NCBI GenBank assembly: GCA_963422645.2
Contig: CAXXVO010000007.1
Location: 96,001 to 160,000 of the forward strand
Origin: Alphaproteobacteria bacterium
Lineage (GTDB): Bacteria; Pseudomonadota; Alphaproteobacteria; UBA828
Length of the DNA: 64,000 nt
Direction: 5' to 3'
Shown: one piece after another, positions 1-64,000 of the stretch
How the letters are laid out: each line of letters opens with the position of its first letter
How positions within the stretch are numbered: position 1 is the stretch's first letter
Notes under the pieces: generated by a model
Seen by the model: only the letters and a program-made list of their open reading frames with translations
What the model was told of the DNA's origin: nothing
Database searches by the model: none
Program-made: the position numbers and the translations under genes

Positions 1-13
1 CGAAGGGCGGCTG

Positions 14-844
14 GTGGAAAAAGGAATGTCGCCTGCCGCCGCATCACGTAGGGCCGTAGGAAATCCATATCTGATATACAATCTCCGCAAGAAGGGGTTT
101 GATCCCAAACTTGGGACGCTCAGGGGACTGTGCAACGCCCTTGATCTTGAACTTTACGTCGGCCCGCCGCGCGCTGATGCAGTCCCTCACGATGCCGGCC
201 CCGGGACACAAGACACGGGCACTGGCGGCCTGCCGCCGGCCTCCCTACGCGATATAGAGACCGGGGCGCAGACCTTGAATCGGGCTATCGCGGACGCCGG
301 CGGCAATCCGATCCCGGATGACCTGTGGCCGGTTTTGATGGAGCGGCGGGGGATTGCGGCGGTCGGGGCACTCGACACCCCTGTCGGCGAGGCGCAGCCG
401 GATTCTACGACAGCGGCGAACGACGATGTGCTCGTGCCTTTTGCCCGTGACGTGCGCGCGGCGGCGGGCTCGGGCGAGATGGTGTTCGAGGAGGAGGCCG
501 ATCTTCACATCGCGATCCCGCGCTCGCTCCTGCCGCCCTGGATTCGCCCGTCCGGCCTGATCGGCCTTCGGGCTGCGGGGGATTCGATGGAGCCGACCCT
601 GAACGACGGGGATGTGATCCTTCTGGATCGGAGAGGCGCGGAGCCTATCGACGGGCAGGTGTTCGTGATCCACACCGATGACGGTCTGGTAGTGAAACGC
701 CTGCGCGAGGAAGATGAGGGGTGGGAGATGACCAGCGACAATCCTGTCTATCCGTCGCGGCGCTCGAGAGAGTCGGATCGTGTGGTGGGCCGGGTGGCAT
801 GGTCGGGGCCGCTGCGGACGACCGAGGCGCACGGCGGCCGATGA
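14..844 (+). CDS. Phage CI-like repressor with S24 peptidase domain (start may lie upstream of the window)
   Basis: HTH-like N-terminus, AAGSG cleavage-type motif, GDSMEPTL (catalytic Ser) and VKRL (catalytic Lys), C-terminal VVGRVAW. Confidence 0.85.
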   Translation: MEKGMSPAAASRRAVGNPYLIYNLRKKGFDPKLGTLRGLCNALDLELYVGPPRADAVPHDAGPGTQDTGTGGLPPASLRDIETGAQTLNRAIADAGGNPIPDDLWPVLMERRGIAAVGALDTPVGEAQPDSTTAANDDVLVPFARDVRAAAGSGEMVFEEEADLHIAIPRSLLPPWIRPSGLIGLRAAGDSMEPTLNDGDVILLDRRGAEPIDGQVFVIHTDDGLVVKRLREEDEGWEMTSDNPVYPSRRSRESDRVVGRVAWSGPLRTTEAHGGR

Positions 845-1083
845 CCCGCGAGACCCGGCATGTCGTGCAGCCGTACAGGGCGGTCAGGCGCCGCCTGGTT
901 CCGGCGGATCCGTTGCCGGTGCGGAACGCCCCGGTGGCGCGGGCGCGGGCGGAGAAGCTGTTTGCGACGGGCCGTTACGCCGGGGTGGACGCCTATACGG
1001 TCACAGCCGACGAGGATGCGGGCGAGTACGCCGAGCCGGTGTTCCATGTGCGGCTCGGCCGGGTGCCGGAGGTCGAGGAGTGA
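841..1083 (+). CDS. Small hypothetical prophage protein (80 aa)
   Basis: ATG at 841 overlaps the repressor stop (ATGA); its stop overlaps the next GTG; GC3-rich codons. Confidence 0.6.
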   Translation: MTRETRHVVQPYRAVRRRLVPADPLPVRNAPVARARAEKLFATGRYAGVDAYTVTADEDAGEYAEPVFHVRLGRVPEVEE

Positions 1084-1508
1084 TTGGACGCGTCGCGATC
1101 GTCGCGGGCGCTGCCGTACTGCTTGCCGCCCCGGCCCATGCCGGGGATTACGCCTGGCCTGTGGTGCGCGTGATCGACGGTGACACGGTGGCGGTCGACG
1201 CCTCCGCAGACCTACCGCCCGAATTGGCAGACTTGAGGGTGAGGCTGCGCGATGTAGACACGCCGGAGAGGGGCGGTCGTGCGAAGTGCGAAGAGGAGCG
1301 TGCGGCGGGTCTGGCGGCGACGGCGTTCACGGCGGGAGCGGTTGCCGAGGCATCGAGCGTCATCGTGCGCGATCCTGAGTGGGGCAAGTGGGGCGGGCGT
1401 GTGGTCGCCGATCTGATGGTGGACGGGCGCTCGCTGTCGGCGGCGCTGATCGCGGCTGGGCATGGGCGGGTCTATGACGGCGGGAAGCGGCGGGGGTGGT
1501 GCGAATGA
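1080..1508 (+). CDS. Thermonuclease (SNase-like) with signal peptide
   Basis: Hydrophobic signal ending in AHA, then VRVIDGDTV, VRLRDVDTPE and GKWGGRVVADL, typical of the staphylococcal nuclease family. Confidence 0.8.
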   Translation: MIGRVAIVAGAAVLLAAPAHAGDYAWPVVRVIDGDTVAVDASADLPPELADLRVRLRDVDTPERGGRAKCEEERAAGLAATAFTAGAVAEASSVIVRDPEWGKWGGRVVADLMVDGRSLSAALIAAGHGRVYDGGKRRGWCE

Positions 1509-1726
1509 GCGATGAATCCCACAACAAGGTTGAGCACCTGAAAATGATTCAGGACGTCACTGCCCGCTTGGCGGGAAACAGCGTCCAAATGAAGACTTGG
1601 GCCGTCGCGTTGGTCACTTCAGTTTTCGTCTTCTCAGGTCTGTCCCAGGATCCCCACTGGTTGATCGCCGTCGGCGGGGGCGTTGCGGTCGTTACATTCT
1701 GGCTGTTAGACGCCAGATATCTGTAT

Positions 1727-2777
1727 ACCGCTTATGCACATGGCTCCGGTCGCGAGAGTTTGCCACCAGATGTTGAGGTTGAGGTTAGGGCGGGAGAACG
1801 GGTAGAATGTTGCCTATACGTTCCTGCCGACGGAGCCACCACATGAAACAGGTCGCCGACAGCCTCCTCGCCTTCCAGCACATGTTCCCGGACGATGACG
1901 CCTGCGCCGCCTGGCTGATCGAAATGCGCTGGCCGGACGGCTTCGTCTGTCCCGCGTGCGGCCATGAAAAGGGATGGGCGCTGCGCAGAAAAGCACACAC
2001 CTTCGAGTGCGCCGGCTGCCGCCGGCAGACCTCGGTGACGGCCGGGACGATCCTGCACGCCAGCAAGCTGCCGCTCACCGTCTGGTTCTGGGCCGCCTAC
2101 CTGATGGCGACCCACTCCAACGGCATCTCTGCCCTGCAGCTCCAGAAACAGCTCGGTATCGGCTCTTACCGCAGCGCTTGGCTGCTCGCCCACAAGCTGC
2201 GCGCCAGCATGGTCGACCCCGAGCGCAACCCGTTGTCGGGCCTGGTGGAAATCGACGAGGCCAGCCTTCCATTCCGGACCAAAGACGATCCTCCCACCGG
2301 AGGGCAAGGACGCAGCCACGACGGCAAGATGCTCATCGTCGGCGCCATCGAACTGGGGGATGGAACCATCCCGGGCCGCCTGCGGCTGGCCGAAATCTCC
2401 TCCTACGGCGCCGCCGACCTCGGACACTTCGTCGAAACCGCCGCCGATCCCGACGCCATCGCGAAAACCGACGGCTGGTCCGGCTACGCTGCGGTCCCCG
2501 CCGATCGCCACAATGTCCATGTCGTCGGGAAGACCGCCGCTCACCTCGTCCTGCCGTGGATCCACCAAGTCTTCTCCAACCTCAAAGGATGGGCGCGAGG
2601 CGTCTACCACGGGCTGCGCCGCAAGCATCTGCAGGCCTATCTCGATGAGTTCGCCTTTCGCTTCAACCGCCGCAAAACCCGCCACGCTGCTTTCCGCTCG
2701 CTCTTCCGCATCGCCACCAATGCAAAACCCCTTACCTACAGCATGTTGATCGAACCGGAGCCATGTGCATAAGCGGT
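1727..2777 (+). mobile_element. IS1595-family insertion sequence, copy 1 (1051 bp)
   Basis: Terminal IRs ACCGCTTATGCACATGGCTCCGGT / ACCGGAGCCATGTGCATAAGCGGT; 8-bp TSD ATCTGTAT at 1719-1726 and 2778-2785. Confidence 0.95.
1807..2772 (+). CDS. IS1595 (ISXO2-like) DDE transposase; likely start at ATG 1843
   Basis: Zn ribbon CPAC...CAGC, VEIDE, TDGW, YLDEFAFRFNRR. Confidence 0.95.
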   Translation: MLPIRSCRRSHHMKQVADSLLAFQHMFPDDDACAAWLIEMRWPDGFVCPACGHEKGWALRRKAHTFECAGCRRQTSVTAGTILHASKLPLTVWFWAAYLMATHSNGISALQLQKQLGIGSYRSAWLLAHKLRASMVDPERNPLSGLVEIDEASLPFRTKDDPPTGGQGRSHDGKMLIVGAIELGDGTIPGRLRLAEISSYGAADLGHFVETAADPDAIAKTDGWSGYAAVPADRHNVHVVGKTAAHLVLPWIHQVFSNLKGWARGVYHGLRRKHLQAYLDEFAFRFNRRKTRHAAFRSLFRIATNAKPLTYSMLIEPEPCA

Positions 2778-2990
2778 ATCTGTATATCGAAAGATGCTAC
2801 AGGGCACTCTACCGTGATGTCGCTGCCGGAAAATCCACCAAGCTTTTCGACATGGGCTATAGCTCTTATGCCAACTCTGTCGATTCCATATGGAGAATCA
2901 TAAGATCTTGGTCAGTCTGTTTGTTCTACGGACCTCTTTTGGCTGTACTGGGTGCTCTCTTTTTCGTCATTGTCAAAACAGGAGGATGTC

Positions 2991-3525
2991 ATGACACGTA
3001 GGGTCTTCTATAGCTTTCATTACAGTGCTGATGCTTGGCGCACTGCGCAGGTGAGGAACATCGGCGCAATCGAAGGCGATCAGCAATCATACGACAACGG
3101 GTGGGAGAAGACTAGGAGAAATAGCAGAGATCAAACGCTGGATCGCAGGCCAGATGAAAAGACGAACCTGTACGATTGTTCTTGTCGGTTCTTGTACGGC
3201 AGACCGGAAATGGATCAACTACGAAATCGTGAAATCCTGGGATGATGAAATGGGAGTTGCCGGGATACACATCCATGGCCTGAAGGATCAATATGGTCAG
3301 ACCTCTGCCAAGGGGAGTAACCCGTTTGATCGCATCCCGCTTCAAGACTTTGGAGAAGAGTTTTCAACCGCTGTGAAATGCTACGATCCGCAAGGTGGAA
3401 CCAGTGAAGAAAGATATCGTTGGATCGAGTGCAACCTTGAATCGGTCATCGAGAAGGCAATTGAAATCAGGAAAGAATATTGTCGGACCGACCACCTTGT
3501 TGATTCGATCGTCAATCAGGAATAG
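2991..3525 (+). pseudogene. TIR-domain protein (MTH538/DUF1863, ThsB-like), frameshifted near 3113
   Basis: GGAGG RBS. MTRRVFYSFHY..DAWR..QVRNIG continues in another frame as EIKRWIAGQMKRRTCTIVLVG...RKWINYEI...GIHIHGLKD...SNPF. Confidence 0.85.
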
Positions 3526-3608
3526 ACATTAACTTGCGCGAGAAAGCGGTGCCGATGTGGAACGACCTCCGGGGGTGAACTAGTCTCACAGACGGAGGAG
3601 TGCTTTCG

Positions 3609-4442
3609 TCAATTCGAGATCAGCAGCTCTCCGGCTCTCCGCGTGGCCTTTGCGTTGGCGGAGTATCGGGTTTCCACGGCTTCGATCCGGAAGCCCCTGA
3701 ACGTCTCCCGCGTCTCGGGCGTGTCATTCAACGACAGGATGAACCGCCCTTTCAGCCTGGCGAGCATCGCGGCCATGCGCCCAAAATCCTCCCGTGAGAA
3801 CAGTCCCTTGCCGTAGTCGTTTTCGTGCCCGAGGTATGGCGGATCGATGTAGAACAGCACGAACTCCCGGTCGTATCGCTCGAGGAACACGGCCCAGTCG
3901 AGGCGGTCGATATGGACGTGTGCGAGGCGCCTGTGGGCGGCCTCGATCAGCCTGCGCATGCGGGCCGACGAGAACCTTGCCCTGTGGTGGGGCGTGACCA
4001 TGCCGGTCTGTCCGGGGGTGGCGTCGGTTGCGGGTTTTCCGCCGAAGGCGTTGGTCTGGAGGTATGCGAACCTGGCGGCCCTCTGGATGTCGGTGAGGGT
4101 ATCGGGGTTGACGGCGCAGAGGCGTCGGAACTCGGCTCTTGAGGATGAGGCCCAGTCGAACTGCCGGGCCAACTCCTGCGGATGTTCCCTCACCATCCTG
4201 AAGAGGTTGACGACGTCTCCGTTGATGTCGTTGACGATCTCCGCTCTCGGTCGCTGGCACCGTCTGAGGAACACGCCGCCCATGCCGAGGAAGGGTTCGG
4301 CGTAGCATTTGTGCGGGATCGCCTCGATGCGCTCGATGATGCGGGCGGCGAGGTATTTCTTGCCGCCGAACCAGGGCGCGAGCGGCGTTGCGGGCTCGAC
4401 GGCCTCGAGGGCTTCCGGTGCGCGGCCCGAACGACTCGACAC
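3609..4442 (-). CDS. D12-class N6-adenine DNA methyltransferase (Dam-like), phage-encoded
   Basis: WFGGKKYL, EPFLGMGGV (SAM motif), NDING, DPPY catalytic motif, ELLISN end. Confidence 0.92.
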   Translation of the reverse strand: MSSRSGRAPEALEAVEPATPLAPWFGGKKYLAARIIERIEAIPHKCYAEPFLGMGGVFLRRCQRPRAEIVNDINGDVVNLFRMVREHPQELARQFDWASSSRAEFRRLCAVNPDTLTDIQRAARFAYLQTNAFGGKPATDATPGQTGMVTPHHRARFSSARMRRLIEAAHRRLAHVHIDRLDWAVFLERYDREFVLFYIDPPYLGHENDYGKGLFSREDFGRMAAMLARLKGRFILSLNDTPETRETFRGFRIEAVETRYSANAKATRRAGELLISN

Positions 4443-4448
4443 GGGGGT

Positions 4449-4570
4449 CGCCTCCCACGATCATGCTCCCGCCCCGTGCGGGGTGGCGGGACGGCCACAG
4501 CTGGGCCGGTTGCGGTCGTGGGAGGCGTTATCTCCCGGTTCGGGATGTTGTGAGCATCCCGTCCCCCGCC
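4449..4570 (-). promoter_or_regulatory. Structured 5' leader sequestering the methylase Shine-Dalgarno
   Basis: On the minus-strand mRNA, CGCCTCCCACGA (4527-4516) is perfectly complementary to TCGTGGGAGGCG (4460-4449), which contains GGAGG. Further hairpins lie inside and upstream. Confidence 0.55.
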
Positions 4571-4681
4571 CCGGCCCCCCGGATACCCGGAACAAGTCCG
4601 GGGGCAGGCTCTTCCGGACGGCCTTCGGGCCGTCCGGGGCGTGGGTTCGAGACGGATTCCAGCACATTTTGCGGCTTTCGT

Positions 4682-4703
4682 TCAGGGGACCATGGTCCCC
4701 TGA
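4682..4703. promoter_or_regulatory. Perfect 22-bp palindrome upstream of the head operon (candidate activator/operator site)
   Basis: TCAGGGGACCATGGTCCCCTGA ends 34 bp before ATG 4738. Confidence 0.45.
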
Positions 4704-4737
4704 CGCGGTTTCCGATTGTGTGCCTATATTCGGCCCC

Positions 4738-5967
4738 ATGAGCGCATTGGACGGCTGGATCGACGTTTGCCGGACGGGGACCTGGACCGACCTGTCGGGG
4801 CGGGAGGTCCTGCTTGGCGAGGACGATCTCGAGCGTGTCGCTGCGGCCTACGGTTCTGCGGACCCTGCGCCCGTTGTTGTGGGCCATCCGGAGACGGACG
4901 CGCCGGCCTGGGGCTGGGTTGACGGCCTGCGGCAGGTGGGCGACCGGCTTCAGGCGAAGCTGCGCGATATCGCGCCGGCGTTCCGGGAGGCTGTCGAGGA
5001 GGGGCGCTACGCCATGCGCTCGGTCGCTCTCAACGGCGACACGCTGGTTCACCTCGGCTTTCTGGGTGGTCGGGCGCCTGCGGTCGACGGCCTTGCGCCG
5101 ACGCGGTTCTCGGGTTCTGCGGACCGGACGATCCTTCTGGCGGCGTCGGACCTGGCGGACTCGGAGCGCTGGGCGTGGGGGGCGGTACGGCGGACGCTCA
5201 GGCGCCTGCGCGACTGGGTAATCGAGCGCGACGGCGTGGAGAAGGCCGATGCGCTGATCCCGGAATGGGATATCGAGGCGATCGGCGAGCACATGGATGC
5301 GTCCGATACGCCGGCGACGCTCGCCGGCAATGCGGGCGCGGCGGCGGCCCGCGAGGCCGTCAGGCGGATGTCCGATACCGTCAACCGGATGTTGGATACC
5401 TACGGCGACACCGGCGGCGGCGCGGACTCTCACGACACCGGCACCATCGACGACGACACGGAGGAGGGCGCGATGCCCGACGAGGACAAGGAGGCCAGGC
5501 TGGCCGCGGAGCGTGAAGAGCTGGCTGCCGCCCGCGCGGCGCTTGCGGCGGAGAGGGCGGCGCACGAGTCGGCGGTCGCTGCGGCGGAGCGCCTTGCGGC
5601 GGCGGATGAGGAGATCGAGGGCCATGTGAAGGCGGGGCGTGTGCTTCCGGCGGAGGGGCCGCGGCTGTCGGCCCTTCTGGCGTCGCTGCCGGACGACGAC
5701 GCCGGCGAGACGCGGCTGGCGTTCGCGGCGCCCGGCGCGGGCGAGGTCCGGGAGACCCCGCGAGCGGCGCTGGCCGGGTTCCTGGGCGGTCTGCCGAAGC
5801 GTGTGGACTACACCGAGCGTGCGCCGGACGGGGACGCTGCGGCGGAGGAGGCGCGCGATCCGCACGCGCTTGCGTCCCGGGCTCGGGCGCTGATGGCGGC
5901 GGATGCGACGGGGAGCATGACCATCGCCCAGGCGGTGCGCCGGGCGGCGGCGGAGAACGCGGGATGA
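4738..5967 (+). CDS. Mu-like prohead protease/scaffold (gpI-like)
   Basis: WIDVCRTGTWTD, APVVVGHP..DAPAWGWV, HLGFLGGRAPAVDGL; Ala/Glu-rich scaffold C-terminus; lies directly before the capsid genes. Confidence 0.85.
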   Translation: MSALDGWIDVCRTGTWTDLSGREVLLGEDDLERVAAAYGSADPAPVVVGHPETDAPAWGWVDGLRQVGDRLQAKLRDIAPAFREAVEEGRYAMRSVALNGDTLVHLGFLGGRAPAVDGLAPTRFSGSADRTILLAASDLADSERWAWGAVRRTLRRLRDWVIERDGVEKADALIPEWDIEAIGEHMDASDTPATLAGNAGAAAAREAVRRMSDTVNRMLDTYGDTGGGADSHDTGTIDDDTEEGAMPDEDKEARLAAEREELAAARAALAAERAAHESAVAAAERLAAADEEIEGHVKAGRVLPAEGPRLSALLASLPDDDAGETRLAFAAPGAGEVRETPRAALAGFLGGLPKRVDYTERAPDGDAAAEEARDPHALASRARALMAADATGSMTIAQAVRRAAAENAG

Positions 5968-6542
5968 ACGAATATCTTCTGACGAAGAACTTCGCTGCGG
6001 CTGGCGCGATCGGCGCCCACCGTATCGTCGCCGTCGGCGCGGCGGCCGGGACGGCCGCCCGGGCGGGGGCGGAGAACGCTCCGCTGCTCGGGATCGCCGA
6101 CGAGCTCGGTGCGAAGGGCGGCGCCCGGGTGGACGTGCATCTGGCCGGCATCGCGCCGGTCGAGGCGTCCGGGGCCTTCGACAGCGGCGCGTCGCTCGCT
6201 GCCGATGCCGACGGCAAGGCGGTCGCGGCCGCGCCCGCGAGCTACAGCGCCGTCGTCGACGGCGCCGCCGCCAACGGCGACATCGCAGTGGCGGGCCTGC
6301 TCAAGGCGACCGACAGGCTGACGGCGGTCATCGAGCTGGCCTCGGACGGGGCGGCGGTGGTGCCGCGCACCGCCGCCAGCAGCGTCCACGGCGACGGCGT
6401 GATCCGCTGCACTCAAGGCACCGCCAACAAGAAGCTGCTGGTGCTGTGGGATCGCCGGATACAGGCGGTCGGGCGCGCGCTCGGGGCCGCTGCGGCCGAC
6501 GGCGACATCGTCCCGGTGCTGATCGCGCCGGCGACGCTCTAG
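5964..6542 (+). CDS. Capsid cement/decoration protein (DUF2190-like) with internal insertion
   Basis: Position between protease and capsid; KNF.AAGAIGAHRIV, LLGIAD, DADGKAV, GRAL.AAAADGDIVPVLI. Confidence 0.7.
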   Translation: MNEYLLTKNFAAAGAIGAHRIVAVGAAAGTAARAGAENAPLLGIADELGAKGGARVDVHLAGIAPVEASGAFDSGASLAADADGKAVAAAPASYSAVVDGAAANGDIAVAGLLKATDRLTAVIELASDGAAVVPRTAASSVHGDGVIRCTQGTANKKLLVLWDRRIQAVGRALGAAAADGDIVPVLIAPATL

Positions 6543-6557
6543 GGGAGGGATCGAGCC

Positions 6558-7502
6558 ATGCCTGACAACATTCTCTCGACCTACCCGGTCGATTACGAGC
6601 GGACGGCGATCGCCGTCGGCTATTCCAACCCGGCCTATATCGCCGACGAGGTTCTGCCGCGTGTGACGGTGGGCCGCAAGGAGTACCGCTACACCGAGTA
6701 TCCGATCGGCGAGAGCTTCACGGTTCCGGACACGCGGATCGGGCGGCGGAGCGCGCCGACGATGGTTCACTTCACGGCGAGCGAGAAGCCGGGGGCGTGC
6801 GAGGACTACGGCCTCGAGGACGCGATCCCGGACGACGACGTGCGGAACGCGCCGCCGGGTGCGGCGAACCCGGTCGACCGCTCGACCATGCGGCTCACGG
6901 ACCTCTTGATGATCGCCCGTGAGAAGCGCGCCGCGGACCTGGTGTTCGACAAGGCGAAGTACCCGGACAGCAACAGGACGACGCTGGCGGGCAACGACCG
7001 GTGGAGCGCGGACCACGCCGACAGCGACTCGATCGACGACATCGTGGGCGCGATGGAGGGGATGGTGGTTCCGCCGACGCATCTTCTGCTGGGCAGCGCG
7101 GTGTGGCAGAAGCTGCGGACCCACAAGGTCGTCCTGAAGGCGCTGAACCGGAGCGAGGGGGACCGGGGGATTGCGAGCCGCCAGGCTGTGGCGGACCTGT
7201 TCGACCTCCAGGCGCTCGTCGTGGGCCAGACCTGGATCAACTCGAAGGCGCGCGGGCAGGACGCGGTGCTGGCGCGGGTGTGGGGCAAGTCTGCGCTTCT
7301 GTTCCGGCGCGACCCGAACGCGGATGCGAGCGGACCGCCGACGCTGGGGATCACGGCTTCCTGGCGGGGGCGCGAGGTCCGCTCGGGCTTCGACGCGGCG
7401 ATCGGCGCGCGGGGGGCGCACCGCATCCGGGTGGTGGACAGCGTGGAGGAGCGGATCGTTGCGCCTCTGGCGGGCTATCTGTTCGACGCGGCGGTCGCGT
7501 GA
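6558..7502 (+). CDS. Major capsid protein
   Basis: 314 aa; TAIAVGYSN..YIADEVLPRV and VWGKS motifs seen in Mu-like/capsid E-type proteins; synteny. Confidence 0.8.
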   Translation: MPDNILSTYPVDYERTAIAVGYSNPAYIADEVLPRVTVGRKEYRYTEYPIGESFTVPDTRIGRRSAPTMVHFTASEKPGACEDYGLEDAIPDDDVRNAPPGAANPVDRSTMRLTDLLMIAREKRAADLVFDKAKYPDSNRTTLAGNDRWSADHADSDSIDDIVGAMEGMVVPPTHLLLGSAVWQKLRTHKVVLKALNRSEGDRGIASRQAVADLFDLQALVVGQTWINSKARGQDAVLARVWGKSALLFRRDPNADASGPPTLGITASWRGREVRSGFDAAIGARGAHRIRVVDSVEERIVAPLAGYLFDAAVA

Positions 7503-7918
7503 TGGACTGCATCGGCGACACCCGCGGCTGCGTGACGTGGCGCGTGCTCTCGCCGCTTCAGGTCGGGCGCGTGCGGCACGAGCCGGGGGCGGAGGTCGCG
7601 CTGCCGCTCTCTGCCGGCGAGATCGCCGTGCTGATCGAGCGCGGCATCGTCGCGCCGGCCGCAGATGCCGGCGACGACGCCGGAACCGGGACCGCCACCG
7701 GAACGCCCGCCCCGGCAGGCGGCGCGGGGGAGGGCCGCGAGGCCCGCCTCCTCGCCGCCATCGCCGGTCTGGAAGAGGGCAACCCGGACCACTGGACGCA
7801 GGACGGGCGTCCCGAGGTTCGGGCGCTCAAGGCGGCGACCGGCCTTGCCGATCTCACGGCGGCCGGGCGCGACGCGGCGTGGGCGGCATATCGGGAAGCA
7901 CGGGAGGGAGCGGAATGA
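7502..7918 (+). CDS. Mu-like head accessory protein (HI1506/FluMu-type C-terminus)
   Basis: HWTQDGRPEVRALKAATG..LTAAGRDAAW motif typical of the gene after a Mu-like capsid. Confidence 0.65.
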   Translation: MDCIGDTRGCVTWRVLSPLQVGRVRHEPGAEVALPLSAGEIAVLIERGIVAPAADAGDDAGTGTATGTPAPAGGAGEGREARLLAAIAGLEEGNPDHWTQDGRPEVRALKAATGLADLTAAGRDAAWAAYREAREGAE

Positions 7919-8142
7919 GCAAGGGCGAGCTGCGCGTCGGGATCGGGTTCAACCCGTCGGGCGACGGGACGGTTGCGGCGATCAAGCGGCAGTCGGCGGA
8001 CCTCATTGACCTGATCGAGACCATCGATCCGGCCTCCGACGGGATCGCCGGCGAAGTGGCCCGCCTCAAGGCTCTGGCGCAGACCGATATCGAGAGCGCC
8101 GCCATGTGGGCGGTGAAGGCCGCGACGAAGCGGGCGGCGTGA
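7915..8142 (+). CDS. Small helical-hairpin protein, Acb2/Tad1-like (candidate immune-signal sponge)
   Basis: 75 aa; FNPSG...IKRQSADLIDLIE...RLKALAQTDIESAAMWAVKAAT resembles the Acb2/Tad1 C-terminal helix (recognised by eye). Confidence 0.55.
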   Translation: MSKGELRVGIGFNPSGDGTVAAIKRQSADLIDLIETIDPASDGIAGEVARLKALAQTDIESAAMWAVKAATKRAA

Positions 8143-8570
8143 TCGTGCCCTACGCGACGCCCGAGGATCTGCGGACGCGCTACGGGTCCGGGGAGCTGGA
8201 CCGGCTGCTCGACGAGGGCTGCGACGGCGAGCCCGACAGGGACCGTGTCGAGATGGCGCTTTCGGACGCCTCGGCCGAGATCGACAGCACGCTGGCGCGG
8301 GCCTTCGGCCTGCCGCTGCCGGCGGGCGGCTATCCGGCGCTCACGGCGATCTGTTGCGACCTGGCGCGCCAGCGGCTCTACGACGACGCGCCGACCGAGG
8401 CGGTGTCGAACAAGGCGCGGCGCAGCCGGGCGCTGTTGCAGGCCATTGCCGGGGGCGAGGCGGCGCTGATCGACGCGCAGGGCGGGACCGTCTCCCGCCG
8501 CGGCCCGGCGGCTCCGGCCCATTCCGGGCCTGCGCCGGTCATGACGCCCGAGACCCTGGCGGGGATGTGA
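8139..8570 (+). CDS. Mu gp36-like head-tail adaptor (DUF1320)
   Basis: YAT.EDL..RYG..EL, AL.DASAEIDS, LTAICCDLAR.RLY. Confidence 0.85.
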   Translation: MIVPYATPEDLRTRYGSGELDRLLDEGCDGEPDRDRVEMALSDASAEIDSTLARAFGLPLPAGGYPALTAICCDLARQRLYDDAPTEAVSNKARRSRALLQAIAGGEAALIDAQGGTVSRRGPAAPAHSGPAPVMTPETLAGM

Positions 8571-8607
8571 TGTCTGCCCTCGGGCAGCGCCGCGGCAGGG
8601 CGCGATA

Positions 8608-9129
8608 ATGTCCGGCGCGGGGGTGCGTGTCGACGTGGAGTACGACGACCGCGAGGTGCGCGCGGCGCTGGTGCGCCTGATCGCGCGCATGGACGACCCG
8701 CGCCCGGTCATGGACGGGATCGGGCAGAAGCTGGTCACGAGCGTCATCCACCGCTTCGAGAACGTGTCCGCGCCGGACGGGACGCCGTGGAAGAAGAGCA
8801 GTCGTGCGGAGGCCGAGGGCGGACAGACGCTGACGGACACGGGCCGTCTGCGGGCCAGCATCACGCACCGGGCGTCCCGCGACGAGGTGCTGGTCGGCAC
8901 CAATGTCGTCTATGCCGCGATCCACCAGTTCGGCGGACGCACGCCGGCGCGCACGATCCGGCCGCTGGGGAAGAAGGCGCTGTTCTGGCCGGGGGCTGCG
9001 CATCCGGTGAAGAAGGTCGAGCACCCGGGGTCGACGGTCACGGCGCGGCCCTTCCTGGGCGTGAACGGGGGCGACCGCGACGCGATCCTGCGGCTGCTCG
9101 GGCGCCACCTGGCGGGGGCGGTGTCGTGA
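8608..9129 (+). CDS. Phage virion morphogenesis protein (Mu gpG-like)
   Basis: PDGTPW, LTDTGRLRASI, VGTNVVYAAIHQFGG, ARPFLG. Confidence 0.9.
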   Translation: MSGAGVRVDVEYDDREVRAALVRLIARMDDPRPVMDGIGQKLVTSVIHRFENVSAPDGTPWKKSSRAEAEGGQTLTDTGRLRASITHRASRDEVLVGTNVVYAAIHQFGGRTPARTIRPLGKKALFWPGAAHPVKKVEHPGSTVTARPFLGVNGGDRDAILRLLGRHLAGAVS

Positions 9130-9301
9130 GCGCTGCGGTGCTCGATATGGATTTCCCGGCCGCCGACGCGGCCGTGGCGCGGTTGCGCGCGCTGTTCACG
9201 CGGAAGGGGCGCGAGGGCCGCGACCTGCCGGAGTGGGCCGACGAATACGTGGCCGCGACCGGCGGCCTGCGCGACGTGCTGGGCCTGCTGGACTGGCCCG
9301 G
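9126..9301 (+). pseudogene. Truncated phage structural gene (gp37 position) cut by transposon insertion
   Basis: GTG 9126 is coupled to the gpG stop; the frame is interrupted at 9302 by the transposon end TGAGCG. Confidence 0.55.
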
Positions 9302-9400
9302 TGAGCGTGCGCCCAGCATTTGATGGTGCGGTTTTCGGATTATTTGATGTTCGTGATGCGGCGCTTGGTTGATCTGCGAGAGCGGTGAGTGGCCTGGCTT

Positions 9401-10270
9401 TCATCGAGACCGCAGGAGCATCTCGTTCCAGTCCTTGGCGTGTCGTGGGCGCAACCTTTTCACCCTTGGATCGTTGAGCACGAGATGCTCGGCGGCAGTG
9501 TCGCCGGCGCTGTCTGCGTCGTAGGCACAGACGATGCGACGTGGCTTCCACTCCTTGATCCAGGGCGGGACCGAGCTGGCGATGCCGGCGGTTGAGGCGA
9601 CGACGGCGCCGTTCTCGCGCGTCCCCTCGACGCGCAGGCTTCGTGCAGAGATGGCGTCGACGGCGCTCTCGGTGAGGATGACGAGGGCGGGCTGGTTTCG
9701 GTCGCAGTGGAGCCAGAAGCCGCCACGCGCCTTGCGCGATCCCGGGGCCATGCCCCTGAAGCGTTTTGTTCCGGGCTGCGGCGCGGTGCCGAGGATCTCG
9801 GCGCCGGTCGTGTGCCCGCTGGCGTTTCGGCAGATGAAGACGGCGTTGATCCTGTCATCGGCGTAGAGGAGGCCTCGGCCGTGGCAGGCTTCGAGCACGT
9901 CGGTGCCGATAGCGCGTTGGCGGATGAGGGCGTCCCGGACCCTGGGCCAGGCGCGGGGACTGGGCCTTGGCAGCCGCAGGCGTCGCGGGGCGGCTGGGAT
10001 GGTGGTGATCTCCCTCCGCCCCTCATGGCTTCCGAGGAAGCGGAGGGCTTCCGGGAAGCGGCATCCCGTCGCATGGATGACGAGGTCGATGGCGCCACCC
10101 CCTCCCGTGCCGCGCAGGTGATCGAAGAACTTCTCGCCGTTGATGCTGATGACCGAGCCCCCGCGCTTGAAGCGCGCCCGGTCGGTCGGGTCTCTGCGGT
10201 AGCCGAGGGCGGCGGCGACCCGGTCGAGGGGGATGTTGCGGCAGGTGGCCAGGGGATCGCCGCCGCTCAT
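9401..10270 (-). CDS. DUF3991/Toprim primase-like protein (copy)
   Basis: Same as 43809-44678 except one residue; ILTESAVDAIS and CAYDADSAG Toprim motifs. Confidence 0.8.
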   Translation of the reverse strand: MSGGDPLATCRNIPLDRVAAALGYRRDPTDRARFKRGGSVISINGEKFFDHLRGTGGGGAIDLVIHATGCRFPEALRFLGSHEGRREITTIPAAPRRLRLPRPSPRAWPRVRDALIRQRAIGTDVLEACHGRGLLYADDRINAVFICRNASGHTTGAEILGTAPQPGTKRFRGMAPGSRKARGGFWLHCDRNQPALVILTESAVDAISARSLRVEGTRENGAVVASTAGIASSVPPWIKEWKPRRIVCAYDADSAGDTAAEHLVLNDPRVKRLRPRHAKDWNEMLLRSR

Positions 10271-10372
10271 TGCCGGGTCCCGGCGAAGGTCTGCTTGGAA
10301 GGGAGGCTGACGGCGTTCCCGTTCCTGTACCCTTCAACGCTTAAGAGTTCCGGGAACGGGAACGGGAACGCC

Positions 10373-11371
10373 TCATCCCGCACTTCCGTTGATGGCGGCA
10401 GGGGATTGCGGCTCCCGGTGCGCCTCGGCGGCTGCGAGGCGATAGCCACCCCTGGGCGCCCGTTCGATGCGCCCCTCCCTGGTGAGGCTCTCGATGGCGG
10501 CAACGACGGTGGCGTTGCGGGCAGCGGCGCGTGAGCGGATCTGGGCTTTCGAGAGCGGCTTTTCGGCCTGCTCGATCGCCTTGAAGACGCGCTGCTCGAC
10601 GGTGGCGGGCTCGTGCCTGTCTTCATCTGCCGCGTCCTGGTGCAGACGGAAGGCCGGCCCATGTCCGCCGTCGACGAGTTCCAGCTCGATGTCGTTGAGG
10701 CCCCGGGCGTCGCGCTGCTCGACCGTCATGACGATCTTCTTGTCGCGCCGGCGCAGGTACAGATTTGAGTCACCCCAAGCGTGCAGCTCGCTGCTCCCGC
10801 GCAGGGCCTGCCCCGGCCGGGTGCCGCCGCTCTTGCGGGCGTGGTGGACGAGGAGGACGGCGGTTTCGAAGCGGCGCTGCAGTTCGCGCAGGAAGCCGAG
10901 GATGGGGGCGATCTCTGCGACGGCGTTCTCGTCGACGCTGTGCAGGCGGACCAGGGGATCGAGGATCAGGAGGCGCGGTTCGATGCGCTCCACGGTCTGC
11001 TGCAGGCGTTGACGGTCGCCGGGCCGGTCGAGACGCAGGGTGGGCACGTCGATGACGGCGATGTCGAGTTCGTCGAAGGGGGTGGCGGCGGCGCGGGCGA
11101 TCCCCTGCAGACGCTTGCGCACCCTGTGGCCGGCGTCCTCGGCGGCGAAGAGCAGCACGGTGCCGCTTGCGCTGGGGCGGTAGTGGCGCAGGCATGGGAC
11201 GCCGGTGGCCACGGCGACGGCGAGATCGAGCGCGAGCAGGGATTTGCCGCACTTGGGCTCGCCGCCGACGATGCCCACGGCCTGCTCGGCCCACAGCGTG
11301 TCCACCATCCACTGTTGCGCCCGGGGGCGATCCTCGAGCTGCATCGGCGCCCGTGTCGGGAAGCCCTTCAC
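10373..11371 (-). CDS. AAA_25/RepA-like helicase ATPase (copy)
   Basis: GEPKCGKS, LLILDPL, LVHHARK, LRGSS. Confidence 0.8.
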   Translation of the reverse strand: MKGFPTRAPMQLEDRPRAQQWMVDTLWAEQAVGIVGGEPKCGKSLLALDLAVAVATGVPCLRHYRPSASGTVLLFAAEDAGHRVRKRLQGIARAAATPFDELDIAVIDVPTLRLDRPGDRQRLQQTVERIEPRLLILDPLVRLHSVDENAVAEIAPILGFLRELQRRFETAVLLVHHARKSGGTRPGQALRGSSELHAWGDSNLYLRRRDKKIVMTVEQRDARGLNDIELELVDGGHGPAFRLHQDAADEDRHEPATVEQRVFKAIEQAEKPLSKAQIRSRAAARNATVVAAIESLTREGRIERAPRGGYRLAAAEAHREPQSPAAINGSAG

Positions 11372-11668
11372 CGCCGTGCCCTCTTCGGCTTGGCGGGCTC
11401 GCCCAGGATCTCCATGAAGAGCTTCTCGTCGAGAACCTCGCGGTTCTTCTCGGCGCCGGCGGCGAGCAGCATGTCGCCCATGACGGTAAGCGCCCTGGGG
11501 TTGCCGCCGGCGTGGGTGACCAGGGTGTCCTTGAGCTCTGCGCTCATGAGGCCCGGATTGCCGGCCTGCTCGACCAGATGGTCGAGCAGGGCCGCGAGGT
11601 CGCCGGCGTCTGCCTGGGTCATGACCAGGCGCTGGCGCAGGCGCGAGGCGATGGGCTGCAAGTCGGGC
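11368..11668 (-). pseudogene. 3' fragment of ExeA-type ATPase
   Basis: Matches the last ~100 codons of 41878-42711; the 5' part is replaced by the Mu end. Confidence 0.9.
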
Positions 11669-11669
11669 C

Positions 11670-11742
11670 ATTCGCAAAGACTTCCGGCCGCGATTCGCAA
11701 AGACTTTCGGCCGCGATTCGCAAAGACTTTCGGCCGGCTACA
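11670..11742 (+). repeat. Mu-like right end: three 23-bp-period transposase-binding repeats plus terminal CA
   Basis: ATTCGCAAAGACTT(C/T)CGGCCG at 11670, 11693 and 11716, then GCTACA. Confidence 0.85.
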
Positions 11743-12204
11743 GACCATCCCGGCCAGTCGGGTTGCAGGCCACCGGAGGAGCGCCAGCGCTCACCCGGCG
11801 ACTGGGAGGCCCAGACGGGCCAGCGCCCCGTCGCCGTGCACCAGCTGGAGCATCTGCAGCCGACCGACCGGGGCGTGAGCCTGTTTCGCCGCCTCTTGCG
11901 AAAGGGCATCCGCGCGGTCCAGGAAGGCGACGGGAGCGCCGACATCAAGAACGATCCGCCGCGCAGGCCGGACGGCACGATCCCCGGTTTCCAGTTCGAC
12001 ACCGTGCTGCACGTTCTGCCCGTGTCGGGGCGCGACGACAGTGAACTCATGGACGAGGTGTCGAGGAAAGTAACCGACGCCGTCTGCGACCCGGACTATC
12101 TCCTGCACCCGGAGCGCGACAGACTCATTCAGGAGAAGCATTTCGAGATCGAAGCCACCTATGCCGCGGCGCGCGCAGTCGAAACCGACGCGAACCCCGG
12201 CTAG
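11743..12204 (+). pseudogene. 3' fragment of a Rieske oxygenase paralogue disrupted by the prophage
   Basis: DHPGQSGCRPPEERQRSPGDWEAQTGQRP... parallels the C-terminus of 12294-13697 and starts exactly at the Mu end. Confidence 0.85.
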
Positions 12205-12293
12205 GTGACGCGGCGAATACGGCGCATCGTCGGCGAGAACGCGGGCGAAGAACGACGAGGCGTCACGGCACGCATGAGACTGTGGAGGGCACC

Positions 12294-13697
12294 ATGGCAG
12301 CCAGTTCCGAGCGAGCATCGTCCCGGCAAGCCGAGCACTTCGCCGGATACCAAAAACGGCACGTTCCGGAGCCGGAGATCGAGTTGACGCGGGTCGGCCC
12401 GGGCACCCCGGGCGGCGAGTTCCTGCGGCGTTTCTGGCACCCCGTCGCCATGGCCTCGGAGGTGAAGGACCTGCCCGTCCCGATCCGCATCCTCGGCGAG
12501 GACCTGGTTCTGTTTCGCAATTTGAATGGTGAACTCGGATTGTTGCACCGTCATTGCAGTCACCGCGGCACCTCGCTCGAATATGGCAGGCTGACCGAGC
12601 AAGGCGTGCAATGCTGCTATCACGGCTGGCACTTCGCCTCCGATGGCACGATTCTGGAGACGCCGGGACTGCCCGAGAGCAACAAGATCAAACATACGTT
12701 GCGCCACGGCGCTTACCCGGTGCGCGAATACCGCGAGCTGATCTTCGCCTATATGGGCCCGCCGGCCGAAATGCCGGAGTTTCCGCGTCTCGAGATCTAC
12801 GAATATCCCGACACGGACTATGCAGCCCACTGCTTCCACTTCTCTTGCAATTGGCTCCAGGTGCACGAGAATTGCTGCGATCCGTTTCACGCGACATGGC
12901 TGCACGCGCGTCACAGCGGCACCCAATTCGCCGCCGCATGGGCCGCTTGGCCGGTACTCAGATGGCGCGAGACGCCAAACGGCATGATCACCGAGACCAC
13001 GCGCCGCAACGGCGACAAATTGTGGTTTGATTCGGTGGATGTGGTGATGCCGAACCTGCGCTGCACCGGCGATCTGTGGGAGGACGCAACCCAGATCAAG
13101 GCGTTCCGCCGAACAGCGCTGACGCTCTACGCGGTGCCGATCGACGACACCAACACGCTGTTCATCGGCCTGCGGCTGTTCAACAAGTCGACAGATCAGT
13201 ACGGCAACGGCCAGAAGGAGCTCTGTGGCAGGGAGACCGCCGACTACCCCGGCCAGTCGGGTCTGAGGCCGCACGAGGAGCGCCAGCGCGAGCCCGGCGA
13301 CTGGGAGGCCAACACGGGCCAGCGACCCATTGCCGTGCACCAGCTGGAGCATCTGCAGCCGACCGATCGCGGCGTGAGCATGTTTCGCCGCATGCTGCGC
13401 AAGGGCATTCGCGCGATCCAGGAGGGCGATCGGCGCGTGGACATCAAAAACAATCCGCCGCGCAAGCCGGACGGCACGATCCCCAACTTCCAGTTTGACA
13501 CCGTATTGCGCATTCCGCCGGTGCCCGGACGCGACGACGAAGAGTTTATGGCGGAGGTGTCCGCGCAGGTGACGGGCGCGGTGTGCGAGCCGGACTACCT
13601 CTTGAGCCCGGATCGCGATCGCTTGATCGAAGAGCGGCACTTCGAGATAGAGGCGCAATACGACAAGAGGCCACAGGCCAAGGCCTCCGCCGGTTGA
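12294..13697 (+). CDS. Rieske non-heme iron aromatic oxygenase alpha subunit (phthalate dioxygenase/LigX-like)
   Basis: CSH...CCYH Rieske ligands; ENCCDPFHATWLH mononuclear Fe motif; TRVGPGTPGGEFLRRFWHPV; GGAGG RBS. Confidence 0.9.
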   Translation: MAASSERASSRQAEHFAGYQKRHVPEPEIELTRVGPGTPGGEFLRRFWHPVAMASEVKDLPVPIRILGEDLVLFRNLNGELGLLHRHCSHRGTSLEYGRLTEQGVQCCYHGWHFASDGTILETPGLPESNKIKHTLRHGAYPVREYRELIFAYMGPPAEMPEFPRLEIYEYPDTDYAAHCFHFSCNWLQVHENCCDPFHATWLHARHSGTQFAAAWAAWPVLRWRETPNGMITETTRRNGDKLWFDSVDVVMPNLRCTGDLWEDATQIKAFRRTALTLYAVPIDDTNTLFIGLRLFNKSTDQYGNGQKELCGRETADYPGQSGLRPHEERQREPGDWEANTGQRPIAVHQLEHLQPTDRGVSMFRRMLRKGIRAIQEGDRRVDIKNNPPRKPDGTIPNFQFDTVLRIPPVPGRDDEEFMAEVSAQVTGAVCEPDYLLSPDRDRLIEERHFEIEAQYDKRPQAKASAG

Positions 13698-14159
13698 ATG
13701 CACCCCACGACAATTGGTGCAGCCTTCGGGCCGATCGTCCGCGAATTGGTCGAGGAGGAGCACTTAATTGGTATGGATGCGGATGCGTCCCCCATTTGCG
13801 ACCCTGTTCAAAACTCGATTTCGCAACACGCGCAGGGACCGCACAGGACGATCCCGCCTGTCATCGCCCGCCCGCCGACGGGGCTGGACTTCTGCCGATC
13901 AGCGCTCGACAACGTCGCCGACCGTCGCGCACCCGTCGCTCCGGGGCGCAGATTGCGCAAGATTGTCCGGCCGCTCCGCGTGGGGCATTGTTGGGCGGCC
14001 GTCAACACAATGAGGCCGGGGCGCCTCGAGCCTGACATGCTACCGTGACGGTCTGATCGGTGCGCGGCGGCGCTTCCTGACGCCACTCAACCACGCGTGT
14101 GGAGGCGATCATAGCAGGACGCGACATCATCTCTCGCCTGAAGAAGGGCGACCGGTTCC

Positions 14160-14375
14160 GGTCAAGTCCGAGAAGTGCTGGATATTTGGGCTTGGCGTGC
14201 AGGAGTTGAGGCCTTTGTGCCGAGGCCGTTCTGGGCCTCGTATTCGTGGTCGAGCTCCTCTCTGACGGCGCGCATCTGACGACGCTCCAGCTCGCTGACC
14301 CTGATGGCGCGCCAGCGCTCGGCGGCGCGGATCATGGCGCCGAACATGAGCTTGAGCACGGCCTTCTCTCTCCGC
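14160..14375 (-). pseudogene. IS256-family transposase C-terminal remnant
   Basis: EKAVLKLMFGAMIRAAERWRAIRVSELERRQM...SSTSRT* resembles IS256 C-termini; the rest is absent. Boundary is approximate. Confidence 0.65.
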
Positions 14376-14399
14376 GCTGCGACGAGGCCGTACCGTCTT

Positions 14400-14678
14400 G
14401 CGCCGAGAACCCGCAAACGCTGGCGCCTGTCGGCCCCGGCCGCAGTGGTGCCGAAGGGAACGTTGTGGGCCTTGCAAAGATCGAGGATCTCCTCGGCCGG
14501 CCCGACGACGTCCGGGTGATCCCAGTCACCGGGCTGCCCCATCTCCACCGAGAAGTCGCCGGGACCGATATAGACCATGTCGACGCCGGGTGTGGTCACG
14601 ATCTCTGCCGCGTTCTCGTGCATATTCGGTAAGGATCCCGCCGACCAGAACATCCCCTGCCGCGAGGCGCGCCTTCAT
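14400..14678 (-). pseudogene. HpcH/HpaI aldolase remnant with internal deletion
   Basis: N-terminus MKARLAAGDVLVGG..TEYAR is joined out of frame to NAAEIVTTPGVDMVYIGPGDFSVEMG.PG..DHP. Confidence 0.65.
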
Positions 14679-14938
14679 GTGGCGCCCCGGCCCGCCCTCG
14701 GCAAAGGGCGAGACGACGGGGCTTTTCTCAGTGCCGGTGGGCAAGCGTGCCATTTGGTCTCCCTCCTCCAGGCGGCGCGCTCCGGCGGAACGTCAGATCG
14801 CCTTTCCGGATCGTCGTTCCGGATGGCCCAGCCCGCCGCAGCGGGCGCCCGCTCTGCATGAGCCGGTGCAAGCCGGCCTCCAAAGACCTTGGCCCGAATC
14901 TATCACGATTTTCGCAAACACATGTTATAATAACGGGA

Positions 14939-15989
14939 ACCGCTTATGCACATGGCTCCGGTCGCGAGAGTTTGCCACCAGATGTTGAGGTTGAGGTTAG
15001 GGCGGGAGAACGGGTAGAATGTTGCCTATACGTTCCTGCCGACGGAGCCACCACATGAAACAGGTCGCCGACAGCCTCCTCGCCTTCCAGCACATGTTCC
15101 CGGACGATGACGCCTGCGCCGCCTGGCTGATCGAAATGCGCTGGCCGGACGGCTTCGTCTGTCCCGCGTGCGGCCATGAAAAGGGATGGGCGCTGCGCAG
15201 AAAAGCACACACCTTCGAGTGCGCCGGCTGCCGCCGGCAGACCTCGGTGACGGCCGGGACGATCCTGCACGCCAGCAAGCTGCCGCTCACCGTCTGGTTC
15301 TGGGCCGCCTACCTGATGGCGACCCACTCCAACGGCATCTCTGCCCTGCAGCTCCAGAAACAGCTCGGTATCGGCTCTTACCGCAGCGCTTGGCTGCTCG
15401 CCCACAAGCTGCGCGCCAGCATGGTCGACCCCGAGCGCAACCCGTTGTCGGGCCTGGTGGAAATCGACGAGGCCAGCCTTCCATTCCGGACCAAAGACGA
15501 TCCTCCCACCGGAGGGCAAGGACGCAGCCACGACGGCAAGATGCTCATCGTCGGCGCCATCGAACTGGGGGATGGAACCATCCCGGGCCGCCTGCGGCTG
15601 GCCGAAATCTCCTCCTACGGCGCCGCCGACCTCGGACACTTCGTCGAAACCGCCGCCGATCCCGACGCCATCGCGAAAACCGACGGCTGGTCCGGCTACG
15701 CTGCGGTCCCCGCCGATCGCCACAATGTCCATGTCGTCGGGAAGACCGCCGCTCACCTCGTCCTGCCGTGGATCCACCAAGTCTTCTCCAACCTCAAAGG
15801 ATGGGCGCGAGGCGTCTACCACGGGCTGCGCCGCAAGCATCTGCAGGCCTATCTCGATGAGTTCGCCTTTCGCTTCAACCGCCGCAAAACCCGCCACGCT
15901 GCTTTCCGCTCGCTCTTCCGCATCGCCACCAATGCAAAACCCCTTACCTACAGCATGTTGATCGAACCGGAGCCATGTGCATAAGCGGT
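14939..15989 (+). mobile_element. IS1595-family insertion sequence, copy 2 (1051 bp)
   Basis: Same IRs as copy 1; 8-bp TSD TAACGGGA at 14931-14938 and 15990-15997; identical ORF translations. Confidence 0.95.
15019..15984 (+). CDS. IS1595 transposase (likely start at ATG 15055)
   Basis: Protein identical to 1807-2772. Confidence 0.95.
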   Translation: MLPIRSCRRSHHMKQVADSLLAFQHMFPDDDACAAWLIEMRWPDGFVCPACGHEKGWALRRKAHTFECAGCRRQTSVTAGTILHASKLPLTVWFWAAYLMATHSNGISALQLQKQLGIGSYRSAWLLAHKLRASMVDPERNPLSGLVEIDEASLPFRTKDDPPTGGQGRSHDGKMLIVGAIELGDGTIPGRLRLAEISSYGAADLGHFVETAADPDAIAKTDGWSGYAAVPADRHNVHVVGKTAAHLVLPWIHQVFSNLKGWARGVYHGLRRKHLQAYLDEFAFRFNRRKTRHAAFRSLFRIATNAKPLTYSMLIEPEPCA

Positions 15990-16319
15990 TAACGGGATAT
16001 ACTGTAGGCAAAGGCGCAAAAGGCACGATGCTCGCGCATTCGGTGGATTGCCGGACGGGTCTCTGACGACGATCTCTCGAACGTCCCGAGGGTCGAGGTC
16101 GAGGGTGCTGCAAATGAATCGGCGGCTTGCACCGTCCCGCGGGGCCGCTGAGGCCCATAGAGTCCCTTTGTTCTCCGTCGCTCACGCCCGGCCGACCGCT
16201 GCCGGGCACCTTTCGGGGACGACGGTTGCAACGCGCGGCGCAAAGGGCTTAAGTCAGGGTCGGAAGGGCGCCGGCCGCGTTGCCGCCGCCCAGCGCGCTG
16301 CAGGAGGGGAGAGCCGAGA

Positions 16320-17060
16320 GTGAGTCTGCTCGAACTCCAGAGCATCACGAAGAGCTTCGGTGCGATTCAGGCCCTGCAGGACGTCGATTTGACCGTCTCC
16401 GCGGGCGAGGCGGTCGGGCTCATGGGCGACAACGGCGCGGGCAAGTCGACGCTGATGAAGATCGTTGCCGGCAACTACCCGCCGACGGCGGGTTCGATCC
16501 GGATCGAAGGACAAGAAGTCCATTTCCACAAGCCGATCGATGCACGCGAGAACGGGATCGAGATCGTCTATCAGGACCTCGCGCTCTGCGACAACCTCAC
16601 AGCCGCTGCGAATGTGTTCCTGGGTCGCGAGCGGAAGAAGCGGTTCGGACCCTTCCGCTATCTCGACCACCAGGCCATGTTCCGGCGCGCGGGCCAGCTG
16701 TTCACCGAACTCAAGTCCGAGACCCGGCCGCGGGACCTCGTGCGCCAGATGTCGGGCGGGCAGCGCCAGGCGGTTGCGATCGCGCGCACCCGCCTCTCGG
16801 ACCCCAAACTCGTGCTGATGGATGAGCCGACGGCGGCGATATCGGTACGTCAGGTCGCGGAAGTCCTGGCGCTGATCGAACGCCTGAAGGAAACCAGCCA
16901 CGCCGTTGTCCTCGTCTCGCACAGAATGCCGGACGTGTTTGCGGTGTGCGACCGGGTCGCCGTGTTGCGGCGCGGCAGGAAGGTCTCGGACAAGGCGATT
17001 GTGGACACGAGCCCCGAAGAGGTGACGGGCCTGATTACGGGGGCGATCGAGACGGCATGA
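16320..17060 (+). CDS. Sugar ABC transporter ATP-binding protein
   Basis: GDNGAGKS, MSGGQRQ, VLMDEPT. Confidence 0.92.
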   Translation: MSLLELQSITKSFGAIQALQDVDLTVSAGEAVGLMGDNGAGKSTLMKIVAGNYPPTAGSIRIEGQEVHFHKPIDARENGIEIVYQDLALCDNLTAAANVFLGRERKKRFGPFRYLDHQAMFRRAGQLFTELKSETRPRDLVRQMSGGQRQAVAIARTRLSDPKLVLMDEPTAAISVRQVAEVLALIERLKETSHAVVLVSHRMPDVFAVCDRVAVLRRGRKVSDKAIVDTSPEEVTGLITGAIETA

Positions 17061-18073
17061 CCGAGAAGGGCCGGACATCCTACGCCGAGATCGACGAGAG
17101 CGTCACGCAACGGCAGGAGCTTTCCGGCCTTCAGGCCGCCTTCCGCACGCAGCCATTCTGGGTACTCGTCTCCATCGCCGTGATTGTCGTGGCCATGTCC
17201 TTCGTCTCGGACGTGTTCCTGACCGATCGCAATTTGTTCAATATCACCCGCAACTTTGCCTTTTTCGGGATCATGGCGCTCGGCATGTCCGCGGTGATCT
17301 GCACGGCGGGCATCGATCTGTCGGTCGGCTCCCTGATGGGGCTTACAGGCATCGTCGCCGGCCTGGTGATGCAGGCGGGTTACAGTATCGGCTTGGGTTT
17401 CGTGGCCTGCATGGGCGCGGCGGCGCTCGTCGGCCTCGTGAACGGTGTGCTCATCGCCTATCTGCGATTAGCGCCCTTCGTCGTGACCCTGGGCATGCTG
17501 GCGATGGCGCGGTCGATCGCCATGGTCGTCTCCAACAACAAGATGATCTACAATTTCGGCCCCGATCAGGACCTGTTCGAGTGGATCGGCGGCGAGAGCG
17601 TCTTCGGCGTGCCGAATCCGGTCTGGGTGTTGATTTTCCTGACGATCATCTTCGCGTGGGTCTGGCGCTTTTCGACCTGGGGCCGCTGGGTGATCGCCAT
17701 CGGCGGCAACGCGCAGGCCGCGAAGCTGTCGGGCATTCCCGTGGAGCGCGTCACGGTCTCCGTCTACGTGGTCAGCTCGCTCTGCGCGGGCCTTGCGGCC
17801 TTCCTCATGGTCGGCTGGTTCGGCTCGGTGACGAACGCCCTCGGCTTGACCTACGAGCTCAACGTGATCGCCGCATCGGTCATCGGCGGCGCCAACCTCA
17901 TGGGCGGGGTCGTCTTTGCCATCGGCGCGCCGATCGGGGCGGGGCTGATGGAGCTCATCCGAAACTCACTGCTCCTTGCAGGCATCGACGCTCTGTGGCA
18001 ACAGTTCTTTGTCGGCCTGTTTTTGATCCTGGCCGTTCTTCTGGAGCAAATCCGAAACCGGAGGCGGAACTGA
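17057..18073 (+). CDS. Sugar ABC transporter permease (RbsC family)
   Basis: GIDLSVGS, PFVVTLGML, AIGGNAQAAKLSGI, YELNVIAASVIGG. Confidence 0.92.
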   Translation: MTEKGRTSYAEIDESVTQRQELSGLQAAFRTQPFWVLVSIAVIVVAMSFVSDVFLTDRNLFNITRNFAFFGIMALGMSAVICTAGIDLSVGSLMGLTGIVAGLVMQAGYSIGLGFVACMGAAALVGLVNGVLIAYLRLAPFVVTLGMLAMARSIAMVVSNNKMIYNFGPDQDLFEWIGGESVFGVPNPVWVLIFLTIIFAWVWRFSTWGRWVIAIGGNAQAAKLSGIPVERVTVSVYVVSSLCAGLAAFLMVGWFGSVTNALGLTYELNVIAASVIGGANLMGGVVFAIGAPIGAGLMELIRNSLLLAGIDALWQQFFVGLFLILAVLLEQIRNRRRN

Positions 18074-18111
18074 CGCCGCCTTCACAATCTCGACCTGATG
18101 GGAGACAACTC

Positions 18112-19101
18112 ATGAAGAAGCTTGTGCTTGCCGCTGCGGTTGCGGCGTTTGTCGCGCCGGGCATCGTCCAGGCGGCGGACTACACCTTCGCACTGGTGCC
18201 GAAGGCAATGAACAATCCCTTTTTCGACCTCGCCCGGGACGGCTGCTACAAGGCGCAGGAAGAGCTCGCGGACGTGACCTGCGAATATATCGGCCCTGGC
18301 GAGCATACCGAGATGGAGCAGATCCAGATCGTTCAGGACCTCATTTCCAAGGGTGTCGACGGCATCGCGGTGGCGCCTTCCAACGCGCCGGCAATGGCCA
18401 AGGCGCTGAGAGCCGCGCAGGACGCCGGTATTCCGGTGATGACCTGGGACTCGGACCTGCTGCCCGAGGATGCCGCTCTCCGCACCACGTACGTGGGCAC
18501 CTACAACTATGATATCGGCGTTAACCTCGCCAAGCTCGCCATGGCGCGCCATGCCGACGGCGGCACAGTCTGCCTGCAGACCGGCGGCGCGGCGGCGGCC
18601 AACCACAATGAGCGCCTGAAAGGCGCTCGCGACACGCTTGCCGGCGCGGACACCGGCACGCCTCCAGGCGCGGCTCTCGACGGCGAGAACGGCTGGACCG
18701 AGATCTCCAGCTGTCCGCTCATCACCAATGATGACGGCAATGTCGCCGTGCAGGGCATGACCGATATTCTGGCCGCCAATCCGGACCTGACTGTGTTTCT
18801 CTCCACCGGCGCCTTTACCCAGTGGTACGACAATGCCTACCGTCAGGCCGTGGAGCCCTACGCGGGCCGCCTGGCCGACGGTTCGCTCACCATCGTCGTC
18901 GCCGACACGCTGCCGATGCAGATGGAGCAATTGGCCGAGGGCCTGGCGAACGGCAATGTCGGTCAGCGGCCCTTCGAGATGGGCTACATGTCCATGCATA
19001 TCCTGAAGGATATCGTCGAGGGCAAGCAGGTCGACGACCCGATCTATACCGGCCTCGATGTCTGCGACAACGAAAACCACGCCAGTTGCCTGGCCATGTA
19101 G
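18112..19101 (+). CDS. Sugar ABC transporter periplasmic binding protein
   Basis: Signal peptide; VPKAMNNPFF; GQRPFEMGY. Confidence 0.9.
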   Translation: MKKLVLAAAVAAFVAPGIVQAADYTFALVPKAMNNPFFDLARDGCYKAQEELADVTCEYIGPGEHTEMEQIQIVQDLISKGVDGIAVAPSNAPAMAKALRAAQDAGIPVMTWDSDLLPEDAALRTTYVGTYNYDIGVNLAKLAMARHADGGTVCLQTGGAAAANHNERLKGARDTLAGADTGTPPGAALDGENGWTEISSCPLITNDDGNVAVQGMTDILAANPDLTVFLSTGAFTQWYDNAYRQAVEPYAGRLADGSLTIVVADTLPMQMEQLAEGLANGNVGQRPFEMGYMSMHILKDIVEGKQVDDPIYTGLDVCDNENHASCLAM

Positions 19102-19123
19102 CAACCGCTCTTTGACCAAATTG

Positions 19124-19154
19124 ACCGGCCCCCGGCAGCAAGCCGGGGGCCGGT
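19124..19154 (+). terminator. Hairpin after the binding-protein gene (terminator or mRNA stabiliser)
   Basis: ACCGGCCCCCGGC-AGCAA-GCCGGGGGCCGGT, 13-bp stem with a weak T tail. Confidence 0.55.
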
Positions 19155-19223
19155 GTCGTTTCGGCGCTGCCGCGCGGTGACCGCACGCTGCGCACATGCG
19201 CGCTCAGACAGGATACGCAGACA

Positions 19224-20183
19224 ATGAAACTCGGATTCGTCTCCGACAGCCTCGGCGCAATGACCTTCGAGCAGCTCCTGGACACGGCCGCGTGGCTCGG
19301 CGTCTCCGGCATTGAGGTCAACACCGGCGGCTGGTCGACCGCGCCGCACTTCGATCTCGCGGTGATGAAGCAGAGCGCGGCGGCGCGCCAAGCCTTCCTC
19401 GTGGCGTTCGAGGCGCGCGGGCTCGAGGTCATCGCCCTCAACGCCAACGGCAACCCGGTGCATCCGACGCAACCGGAGCAGGGCGCGTGCCTGAAGGACA
19501 CGATCCGCGTCGCGGGCGAGATGGGCGTGCGCACCGTGTGCACCATGTCGGGCCTGCCCGCAGGGTGCGCCGGCGACACCATGCCGAACTGGGTCGTCGC
19601 CTCCTGGCCGCCGGAGACCCAGGCGATCCTTCGCTATCAGTGGGAGGACGTGCTGTTCCCCTTCTGGGCCGAGACGGCGGCACTTGCCCGGGAGAGCGGG
19701 GTCGAACGGATCGCCCTGGAGCTCCACGGCAGCCAGTGCGTTTACAACGTCCCGTCTCTGTTGAAACTGCGCGCCGAAGTGGGGCCGATCGTCGGCGCGA
19801 ACCTGGACCCCTCACATCTGTTCTGGATGGGCGCAGACCCGCTGGTCGCTGCCGAGGCGCTGGGCGAGGCGGTCTACCACGTTCACGCCAAGGACACCCT
19901 GCTCAACCCGCCGGTTCAGGCGACGACCTCGCTGCTCGAGAACGGGAGCCTGATTGACATCCCCGCCCGCAGCTGGTCCTACATCACACTCGGGTTCGGG
20001 CATGGCGAAGAGTGGTGGCGCCAGTTCTGCTATCGCCTGACGATGGCGGGCTACGACGGCTGGCTCTCGATCGAGCACGAGGACGTGCTGCTGAACTCGC
20101 TGGAAGGGCTCGAAAAATCGGTGGCGCTTCTGAAGGGCGTCATGCCGACCGCGCCGAGCGACTTCGAGCCGCAGGCGATCTGA
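19224..20183 (+). CDS. Sugar phosphate isomerase/epimerase (AP endonuclease 2 TIM barrel)
   Basis: ALELH, NLDPSH, HVHAKD and SIEHED metal motifs. Confidence 0.85.
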   Translation: MKLGFVSDSLGAMTFEQLLDTAAWLGVSGIEVNTGGWSTAPHFDLAVMKQSAAARQAFLVAFEARGLEVIALNANGNPVHPTQPEQGACLKDTIRVAGEMGVRTVCTMSGLPAGCAGDTMPNWVVASWPPETQAILRYQWEDVLFPFWAETAALARESGVERIALELHGSQCVYNVPSLLKLRAEVGPIVGANLDPSHLFWMGADPLVAAEALGEAVYHVHAKDTLLNPPVQATTSLLENGSLIDIPARSWSYITLGFGHGEEWWRQFCYRLTMAGYDGWLSIEHEDVLLNSLEGLEKSVALLKGVMPTAPSDFEPQAI

Positions 20184-20213
20184 TCCGCCCCCAGTCCGCG
20201 TTCCTCGCCACGG

Positions 20214-21026
20214 TCACGAGCCTGAGTCGCGCTCGATGATCCAGTCGTGGTCGGGATGGTTCCGGAAGCGCCACTGGCGCTTGGGGCCGGCCATGACGTT
20301 CAGGTAGTACATATCGTAGCCGTAGGGCGCGCCGCAGGGGTGGTGGCCGCGCGGGACGATGACCGTATCGCCGTCGGAGACGGTCATGGTCTCGTCCAGC
20401 GCGCCGTCCTCGGTGAAGACCCGCTGGACGCCGAAGCCCTGGGGCGGGTCGATACGGTGGTAATAGGTCTCCTCCAGGTAGGTCATCTCATCGCCCTCGT
20501 CGGCATCGTGGCGGTGCGGCGGGTAGCTCGACCAGTGGCCCTGGGGCGTGTACACCTCGGTGATCAGCAGACTGTCGGCGACATCGGCGTCGTCCATGGC
20601 GATGGGATGGATGTAGCGCGTGTTGGCGCCCTTGCCGCGTTCCAGCAGCGGGATATCCGCCGGGTCGATGGCGGCGGCGGCATGGCCGCCCGCGCCCGGC
20701 GCCGAGCAGACCGCGATGGTGCAGTCCGTCTCCGCCCGCGCCGACCAGGAGGTCCCGTTGGGAACGTAGACCGCATGGGGCTTCACGCGCTCGAAGACAT
20801 TCATGCGCGCACCCTGCACACCAAAATCCGCCTCGGGCGTCGCCAGATGGGCCTTGCCCTCGACCATGACCAGGATGACTTCGCGAGCGCCGGTTTCCTC
20901 GCCGGCCCTCTCCCCGGCCTTGAGCGCGTAGACGGCGAAGCCGACGTAACGCCAGCCGGCGTCTTCGGGCGTGATGTCGATGATCTTGCCTGTCGAGCCC
21001 GAAGGCTTCCGTAGAAGGTCGCTCAC
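20214..21026 (-). CDS. iolB: 5-deoxy-glucuronate isomerase
   Basis: WSSYPPHRHD, LEETYYHR, YYLNVMAGP. Confidence 0.92.
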   Translation of the reverse strand: MSDLLRKPSGSTGKIIDITPEDAGWRYVGFAVYALKAGERAGEETGAREVILVMVEGKAHLATPEADFGVQGARMNVFERVKPHAVYVPNGTSWSARAETDCTIAVCSAPGAGGHAAAAIDPADIPLLERGKGANTRYIHPIAMDDADVADSLLITEVYTPQGHWSSYPPHRHDADEGDEMTYLEETYYHRIDPPQGFGVQRVFTEDGALDETMTVSDGDTVIVPRGHHPCGAPYGYDMYYLNVMAGPKRQWRFRNHPDHDWIIERDSGS

Positions 21027-21045
21027 GTTCCGGTCTCCTCGTTTC

Positions 21046-22947
21046 CTACCGTGCGCATGCCTCGTCCCAGGCCGTGCACAGCCGGGCGAAGTTGTCGGCC
21101 ATTCGCGTTGTCGCCTCGTCGTCGGTCATGGTGCCGGCCATCCAGCCCCGGGCGACATCGGCGAAGATGGTGCGGCCGATCGCAAAACCCTTCACCAGGT
21201 CGTGCCTGGCCGCGACGCGGAAGCTCGCGTGCAGCTCGTCGGCCGGCGCGTCCAGGCCGAGCACCAGTATGCCCCGGCATTGGGGGTCGTGGGTATCGAT
21301 GGCGTCGCAGGTCGAACGCCAGGCGGCATCCGAGATCATCGGCTCCAGCTTCCACCAGTCGGGATAGACGCCGATGGCATAGAAGCGCTCGACGATGGCG
21401 GCGGTCATCGCCTGGTCGGTCGGTCCGAACTTCGACGGAATGACCTCGAGGAGGAAATCGAGATCATTGGCGCGCGCCGCTTCGGCCAGCCGCTTGACCG
21501 TGGTCTCCTGTCGAGCGCAAAGGTCGGCGGAATCGTCTGAACGGTAGAAGCACAATGCCTTCACCACGTGCTCCGACGGCCATTCCGCCAGGCCTGAGCC
21601 GAAGTCGTCGCCAATCTCGACCTCCAGCGGCCGCGATCCCGGCTTCTCGACCGGGCGTCCGATCCAGAGGCCCGTCCCCACCGCGGCATAGAGCGCATCG
21701 CGGCCCAGGCGGCCGTCACAGAGGATGCCGTAGCCCGCGCGCCCGTCCGCGACCCTGAGCGCCGCATCCAGGCAGAGGCGCTTGAAAGGGCCGATGCGCT
21801 CCGGCGGCGCACCGCAGCCGGTCGCCATCTCTTCGAGCTGCGCGCGGTGGTCGAAGGCGAAGACGCGGAGGCTGGGCCAACATCTCGCCCGGTTGGTGGA
21901 CCAGTGGATTTGCTCCAAGCGCGTATCGTGGCGCACGGCGGGCGTCGATGGGCCGATGTCCAGGAAATGCTCCAGTTCGACGGCGCTGGGGTAGGACGGC
22001 GTGCAGCCGTGACGCGAGACGGCGAGCGCGCCGCAGGCATTGGCGATGCGGAGCGTCTCGGCCCAGTCCTCGCCGGAGAGCCACCCCTTCAGGAGGCCCG
22101 CCATGAAGCCGTCGCCGGCGCCCAGCACGTTGAACACGTCGACCTGGAAGGTTTCGCCGCTGATCCCCTCGTCGAGGCTCGGCGGGATCGGCCCCTCGAA
22201 CGCGGTGGCCCCGGCGGCGCCCCGCTTGCAGACCAAGGCTGCCTCGGTCACCTCGCGGACGTTGGCGAGCGCCTCGCGCGTGTCGGTCGCACCGCCCGCG
22301 ATGTGAAACTCCTCCTCCGTTCCGACGATCACGTCGAAACGGTCCAGGATCCCTTGCAGCTTGGCCGTGACGGTCCCCGATTCGATGAAGCGGCTCTCAC
22401 CTGCGCCGTGCCCCGCTAGGCCCCAGAGATTGGGACGGTAATCGACGTCGAGGATCGTCTTCGCACCCTCAGTGCGGGCGAGATCGACCGCCTTGAGCGT
22501 CGCGGCTTCGGTCTGCGGGTGCGAGACGTGGGTGCCGGAGGCGAGCACGCAGCGGGCCTCGGCGATGAAGTCGGGATCGACGTCTTCGGGCGTGAGCCCC
22601 ATGTCAGCGCAGTTCTCGCGGTAGAAGATGAGCGGGAACTGCTCCTGATCGCGAATGCCGAGCAGGACCAGCGCGGTCAGGCGTTCCGGGTCGGTGACGA
22701 CGCCGCGCACATCGACCCCTTCGGCCCGCAACTGCTCGCGGATGAAGCGGCCCATGTGCTCGTCGCCCACGCGCGTGATGACGGCCGACTTCATGCCGAG
22801 CCGCGCGGCGCCGGCTGCCGTGTTGGTGGGCGAGCCGCCGATGTACTTGTGGAAGGTCCGCATGTCCTCGAGGCGGCCGCCGACCTGGCCGCCATAGAGG
22901 TCGACCGACGAACGACCGATGGAAATGAAATCCAGAGGCCGCATCAC
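21046..22947 (-). CDS. iolC: 5-dehydro-2-deoxygluconokinase with C-terminal DUF2090 aldolase domain
   Basis: IGRSSVDLYG.Q.GGRLEDM, GAGDGF, FAFDHR, PDWWKLEP, GFAIGRTIF. Confidence 0.93.
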   Translation of the reverse strand: MMRPLDFISIGRSSVDLYGGQVGGRLEDMRTFHKYIGGSPTNTAAGAARLGMKSAVITRVGDEHMGRFIREQLRAEGVDVRGVVTDPERLTALVLLGIRDQEQFPLIFYRENCADMGLTPEDVDPDFIAEARCVLASGTHVSHPQTEAATLKAVDLARTEGAKTILDVDYRPNLWGLAGHGAGESRFIESGTVTAKLQGILDRFDVIVGTEEEFHIAGGATDTREALANVREVTEAALVCKRGAAGATAFEGPIPPSLDEGISGETFQVDVFNVLGAGDGFMAGLLKGWLSGEDWAETLRIANACGALAVSRHGCTPSYPSAVELEHFLDIGPSTPAVRHDTRLEQIHWSTNRARCWPSLRVFAFDHRAQLEEMATGCGAPPERIGPFKRLCLDAALRVADGRAGYGILCDGRLGRDALYAAVGTGLWIGRPVEKPGSRPLEVEIGDDFGSGLAEWPSEHVVKALCFYRSDDSADLCARQETTVKRLAEAARANDLDFLLEVIPSKFGPTDQAMTAAIVERFYAIGVYPDWWKLEPMISDAAWRSTCDAIDTHDPQCRGILVLGLDAPADELHASFRVAARHDLVKGFAIGRTIFADVARGWMAGTMTDDEATTRMADNFARLCTAWDEACAR

Positions 22948-23195
22948 GGGATTCCGCCGAGGGACTCCTCGAGCTTCGTCAGATCGCGCCCGCGCGCCGT
23001 CGAGTCTTGCACGTCCTTGGGCTTGTTCATGCCACCATTTAGCACCGTGAGCCGGCCGCTGACCATCATGGCATGGCGGCGCCGGGCGCTTGGGTCAGCG
23101 GAGTTAGACCGGGCCTGAGCGACCGCCCTCACTGCTGCAAGGGCTCCGTGCTCCTCTCGGTGTCCAGCCGCTCGTAGCGGAGGGCCTAAACACGA

Positions 23196-23229
23196 CCGGC
23201 GCCGCGCATCGGGCCATGCGCGGCGCCGG
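23196..23229 (-). terminator. 14-bp stem hairpin downstream of the binding-protein gene
   Basis: CCGGCGCCGCGCAT-CGGGCC-ATGCGCGGCGCCGG. Confidence 0.45.
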
Positions 23230-23274
23230 GATAACGTCCGGCCGGCGGCAGAGGCGCCGCCGGCCGCACCGAGC

Positions 23275-24387
23275 CTAAAACTTGAGGCCGAGCTCCTCGG
23301 AGCGTGCGAACGCGACGTCCGTGCGCCAACTGAAGAGCTCGAGGTTCTCCTGCGTGACGACGGCCGTGCCCGTGTTCATGATCGGAGGCAGGTTGCCCCG
23401 TTCGAGCCGGGCCCAGCCCACCGCGCCGGCGAGGTAGCCCTGGTTGTAGAGCTCCTGCTCGACGGCGAAGGCGATATAGCCCCTCTCGATACCCTCATTG
23501 ATGTCGGGGCCCGTATCGGGACCGGCGACGGGGATCTCGCCGGGTTCCTTGCCGGCCTGCTCGAGCATGCGGAACGCCGCGACCATGCTGGTATAGCCGC
23601 TTGCGGTGAACGCCGCGAGGTCGTCACCCAGACGACGCATGACGGCCGAATAGAGCGGCACCGACTGCGCCATGTCGTGCGCGAAGTCCGCGAACTCCTC
23701 GACCTCGAAGGTCGTGCCCTGGCTGTCGTTGAACTCCTGAGCGGCATCCGCGACCCCACGCCTGCGATCCTCGAGCACGGCGTGGCCTGGCTCGGTGTTG
23801 CCGAACATCAGCGTGCCGCCGGTGCGGCCCTTCGCGATCAGGTCGGGGATCAGCTTGCGACCGACGATCAGGCCCTGGGCGTGGCCCGAGGCGCCGATGA
23901 AGCCCCAGTTCACGTGACGCGCCTGCACGTCCGCGATGTTCGAATTGTTGATGAGGACCAGGATTCCGGCCTCCTCGGCCTCGACATAGATCGCTTCCAT
24001 CGCAGGATCGATGACGGTGCCGACCAGCACGTCCGGCTTCGCCTGGATGGCGAGCTTGACGCCGTTGACGTTGTCCTCGACGGTCCACGCGCCGCCCGGG
24101 ACGCCGATCTTCTGGTATTCCCAGCCCGCCTGTCCACAGAAGTCCAAGTATCCGACGTCGAGCGGCAGGTTCCACTCCGCCTGGCTGTGGGTCACCCACA
24201 TGATCTTGCGCGGCGGCCCGAGGCCCACCTCGGCCTTTGCCGCGCCCGCGAAGAGAGGCAGCGACGCCCCGCTCAGCGCCGCCGCGCCACCGGCGGCCAT
24301 CATCCCCGCCTTGAGGAGCCCGCGACGGCTGATCCCGTCCTGCGACGTCTCCTCCACCTCGTCAGTCCTGTGCTCGTCCTTATTCAT
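23275..24387 (-). CDS. Sugar ABC binding protein with Tat signal
   Basis: SRRGLLK twin-arginine signal; periplasmic-binding-protein-like sequence; VEQELYNQGY. Confidence 0.85.
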   Translation of the reverse strand: MNKDEHRTDEVEETSQDGISRRGLLKAGMMAAGGAAALSGASLPLFAGAAKAEVGLGPPRKIMWVTHSQAEWNLPLDVGYLDFCGQAGWEYQKIGVPGGAWTVEDNVNGVKLAIQAKPDVLVGTVIDPAMEAIYVEAEEAGILVLINNSNIADVQARHVNWGFIGASGHAQGLIVGRKLIPDLIAKGRTGGTLMFGNTEPGHAVLEDRRRGVADAAQEFNDSQGTTFEVEEFADFAHDMAQSVPLYSAVMRRLGDDLAAFTASGYTSMVAAFRMLEQAGKEPGEIPVAGPDTGPDINEGIERGYIAFAVEQELYNQGYLAGAVGWARLERGNLPPIMNTGTAVVTQENLELFSWRTDVAFARSEELGLKF

Positions 24388-24456
24388 GGGATTTTCTCCT
24401 CCTCTGTTGCCGGCTGACCCGGCGGTTCGACAACTCTCGACCTACGAAGCCCGTCG

Positions 24457-25566
24457 TCACCGGCCCCCGTTGCCTGGAGGTTCCTCCTCGGTCTCTGCCG
24501 CGGCGGCCGCGAACGCTGCCTGTGCGGCCCGTTCGCCCGTGCGCCGCATTGCAGCATCGAGGACGCCGGCGAACACCACGATGAAGCCCGTGGCGAGCAG
24601 GCTGGCGGCCGGCGGGTAGCCCATCAGGACCAGCCCGTTGGTCACCATGCCCAGAATCGCGGTCCCCACCAGCGTGCCGTATATGCTTCCTTCGCCGCCC
24701 GTGAGCGCGGTCCCGCCGATCAGCACCGCGCCGATGACCTGCAGCTCGAAGGCGAGGCCCGTGGTCGGCGTCGCCGTCTTCAGCCAGGCCGCCTGCAGCA
24801 CGGCGATGAGCCCGCACGAGAGCCCCACGAGGACGAAGGTTATGAACTTGATGCGCCGGGTTGGGATGCCGCTCTCCCGCGCCGCGAGCTCGTTGCCCCC
24901 GGTCGCGAAGAGCCAGTAGCCGAACCTGGAATAGCGAAGGACGACGACTCCCACCACCAGGACGGCCACGAACCAGATGGCCTGGGCGGGAATGCCAAAC
25001 GGGGCTCCGCCGCCAAGCGGGTAGAGGCTCGAATCGGCGCCGCGCGAAAAGGAGATGGGGAAGCTGCCCGACACGTAGTGCGCCGCACCGCGCAGGGCGC
25101 TCAGCATGCCGAGCGTCACCACGAAGGCGCGCACGCCGACGTAGACGGTGACGACACCGTTGATGGCGCCCACGAGGGCGCCGAAGAGCAGCGTGAGCCC
25201 GGCTGCAATCCACGGATCGAGGCCGGCGGAGGCGATCAGCCACGCCATGACGATCGTCCCGAAGCCGTAGATCGAGCCGACCGACAGGTCGAGCTCGCCG
25301 GCGATCAGAAGATAGGTCCACGTCACCGCGACGATGCCGATGAAGGCCGAGGCGCGGACGATGTCGATGATGTTCCCCCAGCTCGCGAAGTTATTGGCGG
25401 AAAACGAGAAAAATACGAAGAGGGCGATCGCCACCACCGTCATCGCCACTTGCCGCGTGAGGAGAGCACCGCGGATCGTCTCGATGCGCTGGGCCGACCG
25501 GGCTTCCGCCGCCGCCCGCGTGACGGCGTCAGCCGCCTGGTCTTCCATCGATGGAGGGGTCGCCAC
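24457..25566 (-). CDS. Sugar ABC permease
   Basis: GELDLSVGS, FVVTLGML, FELQVIGAVLIGGT. Confidence 0.9.
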   Translation of the reverse strand: MATPPSMEDQAADAVTRAAAEARSAQRIETIRGALLTRQVAMTVVAIALFVFFSFSANNFASWGNIIDIVRASAFIGIVAVTWTYLLIAGELDLSVGSIYGFGTIVMAWLIASAGLDPWIAAGLTLLFGALVGAINGVVTVYVGVRAFVVTLGMLSALRGAAHYVSGSFPISFSRGADSSLYPLGGGAPFGIPAQAIWFVAVLVVGVVVLRYSRFGYWLFATGGNELAARESGIPTRRIKFITFVLVGLSCGLIAVLQAAWLKTATPTTGLAFELQVIGAVLIGGTALTGGEGSIYGTLVGTAILGMVTNGLVLMGYPPAASLLATGFIVVFAGVLDAAMRRTGERAAQAAFAAAAAETEEEPPGNGGR

Positions 25567-25568
25567 GG

Positions 25569-26309
25569 CTACACCGTTCCCGACGTGAGGAGGCTCACGA
25601 CGTCCTGCTTGCTGGTCTCCGCCTTGGTGAGGTCGGCGATCTTCGTGCCGTGCCGAAGGATGACGATCCTGTCGGCGAGATCGAACACCGTCTCCAGGTT
25701 GTGGCTGATGAGCAGAATCGCGTGCTGCTCCTCGCGCATGGTCCTGATGAGCTCCATCACACGCGCGGCTTCGCGCACCCCGAGGGCGGCGGTCGGCTCG
25801 TCGAAGAGGGTGATCATTCCGCCCTGGAGCCAGGCGCGCGCAACCGCCACCGCCTGGCGCTGGCCGCCCGAGAGTGAGCCGACCTTGGAGCGCACGTCCG
25901 GTAGGCCGACCCGCAGGCGCTCGATGGCCACGCGCGCCTCGCGCACCATGCGCGGGCGGTCGACGACAAACATGTAGCGCATCGGCTCCTGGCCCAGGAA
26001 CATGTTGTTGGCCACGTCGCGCTGGTTCACCAGGGCGAGATCCTGGAACACCGTCGAGATGCCGAGCTGCAGGGCGTGGTTCGGCGAGTCGATGCTGACG
26101 CGGCGGCCCTCCACCAGCACCTCGCCCTGGTCCGCGTGGTGGACGCCGCAGAGGATCTTCACTAGCGTCGACTTGCCCGCCCCGTTGTCCCCGACCAGCG
26201 CCACGATCTCGCCCCGGTGCAGCGACACGTCGACGCCGCGCAGCGCCAGGACGCCGCCGAACCGCTTGACGATCCCCCGCGCCTCGAGAACCGGCTGAGG
26301 ATCGCTCAC
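25569..26309 (-). CDS. Sugar ABC ATP-binding protein
   Basis: GDNGAGKS, LSGGQRQ, FDEPT; GTG start at 26309. Confidence 0.9.
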   Translation of the reverse strand: MSDPQPVLEARGIVKRFGGVLALRGVDVSLHRGEIVALVGDNGAGKSTLVKILCGVHHADQGEVLVEGRRVSIDSPNHALQLGISTVFQDLALVNQRDVANNMFLGQEPMRYMFVVDRPRMVREARVAIERLRVGLPDVRSKVGSLSGGQRQAVAVARAWLQGGMITLFDEPTAALGVREAARVMELIRTMREEQHAILLISHNLETVFDLADRIVILRHGTKIADLTKAETSKQDVVSLLTSGTV

Positions 26310-26782
26310 GTCAGCCCCTTCGCGCCGTCGCGAATTGTAGGGAGGCCAATGCGCGAGATTCCGACAAAGAGTTCGTCGAGGCTCGGGTGGCGGGCGAGGA
26401 GGACCCAAATCCGGACGGTCTCACCGGGAATGCAGGCTCGCGCGCCCCGGAGCAGGTACGAGCGGCGGCGCGAGTGCCACGACGTTCGACCGTCGTATTG
26501 GCCATCTGCAGCCTCCCTTGGCCGCGTCGCCCTCCGAGAAGCCAATCGCGTGATGGGCCGCCCGCCGGGTCCGGCGCGGCTCGTTTCAAAGGATACAACA
26601 ACCGAACCGGCGCACAACAGGGGTGTGCCGGAAAGCGCGCGACCATCCAGCTCGACTGACCAGCCTCCGCTTGTTCCTCCGGCCCTGCTCGCCTATGGTG
26701 CGCCGGCGAGAGCGGACAGGGCGGCCGCGCCGGGCATGTGCGGCCGCACGGCGGCGCCGCGCCCCGGCGCCAGGGGCGGTTC

Positions 26783-28066
26783 ATGGACAGTATTCGCATC
26801 AGGGGCGGCCGCCCGCTTCAGGGCGAGATCGAGATCTTTGGCGCCAAGAACGCGGCCCTGCCGCTGATGGCGGCGTGCCTGCTGACCGAAGAAACCCTCA
26901 CGCTCGCCAACATCCCGCACCTCTCCGACATCACGACGCTCGCGCACCTTCTCGCCCAGCACGGCGTCGAGATCGGCATGGACGGCCACGCGCGGCACGG
27001 CGGCAATGCCGGGCGGGTGCTCTCGCTCCGGGCTCGCCAGATCACCAGCACCACGGCGCCCTACGAGCTGGTGAGCCAGATGCGCGCCTCCGTCCTGGTG
27101 CTGGGCCCGCTGCTCGCCCGCACGGGGCGGGCGACCGTCTCGCTCCCCGGCGGCTGCGCCATCGGCACGCGCCCCGTGGACCTGCACGTCGACGGGCTCA
27201 CCCGTCTCGGCGCCCGGATCGTGCTCGAAGACGGCGACATCCGGGCGCACGCGCCCGGGCGGCTGCGCGGGGCCGAGATCAGACTGCCCTTCGCCTCGGT
27301 GGGGGCGACCGAGAACCTGATGATGGCGGCGACGCTGGCGGAGGGCGAGACGGTCATTCGCAACGCCGCGCGCGAGCCGGAGATCACCGATCTCGCCTTC
27401 TGCCTGAACGCGATGGGCGCGGAGATCGGCGGAATCGGCACCGACGAACTCGTGATCCAGGGCAAGGAATCGCTCTCCGGCACCGAGCATCACGTGTTGG
27501 GCGATCGGATCGAAGCCGGCACCTATGCGCTCGCCGCCGCCATCGTGGGCGGCGATGTCGAGCTTGCCGGCGCGCCGGCGGCGCTGCTGCGCTCTTTGCT
27601 CGAGTATCTGGAGGCCACCGGAGTCACCATCACCGAGACGCCGCGCGGGCTCAGGGTGCGCGGCAACGGCCGGCCCGCGGCTGCGGACGTGACGACCCGG
27701 CCCTATCCCGGCTTCCCCACCGACCTGCAGGCGCAGGCGATGGCGCTGATGACGGTCGCGGACGGGGCCGCGATGATCACCGAGACGATCTTCGAGAACC
27801 GCTTCATGCACGTGCAGGAGCTGCGCCGCATGGGCGCGGATATCGCGGTGCGGGGCGCCACCGCCCTGGTGCGGGGCGTCGCGTCGCTGACCGGCGCGCA
27901 GGTGATGGCCACCGACCTCAGGGCCTCGTCGTCGCTGGTCCTTGCGGGGCTCGCCGCCGAGGGTGAGACCGTGGTGCATCGCGTCTACCACCTCGATCGC
28001 GGCTACGAGCGGATCGAGGACAAGCTCGCGGCCTGCGGCGCCGAGATCGACCGGGTCCATCATTGA
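26783..28066 (+). CDS. murA: UDP-N-acetylglucosamine 1-carboxyvinyltransferase
   Basis: [42 protein letters not shown]. Confidence 0.97.
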
Positions 28067-28494
28067 CGGCGTGCACGCGTCTCAAGCTGCGGGCGGAGGA
28101 TGCCGGCGATCTCGCCGTGATCTCGGCATGCCTTGAGGACGCCGTCTTCGCGGTGGGCGAGATAGCCTTCGAGCCTGCCGACAGCCGCTTTGCGGCCATC
28201 GTCGTGCGCCGCTGCCGCGAGGCCGAGGGCGGCCCCGCGGGCCAGGCGCGCGCCGCGATCCACTTCGACGCGGTCTCCGCGGTCAAGCTGCGCGGCATCG
28301 ACCGCTCCGAGCCGTCACGTCTGCTCAAGCTTGCAGGGATGGTCGCCGAGCCCGGCCGGTCCGCGACCGTGGTGCGGCTCCTGTTTCAGGACGGCGGCGA
28401 GATATGGATCGAGGCCGGCCACCTCGCCTGCCTGTTCCAGGACCTGGAAGAGCCGCGAATGGCCTCGGTGCTGGAGCAGGAGGGGCGACCGTGA
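28063..28494 (+). CDS. DUF2948 family protein
   Basis: LKLRAED..DL.VISACL.DA; conserved position between murA and his genes in alphaproteobacteria. Confidence 0.85.
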
Positions 28495-29156
28495 GCGACG
28501 GCCTGCTGCTGGCGCTGCCCAAGGGCAGGATCGCGCGCGAGCTTTCGCCCCTGCTTGCACGCGCCGGCATCGAGCCGGAGGCCGCGTTCGCGGACGAGCA
28601 CGCGCGCCAGCTCCGCTTCGCCACCTCGGACCCGGGGCTCGGGCTGATCCAGGTTCGCAGCTTCGATGTGGCTACCTTCGTCGCCTTCGGCGCGGCCCAG
28701 CTCGGTGTCGTCGGCAACGACGTGTTGATGGAGTTCGATTATCGCGAGATCTATGCGCCGCTCGACTTGCGTATCGGTCTCTGCCGCATGGTGGTCGCGG
28801 AACCGGCGAAACTCGCGACCGGGGACGATCCCTCGCGCTGGAGCCATGTGCGGGTCGCCACCAAGTATCCGCAAGTGACGAGCCGCCATTTCGCGGCCCG
28901 CGGCGTGCAGGCCGAGTGCATCAAGCTCAGCGGCGCGATGGAGCTCGCGCCTGGATTGGGGCTCTGCCGGCGGATCGTCGATCTGGTGGGCACCGGCGCG
29001 ACGCTCCAGGCCAACGGCCTGGTCGAAGTGGAGCACATCGCCGATATCTCCGCCCGGCTCGTGGTCAACCGCACTGCGCTCAAGACCCGGGCCGGCGAGC
29101 TCCGGGCCTGGATCGAGCGCTTCGGCGAGGCGGTGAATGGCACACAGGCTGGATAG
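28491..29156 (+). CDS. hisG: ATP phosphoribosyltransferase (short form)
   Basis: [33 protein letters not shown]. Confidence 0.95.
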
Positions 29157-30438
29157 CGCGGGCGCGGACTTCGACGCTGCCTTCGACGCCCTGCTCGCGG
29201 CGCGGCGGGGGGTGGCCGAGGACGTCGATCGCGACGCGGCAGCGATCGTGGACGCGGTGCGCGAAGGCGGCGATGCGGCGCTGCTCGACTACACGGCACG
29301 CTTCGATCGCTTGGCGCTCACGCCCGACACCATTCGCCTGTCAGCAGACGAAGCCGCCGCGCAGGCCGCCGCCGCGCCCGAAGCCGTGCGCGACGCGCTA
29401 TTGCAGGCGGCCGCACGGATCGAGGCCTTCCACGCCCGCCTGATGCCGGCCGACCTCGACTACCGCGACGAGGCCGGGGTCAGGCTGGGCGCCCGCTGGC
29501 GCCCGCTGGATGCGGTCGGGCTCTACGTGCCGGGCGGCACCGCCGCCTATCCGAGCACCGTGCTGATGAACGCTGTCCCCGCGCGGGTCGCGGGCGTGCG
29601 GCGCATCGCCATGGTGGTGCCGACACCGGACGGCGCGCTCGATGCGGCGGTGATGGCCGCTGCCGAGATCGTCGGCGTCACCGAGATCTATCGGGTCGGC
29701 GGCGCGCAGGCCGTCGCCGCGCTTGCCTATGGCACCGAGACCATCGCGCCGGTGGACAAGATCGTGGGCCCCGGCAACGCCTATGTCGCCGCCGCCAAGC
29801 GGCTGGTGTTCGGGACCGTCGGCATCGACATGATCGCGGGCCCTTCGGAAATCCTGGTGGTCGCCGACAACGCCAACGAGCCGGAATGGATCGCCGCGGA
29901 CCTGCTCTCCCAGGCCGAGCACGACGGCGACGCGCAGGCGATCCTCATCACCGACGACGGCGCGTTCGCAGACCGGGTGACGGAGGCGGTGGCGGCGCAT
30001 CTGGCGCGGCTTCCGCGCGCGAACATCGCCGCCGCGAGCTGGCGGGATCACGGCGCGGTCATCGTCGTCGGCGCCCTCGACGAGGCACCGCCGCTGATCA
30101 ATCGCCTCGCGCCCGAGCATCTGGAGCTCGCGGTGGCTGAGCCCGCCCGGCTGGCAGAGGATGTGACCAGCGCCGGTGCCATCTTCCTCGGCCGCTACAC
30201 GCCGGAGGCCATCGGCGACTACGTGGCCGGCCCCAACCATGTGCTGCCGACGGCCCGCAGCGCCCGCTTCTCCTCGGGCCTCTCGCCTCTGGACTTTCTC
30301 AAGCGCACGACCTTCGTCGGCTGCGACGCCGCGAGCCTCGCGCAAATCGGCCCGGCGGCCGTGACGCTCGCCGAAGCCGAGGGGCTCCATGCCCACGCGC
30401 TCTCGGTGGCGCTCAGGCTCGGCGGCGGCTCGGAGTGA
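29137..30438 (+). CDS. hisD: Histidinol dehydrogenase
   Basis: [36 protein letters not shown]. Confidence 0.97.
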
Positions 30439-30442
30439 AAGG

Positions 30443-30928
30443 GTGGGTGGGAACCCGGCCGGCACGGACCGGCTGGTGGAGGTCGTGCTGGACCCGAGCG
30501 CCGGCTTTCGGCGGGGCCCGGACTACGAGCACGAGCGACGCATCGCCATCCACGACCTGCTGGAGGAGAGCAGCTTCGCGCCGACCGCAGGATCAGGCGG
30601 ACCCTATCGTCTGCGCATCGGCCGCGAGGAGGGGCGGCTGCTCCTCGATGTCGATGACGACATGGGCGTGCCGCAGGTCCAGGCCGTGCTGCTGCTGGCT
30701 GCGCTGCGCCAGACGCTGCGCGACTACGCGACGATCTGCGACACCTACCACGACGCCATCCGAAGCGCGCCGCGTTCGCGCATCGAGGCCATCGACATGG
30801 GCCGCCGCGCCTGCCACAACGACGGTGCCGAGATCATCCGGCGGGAGCTGGCCGGCACCATCGATTTCGACGAGACGACGGCGCGGCGGCTGTTCACGCT
30901 CGTCCATGCGCTGCATGTCCGGCTCTAG
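30443..30928 (+). CDS. UPF0262 family protein (start approximate)
   Basis: EHERRIAI.DLLE, IEAIDMGRR..HN, TARRLFTL..ALH. Confidence 0.85.
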   Translation: MGGNPAGTDRLVEVVLDPSAGFRRGPDYEHERRIAIHDLLEESSFAPTAGSGGPYRLRIGREEGRLLLDVDDDMGVPQVQAVLLLAALRQTLRDYATICDTYHDAIRSAPRSRIEAIDMGRRACHNDGAEIIRRELAGTIDFDETTARRLFTLVHALHVRL

Positions 30929-30936
30929 CCCCCGCC

Positions 30937-31383
30937 ATGGGCACGCTCCCCGGCAGCATCCTCTTCGCCTGCACCTGGAATTCCGTGCGCTCGCCCATGG
31001 CGGAAGGGCTGATGAAGAGCCTCTTCGGCACCCGGCTCTTCGTCGATTCGGCAGGCGTGCGCAGCGGCGGCGGGCGTGATCCCTTCGCGGTCCTCGTCAT
31101 GGCGGAAATCGGGATCGACATCGGCGGCCACCGGCCCAAGACCTTCGACGAGCTCGAAAGCGACTCATTCGACATGGTGGTCTCGCTCTCGCCGGAAGCG
31201 CAGCACAGGGCGATCGAGCTCACCCGCACCGCCCATTGCGAGATCGAGTTCTGGCACACCCTCGATCCCAGCATCGTCGAGGGCAACCGTGAGACCCGGT
31301 TGTTCGCCTACCGGGAGGTGCGGGACGGGCTCATGGCGAAGCTGCGCGAGCGCTTCGGCACTTCCCGACCGCCGGTGGTCTGA
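30937..31383 (+). CDS. Low-molecular-weight phosphatase / ArsC-like protein
   Basis: LFACTWNSVRSPMAEG P-loop. Confidence 0.85.
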   Translation: MGTLPGSILFACTWNSVRSPMAEGLMKSLFGTRLFVDSAGVRSGGGRDPFAVLVMAEIGIDIGGHRPKTFDELESDSFDMVVSLSPEAQHRAIELTRTAHCEIEFWHTLDPSIVEGNRETRLFAYREVRDGLMAKLRERFGTSRPPVV

Positions 31384-31385
31384 GC

Positions 31386-32000
31386 GTGCCCCCTGCCCTG
31401 CCAGCGGCTCGCCCGCCCCTGGTGCTCGCCTCGGCGTCGCCCCGCCGCCGCGTGCTGCTGGAGCAGATCGGCTACGCGCCGGACGCCGTGGAGCCTGCGG
31501 CTCTCGACGAGGCCGTGCTCCCGGGCGAGCGGCCGGAGGCGCACGCGGCCCGGCTCGCCCACGAGAAAGCCGCATCCGTCGCGGCGCGCCATCCGGGAGC
31601 CTTCGTCCTCGGCGCCGATACGGTGGTGGCATGCGGCCTGCGCATCCTGGACAAGGCGGAGACCGAGGAGAGCGCACGGCGCTGCCTCTCGCTCCTCTCG
31701 GGCCGGCGTCACAGGGTCTTTGGCGGGGTCACCGTGATCGACCCAACGGGCCGGGCCGTGAGCCGCCTGGTGCGCACCGCCGTGGCCTTCAAGCGGCTCT
31801 CGGCGGAGGAAATGGAGGACTATCTCGCCGGCGCCGAGTGGCAGGGGAAGGCCGGCGGCTACGCAATCCAGGGGCGGGCGGCGGCCTTCGTTCGCTTCGT
31901 GGGTGGCTCCTATTCCAACGTGGTGGGGCTGCCGCTGCACGAGACCTATGGGCTGCTGGTCGGCCTCGGCTTGCCGCCCCGGCCTACCGGCCCCATGTGA
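31386..32000 (+). CDS. maf: Maf-family nucleotide pyrophosphatase
   Basis: LVLASASPRR, GADTVV, KAGGYAIQG, SNVVGLPL. Confidence 0.93.
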   Translation: MPPALPAARPPLVLASASPRRRVLLEQIGYAPDAVEPAALDEAVLPGERPEAHAARLAHEKAASVAARHPGAFVLGADTVVACGLRILDKAETEESARRCLSLLSGRRHRVFGGVTVIDPTGRAVSRLVRTAVAFKRLSAEEMEDYLAGAEWQGKAGGYAIQGRAAAFVRFVGGSYSNVVGLPLHETYGLLVGLGLPPRPTGPM

Positions 32001-32008
32001 TCGAGGCG

Positions 32009-33421
32009 ATGGGCGACGAGCTACTCATCACCGCGAGCCCCTATGGCATGCAGGCGGCGGCGGTCGCGGGCGGCAAACCCGTCGCGTTCTTCATCGAGTG
32101 GTCCGCGAACCCGAGCCGCATCGGCGATCTGCACGTGGCGCGACCGCTCGGCCGGATGTCAGACATCGACGCCTGCATCGTCGATATCGGCGAGGGCGAG
32201 GAGGCCTTCCTGCAAGGCGCACGGATCCTCCACGCCGACGGCGCGGCGCCGATCGTGCAGGTGGTCTGCGACGCCTACGAAGGCAAGCGCGCGCGGGTCA
32301 CGCGCAAGCCGGCGCTGGCCGGCCGCTACGCCGTCTTCCGCCCCGGCGGGCGCGGGCTCAGCTACTCGCGCCGTCTGCGCGATCCGCAGGTCAAGTGTGC
32401 GCTGGGCGCGGCGCTGGATCAGGCCGGGGCGCCCGGCGGCGCGCTGACGATCAGGAGCGCCGCTGCCGCTAACCCGGACGCGGTGCCGGCCTCCGCCACC
32501 ACGTTGGCCGCGCGCTGGCAGGAGATCGAGGCCGCGGCGCGGCGTGACCGGACGCCCCGGCGCCTCTGGCACGCGGGCGGGCTGCTGGGCCGTCTGCTGC
32601 GCGACGTGGCGGCGCCGGGAACCGCGTGCATCGCCATCGACGACCGCGCGGCGCTCGAGCGGGCCAGGGCGCTAGCGGGAAGCGAAGCGCCGGACCTCGC
32701 ACCGGTGCTCTCGTTGGCCAGCGTGGACCCATCGGAGACCGCGCCCCTCTTCGAGCGGCACGATTGCGCCGGCCGGCTACAGGCGGCGCTGGAGCCGGAG
32801 GTCGTGCTTCCCAGCGGCGCCCGGCTCACGATCGAGGAGACCCGCGCGCTCTGCGCGATCGACGTCGACACGAGCCAGGCCGCCGGGGCCGCCGCAGAGA
32901 CCGCCGAGGCCGCGGGCCGCGAGATCGTCTTGCGCAACCTGAGCGGGCTGATCGCGATCGACTTCGCTGGCCGCGGCGGTGCCCGACGGCGAGAGGCGCA
33001 GATTGGGGCGCTGAAACGCGCGCTCGCGGCCGATCGGACTCCCCACCGCGTGCTCGGGGTCACTGCCGGCGGGGTGGTGGAGGTCAACCGCCAGCGTCTC
33101 GGCCCGAGCCTGCGTCAGGCGCTCACCGAGCCGGCCGCCGGCGCCTTCGGCGGCCGCAGGCTGCGGCTGGAGGCGGCGGCGCACGAGGCGGCCGACGCCG
33201 CCCGGCGCGAGGCGGCGAGCGGCGCGCGCGCTCTCACGCTCCGTGCCGCACCGGCGCTGCTGGACGCGCTCGCCCGGCCCGGCGAGGACGCGCTGGCACG
33301 CTGGCTCGGGATCCCGGTCACGCTTGTCTCCAACCCGGCGGAACCGCACGGCCGTTTCATGCTAGAGCGGGGCGGCGTGCCGGCCGCCGCAAGCCACAGA
33401 GGCAGATGCTCGACCCGCTGA
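32009..33421 (+). CDS. Ribonuclease E/G family protein
   Basis: LPSGARLTIEETRAL.AIDVDT, LRNLSGLI.IDF; follows maf as is usual. Confidence 0.8.
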   Translation: MGDELLITASPYGMQAAAVAGGKPVAFFIEWSANPSRIGDLHVARPLGRMSDIDACIVDIGEGEEAFLQGARILHADGAAPIVQVVCDAYEGKRARVTRKPALAGRYAVFRPGGRGLSYSRRLRDPQVKCALGAALDQAGAPGGALTIRSAAAANPDAVPASATTLAARWQEIEAAARRDRTPRRLWHAGGLLGRLLRDVAAPGTACIAIDDRAALERARALAGSEAPDLAPVLSLASVDPSETAPLFERHDCAGRLQAALEPEVVLPSGARLTIEETRALCAIDVDTSQAAGAAAETAEAAGREIVLRNLSGLIAIDFAGRGGARRREAQIGALKRALAADRTPHRVLGVTAGGVVEVNRQRLGPSLRQALTEPAAGAFGGRRLRLEAAAHEAADAARREAASGARALTLRAAPALLDALARPGEDALARWLGIPVTLVSNPAEPHGRFMLERGGVPAAASHRGRCSTR

Positions 33422-34371
33422 CCCATATCCAGCTCGTCGGCGGGTTCATTCTGCTCTTCGTGGGCGGTGAGGCGCTGGTGCGGGGCTCGGTCTCGCTTGC
33501 CCGGCGGCTGCACGTCTCGCCGCTGCTCATCGGGGCCACGGTCGTGGCCTTCGGCACCTCGATGCCGGAGCTGGTGGTCACCCTGCAGGCCGCGCTCAGG
33601 GGCTCGCCGGGCATCGCCTTCGGCAATGTGATCGGCAGCAACATTGCCAACCTGCTTCTCATCTTCGGCCTCGCCGTCGCGATCACGCCGGTCATGGTCT
33701 CGCGGCAGGCGGCGGCGCGGGACGGCGCGACGCTGATCGGGGCCACGGCGCTGCTCGTCGTCTTCGTCTCGTTCGGCACGGTCGTCGCCTGGCAGGGCGC
33801 GCTGATGCTGGTCGTGCTCGGCGTGCTCACCGCCGCCTCCTACTGGCACGAGCGCCGGCTCGTCGGCGCGGCGGGCAGCCGCCACGGCCAGGAGGCCGAG
33901 GAACGCCAGCATCTGCCGAAATCGATCTGGCTTGCCGTGCTCGCCGCGTTACTCGGGCTCGCCGGCGTCAGCATCGGCGCCCATCTGATGGTCGGCGCCG
34001 CCACGATTATCGCGCGCGGCCTCGGGATCACCGAGACCGTGATCGGCATCACCGTGGTAGCGGTCGGCACCTCGCTGCCCGAGCTCGCGACTACCGTGGT
34101 CGCGGCCTACCGCAAGCACGCCGAGGTCGCGATCGGCAACGTGCTCGGCTCCAGCGTGTTCAACATCCTGGCGATCCTGGGCGTCGTGACCGTGGTGACG
34201 CCGCTGCCGGTGCCCGAAGAGATCATGCACCTCGACATCTGGGTGCTGGCGGGGGTCACGGGCTTGGTGATGGCGGCGATGCTCTCGGGCATCCGGCTGG
34301 GACGGCCCATCGGTGTGCTCCTGCTGCTTGGCTACGCCGCATTTACGGCGGTGCAATATCTCGCAGTTTGA
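33406..34371 (+). CDS. Calcium/sodium antiporter (YrbG family)
   Basis: Two alpha repeats: GTSMPEL..GNVIGSNI and GTSLPEL..GNVLGSSV. Confidence 0.92.
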   Translation: MLDPLTHIQLVGGFILLFVGGEALVRGSVSLARRLHVSPLLIGATVVAFGTSMPELVVTLQAALRGSPGIAFGNVIGSNIANLLLIFGLAVAITPVMVSRQAAARDGATLIGATALLVVFVSFGTVVAWQGALMLVVLGVLTAASYWHERRLVGAAGSRHGQEAEERQHLPKSIWLAVLAALLGLAGVSIGAHLMVGAATIIARGLGITETVIGITVVAVGTSLPELATTVVAAYRKHAEVAIGNVLGSSVFNILAILGVVTVVTPLPVPEEIMHLDIWVLAGVTGLVMAAMLSGIRLGRPIGVLLLLGYAAFTAVQYLAV

Positions 34372-34447
34372 CGGTATCCATGACCGCTGCCGCCGCGTAG
34401 ACAGCCGCCGCCCCGTGTCCTATACACACGCGCACATGCCGGCCTAA

Positions 34448-34520
<73 letters not shown>

Positions 34521-34573
34521 CCGGCGCTGCCTGCCCACGGCGGCGGGCAGCGCGGACGAGGTAGGGACGGACG

Positions 34574-36268
<1,695 letters not shown>

Positions 36269-36307
36269 GGCGCTGCCCCGCGCCCGGTCGCAACGACGGA
36301 GGGCCCC

Positions 36308-36712
36308 ATGGCCAAGTTCACCCACATCAATCCGGACAACGTGCCGGACTATCTGACCTACGGCCTCAGCCACGCGGTGGTGGCCGAGGGCGGCAAGACC
36401 GTCTATCTCTCGGGCCAGGTCGGCTGGAACGCGAAGAGCGAGTCGGTGGGGCCGGACCTCGCGGCCCAGCTCGCGCAGGCGCACGAGAATATCCGCCGCG
36501 TGCTCGCCGAAGCCGGCGGGACGGTGGCCGACATCGTCCGCCTCAACACCTACGTCGCGAACTACCGTTTCGAGGAGGGCGAGGTGGTGAACGCCGCCAA
36601 CAGGAAGCTCTTCGAGGGCCTGACGCCGCCCTCGATGACGCTGATGGGCGTCCAGGCCCTCTATTCGCCCGATGTCCGCTGCGAGGTGGAGGCGACCGCA
36701 GTCATCGGCTGA
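36308..36712 (+). CDS. RidA/YjgF family protein
   Basis: VYLSGQV, ENI..VL.EAG, EVEATAV. Confidence 0.85.
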   Translation: MAKFTHINPDNVPDYLTYGLSHAVVAEGGKTVYLSGQVGWNAKSESVGPDLAAQLAQAHENIRRVLAEAGGTVADIVRLNTYVANYRFEEGEVVNAANRKLFEGLTPPSMTLMGVQALYSPDVRCEVEATAVIG

Positions 36713-36817
36713 GGCCCCGGACCATGGTGCGATGCACAGCACGCGGCGCGTGCGCCATCATCGCGCCATGAAGGACGAGAGCGAGCGCCTAGCCGCGGGC
36801 GGAGACAAGATAGGCGA

Positions 36818-36924
36818 CCCCTCCTCACCCCGGCCCTCTCCTCCCCAGGGAGGAGAGGGAGAATATGCCGGTGCCGTCTACGTTCCCCCTCCGCTTTCGG
36901 GGGAGGGGGACAGGGGGAGGTGGG
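36818..36924. repeat. Pair of REP-like palindromic units between convergent genes
   Basis: CCTCACCCCGGCCCTCTCCTCCCCAGGGAGGAGAGGG plus an inverted degenerate unit, typical of alphaproteobacterial intergenic palindromes. Confidence 0.55.
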
Positions 36925-37079
36925 GAATTTCGTGTGCAGCCTCGCCACCGTCGTCGACGCCGGCCGTCGTCTGCCCGCGGAATTTCATCCCTCCTGTCCT
37001 GCTCAATCCCGGCGAATCCCGGCAATAATTTTGAATAGCCGTCCCGTGTGCCCGCGCGGCGCTGGCCGTGACTGCGGCG

Positions 37080-37117
37080 AAAAAAGGGGCGCCGCCCGAG
37101 TTGGGAGACGCCCCCTT
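37080..37117 (-). terminator. Rho-independent terminator of the amidase gene
   Basis: GGGGCGTCTCCC-AACTC-GGGCGGCGCCCC stem followed by a T-run on the minus strand. Confidence 0.65.
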
Positions 37118-37155
37118 GAGAATCGCGGCCGGCGGGGCCGGCAGCCCGGTACGGG

Positions 37156-38691
37156 CTATACGGTCGACACCGTGTAGACGCCCAGGCTCTCGAAGGCGCC
37201 GGCGGCCTGGATCACGGTCGCGTCGTCGTAGCGCTTGCCGATCAGCATCAAGCCGATGGGCGAATCGTCGGCCTTGCCGCAGGGCACCGTCATGGCCGGG
37301 TGCCCCGAGGCGTCGAAGGGGCTGGTGTTGGCCAGCATGTTCAACGCGGTATCGACATATTCCTCGCGCGAGCAGTCCGGCTCCGGCAGCTTGGTCGCGA
37401 GCATGGGCAACGTCGGCATCGCCAGCACGTCGTACTCCGCCAGCGAGGCGTCGTAGGTCTCGCGCAGCCTGCGGCTCAAGTTCTGCGCCTTGGCGTAGTA
37501 GCGGCCGTGGTAGTTCTTGTGCATGTACTCGCCGAGCATCATGACCATCTTCACGGTCTCGGAGAGATCGTCCGGCCGCGAGCGCCAACCGCGCGCATAG
37601 GCGTCGATCAGGGAGGTGACGTAGTAGCCTTCCCAATTGGTGCCGAAGCCGTTGCCCTTCAGCATGAGCGCGGTCGCGCCCTCGACCGCGATGCCGTTCC
37701 AGATGTGCTGCCCGTCCAGGTGCATGGGGATCGAAATCTCGTCGACGGTAGCGCCGAGCTCCGTGAAGCGCTGGACTGTGTCGCGCACGCAGCTGTCCAC
37801 GGCGTCCTCGCTCTCGGGATGGCCGAAGCCTTCCTTCACGACGCCGATCTTCATGCCGTCGGCGCCCTTGTCCACGGCGCTCGTGTAGCGCTGGGTCTTG
37901 GTGCCGATCTGGCGCGGGTCCTGCCCGTCCGGGCCGGCGATGACCTGGAGCAGGGCCGCCACGTCGCTCACCGAGCGTGCCATCGGGCCGGTGTGGTCGA
38001 GGGTCTGCTCGATGGGGAAGATTCCGGTGTAGGGAACCAGCCCGTGCGTGGGCTTGTGCCCGTAGATGCCGCTCCAGCAGGCCGGCATGCGGATCGAGCC
38101 GCCCTGGTCGCCGCCCAGCGCCATGTCGGCCTCGCCAGTGAGCACCAGCACGCCGCTGCCGGCGGACGAGCCGCCGCAGGTGTAGCCCCTCTTGTGCGGG
38201 TTATCGACCATGCCGGTGGCGGTGGTGGCGCTGCCGCCGTCGAAGCAGAGGTAGGTGTTGGCGGCCTTGCCGACGATGGTGCCGCCGGCATCGAGGATCC
38301 GGGTCACCACGGTCGCGTCGACGTCGGGCACGTAGCCCTCGAGCACCGTCGCCCCGTTCATCATGGGCACGCCGGTGAGGCAGATATTGTCCTTGAGCGC
38401 GACCTTCTTGCCCCTGAGCGGCCCTCTGCCCGCGCCCTTGACCTCGGACTTCCAATACCAGGCGTTGTAGGGGTTTTCTTCCGGCGGCGGCCGGTAGCCG
38501 GGACTGCGCGGGTACTTGACGGGGAGCTTCGGCTCGTCGAGATCGTCGAGCCGGTGGTAGGAGGCGATCGTGCCCGCCATGAGGCCGCGGAACGATTCCG
38601 CATCCTCGACTGTGATCGTCATGCCGTAGCCCTCGGCGATGTCGAGGACCTCCTCGATCGTCGGTGTGCGTACCGTCGGAAACTTGGCCAT
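37156..38691 (-). CDS. Amidase signature family enzyme
   Basis: ALKDN, GGSSAGS, GGDQGGSIRMPA (Ser-cisSer-Lys triad). Confidence 0.92.
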   Translation of the reverse strand: MAKFPTVRTPTIEEVLDIAEGYGMTITVEDAESFRGLMAGTIASYHRLDDLDEPKLPVKYPRSPGYRPPPEENPYNAWYWKSEVKGAGRGPLRGKKVALKDNICLTGVPMMNGATVLEGYVPDVDATVVTRILDAGGTIVGKAANTYLCFDGGSATTATGMVDNPHKRGYTCGGSSAGSGVLVLTGEADMALGGDQGGSIRMPACWSGIYGHKPTHGLVPYTGIFPIEQTLDHTGPMARSVSDVAALLQVIAGPDGQDPRQIGTKTQRYTSAVDKGADGMKIGVVKEGFGHPESEDAVDSCVRDTVQRFTELGATVDEISIPMHLDGQHIWNGIAVEGATALMLKGNGFGTNWEGYYVTSLIDAYARGWRSRPDDLSETVKMVMMLGEYMHKNYHGRYYAKAQNLSRRLRETYDASLAEYDVLAMPTLPMLATKLPEPDCSREEYVDTALNMLANTSPFDASGHPAMTVPCGKADDSPIGLMLIGKRYDDATVIQAAGAFESLGVYTVSTV

Positions 38692-38899
38692 CGATTTTCC
38701 CTCCCTTCGTTGCCGCGCCGACGGCGAGCGCCGCCGTCCCTGCCGGAGCGCCACATATACCGAAGGCACGCGCGCCGGAACAGAGTTGCTGGGCTCGCGC
38801 GCAGCCGGCGCGGGCCGGTGGCTGCCAGGGCGCGCTTGCCAGGCGCTCTGTTGCACCGCACAATCCGCCGCTCTCAACACCGAAGGAGGAAATTCGATC

Positions 38900-39364
38900 A
38901 TGGTGCACACGGCCGACGCGGCCCCGGGCGACGCCCAATTCGGTTATTTCTTCGAGGACCTGAAGATTGGCATGAGCGCGGAATACGGGCGCATTATCAA
39001 CGACGAGGAGATGCGGCTCTTCGCCGATCTGACGGGCGACACCAATCCGCTCCACTTCGACGACGACTTCGCCGAGCAGTCGCGCTTCGGCGGCCGGATC
39101 GTCCACGGCATGTGCACCGCAGCATTGATCTCCACGGTCATCGGCACCCGGATGCCGGGGCCGGGCTGCATCTACTTGTCGCAGTCTCTCCGCTTCACCG
39201 CACCGGTCAGGCCCGGCGACGAGGTGGTGGCTCGGGCCGTGGTGGACCGCCTGATCCCGGAGCGCCAGCGCGTCGAGTTCGAGACCACGTGCTCCGTGGG
39301 CGAGCAGACCGTGCTTTCCGGCCGCGCACTCGCTCAGGTTCCCTCCCGGGGAGGCCCCGCGTAG
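38900..39364 (+). CDS. MaoC-family (R)-enoyl-CoA hydratase
   Basis: FADLTGDTNPLH, IVHGM, PGPG.IYLSQ.L.F.APV; GGAGG RBS. Confidence 0.9.
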   Translation: MVHTADAAPGDAQFGYFFEDLKIGMSAEYGRIINDEEMRLFADLTGDTNPLHFDDDFAEQSRFGGRIVHGMCTAALISTVIGTRMPGPGCIYLSQSLRFTAPVRPGDEVVARAVVDRLIPERQRVEFETTCSVGEQTVLSGRALAQVPSRGGPA

Positions 39365-39738
39365 CCGCCGGAGCAGCCCACCTACTCCTGCTCTACCCGG
39401 CCTTGTGGCGGCGCGCCCCTCTCACCATCTCAGGTTGAGAGGACAATAGAAGGGCACGGCAGATGACGGCACGGCGGCAATCACAAGAGATGCCTGGACG
39501 GCGTCCGCCGACTGCCGTGTTCGTTCAGGCTATCCCTGGCGGGCCCGCGCCCACACAAAGCCGAGCAAATGGCGAAAACAGGGGACATTGAGCGCGCGCG
39601 GTCTTTCAGCGGGGATCGGGGCCTGATCCGCTCGGATTTGTTGAGGTTTTGGGGCGGGTGCCCCTCGGCGAACTTGCAAGAAGTTCGCCGGGGGGCTTTG
39701 TCTCGTGGTGACGGTCACAATCGCCAGAGACGGCCCCA

Positions 39739-40356
39739 ATGTCGCACAACATTTTCCGCCACTCCATGCTTTGCAACGCCCTGGTCTGGGCCTGGCTGCG
39801 CGAGGTCGATGAGGCCGAGGCGGCGCGCTGCCGCGAGGCGGGCTGCCGACACTGCCCCGGCAAGCTGCACAGCGCGACGTATCCGCGCAAGCCGTACGGT
39901 CTGGCAGCCGAGTTGAGGGAAGAGGGCACGCGGCGGTTCAGCTTCTGCTGCGCGGATTGCCGCCTGCGAGCGACCCCACCATCGGTACGATTCTTCGGGC
40001 GCCGCTTTTATCTGGGCGCCCTGTTCGTTCTGTTGAGTGCACTGGTTCTGAGAGGCGGGGTGCGGTTGCAGACGATCAAGCGGAAGTGGGGGGTCTCGGT
40101 CGCCACACTGCGCCGCTGGCGGAAGTGGTGGCTGGAGGCGTTCCCGGCGACGGAGCCCTGGGGAGCGAAGCGTGGCGAACTGGTGATGCCACCCGAGGAG
40201 GTGCCGCTGCTCTTCGTGCTGCGGCAGATGCGGGGCGGACGCTTCGGTGAGCGTCTGTTCCTGAGCCTGATCTGGTTCAAGCCGTGGACGGGCTATTGCG
40301 GGCTCGGCGATGGCTCGGCGCCGCCCGCAGAAAGTGTTCCTGTCACGCCCGGATAG
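39739..40356 (+). CDS. Transposon accessory Zn-ribbon/HTH protein
   Basis: CRHC...CCADC and GVSVATLRRWRKWW HTH-like motif; first gene of the element. Confidence 0.7.
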   Translation: MSHNIFRHSMLCNALVWAWLREVDEAEAARCREAGCRHCPGKLHSATYPRKPYGLAAELREEGTRRFSFCCADCRLRATPPSVRFFGRRFYLGALFVLLSALVLRGGVRLQTIKRKWGVSVATLRRWRKWWLEAFPATEPWGAKRGELVMPPEEVPLLFVLRQMRGGRFGERLFLSLIWFKPWTGYCGLGDGSAPPAESVPVTPG

Positions 40357-40405
40357 GGCGTTCTACATGGGCATCTCTCCGATGCGGCGAGGGAGGGATG
40401 CCGGA

Positions 40406-41881
40406 ATGGACAAGGACGACGCAGGCGCCAGGCGCGAGAAGTGGGCCCGGCTGCGCTTTGCGGTGGTGGGGCCGCTTCTGGCTTCACCGCCGCCTGCAGG
40501 CCAGCTGGGGGCCGAGTTCGAGCGTCTGTCGCAGCGCGACTGGGAGCACCCGTCGGGCAAGGGGCCGGTGCGCTTTGCGGCCTCGACGATCGAGCGCTGG
40601 TACTACCGGGCGCGGGCAGAGGAGCAGGACCCGGTCAAGGCGCTGCGCCGGAAGCCTCGGACCGACGTCGGCCGCGAGCGGTCCATGTCGGCGGGGCTGA
40701 TCGCGGCGCTGCGCGAGCAGTACCGGGTCCATCCCTCGTGGGCGGCGCAGCTCCACTACGAGACCCTCAAGGCTCATGTTGCGACCCATCCCGAGCTCGG
40801 CCCGATGCCGTCCTACGCGACGCTGACGCGGGCGATGCGCAATCGCGGCCTGGTGCGCGAGCGCCCCAGGAAGTGGCACGAGGGTGAGGACAAGCCGGCG
40901 GTCGAAGCCCGCGAGGTCCTTAGCTACGAGGTGTCTCGCAGTCACGCGCTGTGGCACGGGGACTTCCACCACGGCAAGCGCCGCGTGCTGACGGCGTCGG
41001 GCGAATGGCAGACGCCCATCCTGCTCGGCTTCCTCGACGACCACTCCAGGCTTGGCTGCCACCTGCAGTGGTACCTGGAGGAGACCGCCGAGGTCTTCGT
41101 CCACGGGCTCTGTCAGGCCTTCATGAAGAGGGACTTGCCCAGGTCCCTGCTGACCGACAACGGCGGGCCGATGACGGCGGGCGAGGTCGAGGAGGGCTTG
41201 CACCGCCTCGGCATCGTGGGGGCCACGACACTCGCTTACAGCCCCCATCAAAATGGAAAAATCGAGTCGTTCTGGGGCACGGTCGAGGGCCGCCTGATGG
41301 CTCAGCTCGAAGGCGTCGACGCGCTCACCCTGAAGATGCTCAACGACGCCACCATAGCCTGGCTGGAGCAGGACTACCATCGGCGGGTGCACCGCGAGCT
41401 CGGCATGACGCCGCATGAACGCCTCGCCGGGAGCGTCAAGGCATCGAGGCCCTGCCCCGCCTCGGACGAGCTCAAGGCGGCCTTCCGCATCGCCAGGAAG
41501 CGCACGCTCAGGCGCTCGGACGGCACCGTCTCGGTCGAGGGCATCCGCTACCAGGTGCCACAGCCGTGGCGCCACCTGAGGACGCTCTGGGTCCGCTATG
41601 CGCGCTGGGACCTCAGCGGCGTCGATCTGGTGGAAGGCCGAAGCGGCGAGCGGCTGTGCACGCTGTACCCCCTCGACAAGCGCGGCAACGCCGATGGCGT
41701 CCGCCGTCCTGCGAGACCCGGCAGCGACCATGGCGGCGCCAGCGCGGGCGTCGGCGAACTTCCGCCGCTGCTCAAGGGCGTGCTCGACGCCCAGGCCGCA
41801 ACAGGCCTGCCGCCGGCCTGGGTACCCCATAACAAGACGCCCGGTCCGGGCGAGGACGACGATCAGGGAGATCCGTCATGA
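40406..41881 (+). CDS. DDE (rve) transposase with Mu-transposase-like C-terminal domain
   Basis: LWHGDFH, LLTDNG and GKIESFW (D-D-E); DGTVSVEGIRYQV C-terminal barrel. Confidence 0.9.
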   Translation: MDKDDAGARREKWARLRFAVVGPLLASPPPAGQLGAEFERLSQRDWEHPSGKGPVRFAASTIERWYYRARAEEQDPVKALRRKPRTDVGRERSMSAGLIAALREQYRVHPSWAAQLHYETLKAHVATHPELGPMPSYATLTRAMRNRGLVRERPRKWHEGEDKPAVEAREVLSYEVSRSHALWHGDFHHGKRRVLTASGEWQTPILLGFLDDHSRLGCHLQWYLEETAEVFVHGLCQAFMKRDLPRSLLTDNGGPMTAGEVEEGLHRLGIVGATTLAYSPHQNGKIESFWGTVEGRLMAQLEGVDALTLKMLNDATIAWLEQDYHRRVHRELGMTPHERLAGSVKASRPCPASDELKAAFRIARKRTLRRSDGTVSVEGIRYQVPQPWRHLRTLWVRYARWDLSGVDLVEGRSGERLCTLYPLDKRGNADGVRRPARPGSDHGGASAGVGELPPLLKGVLDAQAATGLPPAWVPHNKTPGPGEDDDQGDPS

Positions 41882-42711
41882 ACCGCGAGCTGCTCACCTT
41901 CTACGGGCTCAAATGGAACCCCTTCGCCACCGACCTTCCGGTCGACAGCCTCATGGTGAGCCCCGCCGTCGACAGCTTCTGCCTCAGAATCGAGCATCAT
42001 CTTGTGCGCCAGGGCGGCTTCGCGTTGATCGCCGGCGAGCCCGGCACCGGAAAGAGCGTGGCGTTGCGCGTGCTCGCCGACCGCCTCGGCCGCTCGGACG
42101 GGCTCAGGGTCTGTGCCATCACCCACCCCTCTTCCAGGCTGTCCGACTTCTACCGCGAGATCGGCGGGATGTTCGGCGTCGACCTGATGTACAACAACCG
42201 CTGGGCCAGCTTCAAAAACCTGCGCGAGCGATGGCTCACCCATGTCGACGACACCCGCATGCGGCCCGTGGTGCTCATCGACGAGGCCCAGGAGCTGCTG
42301 CCCTCGGTGATCTCCGAGATCCGCCTGCTGGCGTCCACCGACTTCGACTCGCGCGCCATCCTCTCGGTCGTCTTCGCCGGCGACAGCCGCCTGATCGACA
42401 GGCTCCGCCAGCCCGACTTGCAGCCCATCGCCTCGCGCCTGCGCCAGCGCCTGGTCATGACCCAGGCAGACGCCGGCGACCTCGCGGCCCTGCTCGACCA
42501 TCTGGTCGAGCAGGCCGGCAATCCGGGCCTCATGAGCGCAGAGCTCAAGGACACCCTGGTCACCCACGCCGGCGGCAACCCCAGGGCGCTTACCGTCATG
42601 GGCGACATGCTGCTCGCCGCCGGCGCCGAGAAGAACCGCGAGGTTCTCGACGAGAAGCTCTTCATGGAGATCCTGGGCGAGCCCGCCAAGCCGAAGAGGG
42701 CACGGCGGTGA
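41878..42711 (+). CDS. ExeA-type AAA+ ATPase (TnsC/MuB/IstB-like helper)
   Basis: FYGLKWNPF, GEPGTGKS, VVLIDEAQ, GNPR. Confidence 0.9.
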   Translation: MNRELLTFYGLKWNPFATDLPVDSLMVSPAVDSFCLRIEHHLVRQGGFALIAGEPGTGKSVALRVLADRLGRSDGLRVCAITHPSSRLSDFYREIGGMFGVDLMYNNRWASFKNLRERWLTHVDDTRMRPVVLIDEAQELLPSVISEIRLLASTDFDSRAILSVVFAGDSRLIDRLRQPDLQPIASRLRQRLVMTQADAGDLAALLDHLVEQAGNPGLMSAELKDTLVTHAGGNPRALTVMGDMLLAAGAEKNREVLDEKLFMEILGEPAKPKRARR

Positions 42712-43706
42712 AGGGCTTCCCGACACGGGCGCCGATGCAGCTCGAGGATCGCCCCCGGGCGCAACAGTGGATGGTGGACACGCTGTGGGCCGAGCAGGCC
42801 GTGGGCATCGTCGGCGGCGAGCCCAAGTGCGGCAAATCCCTGCTCGCGCTCGATCTCGCCGTCGCCGTGGCCACCGGCGTCCCATGCCTGCGCCACTACC
42901 GCCCCAGCGCAAGCGGCACCGTGCTGCTCTTCGCCGCCGAGGACGCCGGCCACAGGGTGCGCAAGCGTCTGCAGGGGATCGCCCGCGCCGCCGCCACCCC
43001 CTTCGACGAACTCGACATCGCCGTCATCGACGTGCCCACCCTGCGTCTCGACCAGCGCATCGACCGTCAGCGCCTGCAGGAGACCGTGGAGCGCATCGAA
43101 CCGCGCCTCCTGATCCTCGATCCCCTGGTCCGCCTGCACAGCGTCGACGAGAACGCCGTCGCAGAGATCGCCCCCATCCTCGGCTTCCTGCGCGAACTGC
43201 AGCGCCGCTTCGAAACCGCCGTCCTCCTCGTCCACCACGCCCGCAAGAGCGGCGGCACCCGGCCGGGGCAGGCCCTGCGCGGGAGCAGCGAGCTGCACGC
43301 TTGGGGTGACTCAAATCTGTACCTGCGCCGGCGCGACAAGAAGATCGTCATGACGGTCGAGCAGCGCGACGCCCGGGGCCTCAACGACATCGAGCTGGAA
43401 CTCGTCGACGGCGGACATGGGCCGGCCTTCCGTCTGCACCAGGACGCGGCAGATGAAGACAGGCACGAGCCCGCCACCGTCGAGCAGCGCGTCTTCAAGG
43501 CGATCGAGCAGGCCGAAAAGCCGCTCTCGAAAGCCCAGATCCGCTCACGCGCCGCTGCCCGCAACGCCACCGTCGTTGCCGCCATCGAGAGCCTCACCAG
43601 GGAGGGGCGCATCGAACGGGCGCCCAGGGGTGGCTATCGCCTCGCAGCCGCCGAGGCGCACCGGGAGCCGCAATCCCCTGCCGCCATCAACGGAAGTGCG
43701 GGATGA
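42708..43706 (+). CDS. AAA_25 RecA-fold ATPase, RepA/SF4-helicase-like
   Basis: GEPKCGKS, LFAAED, LLILDPL, LVHHARK, LRGSS; GTGA coupling to exeA. Confidence 0.8.
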   Translation: MKGFPTRAPMQLEDRPRAQQWMVDTLWAEQAVGIVGGEPKCGKSLLALDLAVAVATGVPCLRHYRPSASGTVLLFAAEDAGHRVRKRLQGIARAAATPFDELDIAVIDVPTLRLDQRIDRQRLQETVERIEPRLLILDPLVRLHSVDENAVAEIAPILGFLRELQRRFETAVLLVHHARKSGGTRPGQALRGSSELHAWGDSNLYLRRRDKKIVMTVEQRDARGLNDIELELVDGGHGPAFRLHQDAADEDRHEPATVEQRVFKAIEQAEKPLSKAQIRSRAAARNATVVAAIESLTREGRIERAPRGGYRLAAAEAHREPQSPAAINGSAG

Positions 43707-43767
43707 GGCGTTCCCGTTCCCGTTCCCGGAACTCTTAAGCGTTGAAGGGTACAGGAACGGGAACGCC
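43707..43767. repeat. Inverted GTTCCC/GGGAAC repeat between helicase and primase (candidate origin)
   Basis: GGCGTTCCCGTTCC (43707-43720) and GGAACGGGAACGCC (43754-43767) flank a less GC-rich core; mirrored at 10312-10372. Confidence 0.55.
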
Positions 43768-43808
43768 GTCAGCCTCCCTTCCAAGCAGACCTTCGCCGGG
43801 ACCCGGCA

Positions 43809-44678
43809 ATGAGCGGCGGCGATCCCCTGGCCACCTGCCGCAACATCCCCCTCGACCGGGTCGCCGCCGCCCTCGGCTACCGCAGAGACCCGACCGACCG
43901 GGCGCGCTTCAAGCGCGGGGGCTCGGTCATCAGCATCAACGGCGAGAAGTTCTTCGATCACCTGCGCGGCACGGGAGGGGGTGGCGCCATCGACCTCGTC
44001 ATCCATGCGACGGGATGCCGCTTCCCGGAAGCCCTCCGCTTCCTCGGAAGCCATGAGGGGCGGAGGGAGATCACCACCATCCCAGCCGCCCCGCGACGCC
44101 TGCGGCTGCCAAGGCCCAGTCCCCGCGCCTGGCCCAGGGTCCGGGACGCCCTCATCCGCCAACGCGCTATCGGCACCGACGTGCTCGAAGCCTGCCACGG
44201 CCGAGGCCTCCTCTACGCCGATGACAGGATCAACGCCGTCTTCATCTGCCGAAACGCCAGCGGGCACACGACCGGCGCCGAGATCCTCGGCACCGCGCCG
44301 CAGCCCGGAACAAAACGCTTCAGGGGCATGGCCCCGGGATCGCGCAAGGCGCGTGGCGGCTTCTGGCTCCACTGCGACCGAAACCAGCCCGCCCTCGTCA
44401 TCCTCACCGAGAGCGCCGTCGACGCCATCTCTGCACGAAGCCTGCGCGTCGAGGGGACGCGCGAGAACGGCGCCGTCGTCGCCTCAACCGCCGGCATCGC
44501 CAGCTCGGTCCCGCCCTGGACCAAGGAGTGGAAGCCACGTCGCATCGTCTGTGCCTACGACGCAGACAGCGCCGGCGACACTGCCGCCGAGCATCTCGTG
44601 CTCAACGATCCAAGGGTGAAAAGGTTGCGCCCACGACACGCCAAGGACTGGAACGAGATGCTCCTGCGGTCTCGATGA
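43809..44678 (+). CDS. DUF3991/Toprim primase-like protein
   Basis: GGGAIDLV.H...F.EAL N-terminus, ILTESAVDAIS, CAYDADSAG, KDWNE.L. Confidence 0.8.
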   Translation: MSGGDPLATCRNIPLDRVAAALGYRRDPTDRARFKRGGSVISINGEKFFDHLRGTGGGGAIDLVIHATGCRFPEALRFLGSHEGRREITTIPAAPRRLRLPRPSPRAWPRVRDALIRQRAIGTDVLEACHGRGLLYADDRINAVFICRNASGHTTGAEILGTAPQPGTKRFRGMAPGSRKARGGFWLHCDRNQPALVILTESAVDAISARSLRVEGTRENGAVVASTAGIASSVPPWTKEWKPRRIVCAYDADSAGDTAAEHLVLNDPRVKRLRPRHAKDWNEMLLRSR

Positions 44679-45771
44679 AAGCCAGGCCACTCACCGCTCT
44701 CGCAGATCAACCAAGCGCCGCATCACGAACATCAAATAATCCGAAAACCGCACCATCAAATGCTGGGCGCACGCTCAACATAGAAAACACGGAAATCCGT
44801 GAGCACAAGAAACCCGGTGAAGCAAAGCCAATCTGGCCCCGCGACCGGCGAAAAGAGAAAAGCGTTAGATCACTCCCCATAATAATTTTCTATAGCCTCG
44901 AATACGTTTTCTGCTGGTTCTATTACCTGTTCGGCCACGTCGCTAGCTTCCGATTCCTCCTTCAATTCTCCGCCGTCATGCTCTTCGCCATGGGCGTCTA
45001 CGGTGTGACCATAGACATCGAGAAGCGACAGATCGATCGCGGTGTTCGGGAAGCGACGCTGTTCGCGATGATCGCGCGCACCCACGCGCTACCGGACGGC
45101 AAGGGAGCGGGAGCGCTCAAACCCAGCGTGGAGGCACTGGCGCGCGACGGCGTCGCCCTGGAGGAGATCAACCTCAGCGGGGCGAACCTTCGGGGCGCGA
45201 AACTTGCTGGCGCCAATTTCAGGCGGGCCGATCTGAGCGGCGCAATCTTGGTCGAGGCGGACCTCAGGGGGGCCGATCTACGCGGCGCGAATCTCAGCGG
45301 GGCGGTCTTCATTCGAGCGAATCTGACGGACGCCGATCTCTGCGAGGCCGACCTCAGCGAGGCCGACCTCGTCGGTGCCGTTTTCGAGGAAGCCTACATG
45401 GAAAAGGTCAATCTGGAGGGGGCCGAGCTGCTCGTCTCCAACTTCTCGAACGCGCACTTGGCAGGCGCGATCGTGACCTCGGCCAATGGCGCCTACTCGA
45501 ACTTTGCCGGCGCCGATCTCTCCAATGCCAACTTCGGCGACACCGAGCTTCAGGGGGCATTGTTCGACGGTGCAAACATTGGCGGTGCCCGGCTTAGTCA
45601 GTCCTACGACCTTTCGAACACGCAGATCGAAAAGGCATGCGCCCCGTCGGATGCTCCTCCGGTCCTGCCGGAACACCTGGAATGGACAGACAGACGCTGC
45701 TGAAGGGAATTGCGATCCGACCGAGAGACCACTTCGCCTGCGGGCGAGCCCTGGAGTGAAGGAGAGCAACC

Positions 45772-46593
45772 ATGGAGTACAAGGACATCGTTGTGCATCT
45801 CGGAACCGACAACCGGTCGGCGGCGCGGCTCGATGCTGCAATCGAGCTCGCCGATCGTCATGAGGGCAGAGTGACGGGTGTCTATGTCCTGTCAAAACGC
45901 AGCATTCCCGGCTTCATCCGCTGCGAGATTCCGCCTGAGGTCTTGAAACGACTGGATAGGGAAGAGCGCAGGTTTGCCGAGGAGGCTGAGGAAATGTTCG
46001 CCGAACGGGCGGCTAGGACCCAGGTGCCGTGCGAATGGCGCCTCATGAAGGGCGACCCCGTGGATGCCGTCACCATGAGCGCACACTACGCAGACATCAC
46101 CCTCGTCGGCCAGACCGACCCCGATGACGGACGCAGTGCCAGCGGGCTGGCGGACCGTGTTGTGCTCGGCGGGGGCGGCCCCGTGCTGGTCTGGCCCTAC
46201 ACCGGCTCGTGCCACGCCACTGCGGCGACCGTCATGCTCGCCTGGAACGGCTCCCGCGAGGCGACCCGCGCGCTCGCTGACGCGCTGCCGCTCCTGCAAC
46301 AGGCGCGCAAGGTGATCGTCTTCTGCGTCGACAGGGACGACCGCACGCACATACCCGGGGCCGACGTCAGCACGCATCTGGCGCACCACGGAGTCAGGGC
46401 GGAGGCCCGGCACACGCGGACCTCATCCGGCATTCATACCGGCGATGCCTTGCTCTCCGAGATCAGTGATTGCGGCATCGGCCTCCTCGTCATGGGTGGT
46501 TACGGCCATCGCCGCCTGCGCGAGAGGCTGTTCGGCGGCGTCACGCGTGACATCCTGCGCGAGATGACCGTGCCGGTCCTGATGGCGCACTAG
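45772..46593 (+). CDS. Universal stress protein (tandem Usp domains)
   Basis: YKDIVVHL, LAWNGSREA.RA, LLVMGGYGH.RLRE.LFGGVT. Confidence 0.93.
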   Translation: MEYKDIVVHLGTDNRSAARLDAAIELADRHEGRVTGVYVLSKRSIPGFIRCEIPPEVLKRLDREERRFAEEAEEMFAERAARTQVPCEWRLMKGDPVDAVTMSAHYADITLVGQTDPDDGRSASGLADRVVLGGGGPVLVWPYTGSCHATAATVMLAWNGSREATRALADALPLLQQARKVIVFCVDRDDRTHIPGADVSTHLAHHGVRAEARHTRTSSGIHTGDALLSEISDCGIGLLVMGGYGHRRLRERLFGGVTRDILREMTVPVLMAH

Positions 46594-46605
46594 CCGACAG
46601 TCGGC

Positions 46606-46619
46606 ATGACTCATGTCAT
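46606..46619. promoter_or_regulatory. Possible FNR/FixK-type dyad upstream of the second usp
   Basis: ATGAC-TCAT-GTCAT resembles TTGAT-N4-ATCAA; usp genes are often FixK/Fnr targets in alphaproteobacteria. Confidence 0.3.
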
Positions 46620-47436
46620 ACCGCGCTCGCAGTCGCTCGGTTAGGCTGACCTCTGCTCTATGGCTCGGACGTCACGTACGGGCCGGCGAGGTGAAGGAGG
46701 CTTGACCATGGCGTACAAGGATATCGTCGTGCATCTGGCTCAGGATGATCGCTCGCAGGTGCGGCTTGAGGCAGCGATCGAGCTGGCTGAACGACACGAA
46801 GGCAGGGTTACCGGTGTCTACGTGCTGCCTCGTCTCGTCGTCCCCGGCTTCGCGAGCTTCGAGCTCTCCACGGAGGTCTACAAGCGGCTGGATACGGAAC
46901 AGCGATCGCTGGCCGAAGAGGCCGAGCGGCAATTCGCCCAACGGACGGCGCAGTCGACAGTGCCGTCCGAATGGCGCCTGCTGACGGGCGACCCGGTCGA
47001 TGGGGTCACGACGAGCGCGCACTACGCCGATATCACCATCGTCGGCCAAACCGACCCCGACGACGAAAACAGCATCTCCGGGCTGGCGGACAGCGCGGTG
47101 CTCGCCGCGGGCGGGCCGGTGCTGGTCTGGCCCTATGCCGGCTCCTTCGGCGCCAATGCGGAGACCGTCATGCTCGCCTGGAACGGAACCCGCGAGGCGA
47201 AGCGCGCACTCGCCGACGCGCTGCCCCTTTTGCAGCAGGCGAGCAAGGTGATCGTCCTCGGGATCGATACCGGCGACGGCAAGCACATACCGGGGGCCGA
47301 GATCAGCACATACCTGGCGCGGCACGGTGTCAGCGCGGAAGCCAGGCACGCAATCAGCTCATCGGATCTCGGCGCGAGCGACGCCCTCCTTTCCGAGATC
47401 AGCGATCACGGGGTGGACCTTCTTGTCATGGGCGGC

Positions 47437-47583
47437 TGTAGACGGACGAAAGTCGTTGTGAATCGGGTCAAGGGGTGGAATCAGGCGGAATCGGGCGGAA
47501 GGTGGCGGAATCTCAAGGGGATGCGCGCGGCGGCACGGTGGCGGTGCGGCGGCTGGCGTGCGGACGGAAGTCTTTGCGAATCG
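47437..47583 (-). repeat. Mu-like left end with two spaced binding sites
   Basis: TGTAGACGGACGAAAGTCGTTGTGAATCG (47437) and CGGACGGAAGTCTTTGCGAATCG (47561) are inverted versions of the right-end repeat. Confidence 0.75.
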
Positions 47584-47817
47584 GGCCGTGCAGAGGCCGT
47601 GAATTGGCTGGAAACGGCAATTTTCGGGGCGTTTCAGGGGTCTTGCGACGGCGGCAAATCGGGTCGGTTTCGGGGTATCGGATTCGGCTGGAAAATCCGG
47701 TGCGAGGTGCGGTGCGAGGCGCCCGTTGTCAATCGGCTTTCAATACTGACCCCCGATCGGCGTGCAAAATTGACCCCCCTGAGTGGCAACCGGGCCGCAA
47801 GGGAGGCCGGCGGCGGG

Positions 47818-48546
47818 TCAGGAGCGGTTCTTGAAGCGCCAGCTCTCGTTGCCGGTCTCGATGATCTCGCAATGATGGGTGAGGCGATCGAGCAGCGCTG
47901 TGGTCATCTTGGGGTCGCCGAAGACGGATGGCCATTCGCCGAAGGCGAGGTTTGTGGTGATGACGATCGAGGTGCGCTCGTAGAGCCGGCTCATCAGATG
48001 GAAGAGCAGCTGCCCACCGGCCTGGGCGAAGGGCAGGTAGCCGAGCTCGTCGAGGATGACGAAGTCGCGGCGGACGAGCTGGTCTGCAGTGCGGCCCTGG
48101 CGTCCGGCGCGAAGCTCGGCCTCGAGGAGGTTGACCAGGTCGACGACGTTGTAGCACCGGCCGCGCGCGCCCTTGCGGATGCAGGACCGCGCGATGGCGA
48201 CGGCGAGATGGGTCTTGCCGGTACCGGTGCCGCCGACCAGCACGATGTTGCGTTTGCCCTCGAGGAAGCCGCCGCCGGCGAGCTCCTGGATCAGGGGCTC
48301 GTTGACCGGCGAGGCGGCGAAGTCGAAGTCGGCCAGCTCCTTGACCGTCGGCAGCTTGGCGGAGGCCATCTGGTACTTGATCGAGCGGGCCCTCTTGTCG
48401 GCGATCTCGACCTGCAGCAGCGTACCGATGATCTGTTGCACCGGATGGCGGCGCTTGAGCCCGTCGGCAAGGATGTCGTCGTAAGCGGCGCGCATACCTG
48501 CGAGCTTCAGCTGGGTCATCATCTCCAGCACATCATGACGCTCCAT
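47818..48546 (-). CDS. istB: IS21 helper ATPase
   Basis: [31 protein letters not shown]. Confidence 0.95.
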
Positions 48547-50047
48547 GACCGGCCTCCCTCAGGCTGTCGTAGCGCTGACAGTCGGCTACCGGCTTGTGGC
48601 GAAGCTGCAGGCCCTCGGGCGTCGGGATGATTGCCGGCGGTGCCGGCTGGCGCTGCCGGGCGAGGATGTTGAGCACCACGTCGGCGCTGCAGGCACCGCA
48701 GTCGAGCGTCTCGGCACAGGCCGCCTCAACCGCCTCCAGTCCGTCCTCCAGCACCGCCGCGAGCACCTTGACGAACTGCCGGTCGCCGTCGTCGTGGCCC
48801 GCGAGCCGGGTTCGCAGGCGGCCGAGCGCGTTGGGCAACTGCCAGTCCTTGAAGGGCGCGCCATTGCGTAGCGCGCCGGGCTTCCGCGTCAGGATCGGCA
48901 CGTAATGCCACGGATCGTAGACGAACCGGCCGCGCCCGAAGCTGCGGGGGTGCTCGGCAACGGTCTCGCCGTCCTGGCGGATGACGATCCGATCGGCATA
49001 GGCCCGCACGTCCACCGGCCGGCCGACGGCGCGGGCCGCGACGCTGTACTGGTTGTTGTCGAAGCGCACCAGACAGGTCTTCGAGACCGACACCTCGCTG
49101 GCATGGAAGCCGTCGAAGGGGCCGCGATACGCCATCAGGAAGGGCTGCTCCTCCTCGAACACCTGCCACACCGTCTTGCCCGGGATTGTCGGATGCGGAT
49201 GCTTCTTGGCGTCCTCGATGCACCGATCCATCAGCCACTCGTTGATCTCGGCGTAGGAGCGGCCCCGCGGGATGGGCACGAACAGGCGGCCGCGAAGGTC
49301 ACCCACCTGCTTCTCGACCTGCCCCTTCTCCCAGCCAGCCCCTGGCGTGCACGCCACAGGCTCCACCAGATGGTGCGAGCACAGCTCCTGGAAGCGGCGG
49401 TTGTAGTCCCGCTTCTTGCCCACGAAGATCGTGCTCACCGCCGTCTTCATGTTGTCGTAGATGCCCCGCCGGCAGACCCCGCCGAAGAAGCGGAAGGCAC
49501 GCTCGTGCGCCTCGAAGACCATCTCCTGGCTCTCGCGGGGAAAGATCTGGACCAGATACATCCGGCTGTGGCACAGCCGCATGTGCGCCGCCTTCACCCT
49601 GGTCGTCGCGCCCGACAGACGCGCGTACTCGTGGCTCCAGTCGAACTGGTAGGCCTCGCCGGGATCGAAGATCAGCGGCACATAGGCCTGCGCCGGCGAC
49701 AACAGCCGCCACCGGCGCCGCCAGGCCCTGGCATAGCGGCGAACCGCGTCATAGCCGCCCTTGTAGCCCAGCGACACAAGGTCTTCATGAATCCGCAGAA
49801 GAGACAGCCGATCCTTGCGTGCCTTCTTCTCGTTGGCCTTCAGCTGGCGCTCAAGCTCCTCCACCCACAGCCCAAGCTTCGGCATCGGCTGGATCTTGCG
49901 CTCGTAGCTGTGCGAGGTCGCATCGCCCCGCACCACCTTGCGTATCGTGTTCTTGGAAACCCTCAAATCCCGGGCGAGCTTCTTGATCGGAACGCCCTTC
50001 ACCAGATGATCCCGACGGATCTTCGCGATCGTTTCCACAACCAGCAT
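48533..50047 (-). CDS. istA: IS21 transposase
   Basis: [32 protein letters not shown]. Confidence 0.95.
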
Positions 50048-50166
50048 CTCCCCCACCACCCCGTCCGTCCAAACGACGAGGTGTGTTCATGGACACAAAT
50101 CCAAGGGGGTCAATTTTGGACGCCGATCACCCCCAATAGGGGGTCACTTTTCCACGCTTAACAACA

Positions 50167-51542
50167 CCGAAGGGGCGCTCGAGACCGTGCGCGCCCATGC
50201 CGGCCCGCCCGGCTCCGACGCGCGCGCGAACGGCGCCGAAACCGCCCGCGTGTGGACGACACCCGCGCCGGAGGACGGAATCGGCGAGCCCGTCGACACG
50301 CTCTGGCGCCTCTATCCCGCAGGCGCCGGGCCGGCGAGGGTGAAGGTCGTGGGCGTCAGCCCCAGATCCGGGGACCGGGTGCGCCTCGAGGCCGTCGACG
50401 AGGTCGGCGCCTACTACGCCGCCGCCACCGCCGACCTCTCGGTCGATCTGCCGCAGATACGGCGCAATCTGCCGCGGGTCCTGCACGCCACCGTCACCGA
50501 GACCCTGATCCGCGTCGGCGCCGCCTTCCTCGTCGAGATCGCGCTCTCCCTCACCGTCGCCGGCGACTGGCGCGGCGCCGAGGTCCGCGCGTCGTGGGAG
50601 CGCCGGCCCATGCGCACCGTCGCCAGCCTCGACGGCGGCGACACGGAGGCGCGCTGGACCAGCCCGCCCGAGGGCTGGATCGAGATCGTCGTCCTGCCCC
50701 GCGGCGGCGGACCGCCGCACCGCATCGCATATACGATCCGCGGCCTGCGCACGCCCCCCGGCGCCGTCGGCGAGGCCCACGTCGAGCGCCTCGGCGACGG
50801 AACCCGGCGCTTCCGCTGGGCCGAGCCGCCCGACCCCGACCTGCTCGGCGTCCGCATCAGATACGGGCCCGCGCCGGCGTATCCCGCAGATCCGGGCACG
50901 CCGTGGGAAGAGCTGCGCGCGATCCACCACGGATGGCTCACCGCCAGCCCGTGGGAGGCCGTCGAGCCCGCCCCCGGAGACTGGGTATTCTCCTTCCGCG
51001 CCCTCGACACCGGCGGTCGCTACGGCCCCGAGAGCCGCGTCACCGCGCGCCTCGGCGCCCAGCGCCGGGGCGAGAGCCTGTTCTGGGCCTGCCCCAGCGC
51101 CGAGGGATGGACCCGCGGCACGCTCGCCGGCGCGGCCCTCGACTTCTCCTGGGCCGATCCCGCCACCGGCGCCGCCGACTACGCCTGGCGCGGCCTCGCC
51201 ACCTGGGACGCCTGGACCGGATGGGCGCTCCCCGGCGCGGGCTGGACGGCGGAGCCCACCGTCTACACCTCCATGCCGGCGGCCCTCGGCCAGGACGGCG
51301 TCGTCTCGCTACTGACCTGGGAGTCCGATTCCCCTGTCCAGCCGACGGTGCGCGTGCGCGCCGCCGACTACCGCGACGACCTCGACGACGCCGCCTGGAC
51401 CGGCTACGCCGCCGGCGACGCGATTACCGGTCGCGTGGTCCAGGTCGAGTGGACCTGGACCTGGGAACGGGGGCAGATTCCCACCGTCAAGTACCTCTGC
51501 TTCGGCCTCGCCCGCGCCCATATCGCCGCGCCGGCGAGCTGA
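50167..51542 (+). pseudogene. C-terminal fragment of a phage tail/host-specificity protein, truncated by IS21
   Basis: Long GC3-rich frame starts at the IS21 edge; FN3-like Trp-rich segments; precedes the fibre genes. Confidence 0.6.
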
Positions 51543-51563
51543 GTGGGCGCGAAAGGAAACCCA

Positions 51564-52331
51564 ATGACCGCATGGCCCACCCGGAAGATCGACACCACCC
51601 ACCTCGACCAGGACAGCGATTCGCCCGCCCACGCCCGGGCCGCCATCAAGGCCATGGCCGACACCCTGAACGCCATGATCGACGCCGCCGGCGATCCGGG
51701 CGGCGTTGCCACCCTCGACGCCGCCGGCCTGCACCTCTTCCGCCAGATGCGGGGCGAGGTGTTCACCGCGTCCGAGCGCACGCGGCTGGCCAACCTCAGC
51801 GAGACCACGCCGCCGCCGCGTCCCGCGCCCACGCCCACGCCGCGCGGGCGGAAGACCTTCACCACGCCCGGGACATTCTACTTCAAGGTGCCCTCGGGCG
51901 TGACCCGCGTGCGCACGCAGTTGCAGGGCGGCAGCGGCGGCGACGGCAGCGACTATAGCCGCACCGTCAGCGGCAGGGGCGACTCGAGGACCACCACCTG
52001 GCGTGGCGGCGAGGGCGGCGGCGGCGGATTCATCTACTTCGATATCGCGGTCAGGGCGGGCGGGACCTACCCCGTCATCGTTGGAGGCAACGGAGCGAAC
52101 GGAGCGCGCGGCAGGGACGGCGCCGACGGCGGCGACACCACCTTCCTCTACGGCAAGGCGTACGGCGGCAAGGGCGGCAAGAGAGCGCAATACAACCGCA
52201 ACGGCGCAGACGGCGCAGACGGAAACTCCTACGCCCCCTTCATGTCGAGTGTGAGCAACTCGAGCAAGCAGGTCCAGCTCGTCGTGCCCTCCCCGGTCTC
52301 CGCCGGCTATGTCGTCGTCGAGTGGGGCTGA
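51564..52331 (+). CDS. Glycine-rich tail fibre-like protein, paralogue 1
   Basis: AAGGA RBS; GVATLD..G repeat, Pro linker, TFTTPGTF..VPSGVT, GGxGG tracts, GYVVVEW end. Confidence 0.7.
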   Translation: MTAWPTRKIDTTHLDQDSDSPAHARAAIKAMADTLNAMIDAAGDPGGVATLDAAGLHLFRQMRGEVFTASERTRLANLSETTPPPRPAPTPTPRGRKTFTTPGTFYFKVPSGVTRVRTQLQGGSGGDGSDYSRTVSGRGDSRTTTWRGGEGGGGGFIYFDIAVRAGGTYPVIVGGNGANGARGRDGADGGDTTFLYGKAYGGKGGKRAQYNRNGADGADGNSYAPFMSSVSNSSKQVQLVVPSPVSAGYVVVEWG

Positions 52332-52336
52332 TCGCG

Positions 52337-52440
52337 ATGCGCCGCACCCTCGTCCCCGCAGGCGGCGGCATCGACAGCACCGCCCTCGCCCTCCTCGTCC
52401 TGCGCGAGACCGAAGACGAGGTCGTCCTCTCCTGCAACCG
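52337..52440 (+). pseudogene. 5' stub of the QueC-like gene left by a tandem duplication
   Basis: Nearly identical to 53277-53380, then switches to a copy of the sequence upstream of fibre gene 1. Confidence 0.8.
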
Positions 52441-52488
52441 CGCCCGGATCGCCGCGCCGGCGGGCCGGCGATCGCGAAAGGAAATCAC

Positions 52489-53271
52489 ATGACCGCATGG
52501 CCCACCCGGAAGATCGACACCACGCACCTCGACCAGGGCAGCGATTCGCCCGCCCGCGCCCGCGCTGCCATCAAGCAGATGGCGGACACGATCAACACGA
52601 TGATCGATGCATTCGGCGATCCGAACGGCGTCGCCACCCTCGACAGGTCCGGCCTGCACCCCGCCGACCAGATGCGGGGCGAGGTATACACGGCTGCCGA
52701 GCGCACGCGGCTGGCCGACCTCAGCGATCGCCCCGCCCCGCCGCGTCCCGCGCCCGAGCCGGCGCCCCGGCCAACGCCGCGCGGGCGCAAGACCTTCACC
52801 ACGCCCGGCTCCTTTACCTGGCGCGCGCCCGCGGGCGTGACCCGCGTGCGCGTGCAGTTGCGGGGCGGCAGCGGCGGCAGCGGCGGCAGCCATGAGGCCG
52901 ACGGCGGCCGCGGGCCCCGCATCACCTACCGTGGCGGCAGCGGCGGCAGCGGCGGCTTCGTCTACTTCGAGATCGCGGTCTCGCCGGGCACCTCCTACGG
53001 CTTGGCCGCGGGAGGCAGCGGAGCGGACGGAGCGGACGGCGGCAGCTGGGCTCGCACTCGCGACGGCGCAGACGGCGAGGACACCGCCGCCTTCGGCGGC
53101 ACGGCGCGCGGCGGCAAGGGCGGCCGGGGAGCGCATCGCCGAGGCAACGGAGCGGACGGCGCAGCCGGAACCGCCTCCGCCCCCGCCGGCGCAAGCGGCG
53201 TCAGCCGACACACCCAGCTCACCGTGCCCTCCCCGGTCTCCGCCGGCTATATCGTCATCGAGTGGGGCTGA
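52489..53271 (+). CDS. Glycine-rich tail fibre-like protein, paralogue 2
   Basis: Same N-terminus (MTAWPTRKIDTTHLDQ) and C-terminus (VPSPVSAGY.V.EWG) as paralogue 1, with a divergent middle. Confidence 0.7.
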   Translation: MTAWPTRKIDTTHLDQGSDSPARARAAIKQMADTINTMIDAFGDPNGVATLDRSGLHPADQMRGEVYTAAERTRLADLSDRPAPPRPAPEPAPRPTPRGRKTFTTPGSFTWRAPAGVTRVRVQLRGGSGGSGGSHEADGGRGPRITYRGGSGGSGGFVYFEIAVSPGTSYGLAAGGSGADGADGGSWARTRDGADGEDTAAFGGTARGGKGGRGAHRRGNGADGAAGTASAPAGASGVSRHTQLTVPSPVSAGYIVIEWG

Positions 53272-53276
53272 TCGCG

Positions 53277-54160
53277 ATGCGCCGCACCCTCGTCCCCGCA
53301 GGCGGCGGCATCGACAGCACCGCCCTCGCCCTCCTCGTCCTGCGCGGGACCGAAGACGAGGTCGTCCTCTCCTGCTACCGCGAGCCGGCCCGCGAACTCC
53401 CGGAGCGCATCGCCCGCGAGCAGGCCGCAAGCGAGGCCGTCGCAGACTGGCTCTCCCGCAACGTCCGGCCCGTGCGCCACGTCAGCCGCGACGCCCTGCG
53501 CCTCGACCTCGACGCCGGCGCCGAATACCCGATCAGGGGCGGGAGAGGGTGGGAGGGCGTCTGCGACCCCACATTCGGCCCCTGGGGCCTCGACCGGTAC
53601 GCAACCCACGCCGACGAGGCCGAGCGCCACCGCGCCGACCGGGTGATGCTCGGCATCACCTCGTGGGACACCGCCGACGACATGCACCGCATGTACTGGT
53701 ATCCCGTCTACCGCGCGCGCACCGCCGTCCCCATGGAACTCCCCTTCTTCCCCGGCTGGGAGGACGGCGCGCAGTGGCCGCCGTCGCGGGACGACCCCTT
53801 CGGACCCGTCGCCGGGCGCTTCATGCTCCAGGCCCTGCTCCCGCCCGGGCTGGAGGCGCTCACCTGGCGATGCACCGTCGCGGCAGAGCCCTGCGGACGC
53901 TGCCCCCGATGCCGCCTCAACGCCTTCTTCGAGCGCTTCTGCCGGGGACGCCCGGCGGACCAGGTCGCCCGCATCGACGACGCCCTCGAGCGACACCGCG
54001 GCGCAGGCCGGTGGTACGCACGCTCACCGACCCCGGAAGATGGACCGGTCACGACGGATACGACGCCGCAGAACGCGCCGTCGAAGACCCCGAATGGTGG
54101 AAGGCCGAACTCGAACGCCCGTGCCGCCCCGGCGCCCGCCCCGGTCCCGACCGCGCCTGA
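53277..54160 (+). CDS. QueC-like PP-loop ATPase with C-terminal Cys cluster; probable frameshift near 54020
   Basis: TLVPAGGGIDSTAL (SGGxDS-like) and TWRC-x6-CGRCPRC. The annotated frame runs through the Mu end to 54404, whereas the GC3-rich frame TDPGRWTGHDGYDAAERAVEDPEWW stops at 54160. Confidence 0.65.
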
Positions 54161-54282
54161 AACCCTCACGCACCGCCCGTGCACGGGCCCTGAACCCCCC
54201 GCGCAGCGCTCCTTCATGGCCCATGCACAGGCCGGTTTTTCCAGCCCGGTTCAGCCCCGAAAACCAGCCGATTTTCCAGGCC

Positions 54283-54332
54283 ATTCGCAAAGACTTCCGG
54301 CCGCGATTCGCAAAGACTTCCGGCCGGCTACA
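54283..54332 (+). repeat. Mu-like right end: two 23-bp-period repeats plus terminal CA
   Basis: ATTCGCAAAGACTTCCGGCCG at 54283 and 54306, then GCTACA. Confidence 0.88.
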
Positions 54333-54426
54333 GCGGCTACGGCCATCACCGCATGCGGGAGGTGCTGCTGGGCGGTGTCACCCGCGACATTCTGCGCCAG
54401 ATGACCGTGCCGGTCTTGATGTCGCA

Positions 54427-55881
54427 TTAGCTGGGACAAATGTCGCGGCGCAAAGCCTCTGCAAGTGCGGCCACCACAGGGCCGAACGCCGGGCGTTCCG
54501 TCGGATCGGGCAAGATCTTGCGGGCCGCGGCCTCGAGCGCGGCCAGTGGCGCAGGCACGGGCCGGTCGGTAACGTCCAGGGCGCGGAGCGCGATCGGCAC
54601 GAGGCTGGCAAGCGCCATATCGAGGCACTGGCCGGCGCGATCCTGCTTGGACCATGCCAGAAACACCGGGCTCGCCACGTCGTTCTGGCCGAATCCGCCG
54701 GACTCGCTGCCGGGCAGCAGCGTGGCCTGGGCGTAGAGGCGCGCTTCCTCCTCGTAGCCGGTCTGGGCCATCGGCAGGCATCCCATGGAGGGTCGCGGGG
54801 TGTCGTCGTCGGCGTCCGACGCGACCAGCTGATCGGGAAGCAGCGAGACGGCGCCGTCCAGAAGCTTCGCGCCGTGACGTTCGGTAAGAACGCAGAGATT
54901 GGCGCTGGCGGCGGTGAGCGCATCCATGGCGAGCACCGCGTGGGGATTGTGATAGCCGCCGTTTGCGATAAAGCGGCCGAAGGGTTGATCGTCGTCGACG
55001 CCCTCGGCCCAGACCGGGTTGTCCGTCACCGCCTGAAGCGATTCCGCCGCGACCTCGGCGGCGAGCGACGCTGCACGCCGGGCCTGCCCCAGCATCCGCG
55101 GAAGGATGCGGTAGCTGACAGGCGCCTGATAGGGGCGCCGCTCACCACCGTGACCGTCCCCAACCAGCTCGCGCAGGCGCCCGAGCGCCCAGCGATCGTG
55201 CGGATTGTTCCAGTTGTCGCCGAGCGCCGGGTCGAGATGGTCGAGCGGCGCGTTGAAGGCCTCGAAGGAGAGCGCGAAGATCCGAGCCGCGACATCGAGG
55301 CGCTTCTCGGCGACGAGCGCGGCATCGATGACGAGGCCCGTGGCCGCAGGTGATCCGTTCACCAGGCACATCACGTCCTTGATCGCGGGCTGTGCCGCCT
55401 CCGCCAGGTCGGTGAACAGATGGCTCAGCGACAGGATCTCGCCGGCACCGCCCTGGCCCTTTGCCGGGATCATGGGCATCGTGTCCCGGTCCAGCATGGC
55501 GGCGACGCGCCGGGCGATATCCGGCGAGACTGCTGAGTGGCCCTCCACGAAGTTTGTCAGCCGGGCGAGCACGATGGCGCGGACCACGCGGTCCGGCAGC
55601 GGATCGCCCCACGATGCCGCGATCCGCGCCGGCGACATGCCGGCCCACCGCTCGCGCTGTTCGGGCGTCAGCACCCTGCGGGCAAGCTGGCCCGGACCCG
55701 TCGTCACGCCGTAGATTGTGACATCGGGGTCATGCTCGACGATGCGTTCCAGGCGCTCCCGGCCTCGGGCGATCGCGGCGAGCGCGGTGGCGCCGAGCTC
55801 GACCCCTTCGCCCTCCCAGGCCACGCGGCGGGCGGCCTCGAGCGTGAGGTCGGCACGGGTCTCAACGAGTACCGTCATCAT
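54427..55881 (-). CDS. Aromatic amino acid (histidine) ammonia-lyase homologue lacking the ASG/MIO motif
   Basis: IYGVTTGPG, LVNGS, YQAPVSYR, VTDNP, NGGYH and QNDV are HAL-like, but GQGGAGEIL replaces GSxGASGDL. Confidence 0.85.
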   Translation of the reverse strand: MMTVLVETRADLTLEAARRVAWEGEGVELGATALAAIARGRERLERIVEHDPDVTIYGVTTGPGQLARRVLTPEQRERWAGMSPARIAASWGDPLPDRVVRAIVLARLTNFVEGHSAVSPDIARRVAAMLDRDTMPMIPAKGQGGAGEILSLSHLFTDLAEAAQPAIKDVMCLVNGSPAATGLVIDAALVAEKRLDVAARIFALSFEAFNAPLDHLDPALGDNWNNPHDRWALGRLRELVGDGHGGERRPYQAPVSYRILPRMLGQARRAASLAAEVAAESLQAVTDNPVWAEGVDDDQPFGRFIANGGYHNPHAVLAMDALTAASANLCVLTERHGAKLLDGAVSLLPDQLVASDADDDTPRPSMGCLPMAQTGYEEEARLYAQATLLPGSESGGFGQNDVASPVFLAWSKQDRAGQCLDMALASLVPIALRALDVTDRPVPAPLAALEAAARKILPDPTERPAFGPVVAALAEALRRDICPS

Positions 55882-56001
55882 CTAATCCCTTGCCGAACGA
55901 ATTGCGTCATTCTGCGGGGCATCTATCACCGCCCCGCGCGGTGCGGGACTCTACCGCACAGCCTCATCTCAGCGCTGAAACCATAGGGAAGCGGGGATTG
56001 C

Positions 56002-56595
56002 TCAGGCCGGGAGGTACTCCGCCATGGCGTTGCGCAGCCAGATGGCGAGGTAGACCGAGAACGAGTTGCGCACGGTGATCTCGTAGGAGGGCGCGTCGTC
56101 GGTCTGGTGCAGGATCACATGCCCCCTGGCCAGCGACGTCTGAATGCAGGCGCCCGGCCCAAAGGCGCGGGGGTGCACGTCGAGGCGGCAGCCCTTCATC
56201 AGCACCTCACGGGCCCGCGGGCCGGAGAGCGCGAGCGTGGCGTACATGGCGCTCACGTCGGTGAGTGCGTGGTGACGGCCGTCGAGGCGGGCCTGAAGCG
56301 CCTCTTCGAGCCCGACACCGTCCTCGGCCGGGCCGGTTACCAGCCACTCGTCGGGGCCGAGCCAGAGCAGGGTCCAGCCATTGATCGTGGCGGCGGCGGT
56401 GTTGGGCGTGCGCGGCAGCGAGCCGCCGAGCACGGCGCCGGCAGCAGTCAGCGCCTCCGCGTCCTCGGGGTCGAGCCTGAGATTGAGCCGCACGCGTGCC
56501 GGCTGGTCGGCGAGGGTGATGCCGTCGGCGCGCATCTCGGCGAGCGCGTCGGCGAGGTCCGTGAGCGGGCTGCGTGGTGCCGGCGCCTCAGCCAT
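56002..56595 (-). CDS. soxG: Sarcosine oxidase gamma subunit
   Basis: LWLGPDEWLV, TDVS, GC.LD.HP..F, VRNSF..YL..WL. Confidence 0.9.
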   Translation of the reverse strand: MAEAPAPRSPLTDLADALAEMRADGITLADQPARVRLNLRLDPEDAEALTAAGAVLGGSLPRTPNTAAATINGWTLLWLGPDEWLVTGPAEDGVGLEEALQARLDGRHHALTDVSAMYATLALSGPRAREVLMKGCRLDVHPRAFGPGACIQTSLARGHVILHQTDDAPSYEITVRNSFSVYLAIWLRNAMAEYLPA

Positions 56596-59593
56596 CCCGC
56601 TTGGCTCCTTCCGCATCGTAGAACACCGGCTCTGTGACTTTGCAGGGGAGGAAGCCGCTCTCGGGCGCGGCGTAGATGGTCTCGCCCTTGCGCGCCCGGC
56701 CGCTCCGCACCAGCGCGAGCGCGATGGAACGGCCCAGCGTCAGGCTTGCGTAGCTCGACGTGACGTGGCCGATCATCGGTAAGGGCGGCCGCCCCGGCTT
56801 GTCCACCAGCTGCGTGCCCTCGGGCAGCACCTTGTTGGGGTCGTCGGTGAGGATACCGATGAGCTGCTTGCGGTCCTCGCGCCGCGAATCTTCGCGGCTC
56901 CAGGCCCGCTTGCCCAAAAAATCCGGCTTTTTCTTGGAGACGATCCAGTCCATGCCGAGGTCATGGGGCGTGGTGGTGCCGTCGGTCTCCTGGCCCACGA
57001 TGATGAAGCCCCGCTCGGCGCGGAGCACGTGCATGGCCTCGGTGCCGTAGGGGGTGATGCCGTGCGCGGCACCGGCCTCCATCAGCGCCTCCCACAGGCG
57101 GCGCCCGTGATGCCAGGGCACGTTGACCTCGAAGCTGAGCTCGCCGGTGAAGCTGATGCGGAAGACGCGGGCACCCACGCCGGCGACGACGGCCTCCTTC
57201 ACACTCATGAAAGGGAAGGACTCGCTGTCGAGTGCCAGCCCGGGCGCCACGGCGGCCAGCACGTCGCGGGCGCGCGGGCCGGCGAGCGCCACCGTCGCCC
57301 ACTGCTCGGTGACCGATGTGCAGTAGACCTTGAGCTCCGGCCATTCGGTCTGCAGCCATTCCTCGAGCCACTCCAGCACCTGGGCCGCGTTGCCCGTGGT
57401 CGTCGTCATCAGATAGTGGTTCTCGCCGAGACGCGCGGTGGTGCCGTCGTCGAAGACCATGCCGTCTTCGCCACACATGAGACCGTAGCGCACGCGGCCC
57501 ACCTTCAGCGTCGAGAAGGCGTTGGTGTAGACCATGTCGAGCAGGGTCGTCGCATCCGGCCCCTTGATGTCGATCTTGCCGAGGGTGGAGGCGTCGAGGA
57601 TGCCCGCCGCCTCGCGCACCGCGCGGCACTCGCGTGCCACCGCCGCGTGCTTGTCCTCGCCTGCCCGGGGATACCACCAGGGCCGGTGCCATTGGCCCAC
57701 GGGCTCGAACACGGCGCCCGCCGTCTCGTGCCACTCGTGCATCGCCGTGTGCCGCACCGGGTCCATCAGCGGGCCGGTATCGCGCCCGGCGAGCGCCCCA
57801 AAGGTGACGGGCGTGTAGGGCGGCCTGTAGGTCGTGAAGCCAACCTCCGGCACGGTCTTGCCCAGCGCATCGGCAAGGATGGCGAGCCCGTTGACGTTGG
57901 CCGTCTTGCCCTGGTCGGTGCCCATCCCGACGGTGGTGTAGCGCTTGACGTGCTCGACCGAGCGGAAGCCCTCGCGCGCCGCAAGCCGGATGTCCGCTGC
58001 GGTCACGTCGTCCTGATGGTCGACCATGTGCTTGGCCTTGCCGTGGCCGACCGGTTTTTGGCCCGGCGCGAGCCAGTAGGGCGTGATGGCGCCGGGTTCC
58101 GGGGCCTCGACAGGCGGCACCGGCGGCGGCGTGCCGTCGCCGAAGCCTGCCGCCTCCGCCGCGCGCGCGCCGGCGGCCGCGCCTTCCGCAAGGCAAGCAG
58201 CAAGGCCGAAGCTGCCATTGGCGGCCCCCGCAACCTCCACCGCCTGCGTCGCCCTGCCCGGGAGGAAGATGCCGCGCTCTTCCTCGAACGTGAGCTTGCC
58301 GGCCGACTGGCTAAAGAGGTGCACAGCCGGGTTCCACCCGCCGGAGACGAGCACGCTGTCGCAGTAGATGCGGTATCGCTCGCTGCTCAGCCCGCCATCC
58401 TCGCCGAGTTTCGCGACGGTGACGGAGCGGACCCGCTTCGTGCCGTGGGTGGCGGCGATGACCGAGCCGGTGTGGAGCGCGACGCCGGCCTCCTTGAGCG
58501 CTGGCGCCAGCGGCGCCGAGGGTTCGGGCCGGCAATCGACCACGGCGCCAACCGTGCCACCCGCCTCCACGATGTCGTGCGCCGCCTCGTAAGCCGCGTC
58601 GTTGTTGGTGAAGAGCACGACGCGCTCGCCCGGCAGCGCCGCGTAGTGGTTGAGGTAGCGCTGCGCCGCAGACGCCAGCAGGATGCCGGGGCGGTCGTTG
58701 TCGGCGAAAACCAGGGGCCGCTCGTGGGCGCCGGTGGCGAGCACCACCCTGCCCGCCTTGATGTTCCAGAGGCGCTGCCGGCTCATGTCGGCCGACGCGC
58801 TGGATCCCAGGTGGTCGGTGCGGCGCTCGAACGCGCTCAGCGAATTGTGGTCGTAGTAGCCGAAGAGCGTGGTGCGAGTGAGGACGCGCACCTCCTCCAT
58901 GGCGGCGAGACGCCCGGCCGCCGCTTCTGCCCAGGCCGCGCCATCCACGCCGTCGACCTTGTGGCGGAGACCGAGCAACGCACCGCCGAGCGCGGCCTCG
59001 TCGTCCACCAGCATGACCCGCGCGCCGGCCTCGCCCGCGGCGAGCGCTGCGGCGATACCCGCCGGCCCGCCGCCCACCACCAGCACGTCGCAGTGGACGT
59101 GCATCTTGTCGTAGGAGTCGGGATCGGGCGCCTCGGGCGCGCGGCCGAGGCCCGCCATGCGCCGGATCACGGGCTCATAAAGCGATTTCCAGAACGACGC
59201 CGGCCAGAGAAAGGTCTTGTAGTAGAAGCCGGCGGGGAAGAGCGGCGCGAGCCGCCCGGTCCAAGCGGCAAGGTCGAAGTTGGCGCTCGGCCAGGCATTG
59301 ACGCCGGCGGCGGTGAGCCCGTCGTAGAGTTCCACCTGGGTCGCCCGCAGGTTGGGTTCGGTGAGCGCGCCGGTGCCAAGCTGCACCAGGGCGGACGGCT
59401 CCTCCGCGCCTGCGGTGAGGATGCCGCGCGGCCGGTGATACTTGAAGCTCCGGCTGGTCAGATAGGTGCCATTTGCGATCAGCGCGGACGCGAGCGTGTC
59501 GTCGGCGAAGCCCTCGTAGCCCCGCCCGTTGAAGGTGAAGCGGAGGCGCTGCGCCCTGTCGATCCGCCCGCCCTCCTTCAGACGAAAGCGCAC
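56588..59593 (-). CDS. soxA: Sarcosine oxidase alpha subunit
   Basis: SRSFKYHRPRG, VVGGGPAG, EHVKRYTT.GMGTDQGKT, GcvT-like C-terminus; GTG start at 59593. Confidence 0.95.
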   Translation of the reverse strand: MRFRLKEGGRIDRAQRLRFTFNGRGYEGFADDTLASALIANGTYLTSRSFKYHRPRGILTAGAEEPSALVQLGTGALTEPNLRATQVELYDGLTAAGVNAWPSANFDLAAWTGRLAPLFPAGFYYKTFLWPASFWKSLYEPVIRRMAGLGRAPEAPDPDSYDKMHVHCDVLVVGGGPAGIAAALAAGEAGARVMLVDDEAALGGALLGLRHKVDGVDGAAWAEAAAGRLAAMEEVRVLTRTTLFGYYDHNSLSAFERRTDHLGSSASADMSRQRLWNIKAGRVVLATGAHERPLVFADNDRPGILLASAAQRYLNHYAALPGERVVLFTNNDAAYEAAHDIVEAGGTVGAVVDCRPEPSAPLAPALKEAGVALHTGSVIAATHGTKRVRSVTVAKLGEDGGLSSERYRIYCDSVLVSGGWNPAVHLFSQSAGKLTFEEERGIFLPGRATQAVEVAGAANGSFGLAACLAEGAAAGARAAEAAGFGDGTPPPVPPVEAPEPGAITPYWLAPGQKPVGHGKAKHMVDHQDDVTAADIRLAAREGFRSVEHVKRYTTVGMGTDQGKTANVNGLAILADALGKTVPEVGFTTYRPPYTPVTFGALAGRDTGPLMDPVRHTAMHEWHETAGAVFEPVGQWHRPWWYPRAGEDKHAAVARECRAVREAAGILDASTLGKIDIKGPDATTLLDMVYTNAFSTLKVGRVRYGLMCGEDGMVFDDGTTARLGENHYLMTTTTGNAAQVLEWLEEWLQTEWPELKVYCTSVTEQWATVALAGPRARDVLAAVAPGLALDSESFPFMSVKEAVVAGVGARVFRISFTGELSFEVNVPWHHGRRLWEALMEAGAAHGITPYGTEAMHVLRAERGFIIVGQETDGTTTPHDLGMDWIVSKKKPDFLGKRAWSREDSRREDRKQLIGILTDDPNKVLPEGTQLVDKPGRPPLPMIGHVTSSYASLTLGRSIALALVRSGRARKGETIYAAPESGFLPCKVTEPVFYDAEGAKRDG

Positions 59594-59889
59594 TATCCGC
59601 CCTCCGCGTCGTCGCCCGGTGCATCGGGCCGCGGCGCGCCCATGGGATAGATCGTGAGCACGTCGTTGCTCACGGTGTCGCGCAGCGCGTTGAACCAGCG
59701 CCGGCAACCCTCCCGATGCATCCAGCGCTCGGCATGGACGCCCTTGGTGTTGGTGCGCATGAAGAGGTAGTCGGCCCACTCCGCATCGTCGGTCGCCGCG
59801 GGATCGGGGCGCGCGATATGGGCCTCGCCGCCGTAACGGAATTCGGACTCGGGTCTAGAGCCGCACCAGGGGCAGTCGATCCAGAGCAT
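59593..59889 (-). CDS. soxD: Sarcosine oxidase delta subunit
   Basis: CPWCG.R.E.EF.YGGEAHI, ERW.H..GCRRWFN. Confidence 0.95.
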   Translation of the reverse strand: MLWIDCPWCGSRPESEFRYGGEAHIARPDPAATDDAEWADYLFMRTNTKGVHAERWMHREGCRRWFNALRDTVSNDVLTIYPMGAPRPDAPGDDAEGG

Positions 59890-59901
59890 TCCTTGCCGTC
59901 C

Positions 59902-61152
59902 CTAATGCGCCACGGCCGCCGCCGCGTGCTCGTCGATCAGCGCACCGGAGGTGAAACGATCGAGCGCGAAGGGCGCGTTGAGCGGGTGCGGCTCGCCGGT
60001 GGCGATGGTGTGGGCCAGCACCCAGCCCGAGCCCGGCGTCGCCTTGAATCCCCCGGTGCCCCAGCCACCGTTGATGAAGAGGCCTTCCACCGGGGTCTTG
60101 CCGATGACGGGCGACGAATCGGGGCAAACATCCACGATACCGGCCCACGAGCGCATCATACGCACCCGGCTGAAGATCGGGATCAGCTCGACGATTGCTC
60201 CCATCTGGTCCTCGATGGTGTGCAGGCCGCCGCGCTGGCTGTAGGAGTTGGGCGGGTCGAGCCCTGCGCCGATCACGAGCTCGCCCTTGTCGGACTGGCT
60301 GACATAGACGTGCACGCCGTTCGACATGATGACGCAGTGGAGCACCGGCTTGAGCGGCTCCGAGACCAGCGCCTGCAGGGGGTGGCTCTCGATTGGCAGG
60401 CGAAAGCCCGCCATCGCAGCCAGGACGGAGCTATGCCCTGCGACCACGATGCCCACCTTCTTCGCGGCGATGGCGCCCTGCGTGGTTTGCACGCCGCTTA
60501 CCCGGCCGCCCTCCGCGTCGATGCCGGTGACCTCGCAGTTCTGGATGATGTCCACGCCGCGGGCATCCGCCGCCCGAGCGTAGCCCCAGGCGACCGCGTC
60601 GTGGCGTGCGTTGCCGCCCCGCCGCTGCAGGGCGCCGCCCATGATCGGGTAGCGCGTCTTCACCGAGGTGTTGAGGATCGGGCAGAACGCCTTGACCTCT
60701 TCGGTCGAAAGCAGCTCGGCGTCGACCGCGTTGAGCCGGTTGGCGTTGACCCGCCGGGTCGCCTCCTGCAGGTCGTGGACGTTGTGGATCAGGTTCAGCA
60801 CGCCCCGCTGGCTGAACATCAGGTTGTAGTTGAGCTCCTGAGCGAGGCCTTCCCACAGCTTGAGCGAATGCTCGTAGAGGGCCGCGCTTTCATCCCACAG
60901 GTAGTTGGAGCGGATCACCGTGGTGTTGCGCCCGGTGTTGCCGCCGCCGAGCCAGCCCTTCTCCAGCACCGCCACGTTGGTGATGCCGTGGAGGGCGGCG
61001 AGGTAGTAGGCGGTGGCCAGCCCATGCCCGCCGGCGCCGATGATGATCACGTCATAGGCGGGCTTGGGCGCGGGGCTGCGCCATTGCTCCGGCCAGCGTT
61101 CGTGATGGCTCAACGCGTTTCGCGCCAGGCTGAAGATCGAGAACTTCTTCAT
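59902..61152 (-). CDS. soxB: Sarcosine oxidase beta subunit
   Basis: [48 protein letters not shown]. Confidence 0.96.
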
Positions 61153-61264
61153 CTACGGATGCCCGAATACAGGAAGCGCCCGGCCGTGTCACTCGCTTGC
61201 CGCAGGCCGACCAGGCCGGCGCCGATGTCCTCAGGGTCCGCCTTGAGCCGGGTCGACGTGAAAT

Positions 61265-61309
61265 TGCCGAAAACGGCATATTGTAGTTAGTCATTTTCCG
61301 TTTTCGGCA
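61265..61309. promoter_or_regulatory. 12-bp inverted repeat in the divergent sox/lrp promoter region
   Basis: TGCCGAAAACGG-N21-CCGTTTTCGGCA with an AT-rich spacer. Confidence 0.5.
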
Positions 61310-61328
61310 CACATTAACGACATGACTT

Positions 61329-62653
61329 CACTAGTGTCCCATTAAAACTACAATAGAATCAGTTGCTTATCTTCGCGGCTCTGGCCCACCGGGAGTGCCT
61401 TATGCGTAAGTAGCGCATTGAGCGGGATTTTTTCGAACAGGGTGAGGCTCAGGGTCTGTAGAATTGTGTAGAGGCTGGCATCGAGTCTCAACCTCTTCTT
61501 GATGATGGCAATCAGGACGTAGACGGAGACTGCGATCCAGATTTGGGTCTTTACGGCATTTTCGGAGGTGCCGAAGAAGGCCTTGATGCGGAGGTTTTGC
61601 TTGATCCATTTGAAGAAGAGTTCGACCTGCCAGCGATAGCGGTAGAGCTCTGCGACGGTGAGGGGCGGAACAGCGAAGTTGTTGGTCAGGAAGTTGAAGG
61701 TCTTGTTGGTTTCAGTATCCTTGTAGCCGACCCTGCGGAGCGGCTTTGGGTAGCGGCTTTTGCTCGCCTTTCCGGTCAGGACGATGGTTTGATCGCAACG
61801 CAGTCCGGCGTCTTTGTCGACGGTACGGGAGTATTGGCGCCGGTATTTCGTGTTGGCCTTTGCGCGGATGACGAAGAAGCTTCCCGCCATATCCAGGGCG
61901 TTGAGGCGCTTGAAGTCGAGGTAGGCGCGATCCATGATGTAGAAGGCGCCGGGCTCCGGAATGATGATGTCCAGGACATTCACATCGCCGAGCTTGCCGT
62001 CGGAGATGTGAATGAAGGCCGGGATACTGCCCTGCAAGTCAAGGAGAGTGTGAAGCTTGACGGCCGACTTGGTTGAGCGGAACAGAGCCCAGGGGAAGAC
62101 CGACAGGCACAGATCGATGGTCGACGCGTCGAGAGCGTACACGGTATTGTCGAGTTGAAGACCGAGGTCCTCGCCGGCATAGAGTGGGCGTGCGATGTCG
62201 ATCAGTTCCTGGGCGAACTCGGCATAGATGCGCCAGTCGCGTTGCGCGTTGGCGTTCGCTAAAGTGTTGCGCGAGACCGGTCCCCGAATTCCCATGTGAT
62301 AAAGCTTGTTATTCTGGGCACGCAGACAAATCTCGATGTCGCGCAGGCTTTCTCGATAGGACAATTGTGCGAAGGCCATGCAGAAAAACTGGCTCAGGCA
62401 TGAGAACGATTTGACGTACCGATTACCATCGTATTGTTCGACGCATTTGCGGAACGAATGCAGGGGCAGATGGTCCATCACCTGCGAGAAGACAAGTTGT
62501 CCCGTGGACATGACCGGGCTCCCTCTGGATCGGAGAACCCAGCCTCGGCACTCGCGCCGGCCACTTCAAGTCGGTAACAGCGCGAAATGGCGCTTAATCG
62601 CGCTTTGTCAATAACTTAACAAGGGTCTCTCCAATTTTCTTGGGACACTAGTG
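61329..62653 (-). mobile_element. IS4-family insertion sequence (1325 bp)
   Basis: IRs CACTAGTGTCCCA; 9-bp TSD ACATGACTT at 61320-61328 and 62654-62662. Confidence 0.93.
61348..62511 (-). CDS. IS4 transposase (DUF4372 + DDE)
   Basis: ALDASTI, MDRAY, YRYRWQVELFFKWIKQ (YREK motif). Confidence 0.95.
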   Translation of the reverse strand: MSTGQLVFSQVMDHLPLHSFRKCVEQYDGNRYVKSFSCLSQFFCMAFAQLSYRESLRDIEICLRAQNNKLYHMGIRGPVSRNTLANANAQRDWRIYAEFAQELIDIARPLYAGEDLGLQLDNTVYALDASTIDLCLSVFPWALFRSTKSAVKLHTLLDLQGSIPAFIHISDGKLGDVNVLDIIIPEPGAFYIMDRAYLDFKRLNALDMAGSFFVIRAKANTKYRRQYSRTVDKDAGLRCDQTIVLTGKASKSRYPKPLRRVGYKDTETNKTFNFLTNNFAVPPLTVAELYRYRWQVELFFKWIKQNLRIKAFFGTSENAVKTQIWIAVSVYVLIAIIKKRLRLDASLYTILQTLSLTLFEKIPLNALLTHKALPVGQSREDKQLILL

Positions 62654-62655
62654 AC

Positions 62656-63189
62656 ATGACTTCACGATCCGGGAAGTCGGACGGGATCGACGATCTCGAC
62701 CTCGCCATCGTCGAAGCGATGGCGAAGAACGGTCGAATGTCGCCCGCCGACATCGCCGCGGCGATCGGCAACGTTTCCGAGCGGACCGTCCGCAACCGTC
62801 TGAACGCGCTGATCGAACGGCGGCTTCTGTTCTTCCCCACCATCGCCGACCTCTCGGTCAGGCGCGGCATCTACATGGATGTGGCCATCGATACCGAGTC
62901 TGGGTTGATGACGAGCGTGGCGGACTCCCTGGTCGATTTCCCGCAGGTGGAGTGGGTGGCCTACGGCGGCGGCGAGCACGACGTGTACTGCAGCCTCCTG
63001 GTCTTCGACCAAGTGTCGGCACTTCAGGCGGTTGAGGAAATCCACCGGATCCCCGGCGTGACGGGCGTCAAGGTGACCACTCATCTGGCCGTCATCAAGT
63101 CTCACGGCTTTCGCCTGCGGGCGGCGGACGAACTGCGCGCCAAGCTGGACAGGCGGTCCGGCTCGGCATCCGACGAGGCCGGCCAATGA
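62656..63189 (+). CDS. Lrp/AsnC-family transcriptional regulator
   Basis: DDLDLAIV..M.KNGR.S..DIA..IG.VSE.TVRNRL HTH; RAM-like C-terminus. Confidence 0.85.
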   Translation: MTSRSGKSDGIDDLDLAIVEAMAKNGRMSPADIAAAIGNVSERTVRNRLNALIERRLLFFPTIADLSVRRGIYMDVAIDTESGLMTSVADSLVDFPQVEWVAYGGGEHDVYCSLLVFDQVSALQAVEEIHRIPGVTGVKVTTHLAVIKSHGFRLRAADELRAKLDRRSGSASDEAGQ

Positions 63190-64000
63190 GGATCGGGGTC
63201 GACGTCGGCGGCGTCAACACCGATGCCGCTTGTGTCCGCGACGGCGAGGTGCTGGCCACGGCGAAGTCGCCCACCACGCCCCACATCACCTGCGGCCTGG
63301 TTTCCGCAATTGGGGGTGCCTTGCGCGGGGCCGGCGCAAAGCCCTGCGATTTCACCGAGGTGATGATCGGGACCACCCAGTTCCTCAATGCGGCCGTCCA
63401 GATGTGCGGACTCCAGCGAGTCGGCATCCTGCGGCTCTGCGGCACGGCAACCCGCTCCCTCCCGCCGTTGATCGACTGGCCGGGCAATCTGCAGGATGCC
63501 GTCGAGGGTCACACGGCGCTGCTCTCGGGCGGAAGCGAGTTCGACGGCAGCGCGATCGCACCGCTCGACGAAGACGAGTTGCGCGGCACCTGCCGCACGC
63601 TCCGCTCGCGCGGGATCAAGACGGTCGCCGTCACCGGCGTGTTCTCGCCGGTCGATCCGACCCAGGAGCTAAGGGCGCGCGAGATCGTCCTCGAGGAGCT
63701 GCCCCACGCGGACGTGACGCTCTCGCACGAGATCGGCCGTCTCGGGCTGCTGGAGCGGGAAAACGCCGCCATACTGAACGCCGGCATCATCGCGATGGCA
63801 CGCCAGGTGGTCGCCCGCTATCGCGAGGGTCTGGCGGACCTGGGCCTGCACTGCCCGCTCTTCGTGTCGCAGAACGACGGCACCCTGATGAGCGCCGCCA
63901 AAGCCGTTAGATTCCCCGTGCTCACCTTCGCCGCCGGGCCGACCAACTCCATACGCGGCGCTGCCTTTCTCTCAGGCCTGCGGGACGCCGTCGTCATGGA
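63186..64000 (+). CDS. Hydantoinase/oxoprolinase family protein (partial, runs off the window)
   Basis: MRIGVDVGGVNTDA, IGTTQFLNA, GLLERENAAILN, SQNDGTLM, GPTNSIRGAA; ATGA-coupled to lrp; absent from the ORF track because no stop is reached. Confidence 0.88.
   Translation, partial: MRIGVDVGGVNTDAACVRDGEVLATAKSPTTPHITCGLVSAIGGALRGAGAKPCDFTEVMIGTTQFLNAAVQMCGLQRVGILRLCGTATRSLPPLIDWPGNLQDAVEGHTALLSGGSEFDGSAIAPLDEDELRGTCRTLRSRGIKTVAVTGVFSPVDPTQELRAREIVLEELPHADVTLSHEIGRLGLLERENAAILNAGIIAMARQVVARYREGLADLGLHCPLFVSQNDGTLMSAAKAVRFPVLTFAAGPTNSIRGAAFLSGLRDAVVM

What the first reader, a model, noticed from the sequence alone, without database searches (positions are those of the whole stretch)
39589..44777. 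Compact transposon that encodes its own helicase and primase (candidate self-replicating transposon)
Seen: precise boundaries (TG...CA, 10/11-bp terminal IR, 4-bp ACAT TSD whose removal restores the target ORF). Five co-directional genes: Zn/HTH protein, DDE transposase, ExeA-type ATPase, RepA-like AAA_25 helicase and DUF3991/Toprim primase. Transposase-ATPase-helicase are linked by overlapping start/stop codons. There is no resolvase, TniQ, Cas, conjugation or resistance cargo. A second copy with the same right end shows the replication genes move as part of the element. Established: transposase + AAA ATPase pairs (IS21, Mu, Tn7, Tn552) rely on host replication proteins. Inference: this family brings its own primosome-like module, either to replicate a strand-transfer intermediate or to amplify an excised circle. 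I know of no described IS family with this layout, but could not search.
Basis: partly seen in the sequence, partly recalled or inferred. Interest (0 to 1): 0.88.

Follow-up and report, generated by a model that had tools for sequence, protein, structure and literature searches.

The report
Multicopy transposon carrying helicase and primase
This is a real, recently active 5.2-kb bacterial jumping gene whose cut-and-join core belongs to the known Tn6049 group, but which also carries its own DNA-unwinding enzyme and, in some relatives, a primer-making enzyme, an arrangement I could not find described and whose role in copying the element is still untested.

Summary
Window 39589-44777 is a 5,189-bp transposon with TG...CA ends, a 10/11 terminal inverted repeat and an ACAT duplication. 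It has five co-directional genes. Removing it restores a 313-aa pentapeptide-repeat gene, and one public run holds the empty site. The genome carries 8 uninterrupted and 4 IS-interrupted complete copies, plus about 30 fragments.

The claim that no described family has this layout is only partly right. The first three genes and the end architecture match Tn6049 of Cupriavidus metallidurans (41-50% identity), which has no helicase or primase.

The RepA-like helicase is integral to a large undescribed lineage:
- It follows the ATPase in 33 of 35 related loci.
- It lies inside duplication-defined ends in other genomes.
- Its dN/dS matches the transposase's.
- It recurs on two other distantly related Mu-type backbones.

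The DnaG-type primase is optional. Active 4.4-kb relatives lack it, while an IS21-like element in this genome carries a homologue.

The helicase gene ends in inverted hexamer repeats that covary with its DNA-binding domain.

Best reading (about 0.5): an element-encoded primosome supports replicative transposition. No mechanism was tested.

The parts
39585..39588 (.). Left copy of the 4-bp target-site duplication (ACAT)
   Evidence: The empty-site contig in run X3 shares these 4 letters.
39589..39599 (+). Left terminal inverted repeat, TGAGCGCGCGC
   Evidence: 10 of 11 positions match the reverse complement of the right end. The same TGAGCG terminus occurs in related elements.
39632..39646 (+). 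Left subterminal repeat TCGGATTTGTTGAGG, a candidate transposase-binding site (inferred)
   Evidence: the word TCGGATT is shared with the right end, and TTGATG-like repeats occur in both ends.
39739..40356 (+). orf1, 205 aa: Cys-rich (CxxC...CCxxC) plus HTH protein; homologue of the first gene of Tn6049
   Evidence: 41% identity, E 2e-33, to the Tn6049 gene; invariant C36, C39, C70, C71 and C74. HTH_23, 0.0018. DUF6431-like clusters (a lead only).
40310..41881 (+). DDE transposase (523-aa ORF; likely start at 40406, giving 491 aa), Mu/Tn6049-type
   Evidence: phrog_310 transposase, 6e-35; 47.8% identity to the Tn6049 transposase. D218, D283 and E319 conserved in 18 of 18 transposases.
41878..42711 (+). 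AAA+ ATPase (AAA_22; ExeA/GspA/TniB/MuB-like), ATGA overlap with the transposase gene
   Evidence: AAA_22, 6e-19; phrog_296 'DNA transposition protein', 6e-19; 50% identity to Tn6049 gspA.
42708..43706 (+). RepA-like RecA-fold helicase (AAA_25) with a C-terminal winged-helix domain; GTG start in a GTGA overlap with the ATPase gene
   Evidence: AAA_25, 3e-36. RSF1010 RepA (1g8y), E 8e-9; phage primase/helicase and DnaB-like PHROGs. Walker A, Walker B and other motifs invariant; relatives carry GntR, MarR or IclR winged-helix hits.
43707..43767 (.). Inverted repeat or hairpin built of three GTTCCC hexamers facing GGGAAC, directly after the helicase stop codon. Candidate binding or loading site of the helicase's winged-helix domain (inferred).
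   Evidence: self-inverted match. DNA fold -31.9 kcal/mol, z -3.9; present in 19 of 19 elements; the hexamer type covaries with a winged-helix residue.
43809..44678 (+). DnaG/T7 gp4-type primase (DUF3991 + Toprim)
   Evidence: AF2 model with pLDDT 85.6; best folds are Aquifex DnaG (3.9e-8), the T7 gp4 primase fragment and Twinkle. Toprim Glu and DxD conserved.
44729..44761 (-). Right subterminal repeats (ATTTGATGG and TCGGATTATTTGATGT on the minus strand). The motif CACCATCA is conserved in relatives, and CCATCA is seen near the right end of Tn6049.
44767..44777 (-). Right terminal inverted repeat, GCGCACGCTCA
44778..44781 (.). Right copy of the target-site duplication (ACAT)
44782..45703 (+). 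Downstream part of the interrupted pentapeptide-repeat gene. Its first 6 codons and two bases of the seventh lie at 39569-39588.
9302..11668 (-). Second, 5'-truncated copy (element positions 2823-5189, 99.7% identity): end of the ATPase gene, helicase, primase and right end

Best explanation
WHAT IT IS (shown). The element is an active member of the Tn6049 lineage of Mu-type transposons. These combine a DDE transposase, an AAA+ partner ATPase and a small Zn/HTH protein, and they have TG...CA ends and 4-5-bp target duplications. This lineage has added a replication module.

The module consists of:
- a RepA-like hexameric-type helicase fused to a winged-helix domain;
- inverted GTTNCC hexamer repeats at the 3' end of the helicase gene;
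- in a subset, including this element, a DnaG-type primase.

HOW IT LIKELY WORKS (inferred).
1. The transposase, with no TnsA-like second nuclease and no resolvase, nicks only the 3' ends and joins them to a target held by the ATPase, as in Mu.
2. This leaves a forked strand-transfer intermediate that must be replicated.
3. The element's own helicase, positioned through its winged-helix domain on the hexamer repeats, unwinds the element.
4. The element's or the host's primase primes the lagging strand.
5. Copying therefore does not depend on the host's PriA/DnaC/DnaB restart machinery.

SHOWN VERSUS INFERRED. Shown: mobility, family membership of the core, fold and family of the helicase and primase, their conservation and selection, and their recurrence on several transposon backbones. 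Inferred: every step of the mechanism. The 0.5 confidence is for this mechanistic reading. That the element is a real Tn6049-lineage transposon with an integral helicase module I put at about 0.9.
For: MOBILITY
- The genome has 8 uninterrupted complete copies and 4 complete copies interrupted by other IS, at 99.8-100% identity.
- The window site is polymorphic: run X3 holds the empty site.
- Duplications of 4-6 bp flank 19 of 21 relatives with determinable ends in other genomes.

CORE
- orf1, transposase and ATPase are 41%, 48% and 50% identical to those of Tn6049.
- The transposase and ATPase match the phage transposase and 'DNA transposition protein' PHROGs.
- The DDE triad and the Mu-type C-terminal barrel motif are conserved in 18 of 18 transposases.

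HELICASE IS INTEGRAL
- It lies directly after the ATPase gene in 33 of 35 loci found through it.
- The start/stop overlap with the ATPase gene is kept in groups A to C.
- Its dN/dS is 0.36, the same as the transposase's.
- Its ATPase motifs are invariant.
- No variable cargo occupies its place.

RECURRENCE ON OTHER BACKBONES
- The same helicase (65-74% identity) sits behind a transposase and ATPase that are only 26-30% identical to ours (rve + Mu-transpos_C, TGTTGT ends).
- A 45%-identical helicase sits behind a third such pair.
- In the helicase tree, L053 (second backbone, with primase) nests among first-backbone helicases. The module has therefore been exchanged.
- A primase 49% identical to ours is the third gene of an IS21-like IstA-IstB element in this genome and in a metagenome contig.

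IDENTITY OF THE REPLICATION PROTEINS
- Helicase: RSF1010 RepA, E 8e-9.
- Primase: DnaG, T7 gp4 and Twinkle folds.

CIS SITE
- Inverted hexamer repeats lie at the helicase 3' end in 19 of 19 elements.
- The middle base of the hexamer covaries with the residue after invariant R285 in the winged helix. N/H goes with C in 11 of 11, P/T with A in 7 of 7, and A with T in 1 of 1.

ESTABLISHED KNOWLEDGE (recalled, from no call)
- Mu replication after strand transfer needs the host PriA primosome.
- Tn7 without TnsA transposes replicatively.
- RSF1010's own RepA, RepB' and RepC make it independent of host initiation proteins.
Against: - No experiment or read-level evidence bears on the mechanism.
- Tn6049 itself and other relatives transpose without a helicase or primase. 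Cupriavidus metallidurans CH34 has 12 copies (PMC2864759). The module is therefore not needed by the core machinery.
- The primase is absent from very successful four-gene elements.
- Nearly all insertions in other genomes are simple insertions with intact duplications. There is no resolvase, so if transposition is replicative, cointegrates between replicons must be resolved by the host.
- A specific internal binding site for the helicase fits an origin-type function (rival 1) at least as well as loading at transposon-end forks.
- The covariation between hexamer and winged helix involves sites about 100 bp apart. They are inherited together, so it may reflect linkage alone.
- Cross-phylum spread rests largely on short contigs binned into MAGs.
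- dN/dS values are Nei-Gojobori estimates in very GC-rich genes and are only comparable between the five genes.
Confidence: 0.5

Rival explanations
1. Transposon-plasmid hybrid. The helicase with its winged-helix domain is an initiator-helicase, and the hexamer inverted repeat is an origin. The module replicates an excised circular copy, or fires in situ, to raise copy number or aid transfer. It does not replicate a strand-transfer intermediate.
For: - A cognate-looking internal site with iteron-like hexamers is conserved in 19 of 19 elements and covaries with the winged helix.
- The closest solved relative of the helicase is a plasmid helicase, RSF1010 RepA.
- The nearest non-transposon relatives of the primase are plasmid MobV-Toprim fusions, one on a 2.9-kb plasmid.
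- The transposase scores best against the IS481 model. IS481/IS3-type elements are thought to use circular intermediates (recalled).
Against: - No head-to-tail junction exists in the assembly.
- No 'goes back' joint appears in the contigs of three runs. This is weak evidence, because contigs drop rare forms.
- The element-to-flank depth ratio (about 25 in X1, about 52 in X3) is of the order of the 19-27 assembled copies. The tool warns that depth is no copy number.
- The helicase was not found on plasmids: only 2 distant hits among 72,556 records.
- It was not found in viral contigs.
- The hairpin is weak in the second backbone type (z -0.2 to -1.4).
Confidence: 0.2
2. The AAA_25 protein is not a replicative helicase here. 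It acts as a transposition accessory factor: a DNA-binding ATPase that chooses targets, remodels or disassembles the transpososome (the role ClpX plays for Mu), or regulates expression through its winged-helix domain. It stands in for the missing TniQ/TnsD-type component.
For: - It has a fixed position and start/stop overlap directly after the TniB/MuB-like ATPase on three backbones.
- No TniQ or other selector was detected.
- Active elements do without a primase of their own.
- A sequence-specific winged helix is typical of regulators.
Against: - Family and motif evidence points to DnaB/RepA-type helicases.
- Repeated co-occurrence with a DnaG-type primase on two backbones is what a primosome predicts.
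- The repeats lie downstream of the gene, not at a promoter.
- Duplication sequences show no common target motif.
Confidence: 0.15
3. Helicase and primase are passenger genes picked up from a plasmid, phage or defence island, with no role in the element's own movement.
For: - Tn6049 proper lacks them.
- Primase presence is patchy on the helicase tree.
- Modules are mosaic: ATPase identity to ours ranges from 63% to 97% among elements whose transposases are 61-91% identical.
Against: - Nothing else ever occupies this slot in the loci examined.
- Selection on these genes equals that on the transposase.
- Overlapping stop/start codons are kept.
- The module was recruited independently by at least three distantly related ATPase-assisted DDE backbones, and the primase also by an IS21-like element.
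- PADLOC gives only short local matches.
Confidence: 0.08

Closest known systems
Tn6049 (Cupriavidus metallidurans CH34; also on Pseudomonas aeruginosa plasmid pHS87a)
   Same: - Same first three genes in the same order. These are the Cys-rich/HTH protein (41% identity), the 'IS481-family' DDE transposase (47.8% over 95% of its length) and the GspA/ExeA-like ATPase (50%).
- Short imperfect TG...CA inverted repeats (12 bp against 11 bp) and a 4-bp duplication.
- A CCATCA subterminal motif at the right end.
- High copy number in its host.
(PMC2864759 and PMC4739549, passages read.)
   Different: - Tn6049 is 3.5 kb and has a 71-aa ORF after the ATPase gene. That ORF shows no similarity to the helicase.
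- It has no helicase, no primase and no hexamer inverted repeat of this kind.
Phage Mu A/B and the Tn552, Tn5053 and Tn7 (TnsB/TnsC) group
   Same: - DDE rve core with a Mu-type C-terminal barrel motif.
- An AAA+ partner: the transposase and ATPase match the phage transposase and 'DNA transposition protein' PHROGs.
- TG/CA termini, asymmetric subterminal repeats and about 5-bp duplications.
   Different: - No TnsA, TniQ/TnsD or resolvase was found, and there are no phage genes.
- Mu and its relatives rely on host primosome proteins for replication (recalled). This lineage encodes a helicase and sometimes a primase.
RSF1010 (IncQ) RepA helicase with RepB' primase and RepC initiator
   Same: - RepA is the closest solved relative of the helicase (1g8y, E 8e-9).
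- The logic is the same: self-supplied helicase plus primase gives independence from host initiation proteins (recalled).
- Short repeats lie next to the genes.
   Different: - Here the helicase carries its own winged-helix domain and there is no RepC.
- The primase has the DnaG/Toprim fold, not the RepB' type.
- The genes sit inside a transposon and were not found on plasmids.
T7 gp4 and Twinkle primase-helicases
   Same: A Toprim primase paired with a RecA-fold hexameric-type helicase. The primase model matches the gp4 and Twinkle primase domains, and the helicase matches phage primase/helicase PHROGs.
   Different: The two activities are separate genes in the reverse order. The primase has no Cys4 zinc-binding domain evident in its sequence. 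The helicase has an added winged helix.
Self-synthesizing transposons (casposons, Polintons/Mavericks) and IEE (the PrimPol-type IS-excision enhancer)
   Same: These are mobile elements, or factors acting on DDE insertion sequences, that bring replication enzymes to the transposition process. Listings and abstracts were seen (PMC4046053, 10.1101/2023.06.07.543989).
   Different: - Casposons and Polintons carry a DNA polymerase, and a Cas1 or retroviral-type integrase. No polymerase is present here.
- IEE is encoded outside the IS and is a PrimPol, not a DnaG-type primase.
IS21 (IstA/IstB)
   Same: A two-gene DDE + AAA+ design. An IS21-like element in this same genome carries a homologue of the primase as its third gene.
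   Different: The transposase here scores 37 bits against a 160-bit IS21 cutoff. The ATPase is AAA_22/TniB-like, not IstB.

Membership tests
Tn6049 family | Homologues of all three Tn6049 core genes (small Cys-rich/HTH protein, DDE transposase, GspA/ExeA-like ATPase) in the same order and orientation | tested here: met
   41% (E 2e-33), 47.8% (95% coverage) and 50% (E 3e-94) identity. The gene order is identical.
Tn6049 family | Short imperfect terminal inverted repeats starting TG and ending CA, with a 4-bp target duplication | tested here: met
   an 11-bp inverted repeat matching at 10 of 11 positions, and 4-5-bp duplications. PMC4739549 (passage read): Tn6049 has a 12-bp imperfect inverted repeat and a 4-bp direct repeat.
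Tn6049 family | About 3.5 kb, with only a small ORF after the ATPase gene | tested here: not met
   The element is 5,189 bp. A 332-aa helicase and a 289-aa primase follow the ATPase gene. The Tn6049 71-aa ORF is unrelated to the helicase.
Mu / TnsB / TniA-type transposons with an AAA+ partner | DDE rve catalytic core followed by a Mu-type C-terminal beta-barrel | tested here: met
   - D218, D283 and E319 are conserved in 18 of 18 transposases. The VRYARWDL motif aligns with the LRYDP motif of second-backbone transposases.
- Those second-backbone transposases carry Pfam Mu-transpos_C.
- phrog_310, 6e-35.
- Caveat: Pfam rve and Mu-transpos_C fall below their gathering scores, or are undetected, on this protein itself.
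Mu / TnsB / TniA-type transposons with an AAA+ partner | Adjacent MuB/TniB/TnsC-like ATPase | tested here: met
   AAA_22, 6e-19; phrog_296 'DNA transposition protein', 6e-19.
Tn7-like, Tn5053 and Tn552 subgroups | TnsA endonuclease, a TniQ/TnsD selector, or a serine resolvase | tested here: not met
   No such domain was found in any of the five proteins with Pfam, NCBIfam, PHROGs or PADLOC.
IS481 family | Transposase reaching the NCBIfam IS481 cutoff, in a single-gene IS of about 1 kb | tested here: not met
   117.3 bits against a 224 cutoff. The element has five genes. PGAP nevertheless labels the Tn6049 transposase 'IS481 family'.
IS21 family | IstA transposase and IstB ATPase | tested here: not met
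   the IS21 model scores 37.2 bits against a 160 cutoff. One search shows no IstB_IS21 hit.
DnaB/RepA-type replicative helicases | RecA-fold core with Walker A, Walker B and the other helicase motifs, and similarity to a solved hexameric helicase | tested here: met
   AAA_25, 3e-36. RepA 1g8y, 8e-9. GGEPKCGKS, FAAEDAGH, LDPLVRLH, VDEN and HHARK are invariant or nearly so. Hexamer formation and unwinding are not testable with these tools.
DnaG-type primases | Toprim fold with the catalytic Glu and DxD, plus the N-terminal subdomain of the RNA-polymerase core | tested here: met
   - the model (pLDDT 85.6) matches the Aquifex, E. coli, B. subtilis and M. tuberculosis DnaG cores and the T7 gp4 primase (E 4e-8 to 1e-4).
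- E201 and D253 are nearly invariant and D251 is invariant.
- Primer synthesis was not tested.
- No Cys4 zinc finger is seen in the sequence.
Self-synthesizing transposons (casposons, Polintons) | Element-encoded DNA polymerase | tested here: not met
   No polymerase domain was found in the five genes.

The most novel reading that the evidence does not exclude
These are the first prokaryotic DDE transposons that carry their own primosome. The primosome consists of an initiator-type helicase that recognises a cognate hexamer-repeat site inside the element and, optionally, a DnaG-type primase. Replicative transposition, or replication of a transposition intermediate, would then be independent of the host's restart and loading proteins. 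The same solution has been recruited repeatedly by Tn6049-like, Mu-transpos_C-type and IS21-like backbones.
Probability: 0.4. Interest if true: 0.85.

Novelty: new variant of a known kind. Interest (0 to 1): 0.74.

Why it matters
How Mu-type strand-transfer intermediates are handed to a replisome is understood only for phage Mu in E. coli, where host PriA, DnaC and DnaB do the work (recalled). A compact, cargo-free transposon that brings its own helicase, a matching DNA site and sometimes a primase would be a minimal system for studying that hand-over.

It would also give a prokaryotic counterpart to the eukaryotic and archaeal self-synthesizing elements.

It could explain how one element family reaches high copy number in very different hosts.

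The family is large. More than 7,800 helicase clusters at 90% identity passed E 1e-10 in a search that was capped at 8,000 candidates. These proteins are annotated only as 'AAA family ATPase', so transposon and genome annotation currently misses the family.

Tried and rejected
STRUCTURE AND COMPLEX
- Complex prediction of the ATPase alignment with the helicase alignment gave no verdict (score 0.00, controls not run). It is no evidence either way.
- The orf1 AF2 model was too poor to search (pLDDT 55.8). The atlas look-up gave only a DUF6431-like lead.

READS AND RUNS
- No RNA holder was listed.
- Run X21 (raw Hi-C reads) laid 0 reads, so it was no test.
- No circle ('goes back') joint appeared in the contigs of X1, X3 or X6. 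Contigs drop rare forms, so this is weak.
- The element-to-flank depth ratio was considered as a sign of extrachromosomal amplification. I rejected it because the ratio is of the order of the assembled copy number, and the tool says depth is no copy number.

HAIRPIN AND NON-CODING SEGMENT
- RNAalifold on the MAFFT alignment of the hairpin region found no consensus structure, because the arms are out of register. I used per-sequence inverted-repeat searches and shuffles instead.
- Rfam gave no match in four related loci at E <= 1. In the window it found only a tRNA.

NEGATIVE SEARCHES
- Helicase in viral contigs: none.
- Helicase in plasmids: 2 distant hits.
- Helicase in phages: only 26-32% relatives.
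- Primase remnants in the tails of four-gene elements: none.
- I looked by eye at whether copies without duplications in this genome pair up reciprocally. Nothing convincing emerged, and chance matches are expected at 4 bp.

LITERATURE
Eight searches and passages of PMC10293859 gave no description of a helicase- or primase-bearing Tn6049-type, Mu-type or IS21-type transposon. ISfinder and TnCentral could not be queried. Supplements were not seen. Subscription papers, including the original 2009 description of Tn6049, were not available.

Full report
THE OBSERVATION

The element occupies window 39589-44777. It begins TGAGCGCGCGC and ends GCGCACGCTCA, a 10/11 inverted repeat, and it is flanked by ACAT on both sides.

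Removing the element and one ACAT inside a script restores a 313-aa ORF running from 39569 to 45703. With the element present the ORF stops after 115 aa. The downstream part of this ORF is a pentapeptide-repeat protein.

Independent support comes from public data. A contig of run X3 joins 39584 to 44778, skipping 5,193 bases with 4 shared letters. This is the empty site, so the insertion is polymorphic.

- a Cys-rich/HTH protein;
- a DDE transposase (rve; best NCBIfam model IS481, at 117 bits against a 224 cutoff);
- an AAA_22 ATPase;
- an AAA_25 helicase with a GTG start;
- a DUF3991/Toprim protein.

The transposase and ATPase genes overlap as ATGA, and the ATPase and helicase genes as GTGA. 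The start of the transposase that is conserved in relatives corresponds to Met33, at 40406. No resolvase, TniQ, Cas, conjugation, resistance or convincing defence domain is present.

MOBILITY

The second copy in the window (9302-11668, minus strand) is a 5'-truncated copy covering element positions 2823-5189 at 99.7% identity.

The whole assembly has 23 contigs and 5.9 Mb, with 8.5% estimated contamination. It holds the following:
- 8 uninterrupted full-length copies at 99.8-100% identity;
- 4 further complete copies interrupted by other insertion sequences;
- about 30 fragments, giving 19-27 copies at any element position.

Five of the 12 complete copies keep a 4- or 5-bp duplication (ACAT, CCGT, TTCCC, GCAGG, CCTTG). 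Seven do not. In an assembly this rich in repeats I attribute those seven to later rearrangement, but I could not show it.

THE CORE IS A KNOWN FAMILY

A tblastn search of the transposase against plasmids found its best full-length relatives (47.8% identity, 95% coverage) in Cupriavidus metallidurans CH34 and related plasmids. The annotated pMOL30 locus shows four genes:
- a 181-aa 'transposase';
- an 'IS481 family transposase';
- a 277-aa 'AAA family ATPase';
- a 71-aa hypothetical protein.

The first is 41% identical to orf1 (E 2e-33). The ATPase is 50% identical to ours (E 3e-94).

This element is Tn6049. It is 3.5 kb long, has 12 copies in CH34 and carries an ATPase named gspA (PMC2864759, passages read). 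It has 12-bp imperfect TG...CA inverted repeats and a 4-bp direct repeat (PMC4739549, passages read). Its right end also carries the CCATCA subterminal motif seen in our family.

PHROGs place the transposase with phage transposases (6e-35) and the ATPase with the 'DNA transposition protein' family (6e-19). The DDE triad (D218, D283, E319) and a Mu-type C-terminal barrel motif are conserved in 18 of 18 transposases aligned.

The statement that no described family has this layout is therefore only half right. The transposition core is Tn6049-type and Mu-like. What Tn6049 lacks is the helicase and the primase. Its 71-aa ORF shows no similarity to the helicase.

THE HELICASE IS AN INTEGRAL PART OF A LARGE LINEAGE

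A scan of one genome per species, using the helicase as query, returned 35 loci. In 33 of the 35, an AAA_22 ATPase gene lies directly upstream of the helicase gene. In most of them orf1 and the transposase are present as well. The exceptions are L032 and L046.

Three complete genomes carry multicopy four-gene elements made of orf1, transposase, ATPase and helicase:

| Group | Size | Copies |
|---|---|---|
| A | 4,384 bp | 6 full copies |
| B | 4,409 bp | 3 copies |
| C | 4,354 bp | 6 copies |

Copies within a group are 99.9-100% identical. All 15 have TGAGCG...CTCA ends and a 4-6-bp duplication.

The helicase matches RSF1010 RepA (1g8y, E 8e-9) and phage primase/helicase and DnaB-like PHROGs. 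Its Walker A, Walker B and further motifs are invariant across 20 sequences. Its C-terminus is a winged-helix domain, since relatives carry GntR, MarR or IclR hits.

Nei-Gojobori dN/dS medians:

| Gene | Median dN/dS |
|---|---|
| orf1 | 0.45 |
| transposase | 0.36 |
| ATPase | 0.42 |
| helicase | 0.36 |
| primase | 0.41 |

The replication genes are therefore constrained like the transposition genes.

The protein family is large and unnamed:
- 7,806 clusters at 90% identity passed E 1e-10 among 8,000 scored candidates, a capped search. The top 120 are all at least 68% identical.
- 452 clusters at 50% identity passed E 1e-30.
- NCBI calls members 'AAA family ATPase'.

The family is nevertheless rare in an even sample of the class. 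The helicase was found in 1 of 400 other genomes. A Tn6049-like transposase was found in 3 of 400, one of which is an unpublished genome. None of those three had matched the helicase query.

THE PRIMASE IS OPTIONAL BUT GENUINE

The AF2 model (pLDDT 85.6) matches DnaG catalytic cores, the T7 gp4 primase fragment and Twinkle (E 4e-8 to 1e-4). The Toprim Glu and DxD are conserved.

Five-gene elements occur in the following loci:
- L013, L021 and L030;
- L049-L052, with primase 80-88% identical to ours;
- the divergent group D (L034, L040, L042), with primase 47-48% identical to ours.

Duplications enclose helicase and primase in L050 (CTGC), L021 (CCGGT), L040 (CCATC) and L042 (GGTGC). L049 and L051 show none.

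The four-gene elements have no primase remnant. On the helicase tree, elements with and without a primase are interspersed.

Of the 72 loci found with the primase, 64 carry primases of at most 45% identity (one search match table), and no transposon gene was detected there by tblastn. On plasmids the domain is the C-terminal part of MobV fusions.

RECURRENCE ON OTHER BACKBONES

This is the strongest argument for a functional link between the replication genes and transposition.
- Second backbone. Loci L022, L023, L027, L045 and L053 carry a helicase 65-74% identical to ours. It sits behind a transposase and ATPase only 26-30% identical to ours. That transposase has HTH_32, rve and Mu-transpos_C domains, and the ATPase is AAA_22/TniB-like. 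The elements have TGTTGTCTC...GAGACAACA ends, and L023 holds a 4,377-bp copy.
- L053 has this second backbone plus a primase, and its helicase nests among first-backbone helicases.
- Third backbone. A genome from the class sample (G283) has a third transposase-ATPase pair followed by a 45%-identical helicase.
- IS21-like element. Contig C22 of the window's own genome has an IS21-like element made of IstA (HTH_23, rve, Mu-transpos_C_2), IstB (IstB_IS21, 2e-53) and a primase. The primase starts 3 nt after the IstB stop codon and is 49% identical to ours (E 6e-76). The same IstB-primase pair occurs in metagenome contig L054 (80.8% nucleotide identity over 1.76 kb). Similarity ends at a shared terminal motif about 155 bp after the primase gene.

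A CIS ELEMENT

Directly at the helicase stop codon lies an inverted repeat built of GTTNCC hexamers (window 43707-43767).
- Folded as DNA it gives -31.9 kcal/mol, z -3.9.
- A perfect inverted repeat of 8-19 nt of this kind is present in 19 of 19 elements on both backbones.
- Over 101-nt windows the median z is -3.1, and 12 of 19 windows fall below -2. The second backbone is weak.

The middle base of the hexamer differs between elements on both arms together. It tracks the residue after invariant R285 in the winged helix:

| Winged-helix residue | Hexamer | Elements |
|---|---|---|
| N or H | GTTCCC | 11 of 11 |
| P or T | GTTACC | 7 of 7 |
| A | GTTTCC | 1 of 1 |

This fits a cognate protein-site pair. 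However, the two features lie about 100 bp apart and are inherited together, so linkage alone could produce the pattern.

MECHANISM

Shown:
- an active Mu/Tn6049-type transposon;
- a conserved, selected helicase of a replicative type, with a linked DNA site;
- an optional DnaG-type primase;
- repeated recruitment of both genes by ATPase-assisted DDE transposons.

Inferred, by analogy with recalled knowledge (Mu needs the host PriA primosome after strand transfer; Tn7 lacking TnsA becomes replicative; RSF1010 owes its host independence to its own RepA, RepB' and RepC):
- the transposase makes 3'-end strand transfers only;
- the resulting forks are unwound and primed by the element's own proteins.

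I put this at about 0.5. The rivals are plasmid-like or in-situ origin firing (0.2), a non-replicative accessory role for the ATPase-winged-helix protein (0.15) and passive cargo (0.08).

Points against my reading:
- Tn6049 thrives without the module.
- The primase is dispensable.
- Insertions are almost all simple, although there is no resolvase.
- An internal specific site is what an origin would look like.
- Nothing here measures replication.

No circle junction or convincing excess depth was seen, but the data (contigs) could not have shown a rare form.

NOVELTY

Eight full-text searches and the passages read found no description of a helicase- or primase-bearing Tn6049-type, Mu-type or IS21-type transposon. 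ISfinder, TnCentral, supplements and subscription papers were not available.

I rate the finding a new variant of a known kind. It is of high interest because it makes the hand-over from transposition to replication testable in a five-gene element.

Cross-phylum distribution (record titles name Alphaproteobacteria, Gammaproteobacteria, Acidobacteriota, Chloroflexota, Gemmatimonadota, Acidimicrobiales and Binatia) should be read with care. Most of the records outside Alphaproteobacteria are 2-5-kb contigs binned into MAGs.

Noticed in passing
L127 6591-9765 (= G000:C22, about 64590-67764); L054 1452-3229: An IS21-like element whose third gene, starting 3 nt after the IstB stop codon, is a DnaG-type primase 49% identical to the one in the window. 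The IstB-primase pair recurs at 80.8% nucleotide identity in a metagenome contig. Similarity ends at a shared terminal motif about 155 bp after the primase gene. I know of no IS21 member described with a primase (recalled).
   Followed up: partly
L023 768-5144; also L022, L027, L045, L053: A second four-gene transposon type of 4,377 bp with TGTTGTCTC...GAGACAACA ends. Its genes are a 210-aa Cys-containing ORF, a Mu-transpos_C-type transposase, a TniB-like ATPase and the same helicase (65-74% identity). L053 adds the primase.
   Followed up: partly
L048 (G283:C198 1-3441): A third transposase-ATPase pair, 35-36% identical to the second type, followed by a helicase 45% identical to ours. The contig ends inside the helicase gene.
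   Followed up: no
Window 43707-43767 and the helicase 3' ends of 18 related loci: Inverted GTTNCC hexamer repeats whose middle base covaries with the residue after R285 of the helicase's winged helix. N/H goes with C, P/T with A, and A with T. This suggests a cognate binding site, but the two features are tightly linked.
   Followed up: partly
L014 9043-9194, L024 9094-9235, L023 4886-5050, L022, L032, L029, L046; G000:C12:125797-125907: A non-coding segment of about 150 bp with palindromes, 77-94% identical, follows the hexamer repeat in elements that lack a primase (both backbones). It is absent from five-gene elements and from group C. One stray intergenic copy lies elsewhere in the window's genome. 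It has no Rfam match.
   Followed up: partly
Window 11669-11740: Three tandem copies of a unit of about 23 bp (ATTCGCAAAGACTTYCGGCCGCG) directly abut the break point of the truncated second copy. This may be the end of another mobile element.
   Followed up: no
G000, several contigs, e.g. C8:254778, C18:66194-67957, C8:591889-594047: At least three other insertion sequences have inserted into copies of the element. Their ends read TGTTGTTAAGCGTGG, AGTCATGGTCCCCGC...AATCTGTTTCACGGC and CCCAGGTTGGCACTT...AAGTGCCAACTTGGG. The genome looks like one undergoing an IS expansion.
   Followed up: no
G000:C3:162385-166181 and G000:C6:430794-436755: Copies of the element are nested in or abutting other copies. 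In one case a right end joins internal position 3358 in direct orientation. In the other a left end joins position 3608 in inverted orientation. Self-insertion is therefore not prevented.
   Followed up: no
G000: Seven of the 12 complete copies in this genome have no target duplication, whereas 19 of 21 relatives in other genomes do. Rearrangement between copies, intramolecular replicative events and assembly errors were not distinguished.
   Followed up: partly
L054 2-1216: A group II intron reverse transcriptase/maturase lies just upstream of the IstB gene, where IstA would be expected.
   Followed up: no
Window 34448-34520: A tRNA gene is the only Rfam match in the window at gathering score.
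   Followed up: no
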